This document shows, one piece after another, positions 1 to 23,572 of a DNA stretch of 23,572 nucleotides. The first letter of the stretch is position 1. Every line of letters starts with the position of its first letter. Source of the stretch: Nitrososphaerota archaeon (GTDB lineage Archaea > Thermoproteota > Nitrososphaeria_A > Caldarchaeales > Calditenuaceae). Under the pieces are notes generated by a model that saw only the letters and a list, made by a program, of their open reading frames with translations, was not told where the DNA came from and did not search any database. Location: positions 179,383 to 202,954 of the forward strand of contig JAVQSZ010000003.1 of NCBI GenBank assembly GCA_033581555.1, written 5' to 3'. The translations under genes and the position numbers were made by a program.

Positions 1-1
1 G

Positions 2-325
2 AGGATCCTAATCAGGGCCGCGCAGACCGGCGCCGACCCCGGCGAGGCCCTCCCCTTCGAGCAGAGCCTCTACTCCGAGCTCAGGTCCCTCCTCGAGGAC
101 TACGCCGAGCTCGTTGAGGAGTGCTCCAGGACCCTAGACCTCTCGAGGGACTTCGCGAGGAGGGAGACGGTCACGGTGGCCTTCCTGGAGGACGCCCCCG
201 CGCTCGTCGATGCCTCGGGCAGGAAGAGGGGGCCTTTCAGGAGAGGCAGCGTCGCCTCCCTGCCCCGCGAACTGGTCGGACCGGTAGTCTCCTCGGGGAA
301 GGCCAGGAGAATAGGACCTCTTTGA
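2..325 (+). CDS. GINS complex subunit Gins51 (Gins15), 3' part, truncated by window start; not in the ORF track
   Basis: Frame +2 is open from the window start to TGA 323-325 and reads ...ETVTVAFLEDAPALVDASGRKRGPFRRGSVASLPRELVGPVVSSGKARRIGPL*. This matches the C-terminal B-domain pattern of archaeal Gins51 (V.FL.D.P..V..D...YGPF..GDVA.LP...A..L...G.A..I). Confidence 0.8.
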   Translation, partial: RILIRAAQTGADPGEALPFEQSLYSELRSLLEDYAELVEECSRTLDLSRDFARRETVTVAFLEDAPALVDASGRKRGPFRRGSVASLPRELVGPVVSSGKARRIGPL

Positions 326-379
326 GGCGCGGGGGTTCCGGGTAAACTCTTATTGTGGGGTCAACCATTCGGCGGAGGA

Positions 380-1345
380 ATGATCTCGCTCGTCCTCTCC
401 GAGAGGGAGGCGCCCGGAGTAAGGACCTCCGAGGGCTACGGCGCCTTGGTGAGAAGGGGCACGACCCTCGTCAAGAGGGGCTTCGCTCACATGCTGAAGC
501 ACGGCGTCGTGATGGACGTGACCACCATCGAGCAGGCTCAGATCGCTGAGGACGCGGGCGCAGTCGCGGTGATGGTCCTGGACAAGCTGCCTTACGACGT
601 CAGGAAGTCCGGAGGGGTCGCGAGGACCGCATCAGTCAAGGTCATCGAGGAGATCATGGACCACGTCACGATACCTGTCATGGCGAAGTGCAGGATCGGG
701 CACACCTGGGAGGCGAAGGTGCTGGAGGAGGTCGGGGTCGACATGATCGACGAGTCCGAGGTGCTTACGCCCGCCGACGAGGAGAGGCACATATGGAAGT
801 GGGACTTCACGACGCCCTTCGTCTGCGGCGCCAGGGACCTCGGCGAGGCCCTCAGGAGGATCGAGGAGGGGGCCTCGATGATCAGGACCAAGGGCGAGCC
901 CGGGACTGGCAACGTCGCCGAGGCCGTCAGGCACATGAGGCTCGTCAAGGCCGAGATCAGGAGGATCAGGGCCATCTACGAAGAGGGCGACGAGCAGGAG
1001 CTCGTGAGGGCCGCGAGGGAGATGCGGGTCTCCTACGAGGTCGTCGTCGAGACCGCGAGGCTCGGGAGGCTCCCCGTCGTGAACTTCGCCGCAGGCGGAA
1101 TAGCGACCCCTGCGGACGCGGCGCTTATGATGGGCCTCGGGTGCGACGGGATCTTCGTGGGCTCGGGGATCTTCAAGTCCAACGACCCGCTCGAGAGGGC
1201 GAAGGCCATCGTGCTAGCGACCACCTACTGGGACAGGCCTGAGGTGGTCGCGGAGGCTCAAAGGATGGTCTCCGAGACCAAGTCTATGGCGGGACTCGAC
1301 CTGAAGACCCTCGAGTTGAGGATGCAGGAGAGGGGCACCGGCTGA
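380..1345 (+). CDS. pdxS: Pyridoxal 5'-phosphate synthase, synthase subunit
   Basis: Motifs [66 protein letters not shown] and the C-terminal MQERG. ATG 380 is preferred over GTG/TTG 353 because TTATTG at 350-355 lies ~25 nt upstream. Confidence 0.97.
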
Positions 1346-1364
1346 AAAGGAACCCTCGCAACGC

Positions 1365-1370
1365 TTTATA
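1365..1370 (+). promoter_or_regulatory. TATA box (TTTATA) for the probably leaderless kinase-like gene
   Basis: TTTATA sits 26 nt before GTG 1396 in an AT-rich island. Confidence 0.6.
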
Positions 1371-1395
1371 CGCAGTTCAACATATTGAGATATTC

Positions 1396-2061
1396 GTGTT
1401 ATCCGTTCCCTCCCTCGAGGAGGTTGTCTACACCGCGGTACTCCTGAGCTGGGTGCTCTTCGTAGCGCTGGTCCTCACGAGATGGACCTACGACGCGATG
1501 ATGCGGAGGAACTTGGAACACCACGTCGCGGTATACTACAACCGGAAGGTCATTCACGTGCTGGCCGGAGGCGTGGTCGCGGCACTCGTCCCCCATCTCT
1601 TCAAGTCCTACACGATGATCGGATTGATGGTCGCGGCTCTTGCGATCGGCAACCTTCTCCCTCATCTTAGGGGAAGGCTGTTCTACTGGTATCAGGTGAA
1701 GGAGAACATGTACGAGGTCAACTTCATCTTGATGTGGGGCGCGATCATGTTCGTCGGGTTCCTCCTGAACGACATCTGGCTCGCCGTCGTGCCGGTGATG
1801 TTCATGTCGGTTGGCGACGGCGTCACGGGCTTCGTCAGGAACGCCCTCCACCGGAGGAGGACTAAGGCCTTCGTGGGAAACCTCGCGATGATGGCGTTCT
1901 GCGTGCCCTACGGGTTCGCGGTTCTCGGCGTAAATGGCGCCGTGGCTGGACTGTTGGCCTCACTCGTCGAGAGGTTCGAGTTCGGGCCGGTCGACGACAA
2001 CGTCATCGTACCCGCCACCGCCCTCGCCGTGATCTTGACCCTAGGGGCCCTCTCGGGCTGA
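1396..2061 (+). CDS. Dolichol/phytol kinase-like polytopic membrane protein (CTP-dependent isoprenoid-alcohol kinase family)
   Basis: Multiple hydrophobic helices with RKVIH, VGDGVTG..R and a C-terminal VE...DDNVIVP motif typical of Sec59/VTE5-like kinases. Confidence 0.8.
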   Translation: MLSVPSLEEVVYTAVLLSWVLFVALVLTRWTYDAMMRRNLEHHVAVYYNRKVIHVLAGGVVAALVPHLFKSYTMIGLMVAALAIGNLLPHLRGRLFYWYQVKENMYEVNFILMWGAIMFVGFLLNDIWLAVVPVMFMSVGDGVTGFVRNALHRRRTKAFVGNLAMMAFCVPYGFAVLGVNGAVAGLLASLVERFEFGPVDDNVIVPATALAVILTLGALSG

Positions 2062-2106
2062 CCGGGGGACCGGGCGCCTGGGCGCGGGTCAGCGGATTCC
2101 TGGTGA

Positions 2107-2526
2107 TCACTCGCCCATGACCGTGACGATCAGCCTCCTCTCCCGCGGCTTCGTGTCGAGCTCGATGAGCACGACCTGCTGCCACGTCCCGAGCAGAGGT
2201 CTCCCGCCGCTTACTGGGACCGTAACGCTGGGGCCTATGATCGTAGCCCTGACGTGGGAGTGGCCGTTGTCGTCGCCCCACCGGAGGTGGTGCTTGTATA
2301 CCTCGGACCTCGGGGCGATGCGCTCCAGCATCCTCGGGAGGTCCTCGATCAGCCCGGGCTCATACTCCATCGTCGAGACCGCCGCGGTCGAGCCCGCGAC
2401 GAAGGCGTTCGCGATCCCCTCCTTCACGCCCGACCTCGAGACCGCTTCGGCCACCCGGTCGGTGACGTCAAGCACGTCGCCCTCGCCCTTCGTTCTGAGC
2501 CTGAACTCGTAGGTCGCGACCTTCAT
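2107..2526 (-). CDS. yjbQ: YjbQ / UPF0047 family protein (secondary thiamine-phosphate synthase activity in E. coli)
   Basis: Motifs GSTAAV...EYEPGL..DL, Y.HH...GDDNGHSHVRA, GPSVTVPV..G...LGTWQQVVLIELD. Confidence 0.93.
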   Translation of the reverse strand: MKVATYEFRLRTKGEGDVLDVTDRVAEAVSRSGVKEGIANAFVAGSTAAVSTMEYEPGLIEDLPRMLERIAPRSEVYKHHLRWGDDNGHSHVRATIIGPSVTVPVSGGRPLLGTWQQVVLIELDTKPRERRLIVTVMGE

Positions 2527-2609
2527 GCCGACCGTTCGGCCTTCACCGGCTCCCGGAGGATTTGAACCGTGAATATCCTCTTTAGCGCCCTCGGGGACCG
2601 ATTCGAAGG

Positions 2610-3218
2610 TTGCCGAGGATAGGCGTCCTTAACTACGGCGTCGGGAACCTCTTCAGCGTCGTCAGCGCCCTCAGGAGGCTCGGTGCAGAGGTCGAGCTGC
2701 TCGAGTCCCTCGACAGGGCGGAACTCGACGGGCTCGTGCTGCCGGGCGTCGGGAACTTCACTGAGGGGGCGGCCAACGTCGCGTCTCATAGTGACGCGGT
2801 CCTTGAAGTGATGGGCTCGGGGACGCCGACGCTAGGGATCTGCCTCGGGATGCAGCTGCTCTTTGAGGCGAGCGAGGAGGGCGAGGGCAAGGGGCTCTCG
2901 GTCTTCAGGGGAAGGGTGGTAAGGCTCAGGACTTCCTCGAAGCTCCCGCACATCGGGTGGAACAGGCTCAAGGTTGTCAGGGACTCGGAGCTCCTCGAGG
3001 GGGTCTCCTCCGGCGAGTGGGTGTACTTCGTCCACTCCTACGCGCCCGATCCCAGAGACCGCTCGATCGTGCTCGCGACGACCGAGTACGGCGGCTACGA
3101 GTTCCCCTCGATCGTCGGGTCCAGCAACGTCTACGGCACGCAGTTCCACCCCGAAAAGTCCGGCGAGACGGGAAGGAAGGTCCTGAGGAACTTCGTCGGC
3201 CTCTGCGTCCGCAGGTGA
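2610..3218 (+). CDS. hisH: Imidazole glycerol phosphate synthase glutaminase subunit
   Basis: NYGVGNLFSV, LPGVGNF, LGICLGMQLL (catalytic Cys), PHIGWN, YFVHSY, QFHPEKSG (His-Glu). Confidence 0.95.
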   Translation: MPRIGVLNYGVGNLFSVVSALRRLGAEVELLESLDRAELDGLVLPGVGNFTEGAANVASHSDAVLEVMGSGTPTLGICLGMQLLFEASEEGEGKGLSVFRGRVVRLRTSSKLPHIGWNRLKVVRDSELLEGVSSGEWVYFVHSYAPDPRDRSIVLATTEYGGYEFPSIVGSSNVYGTQFHPEKSGETGRKVLRNFVGLCVRR

Positions 3219-3246
3219 GCTCTCGTCCAGAGGGGCCGGTCTCAAC

Positions 3247-3254
3247 TTATATAA
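3247..3254 (+). promoter_or_regulatory. TATA box (TTATATAA) of acnA
   Basis: Consensus archaeal TATA 26 nt before ATG 3280, which suggests a leaderless mRNA. Confidence 0.7.
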
Positions 3255-3279
3255 CGAGCGTCGGCGCGACCGGTGCGGG

Positions 3280-5997
3280 ATGCCCAGGGAGCTGAGCCTT
3301 CCCTTCGGGACGTTCAGGTACTACCCGTTGAGGGAGCTCGAGGAGGTCGGGCTCGCGAAGGACGTCGACAAGATGCCGTTCTCTGTGAAGGTGCTGCTCG
3401 AGAACCTCTACAGGCACGTCGGCAACGGCGTCGTCACCGAGGAGGAGGTCAGGGCGGTGGGGCACTGGGGGACCGGACCGAGCCCCGTGGAGGAGATCCC
3501 CTTCTACCCCAGCAGAGTCCTCCTTCAGGACTTCACCGGAGTCCCGCTGATCGTCGACCTCGCGGCGATGAGGGGCGTCGCGAAAAGGCTGAACAAGGAC
3601 CCTAAGCTGATCAACCCGCAGGTCCCGGTCCATCTCGTCGTAGACCACTCGATCCAGGTCGACTTCTTCAGGAGGGCCGACGCCTTCGCCCTCAACCTCG
3701 AGCTCGAGTACGAGAGGAACAGGGAGAGGTATCAGCTGCTGAAGTGGGCCCAGAACGCCTTCGCGAACTTCCAAGTTGTCCCCCCGGGGACGGGTATCGT
3801 CCACCAGGTGAACCTCGAGTACCTTGCGACCGTCGTCGACGACAGAATCCAGGACGGACTCAGGATCGCTTTCCCCGACACGGTCCTCGGGACCGACTCT
3901 CACACGCCGATGGTCAACGGCCTCGGGGTCCTCGGGTGGGGAGTGGGCGGTATAGAGGCGGAGGCCGTGATGCTCGGCCAGCCCTACTACATGACGGTGC
4001 CAGAGGTGGTGGGCGTGAGGCTGGTCGGAGAGCTGAGGGAGGGCGTGACTGCGACGGACCTCGTCCTCACAGTGACCGAGCTCCTCAGGAAGAAGGACGT
4101 CGTGGGGAAGTTCGTCGAGTTCTTCGGACCGGGCCTCAGGAACGTCACGGTCCCCGACAGGGCGACGATCGCGAACATGGCCCCCGAGTACGGCGCGACG
4201 GTGGGCTTCTTCCCGATCGACGGTCACACCCTCGCATACCTCAGGCTCACCGGGAGGAGCTCAGAGAGGATCCGGCTCGTCGAGGTCTACGCGCGGGCCC
4301 AGGGGCTCTTCCTGGAGGACTACGAGTGGAGGGGGACGTACACCGAGGTCGTGGAGCTGGACCTCTCGAGCGTGGAGCCGAGCCTCGCGGGGCCCGCGAA
4401 CCCCGAGGACAGGCTGGACCTCAAGCGGTTGAAAAGGATCGTAACGGAGTACATCAGGAGGAGCAGGGGCCTCGCGGCGCAGAGGTCCGACGTCGACAGG
4501 TGGGAGGGCGAAGGGGGCGCGGAGATTGCCGGGGCGGTCTCGGTCGAGGTCACGCTCAACGGGCAGACCTATGAGCTCAGTGACGGCTCTCTGGTGATCG
4601 CGGCGATCACGAGCTGCACCAACACCTCCAACCCGACCGTAATGGTCGGCGCGGGGCTCCTCGCGAAGAAGGCCGTCGAGAGGGGCCTCTCGGTCCCGGC
4701 CTACGTCAAGACGAGCCTCGCTCCCGGATCGCAGGTCGTCGTGGAGTACCTCAGGGAGTCGGGGCTCTACCAGTACCTAGAGAGGCTGGGGTTCTCGTTG
4801 GTGGGTTACGGGTGCACCACCTGCATCGGGAACAGCGGCCCTCTGCCCCAACCGGTCGCGGAGGCGATAGAGAGGCACAACCTGATCACGTTCTCCGTCC
4901 TCAGCGGCAACAGGAACTTCGAGGGTAGGATACACCCCCAGGTCAGGGGCAACTTTCTCGCCTCCCCCATGTTGGTCGTGGCCTACGCGATAGCCGGAAG
5001 GGTCGATATCGACGTCACGGAGGAGCCGCTCGCCCTCGACGGCGAGGGGAGGCCTGTCTACCTGAAGGACATCTGGCCCTCGATGAGGGAGATCGCGGAC
5101 GCGATAGAGAGGTCCGTGACCCCTGAGCTCTTCAGGAGGAAGTACACGGACGTCTTCAAGGGCGACGAGAGGTGGAGAGCGCTCGAGGCCCCGACCGGTG
5201 AGGTCTTCGTGTGGGACCCGAGCTCGACCTACATCAGGGAGCCGCCCTTCTTCGAGGGCTTCTCGCTAAGGCCCAGGGAACCCGAGGACATCGTCGGAGC
5301 CAGGGTCCTCGTACTGCTCGGCGACAGAATCACGACCGACCACATCTCCCCGGCCGGAGCGATACTGCCCGGAAGCCCTGCGGGTGAGTACCTGAGGTCC
5401 CTCGGCGTGACGCCCGACGACTTCAACACCTACGGCGCGAGGAGGGGGAACCACGAGGTGATGATGAGGGGCACGTTCGCGAACGTGAGGCTGAAGAACC
5501 TTCTCGTCCCGGGGAGGGAGGGCTGGTGGACGAAGTACCTCCCGACCGGAGAGGTGACGACCATCTACGACGCTGCGATGAGGTACAGGGACGAGGGCGT
5601 CCCCCTCGTTGTCCTCGCTGGAAAGCAGTACGGCGCCGGCAGCTCGAGGGACTGGGCCGCGAAGGGCGTCCATCTCCTCGGTGTGAAGGCCGTCATCGCC
5701 GAGAGCTTCGAGAGGATCCACAGGAGCAACTTGGTCGGGATGGGGGTCCTGCCGCTCCAGTTCGAGAGGGGCCAGACCTGGAAGAGCCTGGGGCTCGACG
5801 GGACGGAGACCATCGACGTCCTCGGGATCTCCGAGGGCCTCTACCCGAGGAAGAAACTTCTGGTCAGGGCGAAGAAGGCCGACGGTTCGGTCGTCGAGTT
5901 CAATGCGATTGCGAGGCTCGATACTCCCATCGAGGTCGAGTATTACAGGAACGGAGGAATTCTGAACTACGTGCTGAGGAAGCTCTTGGGCCCTTAG
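3280..5997 (+). CDS. acnA: Aconitate hydratase A (AcnA/IRP family)
   Basis: 905 aa; RVLLQDFTGVP, DHS, GTDSHT, AITSCTNTSNP and GYGCTTCIGNSG ([4Fe-4S] Cys), GNRNFEGR, ITTDHISPAG, YGAGSSRDWAAKG, SFERIHRSNL. Confidence 0.98.
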   Translation: MPRELSLPFGTFRYYPLRELEEVGLAKDVDKMPFSVKVLLENLYRHVGNGVVTEEEVRAVGHWGTGPSPVEEIPFYPSRVLLQDFTGVPLIVDLAAMRGVAKRLNKDPKLINPQVPVHLVVDHSIQVDFFRRADAFALNLELEYERNRERYQLLKWAQNAFANFQVVPPGTGIVHQVNLEYLATVVDDRIQDGLRIAFPDTVLGTDSHTPMVNGLGVLGWGVGGIEAEAVMLGQPYYMTVPEVVGVRLVGELREGVTATDLVLTVTELLRKKDVVGKFVEFFGPGLRNVTVPDRATIANMAPEYGATVGFFPIDGHTLAYLRLTGRSSERIRLVEVYARAQGLFLEDYEWRGTYTEVVELDLSSVEPSLAGPANPEDRLDLKRLKRIVTEYIRRSRGLAAQRSDVDRWEGEGGAEIAGAVSVEVTLNGQTYELSDGSLVIAAITSCTNTSNPTVMVGAGLLAKKAVERGLSVPAYVKTSLAPGSQVVVEYLRESGLYQYLERLGFSLVGYGCTTCIGNSGPLPQPVAEAIERHNLITFSVLSGNRNFEGRIHPQVRGNFLASPMLVVAYAIAGRVDIDVTEEPLALDGEGRPVYLKDIWPSMREIADAIERSVTPELFRRKYTDVFKGDERWRALEAPTGEVFVWDPSSTYIREPPFFEGFSLRPREPEDIVGARVLVLLGDRITTDHISPAGAILPGSPAGEYLRSLGVTPDDFNTYGARRGNHEVMMRGTFANVRLKNLLVPGREGWWTKYLPTGEVTTIYDAAMRYRDEGVPLVVLAGKQYGAGSSRDWAAKGVHLLGVKAVIAESFERIHRSNLVGMGVLPLQFERGQTWKSLGLDGTETIDVLGISEGLYPRKKLLVRAKKADGSVVEFNAIARLDTPIEVEYYRNGGILNYVLRKLLGP

Positions 5998-6758
5998 CCG
6001 CTGACCCTGAAAACCACCGAGACCGTTATCCTGAACTCCTGCTCCCCGGGCATCACGGGCGTACTCTGGGCGGCGGTGCGCACGGCCTCTGCGGGTACGG
6101 CCTGCGGGATAGGCTCGTAGAGGTTAACGCTGACCCTCGAGGCGCCCACGACCCTTAGCCCGAGCTCCCTCGCGACCGTCTCGGCCTTCGCACGGGCGTC
6201 CGAGACCGCGGCCCTGAGCAGGTCCCTCGCCATTTGGCCCCTCTTCTCCTCGGAGACGTAGAAGCTCACGCCGTGTACCGCGTTCGCTCCCGCGCCCACT
6301 GCGGTGTCGAGGACCTCGCCCGCCTTACCCATGAAACCGCCCCTTAGCGTCACCTCGATCGTGTTCGTCGCGATGTAACCGACCAGTTGGCACCGGCCGG
6401 AGCTGCAGTCGTACTCGGGCCCGACTTGGATCCCGACGGTCCTGAGGTCCCTCTCGCTGATGCCCAACCCTTTCAGCGCCGAGACAACCCTGTTTGCTGC
6501 CTCAGAGGCGAGACTCATCGCCTCCGACGCGCTCTGCGCCCTGGTCAATACTCCCACGACGACCTTTGCCTCGTCGGGGACGACCTTCGCAGACGCTGAG
6601 CCCGTGACTGTAATCACGTCGTCCTCGCCGTCCCCCTGCGCGATCACCTGAACTGTCCTGCTACCAGATGTGACCGCCACCAGCCCGACAGCGAGCATCA
6701 CGAGCGCCGCGATCAGCGCTAGGTCCAACGCCCTGCTTGATCCGACCCATCCGATCAC
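5994..6758 (-). CDS. SIMPL domain (DUF541/YggE/BP26-like) membrane-anchored or secreted protein
   Basis: N-terminal hydrophobic helix, ITVTGSASAKVVPDEA, AVSDARAKAETVA, C-terminal PGEQEFRITVSVVF. Stop overlaps the acnA stop. Confidence 0.9.
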   Translation of the reverse strand: MIGWVGSSRALDLALIAALVMLAVGLVAVTSGSRTVQVIAQGDGEDDVITVTGSASAKVVPDEAKVVVGVLTRAQSASEAMSLASEAANRVVSALKGLGISERDLRTVGIQVGPEYDCSSGRCQLVGYIATNTIEVTLRGGFMGKAGEVLDTAVGAGANAVHGVSFYVSEEKRGQMARDLLRAAVSDARAKAETVARELGLRVVGASRVSVNLYEPIPQAVPAEAVRTAAQSTPVMPGEQEFRITVSVVFRVSG

Positions 6759-6865
6759 GACGGATTTCCCGGGCGGTGTATATGTCTACTTTTCCCAGAG
6801 CGCCGAACTTGCTATAGATTTCGGGCAAATTCAGAAATATTCATCGTCACATCACGCGAGCGGGG

Positions 6866-7447
6866 TTGAGGGTGGAGAGGGCGGTAGTCGCTGTTACGAG
6901 CAAGTGGTACGACTACGTGACGGTCGCGATGGCCGTAGCAGCGGTGGCCCTCAGCCTGCTGTTGGTCGTCTCCTGGCCTCCGCAGCAGCCCGCTATTGCC
7001 TCGGAGCGAGGGCAAACGGAGGAGGGCGATGCCGGGGTCGCGAGGGCGTTCGGGAGGGGAGAGGCCGCGGTCGCGGCTGGACCGTCCCCGGTCCTGCTGG
7101 TCGGCGCGGCGGGTGCGTGGGCGGCCTTCGTCGGGATGGTCGCCTTCAAGGGCTACGTCAGGAGGGTCTGGACGAGGAGCTACTTCGATTACGACGTCTT
7201 CAGGCTGCTGGTAAGGATGAGGGGCGCGAGGACCAGGGTCGAGATCCTGAGGAGGCTAAACGAGCCGATGAACAGGAACCAGCTCGCGGAAGAGCTCGGG
7301 ATGGACTGGAAGACCGTCGACAGGCACGTCGAGGTCCTGAGCAGGTACGGGCTGATAGAGCTGGTCGACGAGCGGGGGAGGACCTACAGGCTCACAGAGA
7401 GCGGGAGGAAGGTCCTAGAGCTGCTAGAGGAGCTCGCGAGGCTCTGA
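6866..7447 (+). CDS. Membrane-tethered winged-helix (ArsR-like) transcription regulator
   Basis: Two hydrophobic segments (VTVAMAVAAVALSLLLVVSW; VLLVGAAGAWAAFVGMVAF) followed by the wHTH RGARTRVEILRRLNEPMNRNQLAEELGMDWKTVDRHVEVLSRYGLIE...YRLTESG. Confidence 0.8.
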   Translation: MRVERAVVAVTSKWYDYVTVAMAVAAVALSLLLVVSWPPQQPAIASERGQTEEGDAGVARAFGRGEAAVAAGPSPVLLVGAAGAWAAFVGMVAFKGYVRRVWTRSYFDYDVFRLLVRMRGARTRVEILRRLNEPMNRNQLAEELGMDWKTVDRHVEVLSRYGLIELVDERGRTYRLTESGRKVLELLEELARL

Positions 7448-7449
7448 GG

Positions 7450-7623
7450 TCACGTCCTCTCCTTCAGGCTCTTCGTCCACCTGTACTTCCTCCACTTCGG
7501 GTCGGGGAAGCCGCAGTGGGCGCACCTCCTCGACCTGTAGTGGAAGGACCTCCTTCCGCACCTCCTGCACCTCGCGTGCGTCGGCGTCTTGAACTTACCC
7601 ATCGAGGGTGTTCCCTTCGTCAC
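7450..7623 (-). CDS. rpl37e: 50S ribosomal protein L37e (57 aa; missed by the ORF track)
   Basis: GTG 7623 to TGA 7450 translates MTKGTPSMGKFKTPTHARCRRCGRRSFHYRSRRCAHCGFPDPKWRKYRWTKSLKERT, with a C2-C2 zinc finger. GTGA overlap with the upstream Sm gene is the conserved archaeal Sm-rpl37e arrangement. Confidence 0.97.
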   Translation of the reverse strand: MTKGTPSMGKFKTPTHARCRRCGRRSFHYRSRRCAHCGFPDPKWRKYRWTKSLKERT

Positions 7624-7868
7624 CTCCCCTCATCCTCCCTCAGCTGGCCGGGGGAGATCATCACGATGTTGTCGCCCCTCAGGATCACGGTGCCGAGCCT
7701 GTTCGCGCTCCCGTCCTGGTGGACCTCCTCCGCCGGGTTCAGGACGACGTTCATGTGCTGGTCGAAGCCTACCAGGACCCCCCTTATCATCCTGCCGCTC
7801 CTCAGCTTGATCAGCACCTGGTTCCCGAGGCTCCTGTTCAGGAGCTTCAGCGTGATGTCGGCCGACAT
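7620..7868 (-). CDS. Sm-like archaeal protein (SmAP1/Lsm)
   Basis: Sm1 motif GVLVGFDQHMNVVL and Sm2 motif LGTVILRGDNIVMISP; lies directly upstream of rpl37e. Confidence 0.96.
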   Translation of the reverse strand: MSADITLKLLNRSLGNQVLIKLRSGRMIRGVLVGFDQHMNVVLNPAEEVHQDGSANRLGTVILRGDNIVMISPGQLREDEGR

Positions 7869-7967
7869 GCCCGCAATCGCTCCCCGACCGCACGGTCCAT
7901 ATTAAGCTACTGGCAGCAGAGTTCGGCGAGGGAAAACGGTGATAACTGGCTCGAGCCTCGGAGGGCC

Positions 7968-9392
7968 GTGTCGTTTAGGTCCGGACGCCTTGGGGCGGAG
8001 ATGCCCGAGGAGGTCGCTAGGTACGTCACATCCCTCGACGTTGACCCCGAGATCTTCGACGAGGTCCTGATGGTGAACGCGGCGCACCTCGTCTCCCTCG
8101 GGAGGGCGGGCGCGTTGGGGCGGGAGGCGCTCGAGAGGGCCTTGGATGTGCTCCGTAGGACGGAACCTTCGGCGCTTCCCATGACAGACCACAGGCTAGA
8201 GGACGTCCACATGGTTATCGAGGAGCACCTGAGGGCGTTGGTCCCGGAGGCCGGAGAGAACCTGGCCCTGGGGAAGAGCAGGAACGATGCGGTCGCCGCG
8301 GCGATAAGGCTGAGGCTGATGCGCTACGTCGCCGAGATCGTCGGGGAGGGAGCGAGGCTCGCGGAGGAGCTGGTCGCGAAGGCCTCGGCCCACGCGGAGA
8401 CCCTCTTCCCGCTCTTCACCCACGAGCAGGTCGCGGCCCCGGGAACCTTCGGGTTCGTCCTGAGCTACCACGCCTCGAGGCTCCTCAAGTCCCTGAAGGC
8501 CATCGTGTCCCTCTACGACGACATCGCCGAGTCGCCGCTCGGGGCCGGACCGGTCGGAGGGACCTCGGTTCCCCACGAGCGCGTCCTCCTCTCCGAGCTC
8601 CTGGGTTTCAGGCGCGTCGCCCTCAACGCCCTCGAGGCCAGCTCCTCGAGGGACTTCGCGGTAACGTACCTCGGCGCGCTCTGCAGGCTCTCGGTCGCGC
8701 TATCGGACCTCGCAGAGGAGGTCGTGAGGTACGTAAGCATGGGGCTCGTCGAGATCGGGGACGAGTACTGCTCGACCAGCAGCATCATGCCCCACAAGAG
8801 GAACCCGGTCGTGGCCGAGGTCGCGAGAACCTGTTCCGCGAAGGCCCTCGCAGGGATGGTAGGGTTCGTGGCGACAATCGACCGCAGGTTCGGGGGCTAC
8901 GTCCTCGACCTCCAGGAGTCGACGAGGCACCTCTGGCCGGCTTCAAAATCGGTCCTCGAGACGCTGAGGGTCCTGAGGGGGATGCTCTCTGGGATCAGGG
9001 TCACCGAGAGGGCCAGGGAGGCAGTCCACCCGGTCTCGGGGCTGACCGAGTTCGCAGCGGCGCTGGCGCTCAGGGGCAGGATGGGGTTCAGGAGGGCCCA
9101 CGGGATAGCTGCGAGGCTCTCGAGGCTTGTCGTCTCGGGCGCGGGAGTCGACCGCGTCGTCGCCGAGGGAAGGGCCCTTGGGCTCGACGAGGAGTCCCTT
9201 GAGGCCCTGAAGGAGTTCCTCGACCCAGAACGCGCACTCAGGGCTTACAGGGTGATCGGGTCGTCACACCCCCAGGAAGTCAGGAGGGCCTGCGCGGAGC
9301 TCGCGAGGGAGGCAGGGGAGCTGAGGGCCTGGGCCGAGGAGACCCTCGAGTCGATCGCGAAGGCGAGGGAGAGGCTCCTGGGAAGGCCCTGA
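7968..9392 (+). CDS. argH: Argininosuccinate lyase
   Basis: EDVHM.IE, GKSRND, FTHEQ.A.P (catalytic His), SPLGAG..GG, STSSIMPHKRNP signature. Start placed at GTG 7968 after GGAGG because the longer ORF overlaps Sm/rpl37e on the opposite strand. Confidence 0.9.
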   Translation: MSFRSGRLGAEMPEEVARYVTSLDVDPEIFDEVLMVNAAHLVSLGRAGALGREALERALDVLRRTEPSALPMTDHRLEDVHMVIEEHLRALVPEAGENLALGKSRNDAVAAAIRLRLMRYVAEIVGEGARLAEELVAKASAHAETLFPLFTHEQVAAPGTFGFVLSYHASRLLKSLKAIVSLYDDIAESPLGAGPVGGTSVPHERVLLSELLGFRRVALNALEASSSRDFAVTYLGALCRLSVALSDLAEEVVRYVSMGLVEIGDEYCSTSSIMPHKRNPVVAEVARTCSAKALAGMVGFVATIDRRFGGYVLDLQESTRHLWPASKSVLETLRVLRGMLSGIRVTERAREAVHPVSGLTEFAAALALRGRMGFRRAHGIAARLSRLVVSGAGVDRVVAEGRALGLDEESLEALKEFLDPERALRAYRVIGSSHPQEVRRACAELAREAGELRAWAEETLESIAKARERLLGRP

Positions 9393-9401
9393 CCGGTCCG
9401 G

Positions 9402-10445
9402 TCACTTGGGCTGGAGCTCCTCCACGGCTCCAGCGTAGATCCTCGAGGCCAGCTCGAGGTCCGAAACGCTGACCTCCTCCTCCGAGGTGTGGGCGAGGAG
9501 CGAGTTACCTGGTCCGCAGGCCGAGATGCTCATCGTCAGCTTCCAGAGGACGTTCATGTCGCTGCTCCCCGTCTTCTTGACGACCCTCGGCCTCACGCCC
9601 AGCCTGAGCATCGACCTGATCAGGGCCCTCGGGACCGGCTGGGAGACGCTGGTCTGAAACGGCTCGGTCACGTCCCTTACGGTGAAGGAGCAGTCGTAAA
9701 GCGAGCAGATCGCCTCGACCCTCTCGAGTATCGAGCGGGTCTCGACGGACGGCGGGAACCGGATGTTCACCACGGCCTCAGCGTGCTCCGGGAGCCTCGT
9801 CGGCCAATCGCCGGCCTTGATCACGGTGACCGCGGACGTCGGCTCGTCGTAGCTCCTCCCGTTGAAGACGGACCTTATGGTCTCTATCGCGTCAAGGAGC
9901 CTGTCGAGGGCCGAGTCGCCCATGTAAGGCGCCGAGCTGTGGCCTCCCCTCCCCCTGCTGGTGAGCGAAAGGGTGACGCTGCCCCGGTAGCTGATCGCGA
10001 CGCCGGTGGTCCCGGTGGGCTCTCCGATGACGATGTGGTCTGCCCTGAAGCCCGAGTTGAGTAGGGCCTTCGCGCCCGAGCCCTCTCCTTCCTCGTCGAT
10101 CAGGCCTCCCACCACGAGCCTGAAGCCCTTCTTCAAGACGGCCTTTGACCCCGCGAAGAGCATCGCAGCGAACGGGCCCTTCGCGTCCACCGCACCCCTC
10201 CCCTTGATCCTGTCGCCCTTCCTGACCACCTCGAGCATTCCGGGCACGGTGTCGACGTGGCCCGCGAGGAGTATCGTCCTCTCGCCGCTACCCTTGACGA
10301 AGAGGTAGTTCCCCGCCGAGTCGACCTCGAGCCCATCGTAGCCGAGCTCCCTCTGGAGCCTCCTCATCAGCGGCTCCAGCGCCGCCTCCTGGCCGCTCGG
10401 CGTGTAGACGCGCAGTAGCTCCACCAGCACCTCGTCGACTTTCAA
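9402..10445 (-). CDS. lysK: [LysW]-lysine/[LysW]-ornithine hydrolase, M20 family deacylase (LysK/ArgE)
   Basis: VYTPSGQE, LLAGHVDTVPG, GRGAVDAKGP, DEEG, IGEPT, GHSS, KTGSSDMN, GPGNSLLAHT.EE. TTG 10445 lies 26 nt downstream of the minus-strand TTAATAA (10471-10477). Confidence 0.85.
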   Translation of the reverse strand: MKVDEVLVELLRVYTPSGQEAALEPLMRRLQRELGYDGLEVDSAGNYLFVKGSGERTILLAGHVDTVPGMLEVVRKGDRIKGRGAVDAKGPFAAMLFAGSKAVLKKGFRLVVGGLIDEEGEGSGAKALLNSGFRADHIVIGEPTGTTGVAISYRGSVTLSLTSRGRGGHSSAPYMGDSALDRLLDAIETIRSVFNGRSYDEPTSAVTVIKAGDWPTRLPEHAEAVVNIRFPPSVETRSILERVEAICSLYDCSFTVRDVTEPFQTSVSQPVPRALIRSMLRLGVRPRVVKKTGSSDMNVLWKLTMSISACGPGNSLLAHTSEEEVSVSDLELASRIYAGAVEELQPK

Positions 10446-10548
10446 CCCGGGACTCGAGCCTCGGCGGTCGTTATTAACCGGCACCCGGCGGCGACTGATA
10501 TCTCACCGGATCTAAGCTTATTACCAGTACGGGGGGCAGTTCGGGAGG

Positions 10549-12048
10549 ATGAAACGAGAGCCCGTGGACCTGGATGGGCTGAAGGGGAGCCTAGAGGAGA
10601 TCGGGGTCGTCGCGAGCGGTTCGAGGGAGAACGAGAGCCTCGTCATCCTCTACGAGGGGAAGGAGAGGGTCGTCACGAACGAGTCGCTGGTCCTGATCGA
10701 AAATAGGAACGGCAACAAGGTCCTCGCGATATGCAGGGGCGGCTTCGGGATCAACGACTCGCTCAGGACTTCCGAGTACACTCCGGGGATCGCTTACGCG
10801 AGGAGGGGAGGGTCGACCAGCACCGCGAAGGAGTACTACGCCTTCAGGCTGGTGGCGATCGGGGACGTGACCAGCGGGAGGATCGTGCAGAACGCGAAGA
10901 TCATCGCGCCCGGCTCGAGAGTCTACAGGTTCAACGAGGGGTTCAACCCTATGACGTTCCTCTCATCGTCGGAGCAGCGGCTCGGTTACTACGCGACCGG
11001 TTACAAGACTTGGGAGGTCCCGGTCCAGGCGGAGTACATCTCATCGCACATAGGGATTTTCGGGGTCACGGGGTCCGGGAAGTCCTTCCTCTGCAGGCAT
11101 CAAGTCGTGCCGATGCTCCTCAGGAACGGCTACGACGTCCTGATCTTGGACTGGAAGGGCTCTGACTACGCGCCCCACTACCCAGGGAAGGTCCTAAACA
11201 TGGGAGACGTCGAGCTCGACGACGAGGCGATCATCGATTACCTTGCTTCAGCGTTGAACTACTTCGGGGGCGGCGACATAGGGAAGCGGCTCGAGCTCTA
11301 CCTCGGGGAGGTGATAGCGACCCACAACTGGAAGGGTAAAGACGAGTTCGAGACTGCGAAGAGGCTCTTGAGTGAGATGGAACGGGTGATCATTGAAGAC
11401 AACACAGACCAGAGCGGGAAGCTCTCGAGGTGGGGGGACACCTACCTCAGGAAGGCGACGAGGGCCTTCAACAACCTCGACCGGCAGGACCTGAAGCCCG
11501 TGATGGGAACGATGAAGCCGAGAGAGATCGTGGAGAGGCTCAGGAGGGAGCGCCTGCTGGTCCTCGACCTGAGCTACGGCGCGAAGGAGCAGAAGCTGAG
11601 CGTCTTCCTCTCGATAGCGAGGCACCTGAAGAGGATGATGGAGGAAAAGAGGACCATCAACGTGGCCCTGGTGATCGACGAGGCTCCCCAGTACTGTCCC
11701 TGGCAGCCGAGGGGGCTCGAGGAGAGGACCACGAAGACGCTGACGGAGCTCGCCGCGCTCGGGAGGTCCTACAAGCTGGCCCTCACGCTGATCTCCCAGG
11801 GCATCGCCGGCGAGATAGGAATCAACGCGGCCGTCAGGAGGAACCTGAACACCCTCTTCGTCGGGAGGATACACCCGCTCGATGCGCCTGAGGCGGAGAA
11901 GTACTTCGCGACGTCGTACGTCTCCAGCGACCAGCTCCTGCGGCTCCCCGAGGGCCACTTCTTCCTGATAGGGAAGCTCAACCCTTCACCCGTGCCGCTG
12001 CTGATCACCTTCGAGATACCGGAGGAGGAGCGCGTGCGTGGAGCCTGA
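10549..12048 (+). CDS. herA: HerA/FtsK-family ATPase (HAS barrel plus DUF87 helicase domain)
   Basis: N-terminal beta-rich barrel; Walker A HIGIFGVTGSGKS; LILDWKGSDY; Walker B LVIDEAPQYCP; GRSYKLALTLISQ (Arg finger/Q motif); LPEGHF. TTATTA at 10518-10523 upstream. Confidence 0.85.
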   Translation: MKREPVDLDGLKGSLEEIGVVASGSRENESLVILYEGKERVVTNESLVLIENRNGNKVLAICRGGFGINDSLRTSEYTPGIAYARRGGSTSTAKEYYAFRLVAIGDVTSGRIVQNAKIIAPGSRVYRFNEGFNPMTFLSSSEQRLGYYATGYKTWEVPVQAEYISSHIGIFGVTGSGKSFLCRHQVVPMLLRNGYDVLILDWKGSDYAPHYPGKVLNMGDVELDDEAIIDYLASALNYFGGGDIGKRLELYLGEVIATHNWKGKDEFETAKRLLSEMERVIIEDNTDQSGKLSRWGDTYLRKATRAFNNLDRQDLKPVMGTMKPREIVERLRRERLLVLDLSYGAKEQKLSVFLSIARHLKRMMEEKRTINVALVIDEAPQYCPWQPRGLEERTTKTLTELAALGRSYKLALTLISQGIAGEIGINAAVRRNLNTLFVGRIHPLDAPEAEKYFATSYVSSDQLLRLPEGHFFLIGKLNPSPVPLLITFEIPEEERVRGA

Positions 12049-13303
12049 GAAGATACCGGCGGTCCTGAGGATCCCGAGGCCGCTCCAGGAGAGGTTCTAC
12101 GAGCTGGCGAGGGAGGAGGTCTCGCGCCTCCTGAAGGCGATCCGGTCCGTCGACCCTCGGTTCTTGGAGCCCTTCGAGGAGGTCGTGGGCGGTGCTAAGC
12201 GCGAGCCGCGCCGAGTCGAGTGGAGGGACTCGGTCTTCGCGATCGTAGACGGTTCCGACACCCCTTCGATCGTTGAGAGGATTGGGCTGAAGTACGGCCT
12301 CTCGGCGGCGGGCCTGAAGCTCTTCCGAGGATTGGAGGCGCTCCCGGAGGGCGAGTCCTTCGTGGGCGAGGCTCTGAGGGGCCAGGTCCACGAGAGCAAG
12401 GAGGAGTTCCTGAAGAAGCTGGACTTAGTGACCGTCTACCTCGAGAGGAGGATGGCGCTCGGGGCCCTCGAGAGGGCTGACTACGTCGTCCTGGACGGGA
12501 GCTTCTTCGGGTTCAGGGCCGGGTGCAGCAGGGTGAAGGAAAGGAAGCTCGACTGGGTCGACCCCTTCACACACAGGCGGTTCGGGTTCGTCCAGGAGCT
12601 GATCGACGAGCTGGTCGAGATGACGGAGGAGCTCCTCGGGACTGGGAGGGTTTTCGGCGTCGTGAAGCGGGTCGCGACCTCGGCGATCGACGGCTACGTG
12701 GGCTACAGGTATGGGCCCGACCGGATGCTGGGGCTCTCGGACAGGTCGGTCCTCATGCTCGTTACTTCTCCCGGCGACGTGGTCGAGTACTCCTCGGTCT
12801 TCGACCGGCCCCATGAGGTCTACTCCTTGCTCAGGAGCATGCTCGAAGAGCGTAGCGGTGCAGTCAGCAAGGAGGTTCTAGAGAGGGACCTAGCGACTGC
12901 GGAGCGGCGGTTCAGGGTCCAGCTGGATTCGGACCTCATCCCATACGAAGCTCGAGAGAAGGAGCGTGTTGAGAGGCTAGAGAGGCTCGTGAGGCTCATA
13001 GGCTCGACGGAGAGGGCCTTCGTGAGGACTGTCGAGTCCCAGCCGCCGGTCTGCGTCGAGCTCCCGAGGGCCGCTCCGAGGGATCTGAAGGACCTCGCGG
13101 TCACCTACGCCCTCGAGACCTTCAACCCCGCGACCGGGCTGCCCATCGCGCTGGACGTGGTCGACGACCTGGTCTCCCTCCCGAGGGGGTTGGGCTCGGA
13201 GTTCGTGGAGGAGGTGGAGGCCGAGCTTCTCAGGAGAGGTATCGACGTCGGGAGCCTACGGGCCTTCTTCAGCAGGGTCAACCCTCAGAAGGAGATCGAG
13301 TGA
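12038..13303 (+). CDS. nurA: NurA-family 5'-3' nuclease
   Basis: RNase H-fold motifs AIVDGS, LERRMA, VVLDGS, GVVKRVATS, L.DR, and C-terminal GLPIALDVVD. Overlaps the herA stop by 11 nt. Confidence 0.82.
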   Translation: MEPEKIPAVLRIPRPLQERFYELAREEVSRLLKAIRSVDPRFLEPFEEVVGGAKREPRRVEWRDSVFAIVDGSDTPSIVERIGLKYGLSAAGLKLFRGLEALPEGESFVGEALRGQVHESKEEFLKKLDLVTVYLERRMALGALERADYVVLDGSFFGFRAGCSRVKERKLDWVDPFTHRRFGFVQELIDELVEMTEELLGTGRVFGVVKRVATSAIDGYVGYRYGPDRMLGLSDRSVLMLVTSPGDVVEYSSVFDRPHEVYSLLRSMLEERSGAVSKEVLERDLATAERRFRVQLDSDLIPYEAREKERVERLERLVRLIGSTERAFVRTVESQPPVCVELPRAAPRDLKDLAVTYALETFNPATGLPIALDVVDDLVSLPRGLGSEFVEEVEAELLRRGIDVGSLRAFFSRVNPQKEIE

Positions 13304-13330
13304 GCGTCTTCCTCGACGACCACTGAGTGA

Positions 13331-13346
13331 GTCAAAGTTTATTGAC
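13331..13346 (+). promoter_or_regulatory. TATA box (TTTATT) inside an inverted repeat GTCAA-N6-TTGAC, upstream of the CBS gene
   Basis: GTCAAAGTTTATTGAC; the TATA lies ~27 nt before TTG 13370. Confidence 0.5.
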
Positions 13347-13369
13347 ACCGGACACCATGGACTGTCGGG

Positions 13370-13942
13370 TTGAAGGAGACGCCGCTGACCGGCGAGATAC
13401 TGGTCAGGGACGTGATGACGAGCCCGGTGATCGAGTTGAGCGAGGAGGCGACGGCCGCGGACGCGGCGCAGCAGATGGCCAAGTACAGGATCAGCAGCGT
13501 GCTGGTGATGAGGGGGAACGAGCCGGTCGGGATCGTCACGAAGAGGGACCTCGTCGAGAAGGTCGTGGCTAAGGACCTCAAGCCGAGCGAGGTGAAGCTG
13601 AGGGACGTGATGTCCAGCCCCATTATCACCGTCAGCCCGGAGGCGACGATAGAGGATGCCATGAGGACGATGAACAAGCTCAACGTGAGCAGGCTGGTCG
13701 TCGCGTACAGGGGAAGGATTGCGGGGATCATCAGCATGAAGGACATCCTGAAGTTCACCCCGGACATCATCGAGATCGTCAGGGAGCAGTTGAGGATCAG
13801 GGGGATCGTGAGGAGGCCCGAGCCCTACTACGAGGGCTACTGCGACTCCTGCGGCGAGTGGAGCGACATGCTGCTCCGGGTCGACGACAGCTTCCTCTGC
13901 GAGGAGTGCAGGCTTGAGTCAGGTAGGGAGACGGTCGAGTGA
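13370..13942 (+). CDS. CBS-pair protein with C-terminal zinc ribbon
   Basis: Two CBS repeats (VRDVMTSPVI...GIVTKRDL; LRDVMSSPII...GIISMKDI) and CDSC-x16-CEEC. Confidence 0.9.
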   Translation: MKETPLTGEILVRDVMTSPVIELSEEATAADAAQQMAKYRISSVLVMRGNEPVGIVTKRDLVEKVVAKDLKPSEVKLRDVMSSPIITVSPEATIEDAMRTMNKLNVSRLVVAYRGRIAGIISMKDILKFTPDIIEIVREQLRIRGIVRRPEPYYEGYCDSCGEWSDMLLRVDDSFLCEECRLESGRETVE

Positions 13943-14432
13943 GAGACCCAGGTTTCTGGCAGACTCTATGCACGGCAAGCTCGCCAGGTGGCTGAGGCTC
14001 CTCGGGTACGACTCGGTCTACGCCAAGTCCGACGACGACCATATCCTCCTGGAGGCCGAGAGCTCCGGGAGGGTCATCGTGACTTCGGACGTCGAGCTGC
14101 ACAGGCTCGCGGTCAAGAGGGGGGTGAGGTCCGTTCTAGTCCCGCTCGAAGGCATAGAGAGTCAGCTGGCCGCAATCGCGGAGGAGGTCTCGAGGGAGTT
14201 CGGGCTGGACGTCGAGGAGTTCTTCGAGCCCGAGGCAACTAGGTGCTCGCTATGCAACGGCGAGCTGGTCGAGGAGGGCGACGGGCGTCATTACGTCTGC
14301 ACCAGCTGCGGCCAAAGGTACTGGGAAGGGAGCCACTGGTCGAGAATCGAGAGGACGCTCGAGTCCGCGAAGAGGCTTGCGCTCAAGAGGTCGCGGCGCG
14401 CTCAGAGGGCCGGGACGTCGGAGACCGGTTAA
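13914..14432 (+). CDS. Mut7-C RNase (PIN-like, DUF82) with zinc ribbon
   Basis: RFLADSMHGKLARWLRLLGYD, DD, RVIVTSD.EL, RCSLCNG.L, CTSCGQRYWEGSHW. Start codon uncertain. Confidence 0.9.
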   Translation: MSQVGRRSSERPRFLADSMHGKLARWLRLLGYDSVYAKSDDDHILLEAESSGRVIVTSDVELHRLAVKRGVRSVLVPLEGIESQLAAIAEEVSREFGLDVEEFFEPEATRCSLCNGELVEEGDGRHYVCTSCGQRYWEGSHWSRIERTLESAKRLALKRSRRAQRAGTSETG

Positions 14433-14464
14433 GGGTAAAAGGCTCGGCGGCGGACGGAGGCCCG

Positions 14465-15106
14465 ATGGGCGAGATCGGTGAGGTGGCGGCCGCGAAGCTG
14501 ATCTCGGCCGCGAGGGCCGCGATCGAGTCGGCCCTCAGGGGCGCGGACCCCAAGGAGGTCCGAGTGCCCGAGGTCTTCGAGGAAGAGGTGAGGAGGGGGG
14601 TCTTCGTGACCATCTACACGTACCCCGAGATGGAGCTGAGGGGCTGCATAGGATACCCCAGGCCGGTCGAGAGGCTGGAGGTGCTGACCGTTAAGGCGGC
14701 GATCGCCGCGGCCCTCCTCGACCCCCGCTTCCCGCCCCTGGAAGTCGACGAGCTCGACAGGACGGTGCTCGAGCTCAGCGTCCTCACGCCCCTCGAGCCG
14801 ATAATGGTCGAGGACAGGAGGAGGATGCCGGGCGAGGTCGAGGTCGGGAGGCATGGCCTCATGATCGAATGGAGGGGCGCATCGGGGCTCCTCTTGCCGC
14901 AGGTCGCCGTCGAGCAGGGGTGGGACGCGGAGGAGTTCCTGGTCAACGTCTGCCTCAAGGCTGGACTTCCGCCCACGACTTACCTGCGCCCTGAGTCAAG
15001 GGTCTACCGGTTCGAGGCCGAGCTCTACATCGAGGAGCGTCCCCGGGGCCCGGTGAGGAGGCTGAGGCTCATTGGGCCGGCTGCGGGGGCAAGGTGCGGC
15101 GCTTGA
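14465..15106 (+). CDS. AMMECR1 / TIGR00296 family protein (RAGNYA fold)
   Basis: GVFVTI, ELRGCIGYP, AAALLDPRFPP, ELSVLTP, GRHGL, SGLLLPQVAVEQGW, CLKAGL. ATG 14465 is preceded by GGAGG. Confidence 0.93.
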   Translation: MGEIGEVAAAKLISAARAAIESALRGADPKEVRVPEVFEEEVRRGVFVTIYTYPEMELRGCIGYPRPVERLEVLTVKAAIAAALLDPRFPPLEVDELDRTVLELSVLTPLEPIMVEDRRRMPGEVEVGRHGLMIEWRGASGLLLPQVAVEQGWDAEEFLVNVCLKAGLPPTTYLRPESRVYRFEAELYIEERPRGPVRRLRLIGPAAGARCGA

Positions 15107-16257
15107 GAGCACACGTCGGCGTTTGCGGGATAGGGTTTGGACACGCGGCGAGGGCGAAGGGCGTCATCGAGGAGCTCAAGAGGGGCGGCGACGAGGTCGT
15201 TGCGACCAGCTACGCAGAGGGATTAAGCTACCTGAGGTCGAGCGGCATAGAGGTCGTCGGCGTGCAGCGGGTTGACTACGGAAGGTCACCGGACGGGAGC
15301 GTCAGCTTCAGGTGGTCAGTCATCAAGGGGACCGCACTGCCACTGAGGGTCGCGATTCAGGTCGCGCAGGAGATGGCGGTCATGGACGCGTTCGACGCCG
15401 AGGTAGTCCTCTCGGACACGAGGGGGTCTACCGTGCTAGCGGCTAAGGCGATGGGCCTCCCGGTCGCGGTCCTCCTCAATCAGTTCAGGGTCGTCGTCAG
15501 GTCCGAGGGGTACCGGATTGCGTCCGCGCTGACGAACGCCTTCGCGGACGTCGTGGCGAGGGTCTGGTCGCTGGCCGACGAGGTGCTCATCGCCGACTAC
15601 CCTCCGCCCCTCACTATCTCCAGGAGGAACCTCATCTTCAGGGAAGAGGAGCTTGAGAAGGTCGCCTACGTCGGGCCGGTCCTCGACAGGTACCCCTCCG
15701 AGCTCCCGGGGAGAAGCGAGGCAAAGGAGATGTTGGGCTTCAGTCCCTACGAGCCCCTCGTCTTGGTCCTCAACACGGGCCCCGAGTCCGAGAGGAGGGC
15801 CCTCAGGGAGAGGCTGATCAGGTCCCTCGATGCCCTGTCGGAGCACCAGCTCGTCTTCTCGCTCGGGGAGCCCGGGTCCGACCGCTGGGAGAGGCGTGGG
15901 AAACGCCTCCTCGTCTCATGGCTTCCTGACGAGAGCGTCGCGATGGCCGCGGCCGACGTCGTCGTCTCGAGGGCCGGGCACTCGACCGTCTCGAAGGCGC
16001 TCGCGTTCGGGTGCAGGCCCATCCTTTTGCCGACCCCTAATCACTCGGAGCAGCTGGGGAACGCCGAGTCGCTCTCGGAGAGGGGCGCGGCGGTCGTCCT
16101 CGACATCAGGGAGCTCACTCCTGAGAAGCTGAGGGAGGCGGTGAGGAGGGCCCTCGATCTCGACCCCGGCGCGATCGGTGAGTACGCGGAGCTCGCAGCT
16201 GCACGCAATGGCAGGGACGAGGTCGTGAGGAGGCTGAGGGCGCTGCGGGGATCATGA
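15094..16257 (+). CDS. GT-B glycosyltransferase (GT28/MurG/MJ1255-like)
   Basis: N-terminal CGIGFGHAAR, VLSD, YVGP, C-terminal ADVVVSRAGHSTVS...PTPNHSEQLGNA nucleotide-sugar binding motif. Confidence 0.85.
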   Translation: MRRLRAHVGVCGIGFGHAARAKGVIEELKRGGDEVVATSYAEGLSYLRSSGIEVVGVQRVDYGRSPDGSVSFRWSVIKGTALPLRVAIQVAQEMAVMDAFDAEVVLSDTRGSTVLAAKAMGLPVAVLLNQFRVVVRSEGYRIASALTNAFADVVARVWSLADEVLIADYPPPLTISRRNLIFREEELEKVAYVGPVLDRYPSELPGRSEAKEMLGFSPYEPLVLVLNTGPESERRALRERLIRSLDALSEHQLVFSLGEPGSDRWERRGKRLLVSWLPDESVAMAAADVVVSRAGHSTVSKALAFGCRPILLPTPNHSEQLGNAESLSERGAAVVLDIRELTPEKLREAVRRALDLDPGAIGEYAELAAARNGRDEVVRRLRALRGS

Positions 16258-17030
16258 GGCCGCGCTACAAGGTTGTGGGCGACGTCGCGCTCGTGAGGCT
16301 CAGGGACGGCGAGGACCCGAAGGAGGTCGTCGATTACCTACTCGGCAGGCTTCCACGGCTGAGGGCCGTGCTGGCGTACGAGGGCGTGGGGGGCGAGCTG
16401 AGGCTACCGAGGGTCAGGCTCCTCCACGGCGAGAGGCCGGTCGTCACCAGGTACGCGGAGCACGGGGTCGTCTACGAGCTCGACGTCGAGCGGATGATGT
16501 TCTCGCTAGGGAACAAGTTCGAGAGGCTGAGGGTCGCCGCATTGACCCGGGACTGGGAGGTGGTCGTCGACGCCTTCGCGGGCATAGGACAGTTCTCGTT
16601 GCCCATCGCGGCCCTAGGGCGAGCTGTGTTCGTCCACGCGATCGAGGTCAACCCCGAGGCCTACGAGTACCTCGTCAGGAACGTGAGGGCCAACGGGCTC
16701 GAGGGGAGGGTCAGGACCCACTTGGGCGACTGCAGGGAGGTCACGAAGGGGCTGGAGGGCGTCGCAGACAGGGTCGTGATGGGCTACTTCCCCGGGACGA
16801 TCGGCTACCTCGACGCCGGGCTCAGGGCCCTGAGGCCAGGTGGAGGTGTGGTCCACCTACACGACCTGGTTGAGGGGGGCTCAGAGGAGGAGTACTGCGC
16901 CAGGGTCGTCGGCGGTGTGAAGGAGAGGGGTTATGACGTCAGGCTGCTGCGGACCGCGCGGGTCAAGTCGTACTCGGCCAGGCTGGACCACGTGGTCCTA
17001 GATCTGCTCTGCCTTCCGAGGCGACCATGA
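16254..17030 (+). CDS. taw2: Trm5/Tyw2 family SAM-dependent tRNA enzyme, most like Taw2 (wyosine aminocarboxypropyltransferase)
   Basis: VVGDVA, EHGVVYELD...MFSLGNKFER, VVDAFAGIGQFSLPIA, EVNPEAY, GDCRE, ADRVVMGY (Taw2-type MGY rather than the Trm5b MNLP), KSYS. Confidence 0.8.
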   Translation: MRPRYKVVGDVALVRLRDGEDPKEVVDYLLGRLPRLRAVLAYEGVGGELRLPRVRLLHGERPVVTRYAEHGVVYELDVERMMFSLGNKFERLRVAALTRDWEVVVDAFAGIGQFSLPIAALGRAVFVHAIEVNPEAYEYLVRNVRANGLEGRVRTHLGDCREVTKGLEGVADRVVMGYFPGTIGYLDAGLRALRPGGGVVHLHDLVEGGSEEEYCARVVGGVKERGYDVRLLRTARVKSYSARLDHVVLDLLCLPRRP

Positions 17031-17910
17031 CCAGCGCGTTAAGCCGCATTAGGGTACTCACTAGGTCCTCGGCGCGCCTGAAGAGCGACCTGAGGCCCGT
17101 CCTCCGCCCCGCCTCCCGCAGCGACCTCGCCAAGTCAGCGAGCTGGTCGACGACGACCGAGTTCCTCAGCTCCACGACCAAGGCGCTCAGCTGCTCGAGC
17201 GCGTCGGCCAGATGGGCCATCGCGAGGGTCTCCTGCCTGCTGGCCGGGGCTAAGGCCTCCTCGACCTCCCTCACGAGGCGCGCGAGGTCGGATGCAATTT
17301 CGGTCAGTATCGACAAGGCGTAGAACGGGGTCTGCTCGTCGGGAATCGCGACCATTTGGGAGACCATCCTCTTCAGGATGGAGGCGTAGCCGGAGCAGTC
17401 CTTGAGCAGCTCCTCGAGCTCCGGGCTCGGGGTTCCGCCGGTGCTCATGTCGGACTCTGCCCTCCTGAGGGCCCTCACGAGGGACTGGAGCGCTACCGAG
17501 AGGGCCTGCTCGATCGACCTGAACGGATCCCCTGAGATCTCGACGACGATCGAGCCCTCCGACTCGAGGGCCACGAACATGCCCTGGAGCCGCTCCCTCA
17601 GCCTCCTCGACCTCACGACCAGTTCCTCTGCCCTGCCGCGCCTCGTCTGGACCCTCACCGAGGAGACGCCGGCCTCGTAGCACGCCACCATCGCGTCCTC
17701 CACCAGCTCGCCGAGCAGGTCCGCGTCCAGGGAGAGCTGGACCGAGGTCCTCCTGCCCGCCGGAACGACCCTCAGGAGCTCCCTCTCCGCGATCACGGTC
17801 ACCGCCGAGCCCTTCCTCAGCCCCGACTCCTCGACCCACTCCTTCGGGAGCGTGATCACATAGGAGCTGCCCCTGAGCTGCTGAATCCTCCTCTCGTGGA
17901 ACCTAGGCAA
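16963..17910 (-). CDS. AbrB/MazE-domain regulator of the archaeal PhoU-fusion type (degenerate C-terminal helical domains)
   Basis: N-terminal ERRIQQLRGSSYVITLPKEWV...GLRKGS.V, then ACYEAG...V and long helical bundles. Confidence 0.8.
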   Translation of the reverse strand: MPRFHERRIQQLRGSSYVITLPKEWVEESGLRKGSAVTVIAERELLRVVPAGRRTSVQLSLDADLLGELVEDAMVACYEAGVSSVRVQTRRGRAEELVVRSRRLRERLQGMFVALESEGSIVVEISGDPFRSIEQALSVALQSLVRALRRAESDMSTGGTPSPELEELLKDCSGYASILKRMVSQMVAIPDEQTPFYALSILTEIASDLARLVREVEEALAPASRQETLAMAHLADALEQLSALVVELRNSVVVDQLADLARSLREAGRRTGLRSLFRRAEDLVSTLMRLNALVMVASEGRADLGPRGPAWPSTT

Positions 17911-17996
17911 CCCTCGAATTAATATATCATCTATAAAAAATAGTTTCTTTAGGGCCAGTACAATTTTTAACTCGGAGATGTCCCTGATGGGCCGGG
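17911..17996. promoter_or_regulatory. AT-rich divergent promoter region (AbrB-PhoU / Lrp-domain gene)
   Basis: Minus-strand TTTTATAG (17931-17938) ~22 nt before TTG 17910; plus-strand TTTTTAAC (17964-17971) ~26 nt before TTG 17997; palindrome CTAT-AAAAA-ATAG at 17931-17943. Confidence 0.6.
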
Positions 17997-18287
17997 TTGG
18001 ACGAGAAGGACTCGATCGCCGCCTTCGTTCACATCTGCGCGGAGCCGAACCGCGTCGGCGAGATCGTCTCGAGCCTCTGCTCCTGCTCGAACGTGACGAG
18101 GGTCTTCAGCGTGACGGGCGAGTACGACGTGATCGCGATGGTGAGGGTTCGGGACATCAACGAGCTCCATAGGTTCCTCAGGATGCGCGTGATGAGCTTA
18201 GTCGGCGTGAAGGGCGTCGAGACGTCGATCGTGCTGGAAGAGAGAATGGCTGACGGTGAAGCCGCGAAACCTCCGACATCAAAATAA
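17997..18287 (+). CDS. Stand-alone Lrp/AsnC ligand-binding (RAM) domain protein
   Basis: AFVHI..EP, V..VFSVTGEYDVIAMV, I.EL..F, L.GV..VETSIVL; no HTH. Confidence 0.88.
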   Translation: MDEKDSIAAFVHICAEPNRVGEIVSSLCSCSNVTRVFSVTGEYDVIAMVRVRDINELHRFLRMRVMSLVGVKGVETSIVLEERMADGEAAKPPTSK

Positions 18288-18315
18288 CTAGGCCAAGAGG
18301 TCACTGAGGGGGTCC

Positions 18316-18429
18316 TCAGAGCTCCTCCTCTTCCCACTCCTCTTCCTCCCACTCCTCCTCGAAGTCCTCCTCCTCTTCCCACTCCTCCCATTCTTCTTCC
18401 TCTTCCGAGAAACGCCTCGTGATCAGCAC
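18316..18429 (-). CDS. Putative 37-aa poly-Glu/Trp acidic micropeptide (not in the ORF track)
   Basis: GTG 18429 to TGA 18316 gives MLITRRFSEEEEEWEEWEEEEDFEEEWEEEEWEEEEL. GAG/GAA variation falls at third codon positions, and a minus-strand TATA TTAATATA (18451-18458) lies ~23 nt upstream. Confidence 0.65.
   Translation of the reverse strand: MLITRRFSEEEEEWEEWEEEEDFEEEWEEEEWEEEEL
18322..18406. repeat. Low-complexity polypyrimidine (plus strand) tract of imperfect CTCCTCTTCCCA repeats
   Basis: Almost only C/T on the plus strand, with recurring ctcctcttcccactc units; encodes the Glu/Trp peptide on the minus strand. Confidence 0.8.
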
Positions 18430-18459
18430 ACCCGCTACCCACGGCCCCCGTATATTAAG

Positions 18460-18830
18460 TTGAACGGGCCGAGTCGTGGAGGGGCGTCCGGCGTAGACGG
18501 TCCGAGAAGGCCCACCGCAGCCGCGAGTCGGCCCCGATCCACATCGCTAGACCTACCGCTGAATGACCTCCGCAAAGGACGCATGACCGAGGAGGTGCCG
18601 GACCAGGCGTCTCACGCGGTGACCTGTGAACGCTGGGCCCGGACCGTCTTAGCGGGAATCGGCAGCGCACGGCTACGCACGCCTGTACCACTGACGGGGA
18701 CGTCGGCAGGGACACAGGATAACGAATGGCCCAGTAACGGGGCGCCCGTCGCCTCACGGCAACACGCGCCGAGAGAGCAGAGCGCTCGCCACCTGCCTGC
18801 GAAGCCATCAGCCAGTAGACAGTCGTCATG
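18460..18830 (-). ncRNA. Candidate structured non-coding RNA (unassigned; strand uncertain)
   Basis: No credible protein; nested stems 18495-18504/18640-18649 and 18509-18514/18634-18639; minus-strand TATA-like TTAATAA at 18855-18861. Confidence 0.3.
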
Positions 18831-18850
18831 AGGAAGATTCGAGATATGCA

Positions 18851-18917
18851 ATCTTTATTAACAGTCTATAAGATCGCAAAATCAAACTTAAATTTAAGAA
18901 GGTTAACAGACAAAGAT
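18851..18917 (+). promoter_or_regulatory. Promoter/operator region of the ABC transporter operon
   Basis: AT-rich; perfect 12-bp palindrome CTTAAATTTAAG (18887-18898) at the TATA position before ATG 18918; direct repeat TTAACAG at 18858 and 18903. Confidence 0.6.
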
Positions 18918-20291
18918 ATGGCTCGTGGTGAGGTCTCTAGGCGTGGATTCCTCTCGGCCCTAGCTGGTGGGGTCGCTGGGGTCGTCGTCGGCGCCGGGCT
19001 CGGTTGGTCTTTGAGGTCTCCTGAGGTCAGGGAGGTGGTCCGGACGGCCACCGTCACAGCGGCCGGCGGCGAGAGAACGATCACGGTGACGCGCCCAGGG
19101 CCGGAGACGACCGTGACCGTGACGAAGGAGGTCACGCCGGTCAGGAAGTTGCCGAAGGACACGGTGAGGATCGGCGTCCTCGGCATCAGGACGGGTCCGT
19201 GGGGGACTTATGGGACGTTCATCGAGCAGGGAGCACGGCTCGCGGCCGAGGAGATAAACGCAGCTGGGGGGATCCTCGGCAGCAAGATCGAGCTCTCGAT
19301 CCGAGACGAGGCGGCGGACGTCGTCAAGCAGGCCAGGGAGCTCGTGGAGGCCGAGAGGGTCGACTTCCTGGTGGGCGTTGACTCCAGCGGGAACGCTATG
19401 AGGGTGGGGCCGCTGATGCAGGAGCTGAACAAGATCTTGATCGTGACCCACGCAGCGACCCACAGGGTGACTGAGGAGCTCGTCTATAAGCAGAGGATCA
19501 AGCAGATCTTCCGGGTCTCCGTTCCGGTCTACCAGGACGGTATCCTAGCAGCATTCGTGGCCAAGGACCTCCCGGTGAAGAAGTGGGCGGGCATCAACCC
19601 GGACTACGAGTACGGCAGGGTATCTTGGGACTTCTTCAAGAGGACGCTCTCGGCGCTGAGGCCGGACGTCGAGTTCGTCGCTGAGCAGTTCAATAGGAGT
19701 CCCGGAACCACGGACTTCGGCCCGTTCATCTCTGCGGTGATCGCCGCGGGCGCGGAGGGCCTCTTCTCGGTGAACTGGGCCCTCGAGGCGGTGACGATGC
19801 ACAAGCAGCTTAAGGCGCTGGGAGCTTACGAGAAGCTAAGGGCGGTAATCAACCCGATGGGCTACTCGACCGACGTAGTCTACGAGCTCGGAGCTGACTA
19901 TCCGACGGCCCCGCTCGGGACCTGGGTCTCGGCCAGGTACGTTTGGTTCTACCCCGACATCGAGGTCAACAGGGCTTTCGTGAGGGCCTTCAGGGCCAAG
20001 TACGGGAAGTACCCGCCGTACTCCGCCGAGACCACCTACACCGCGATCTACCTCATCAAGTCGATCCTGGAGTCCGCCGGGACCTTCGACATCGACGCGC
20101 TGATCAAGCAAATCGAGGGGCGCGTTATAATCTCGCCAGCCGGCGTCAGGTGGGTGAGGCCTGAGGACCACCAAGCGATATATGACGTTCCGTACGGCAA
20201 GATCTCGCATACCGGAGGAGAGATCCCGGTCCTCACGAGCCTCGTCACGAGGTCGGCCTGGGAGTACTACAGGTCGCCTCCGTTCTCGTGA
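18918..20291 (+). CDS. Liv/HAAT-type ABC transporter substrate-binding protein with Tat signal and Thr/Val-rich linker
   Basis: MARGEVSRRGFLSALAGGVAGVVVGAGLGW (twin-Arg), T-x-T-V-T repeats, GARLAAEEINAAGGILG, NPDYEYG, DFGPFIS, RPEDHQA. Confidence 0.9.
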   Translation: MARGEVSRRGFLSALAGGVAGVVVGAGLGWSLRSPEVREVVRTATVTAAGGERTITVTRPGPETTVTVTKEVTPVRKLPKDTVRIGVLGIRTGPWGTYGTFIEQGARLAAEEINAAGGILGSKIELSIRDEAADVVKQARELVEAERVDFLVGVDSSGNAMRVGPLMQELNKILIVTHAATHRVTEELVYKQRIKQIFRVSVPVYQDGILAAFVAKDLPVKKWAGINPDYEYGRVSWDFFKRTLSALRPDVEFVAEQFNRSPGTTDFGPFISAVIAAGAEGLFSVNWALEAVTMHKQLKALGAYEKLRAVINPMGYSTDVVYELGADYPTAPLGTWVSARYVWFYPDIEVNRAFVRAFRAKYGKYPPYSAETTYTAIYLIKSILESAGTFDIDALIKQIEGRVIISPAGVRWVRPEDHQAIYDVPYGKISHTGGEIPVLTSLVTRSAWEYYRSPPFS

Positions 20292-20319
20292 CGCTACCTC
20301 ACCGGCAGAGCGGTGTCAA

Positions 20320-21180
20320 ATGATCGACGCCATCCTCTATCAGGCTTTCACGGGGCTCTTCAGGTCCTCGTATTACTGGCTGATCGCGTCCGGCCTGACC
20401 CTGATCTTCGGGGTGACGAGGGTCGTCAACTTCGCCCACGCGACCTTCTTCGTGCTCGGGGGGTACACGGCCCTTACTGTGCACTCCCTCACAGGGAACT
20501 TCGTCCTCTCAGTGCTAGGCTCAGCGGCGTTGGTGGCGCTGGTGGGCCTCGCGAGCGAAGTCGCCCTCCTGAGGCCCCTCTACAGGATAGAGAACCTGTA
20601 CCAGCTCCTGATGACATTCGCCCTGACCCTAATCATCAACGACGCGAGCAAGATCATCTGGGGTCCGGAGTCGAGGTCGCTTCCGCTCCCCAGGGAGCTC
20701 TCGGCGGCGGTTTACATCGGTCCGAGGCCCTTCCCGCTCTTCTACCTCGTGGTCATAGGGCTCGCCTTCGCGACGCTGGCCCTGCTTTACTACCTGATAG
20801 AGAGGACCTTCTGGGGGCTGAAGGTGAAGGCGACCTGGAGGGACCTCCACGTGGCCGAGGCCCTGAGAATCGACAGCAGGGGGATCTTCAGCAGGACGTT
20901 CATGCTGGGCAGCTTCCTTGCGGGGCTCGGCGGTGCCTTCATGGTGGCCTTTACGCCCGTGGCCCCGGGGCTAGGTGACTCCCTGATCATCGTGGCCTTC
21001 GTCATCGTCGTCATAGCGGGCCTGGGCAACCTCTTGGGGGCGTTCATCTCGTCGATGATCATCGGCGTCTCGGAGAGCCTCTTCATCATGTTCGTCCCCG
21101 AGGTCGATATCCTCCTGATCTTCGTGATCATGACCGTGGTGCTCCTGGTGAGACCATGGGGGATCTTCGGAGAGCGGTGA
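20320..21180 (+). CDS. livH: Branched-chain amino acid-type ABC transporter permease (LivH-like)
   Basis: LIASGLTLIFGVTRVVNFAH, F.LGSFLAGLGG, VVIAGLGN..GA, RPWGIFG. Confidence 0.9.
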   Translation: MIDAILYQAFTGLFRSSYYWLIASGLTLIFGVTRVVNFAHATFFVLGGYTALTVHSLTGNFVLSVLGSAALVALVGLASEVALLRPLYRIENLYQLLMTFALTLIINDASKIIWGPESRSLPLPRELSAAVYIGPRPFPLFYLVVIGLAFATLALLYYLIERTFWGLKVKATWRDLHVAEALRIDSRGIFSRTFMLGSFLAGLGGAFMVAFTPVAPGLGDSLIIVAFVIVVIAGLGNLLGAFISSMIIGVSESLFIMFVPEVDILLIFVIMTVVLLVRPWGIFGER

Positions 21181-22100
21181 GACGGGAGGCGGCCCTGATC
21201 GGCATGATAGTGGCAGCGGCCGCGGTCGGGCTGACGCGCGACGGCTTCCTGCTCTACTTGGCCTCGCTCTTCATGGTCTTCACGATTTTCGCAAGCGCGT
21301 ACAACGTGGTCTTCGGGTACCTCAAGCACGTCTCCTTCGGCCACTCGCTCTTCTTCGCGGCCGGCGCGTACGGCCTCGCCCTGACAACGACGAGGGTCGT
21401 GCCCGACATGTTCGTCGGGGTGGCGGCAGGCCTCGCGCTCGCAATCCTCTTGGCCCTCGCGGTCGGCGCCCTCACGTTGCGGCACACCAGCATCTACTTC
21501 GCGATGCTGACCCTCGCGTTCGCGATGCTCTTCTACTCGCTCCTGATCAAGTGGCGGGACGTGACCGGAGGGAGCGACGGGATATCGGGGATACCGAGGA
21601 CGTCCGCGTTCTTCAGCATGCCGACTGTCGAAAGCTTCTACCCCTTGCTCTTCTTGTTCTTCGCGTTCAGCGTGCTGCTCCTGAGGTGGATCGACAGGTC
21701 GAGGCTCGGGCTGCTCCTCAGGGCCCTCGGCGACAACGAGGACAGGTTCAAGTTCACCGGACTGGGCGTCTACAAGTACAAGCTCGCCGGGCTCGTGATC
21801 TCCGGGACCTTCAGCGGCCTGGCCGGGACCCTCTATGCCCTACTGATGAGGACCGTGACCCCCGACGTCGCGTATTGGACGATGGCTGCGGAGCCCTTGA
21901 TCATGACCCTCCTCGGAGGTTCGCAGTACTTCCTTGGGCCGCCGGTGGGCGCGGCCGTCTTCGTGACGGTGACCACGGTCACTGCGCGGGTCGCGGAGTT
22001 CTGGCAGCTCTTCATGGGGATCGTGCTGGTCGCGCTCCTCCTCGGAGCTAGGGGAGGGGTGCTGGGGCTGGTGGAAAGGCTATGGGGAAGGAGGTTCTGA
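21177..22100 (+). CDS. livM: Branched-chain amino acid-type ABC transporter permease (LivM-like)
   Basis: SYNVVFGY...VSFGHS.FF..GAY, YFAMLTLAF, TGGSDGI, LLGGS..F.GP.VGA. GTGA overlap with the livH stop. Confidence 0.9.
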   Translation: MRREAALIGMIVAAAAVGLTRDGFLLYLASLFMVFTIFASAYNVVFGYLKHVSFGHSLFFAAGAYGLALTTTRVVPDMFVGVAAGLALAILLALAVGALTLRHTSIYFAMLTLAFAMLFYSLLIKWRDVTGGSDGISGIPRTSAFFSMPTVESFYPLLFLFFAFSVLLLRWIDRSRLGLLLRALGDNEDRFKFTGLGVYKYKLAGLVISGTFSGLAGTLYALLMRTVTPDVAYWTMAAEPLIMTLLGGSQYFLGPPVGAAVFVTVTTVTARVAEFWQLFMGIVLVALLLGARGGVLGLVERLWGRRF

Positions 22101-22780
22101 GGACCGAGGGCCTTGTGAAGAGGTTCGGCGAGTTCGTCGCCGTCAACAAGGTCTCCCTCTCCTTCGAGGAGGGCGAGAGGACCGCGATCATAGGCCCGAA
22201 CGGTGCAGGGAAGACCACCTTCATCAACTTGGTCACGGGACAGCTCAGGGCCGACGAGGGCAGTGTCTTCCTCAACGGCCGTGACATCACCGGTCTGAGC
22301 CCGCACGAGAGGGTGAAGGAAGGGCTCAACAGGACCTTTCAGATCCCCAGCGTCTTCAAGTCCCTCACCGTCGAGCAGAACCTGTTGGTGGCGACCTCTA
22401 CCTCGGGAGCCGACGCTGACGAAGTGGGAGAGATCATCGAGGGGCTGGGACTCAGGCCCTACCTCACCACTAAGGCAGCGCTCCTCCCCTATGGGCTGAT
22501 GAAGGTCCTAGAGCTGGGGATTGCCCTCCTCTCAAGGCCCTCGGTCCTCTTCCTCGACGAGCCCACCGCAGGCCTCAACGTCGGCGAGAAGGAGAGGATA
22601 GTCTCCTTGCTCCAGTCCCTCCCGTCGAGGGTGACCCTAGTGGTGGTCGAGCACGACATGGACGTCGTCTTCACGCTCGCCCGCCGGATCGTGGTGATGC
22701 ACAGGGGTGAGGTCCTCGCGGACGGCGCGCCGCAGGCCATAGCCGCGGACCAGAGGGTGAAGGAGGTGTACTTGGGATGA
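22082..22780 (+). CDS. livG: ABC transporter ATP-binding protein (LivG-like)
   Basis: GPNGAGKTT, RTFQ, LPYG, FLDEPTAG, VEHDM, VKEVYLG. Confidence 0.93.
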   Translation: MGKEVLRTEGLVKRFGEFVAVNKVSLSFEEGERTAIIGPNGAGKTTFINLVTGQLRADEGSVFLNGRDITGLSPHERVKEGLNRTFQIPSVFKSLTVEQNLLVATSTSGADADEVGEIIEGLGLRPYLTTKAALLPYGLMKVLELGIALLSRPSVLFLDEPTAGLNVGEKERIVSLLQSLPSRVTLVVVEHDMDVVFTLARRIVVMHRGEVLADGAPQAIAADQRVKEVYLG

Positions 22781-23484
22781 GCGAGGTCCTATCGGTCCGC
22801 AACCTCGACGCCTTCTACGGGAAGGCCCAGGTCCTCTTCGACGTCAGCCTCGACGTGAGGAGGGGCGAGATAGTCTCCCTGATAGGGAGGAACGGGGTGG
22901 GGAAGACCACCCTGCTCAAGGCCGTCATGAACATAGGGGTCTCGAAGAGGGGCAAGGTGATCTTGAACGGGACCGACGTCTCGAGGCTGCCGACCCACGC
23001 GATAGCCTCGAGGGGCGTCGCGTACGTCCCCGACTACACCGGCCTGATACCCGGCGTGTCGGTGCTCGACAACTTCAGGCTCGCGGCAGGGAGGAAGCAG
23101 GTGGACCTGAGCCAGGCGGTCGAGATCTACCCTGAGGTGAGGGGGCTGCTCGACAGGCGGGCGGACTCCCTTAGCGGCGGCGAGAGGAAGATAGTCGCGC
23201 TCCTGAGGGCCCTCCTCATGAAGCCCTCGGTCCTGCTCGTCGACGAGCCCACTGAGGGCGTCAGCCCCATCGTGACCAACCGGATCTACAACATCATAAC
23301 GACGATGAAAGAGTCGGGGCTCTCGGTGCTCCTGGTGGAGCAGGGGACGCGGTACAAGCTCCTGACCAAGGTCTCGGACAGGGTCCTCGTTATGGTCGGA
23401 GGGAAGATAGTCTGGGAGTCGACGCCCGAGAGGTTCGACGCAGAGATCGAGCAGATCAGGAGGTTCCTGGCTGTTGGGGTCTAG
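22777..23484 (+). CDS. livF: ABC transporter ATP-binding protein (LivF-like)
   Basis: GRNGVGKTT, LSGGER, LLVDEPTEG, LLVEQ. ATGA overlap with livG. Confidence 0.93.
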   Translation: MSEVLSVRNLDAFYGKAQVLFDVSLDVRRGEIVSLIGRNGVGKTTLLKAVMNIGVSKRGKVILNGTDVSRLPTHAIASRGVAYVPDYTGLIPGVSVLDNFRLAAGRKQVDLSQAVEIYPEVRGLLDRRADSLSGGERKIVALLRALLMKPSVLLVDEPTEGVSPIVTNRIYNIITTMKESGLSVLLVEQGTRYKLLTKVSDRVLVMVGGKIVWESTPERFDAEIEQIRRFLAVGV

Positions 23485-23551
23485 GGCGCGGACGGCTCCC
23501 CGGAGAGCGGACCTGCGCTCACTTGATATTCACCGATGTGCGAGTCACGTG

Positions 23552-23572
23552 GGGCCCGTAGCTCAGCCAGGA
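23552..23572 (+). tRNA. 5' end of a tRNA, truncated by window end (D-loop suggests tRNA-Arg; anticodon not visible)
   Basis: GGGCCCG-TA-GCTC-AGCCAGGA = acceptor 5' strand, U8A9, D-stem and a D-loop with GG followed by A20. AT-rich TTGATATT lies ~22 nt upstream. Confidence 0.8.

What the first reader, a model, noticed from the sequence alone, without database searches (positions are those of the whole stretch)
18316..18460. Hidden 37-aa Glu/Trp micropeptide gene with its own TATA box: an archaeal DSS1/Sem1-like or DNA-mimic peptide?
Seen: minus-strand ORF MLITRRFSEEEEEWEEWEEEEDFEEEWEEEEWEEEEL* with 22 Glu, 1 Asp, 4 Trp and 2 Phe. Aromatics are spaced every 3-6 residues, the tract varies at GAG/GAA wobble positions, and TTAATATA sits ~23 nt upstream, as for other leaderless genes here. 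It falls below the ORF-track cutoff. Established: small disordered acidic-aromatic proteins include eukaryotic DSS1/Sem1 (proteasome lid, BRCA2-RPA ssDNA mimic, ubiquitin binding) and acidic activation domains; Caldiarchaeum encodes a eukaryote-like ubiquitin system. Inference: it may be an unannotated ssDNA/RNA mimic, chaperone or proteasome/ubiquitin partner. The resemblance is compositional, not demonstrated homology.
Basis: partly seen in the sequence, partly recalled or inferred. Interest (0 to 1): 0.75.

Follow-up and report, generated by a model that had tools for sequence, protein, structure and literature searches.

The report
Conserved archaeal poly-glutamate/tryptophan micropeptide gene
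A tiny, never-annotated gene for an extremely acidic 37-residue peptide is real and conserved across a whole archaeal phylum, usually right beside the ribosome-recycling gene ABCE1, which points to an unknown small player in protein synthesis.

Summary
The ORF is there exactly as described (window 18316-18429, minus strand, GTG start), and it is the only such acidic tract in the genome.

**A real gene, not a microsatellite.**
- 75 of the 76 genomes of the window's class carry a 28-46 aa ORF of the same build: a short N-terminal cap, then Glu with no K/R/H, 4-9 W/F/Y, and usually a final Phe followed by a stop.
- Variation falls on third codon positions: 52/48/225 variable sites at positions 1/2/3.
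- An AT-rich box lies 20-40 nt upstream in 65 of 75, and a T-run follows the stop in 57 of 75.
- None of the 20 peptide sequences looked up is in a collection of 15 billion proteins. Pfam, NCBIfam and PDB give nothing.

**Wider picture.** The same kind of ORF, usually ending in Trp, occurs across the phylum (Bathyarchaeia, Desulfurococcales, Thermofilales and others). There it typically sits directly upstream of ABCE1 on the same strand. Looking upstream of ABCE1 found it in 4 of 5 genomes where pattern searches had failed. In the window's class it is unlinked from ABCE1 yet retained.

**Reading.** It is most likely a trans-acting acidic-aromatic peptide tied to ABCE1 and translation. The mechanism is inferred. 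DSS1/Sem1 membership is not supported.

The parts
18451..18458 (-). TATA-like box TTAATATA, 21 nt upstream of the GTG start, as expected for a leaderless or near-leaderless archaeal mRNA
   Evidence: sequence. The same box at the same distance is seen in genus relatives (L038, L043, L045; CTTTATAAG in L037, L042, L044). An AT-rich 8-mer is centred -40..-20 in 65 of 75 class members.
18316..18429 (-). Micropeptide ORF, 37 codons plus TGA stop (18316-18318). GTG start, N-terminal cap LITRRFS, then 30 residues of Glu/Asp with W14, W17, F23, W27, W32 and a terminal Leu
   Evidence: Orthologous ORFs are present in 75 of 76 genomes of the class. Third-position variation dominates, 52/48/225.
18304..18319 (-). 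Small hairpin CUGAGG-ACCC-CCUCAG that includes the stop codon
   Evidence: MFE and centroid structures. Its function is not shown.
18281..18287 (-). T-run TTATTTT 29-35 nt after the stop: a likely oligo-T terminator. It overlaps the stop codon of the convergent RAM-domain gene
   Evidence: A T4+ run lies within 60 nt of the stop in 57 of 75 class members, mostly 20-40 nt downstream.
17997..18287 (+). Convergent neighbour: stand-alone Lrp/AsnC ligand-binding (RAM) domain protein, 96 aa. This is context, not shown to be a partner
   Evidence: Pfam AsnC_trans_reg 6.6e-17. It lies convergent within 4-526 nt of the peptide's stop in 19 of 31 class loci. It was not seen next to the peptide outside the class.
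16963..17910 (-). AbrB(MazE)-type plus PhoU-like protein on the same strand further downstream. This is context
   Evidence: One search finds the MazE_antitoxin domain. The same cluster lies next to the peptide in the own family. Proteins with MazE_antitoxin + PhoU architecture lie next to the peptide in 3 out-of-class loci (L102, L106, L110), but no tblastn link was found.

Best explanation
Window 18316-18429 (minus strand) is a real, translated micro-gene with its own TATA box and oligo-T terminator. It belongs to a previously unannotated family found across the phylum. The peptides are 23-56 aa. They have a short hydrophobic/basic N-terminal cap, then an uninterrupted run of Glu (no Lys/Arg/His) punctuated by 3-9 Trp/Phe, and they end directly in an aromatic or hydrophobic residue followed by a stop. 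In most lineages of the phylum the gene sits immediately upstream of ABCE1, the ribosome-recycling ATPase. In the window's class it has moved to a locus of its own and was nevertheless kept in 75 of 76 genomes. This argues that the peptide itself acts in trans. The most likely mechanism (inferred, not shown) is as follows. The disordered or helical polyanion uses its Glu runs for electrostatic steering and its Trp/Phe, including the C-terminal aromatic carboxylate, as anchors. It docks on a basic/hydrophobic site of ABCE1 or of another factor of the recycling/translation machinery, as the acidic tail of the ribosomal stalk protein aP1 docks on ABCE1 NBD1. It thereby modulates ribosome splitting or factor recruitment. 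My estimates: real conserved coding gene about 0.9; function tied to ABCE1/translation about 0.5; acting in trans as a binding peptide about 0.45; specifically a stalk-tail-like ligand of ABCE1 about 0.15-0.2.
For: Shown:
- The ORF and its uniqueness in the genome.
- Six-frame inspection of the hits of DNA searches found an ORF of the same build in 75 of 76 genomes of the class.
- Across 328 ungapped codon columns in 10 genera, variable sites at positions 1/2/3 number 52/48/225.
- Among the 75: start ATG 68, GTG 7. Last residue F 58, V 6, W 3, L 2, I 2, P 2, T 2. No K/R/H after the first EEE in 75 of 75. An AT-rich box is centred -40..-20 in 65 of 75. A T-run follows the stop in 57 of 75.
- The RNA is less structured than shuffles (z = +1.79), and Rfam finds nothing.
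- Phylum: the DNA query hits 229 of 401 sampled genomes. All 18 out-of-class loci inspected are such ORFs, some with a GGAGG Shine-Dalgarno.
- Named records cover Bathyarchaeia, Desulfurococcales, Thermofilales, Thermoproteus, Brockarchaeota, Methanomethylicia, Nitrososphaerota, Caldarchaeum and Wolframiiraptor.
- ABCE1 link, first set: among out-of-class genomes where both places were visible (and loci), the peptide lies directly upstream on the same strand in 27 of 55, and within 1.5 kb in 31 of 55.
- ABCE1 link, second set: among the 80 loci, ABCE1 is in tandem downstream in 30 and divergent in 4.
- Predictive test: in 5 complete genomes where the pattern search had failed, 4 have the acidic/Trp ORF just upstream of ABCE1.

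From a paper: C-terminal hydrophobic residues of the aP1 tail bind a cavity of ABCE1 NBD1 and activate it (PMC6125642, passages read).

Inferred: trans action, from retention of the unlinked gene in the class.
Against: - There is no expression or peptide evidence for any member.
- No binding evidence was obtained.
- Homology between the Phe-ending peptides of the class and the Trp-ending ABCE1-adjacent peptides cannot be proven for such low-complexity sequence. It rests on shared architecture and continuous distribution.
- In the window's class the gene is never next to ABCE1 (13 of 13 genomes checked by hand; the own ABCE1 is on contig C5).
- Adjacency elsewhere could reflect cis regulation rather than partnership.
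- Aromatic spacing varies between lineages and does not form one helical face in the AF2 helix. This fits sticky anchors in a disordered chain, but gives no defined interface.
- The peptide differs from the own aP1 tail, which ends ...KEEEALSGLAALFG.
- About 24 of 55 out-of-class genomes show no adjacency.
- The family was not found in family f5 (3 of 41 genomes hit the pattern; all three hits are C-termini of proteins of about 509 aa).
Confidence: 0.45

Rival explanations
1. Cis-acting sensor ORF. What matters is the act of translating a hard-to-translate poly-Glu/Trp ORF, not the peptide. Ribosome destabilisation on N-terminal acidic runs, slow termination after the final Trp/Phe, or failure to recycle at its stop codon would control read-through, reinitiation or termination into the downstream gene. 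That gene is ABCE1 in most lineages, which would give feedback on recycling capacity.
For: - Tandem position directly upstream of ABCE1 in many families.
- In family f21 the spacer is only about 40-75 nt. It holds a T-run and then a GGTG-like Shine-Dalgarno 6-9 nt before the ABCE1 start, as expected for a bicistronic or attenuator-like unit.
- N-terminal Asp/Glu-rich nascent chains abort translation in bacteria and eukaryotes (PMC9718836, passages read; further papers seen only as listing abstracts).
Against: - In the window and in all 13 class genomes checked, the gene is unlinked from ABCE1.
- Here the next gene is convergent and a terminator follows, yet the ORF is kept in 75 of 76 genomes.
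- In Bathyarchaeia the spacer carries a T-run and then a TATA-like box about 35-45 nt before ABCE1, which implies separate transcription units.
- The cited paper reports no N-terminal Asp/Glu avoidance in the one archaeal proteome it names.
Confidence: 0.17
2. One reading: a DSS1/Sem1-like or nucleic-acid-mimic peptide that binds DNA/RNA-binding surfaces (SSB/RPA, chromatin proteins, proteasome or ubiquitin-system partners), unrelated to ABCE1.
For: - The composition (acidic runs with Trp/Phe anchors) resembles DSS1 and acidic chaperone motifs. This is recalled knowledge, not tested here.
- The peptide has no basic residue after the cap.
- The genome does encode E2-like proteins.
Against: - The DSS1_SEM1 profile gives no match.
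- The family is present across lineages far beyond the window's class.
- Of the 63 neighbour ORFs scanned with Pfam (13, 50), the only proteasome, ubiquitin, SSB or histone gene is one proteasome subunit about 800 nt from the peptide in L105.
- The recurrent neighbour is ABCE1.
Confidence: 0.12
3. A generic polyanion: an abundant, heat-stable, highly charged peptide acting as a non-specific solubiliser or holdase, or as a cation (Mg2+/K+/polyamine) buffer in thermophiles, with no specific partner.
For: - Extreme charge and no K/R/H.
- Tolerance of length and spacing changes between lineages.
- Most named carriers are thermophile or sediment lineages.
Against: - The number and kind of aromatic residues and the terminal aromatic residue are conserved, which a pure counter-ion would not need.
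- There is a single copy per genome.
- The persistent position next to ABCE1 is unexplained by this reading.
Confidence: 0.1
4. Not a gene: a (CTC)n-like microsatellite, a spurious ORF, or a purine-rich non-coding RNA.
For: - The tract is an imperfect tandem repeat.
- No gene caller has it.
- There are no RNA data.
Against: - Frame, start and stop are kept in 75 of 76 class genomes and in all 18 out-of-class loci inspected.
- Third-position bias is 52/48/225.
- TGG/TTY codons are conserved, and promoter and terminator signals are conserved.
- RNA folding is weaker than in shuffles, and Rfam finds nothing.
Confidence: 0.03

Closest known systems
C-terminal tail of the archaeal ribosomal stalk protein aP1 (P-stalk; Pfam Ribosomal_60s)
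   Same: Both are an acidic stretch ending in hydrophobic/aromatic residues at the very C-terminus. The aP1 tail binds ABCE1 NBD1 and also aEF1A and aEF2 (PMC6125642, passages), and the micropeptide gene is the usual neighbour of ABCE1.
   Different: The micropeptide is free-standing, with no dimerisation domain and no Lys in the acidic part. It carries several internal Trp/Phe and ends directly in F/W rather than L..LF(G). The own genome has a normal aP1 elsewhere. Binding is untested.
DSS1/Sem1 (Pfam DSS1_SEM1)
   Same: Both are small, very acidic and presumably disordered, with Trp/Phe embedded in acidic runs that anchor it to basic grooves of partners (recalled knowledge).
   Different: There is no profile match. 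The micropeptide is half the size, has no C-terminal non-acidic helix, and occurs in archaea. Its genomic association is with ABCE1 rather than with proteasome lid or repair genes.
N-terminal region of eIF3j/Hcr1
   Same: It is an auxiliary factor whose N-terminal part lies at ABCE1 NBD1, in a position similar to the aP1 peptide, and it stimulates ABCE1-dependent splitting (PMC7780240, passages). An acidic motif centred on a Trp is recalled from other literature and was not checked here.
   Different: eIF3j is a dimeric helical protein of about 250-270 residues (size recalled) that binds the 40S subunit. No homology could be tested.
Regulatory leader ORFs and acidic ribosome-destabilising sequences (for example the MgtL-type sensor; leader peptides upstream of ribosome-binding ABC-F ATPases)
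   Same: A short ORF directly upstream of a ribosome-binding twin-ABC ATPase. N-terminal Asp/Glu runs are known to abort translation (PMC9718836, passages).
   Different: In the window's class the ORF has no downstream target gene and has its own terminator. The peptide's composition and end are conserved over a phylum, which is unusual for leaders. The MgtL and ABC-F examples are recalled, or were seen only as abstracts.
LysW-type amino-group carrier proteins
   Same: Small archaeal/bacterial proteins with an acidic, Trp-containing C-terminal tail. Look-alikes turned up in the pattern scan (L165, L166, L194). The name is my recollection, not a tool result.
   Different: Those have an N-terminal zinc ribbon (CxxC...CxxC). 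The micropeptide has no Cys and no folded domain.

Membership tests
DSS1/Sem1 (PF05160) | Significant match to the DSS1_SEM1 profile | tested here: not met
   Pfam scan of the peptide at E<=1 found no family. The profile searched against the whole own genome in six frames at E<=10 gave 0 matches. Caveat: HMMER's composition filters handle poly-Glu badly.
DSS1/Sem1 (PF05160) | About 70-90 aa, with two acidic/aromatic blocks followed by a non-acidic C-terminal helix (recalled definition) | tested here: not met
   Class members are 28-46 aa and end inside the acidic run, directly at an aromatic residue.
DSS1/Sem1 (PF05160) | Binds PCI-domain lid subunits, BRCA2 or RPA | not testable with these tools
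   Needs pull-down or binding assays.
Ribosomal P-stalk protein aP1 (PF00428) | N-terminal dimerisation domain that anchors to aP0 | tested here: not met
   The peptide has only a 7-residue cap. The own aP1 (109-codon frame) lies on contig C4.
Ribosomal P-stalk protein aP1 (PF00428) | Acidic linker ending in conserved hydrophobic residues that dock on ABCE1 or translational GTPases | tested here: inconclusive
   An acidic run plus a terminal F/W/L/V/I is present in 71 of 75 class members. However, the motif differs from ...LSGLAALFG, and docking could not be assessed.
Regulatory leader peptide / uORF | Lies in the 5' leader of the regulated gene on the same transcript | tested here: not met
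   In the window, the next gene is convergent, a T-run follows the stop, and ABCE1 is on another contig. The feature is probably met in family f21, which has a short spacer with a Shine-Dalgarno before ABCE1.
Regulatory leader peptide / uORF | Translation of the ORF changes expression of the downstream gene | not testable with these tools
   Needs reporter assays.
LysW-type carrier protein | N-terminal zinc ribbon with four Cys | tested here: not met
   There is no Cys in the window's peptide or in the 75 class members.
Structured non-coding RNA | Rfam match, or folding more stable than shuffled sequence | tested here: not met
   No Rfam family reaches its gathering score in the window. Folding z-score is +1.79.

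The most novel reading that the evidence does not exclude
The family is an ancient, free-standing 'acidic tail in trans': a microprotein cofactor of the ABCE1 ribosome-recycling machinery across Thermoproteota. It would compete with or substitute for the P-stalk tail at the multivalent docking patch on ABCE1 NBD1 (the patch also approached by eIF3j in eukaryotes) and so gate ribosome splitting or the hand-over to initiation. It would be the first microprotein regulator of ribosome recycling, and a possible archaeal forerunner of the acidic-Trp motifs of eukaryotic factors such as eIF3j or DSS1.
Probability: 0.15. Interest if true: 0.92.

Novelty: categorically new. Interest (0 to 1): 0.82.

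Why it matters
ABCE1 is essential and universal in archaea and eukaryotes, and how its ATPase is switched on and off at the ribosome is still open. A phylum-wide, strongly conserved micro-gene beside it has escaped gene calling: none of the 20 peptide sequences looked up is in a collection of 15 billion proteins. It gives a concrete, testable candidate for a missing small component or sensor of ribosome recycling. It also shows that low-complexity micro-ORFs, which composition filters throw away, can be among the best conserved genes of a lineage. And it offers a natural test case for how archaeal ribosomes translate a nearly pure poly-Glu chain from the N-terminus. Members exist in a family of complete 1.8-3.0 Mb genomes (f21), so bench tests should be feasible if genetically tractable species are among them.

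Tried and rejected
- **Profile searches.** They fail on this composition. The same profile over the 76 class genomes found only 24, although DNA search plus six-frame reading finds 75.
- **Exact look-ups.** 20 sequences (18 loci, two with alternative starts) gave no entry.
- **Family and structure libraries.** Pfam, NCBIfam on 6 members, PDB sequences and the ESM Atlas (best score 0.82, no lead) gave nothing.
- **RNA features.** Rfam and tRNA scans of the window found nothing.
- **Sequencing runs.** No RNA holder is listed. Read laying was not used because only contigs were on offer.
- **Complex prediction, own ABCE1 (alignment A3) with the peptide (A1).** The queue was full at five real tries. 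The job then ran: no verdict (score 0.00, mark 0.32, controls not folded). I count this as neither for nor against binding.
- **AF2 of the peptide alignment.** It gives one long helix with pLDDT 90.7. I treat this as the usual behaviour of poly-Glu, not as a fold.
- **Synteny bridge.** I tried to bridge the class locus to out-of-class loci through the AbrB-PhoU, RAM or Trm5 neighbours. There were no tblastn hits at 1e-6; only the Pfam architecture is shared in three loci.
- **RAM-domain neighbour as partner.** Considered and not pursued. It is convergent, present in 19 of 31 class loci only, and absent next to the peptide outside the class.
- **C-terminal Trp/Phe as an Fe-S targeting signal.** ABCE1 carries two 4Fe-4S clusters, and in eukaryotes the adaptor Lto1 uses a C-terminal Trp; this is recalled. 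I considered the idea, but the partner complex is not known in archaea and nothing here tests it.
- **Literature.** Searches found no description of such a peptide or of a small ORF upstream of archaeal ABCE1. The library lacks most subscription journals, and supplements were not read.
- **The search of earlier findings.** It was closed.
Full report
**1.

One search lists a 37-codon ORF at 18316..18429 on the minus strand: MLITRRFSEEEEEWEEWEEEEDFEEEWEEEEWEEEEL. Its start codon is GTG. It has 22 Glu (15 GAG, 7 GAA), 1 Asp, 4 Trp and 2 Phe.

- TTAATATA lies at 18458-18451, with 21 nt between it and the GTG.
- A small hairpin spans the stop codon.
- A T-run (18287-18281) follows and coincides with the stop of the convergent gene.
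- The tract is an imperfect 9/12/15-nt repeat.
- It is the only stretch in the whole 1.43-Mb assembly with at least 15 Glu/Asp in 25 residues in any frame.
- The neighbours are a stand-alone Lrp/AsnC ligand-binding domain protein (17997-18287, plus strand) and an ABC-type binding protein (18828-20291, plus strand).

**2. It is a conserved coding gene**

A DNA search with the region hit 32 of 41 relatives. With the ORF alone, it hit all 76 genomes of the class at loose thresholds. I fetched the places and read them in six frames.

- 75 of 76 genomes have one ORF of 28-46 codons of the same build.
- The exception is G028 (89% complete), whose candidate is ambiguous.
- An example from a single-contig genome is MLGEKILWAEEEEEFEEEWEEEDFEEEEWEEEEEEEF (L025).

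Statistics for the 75 members:

| Feature | Count |
|---|---|
| Start codon | ATG 68, GTG 7 |
| Last residue | F 58, V 6, W 3, L 2, I 2, P 2, T 2 |
| Aromatic residues per peptide | 4-9 |
| Glu+Asp content | 56-74% |
| K/R/H after the first EEE | none in 75 of 75 |

In protein-guided codon alignments within 10 genera, 328 ungapped columns have 52/48/225 variable sites at codon positions 1/2/3. All length differences keep the frame through to a stop that directly follows the last residue.

Signals of an independent transcription unit are conserved:

- An AT-rich 8-mer is centred 20-40 nt upstream of the start in 65 of 75. The control window closer to the start has 20.
- A T4+ run lies within 60 nt after the stop in 57 of 75, mostly 20-40 nt downstream.

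The transcript folds less well than shuffled sequence (z = +1.79), and Rfam has nothing in the window.

**3. It is unannotated**

- Twenty exact look-ups (18 loci) in a collection of about 15 billion proteins found none.
- A profile search of the 5.8-billion-cluster database gave nothing.
- Pfam, NCBIfam, PDB sequences and the ESM Atlas gave nothing.
- HMMER-based tools are nearly blind to this composition. The profile found only 24 of the 76 class genomes.
- 'No hit' therefore says little about relatives. The exact look-ups do show that gene callers skip it.

**4. The family spans the phylum**

The window's ORF as a DNA query hit 229 of 401 sampled genomes of the phylum. All 18 out-of-class loci returned were ORFs of 23-56 codons with the same plan. 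They usually end in Trp, for example MFRFEEEEEEEEWEEEWEEEEWEEEEWEEEEEEEW (L104). They have TATA-like boxes upstream and, in three loci, a GGAGG Shine-Dalgarno.

Reading them gave:

- 57 are small open frames (100 codons or fewer) in archaeal records. Their titles include Bathyarchaeia, Thermoprotei, Thermofilales/Thermofilum, Desulfurococcales (Ignisphaera, Hyperthermus, Pyrodictium, Thermogladius), Thermoproteus, Sulfolobales, Methanomethylicia, Brockarchaeota, Nitrososphaerota/Thaumarchaeota, Caldarchaeum, Calditenuaceae and Wolframiiraptor.
- Four of the 57 are DPANN-titled records (Aenigmatarchaeota, Nanoarchaeia, two Micrarchaeota) with similar small acidic/Trp ORFs that do not end in an aromatic residue.
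- 23 are bacterial records, most inside large proteins.

Two families need separate mention:

- In family f5 (41 genomes), the Glu3-Trp-Glu3 pattern hit only the C-termini of membrane proteins of about 509 aa in 3 genomes. The family was therefore not found there.
- In family f21, the pattern hit 3 of 26 genomes, and two of those hits are family-like.

**5. The recurrent neighbour is ABCE1**

A Pfam scan of 50 neighbour ORFs of the 18 out-of-class loci showed ABCE1/RLI (Fer4_RLI, Fer4, two ABC_tran domains) next to the peptide in 8. I then searched ABCE1 in the same 401 genomes (391 hit) and compared places by hand and the loci. Of 55 out-of-class genomes for which both places were visible:

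| Arrangement | Genomes |
|---|---|
| Peptide match directly upstream of ABCE1, same strand, gap about 400 nt or less | 27 |
| Divergent, with a TFS/RPB9-like zinc-ribbon gene between | 2 |
| Apart by 1.1-1.5 kb | 2 |
| Not adjacent | 24 |

The adjacent cases cover at least 12 of the tool's families. Only 18 of these peptide places were read in six frames; the others are DNA matches.

Independently, among the 80 loci, ABCE1 lies downstream in tandem in 30 and divergently in 4. Leaving out 7 loci of the window's class and 4 DPANN loci, that is 34 of 46.

A predictive test supports the link. In 5 complete f21 genomes of 5 genera where the pattern had failed, I fetched ABCE1 and looked upstream. 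Four of the 5 have an Asp/Glu/Trp ORF ending just before ABCE1, for example LVFEEDWEEEFDEFEEEEDWEEEEFEEEEW.

The spacers differ between lineages:

- In Bathyarchaeia there is a T-run and then a TATA-like box about 35-45 nt before ABCE1, which implies separate units.
- In f21 there are only about 40-75 nt, holding a T-run and a GGTG-like Shine-Dalgarno before ABCE1, which makes co-transcription likely.

In the window's class the gene is never next to ABCE1: 13 of 13 genomes checked, and the own ABCE1 is on contig C5. There the common neighbour is the convergent RAM-domain gene, in 19 of 31 loci, with stops as close as 4 nt. The upstream neighbours vary.

**6. Mechanism**

Shown: a conserved coding micro-gene, its architecture, and its association with ABCE1.

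Inferred: because the class keeps the gene (75 of 76) after it lost its linkage to ABCE1, and keeps the aromatic residues and the hydrophobic/aromatic end, the peptide itself probably acts in trans as a binding element. A precedent for an acidic tail with a hydrophobic C-terminus acting on ABCE1 exists. The aP1 stalk tail binds a cavity on NBD1 through L103, L106 and F107 and is needed for ATPase activation (PMC6125642; abstract and passages of the results and discussion read). In eukaryotes, density assigned to the eIF3j N-terminus occupies a similar position, and eIF3j stimulates splitting (PMC7780240, passages).

I therefore propose a free acidic-aromatic ligand of ABCE1, or of another stalk-binding factor, that modulates recycling. 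This step is a hypothesis.

- The own aP1 tail (ending ...KEEEALSGLAALFG) is clearly different.
- The AF2 helix has no single aromatic face.
- I obtained no binding evidence.

**7. Rivals**

- **Cis sensor.** This is the main rival for the family as a whole. N-terminal Asp/Glu runs abort translation in bacteria and eukaryotes (PMC9718836, passages). Related papers on ABC-F factors and eIF2D were seen only as listing abstracts. The f21 arrangement looks bicistronic. However, the model does not explain the unlinked, terminator-flanked gene of the window.
- **DSS1/Sem1 or DNA mimic.** This rests on composition only. The DSS1 profile does not match, and no proteasome, ubiquitin or DNA-metabolism neighbour recurs.
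- **Generic polyanion.** This does not explain the conserved aromatic pattern or the ABCE1 position.
- **Microsatellite or non-coding RNA.** The evidence in section 2 argues strongly against these.

**8. Caveats**

- Homology of low-complexity peptides cannot be proven. The link between the class's Phe-ending peptides and the ABCE1-adjacent Trp-ending ones rests on architecture, single copy and continuous taxonomic spread.
- Start codons were chosen by rule (first ATG within 14 codons of the acidic run, otherwise GTG/TTG).
- Related genomes are not independent observations.
- The DNA query is GAG-rich, so AT-rich lineages are under-detected, as f21 showed.
- No expression data exist.

**9. Novelty**

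Five literature searches found no description of such a peptide or of a small ORF upstream of archaeal ABCE1. Subscription journals and supplements were not covered. I rate it as a new family of unknown kind and of high interest. The most valuable next steps are detection of the peptide, cis/trans genetics, and binding and ATPase assays with ABCE1.

Noticed in passing
window 18430-18827: About 400 nt between the micropeptide's start and the ABC binding-protein gene are 65-69% G+C, like coding DNA. The two 123-124-codon frames there have no Pfam match, and Rfam finds nothing. In the closest relative, DNA similarity extends only about 100 nt upstream of the peptide.
   Followed up: partly
window 17997-18287 (+), and L020, L023, L024, L025, L026: The Lrp/AsnC-like neighbour has only the ligand-binding (RAM) domain and no DNA-binding domain. 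In one genus its stop lies just 4 nt from the micropeptide's stop, on the opposite strand, so the two transcripts must overlap or share a bidirectional terminator.
   Followed up: partly
L036:3915-4673 (-), genome G001: A second acidic/Trp tract in this genome sits inside a larger frame. That frame has a zinc-ribbon-like CxxC...CxxC, a basic stretch, and then an acidic W/F tail resembling the micropeptide (weak DZR hit, E = 0.032). It may be a fused or paralogous form.
   Followed up: partly
L019 (genome G018, contig C21): A second, more degenerate acidic/Trp/Tyr tract lies at the start of an 89-codon open frame, in a genome that also has the normal micropeptide (L028).
   Followed up: no
L205, L213, L223, L226, L233: spacer between the micropeptide and ABCE1: Desulfurococcales-type loci share a conserved GCCGTCACCACTCATCA in the spacer. 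Its reverse complement starts with a C-box-like TGATGA. In L233 the region (1321-1374, opposite strand) weakly matches C/D-box sRNA models, below the gathering score. It may be a C/D-box sRNA gene between the two genes.
   Followed up: partly
L116, L117, L122, L167, L200, L208, L224, L227: A TFS/RPB9-like zinc-ribbon gene repeatedly sits between, or beside, the micropeptide and ABCE1.
   Followed up: no
L157, L162, L189, L198 (DPANN-titled records) and L184 (bacterial-titled MAG): These are small acidic/Trp ORFs of 21-35 codons without ABCE1 within 1.5 kb. The DPANN ones do not end in an aromatic residue. L184 looks like the Bathyarchaeia type although the record is titled as bacterial.
   Followed up: no
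L165, L166, L194 (bacterial records): Small proteins with a zinc ribbon followed by a long acidic Trp-containing tail, reminiscent of LysW-type carrier proteins. That name is my recollection, not a tool result.
   Followed up: no
G000:C7:21459-21860 and G000:C1:95496-95687: The window's genome encodes two E2-like (UQ_con) proteins, so a eukaryote-like ubiquitin system is probably present, but it is not near the micropeptide.
   Followed up: no
window 16963-17910 (-); L102, L106, L110: A protein with an AbrB/MazE-type domain plus PhoU-like region lies near the micropeptide in the own family. Proteins of the same Pfam architecture lie next to it in three distant loci, though without detectable sequence similarity at tblastn 1e-6.
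   Followed up: partly
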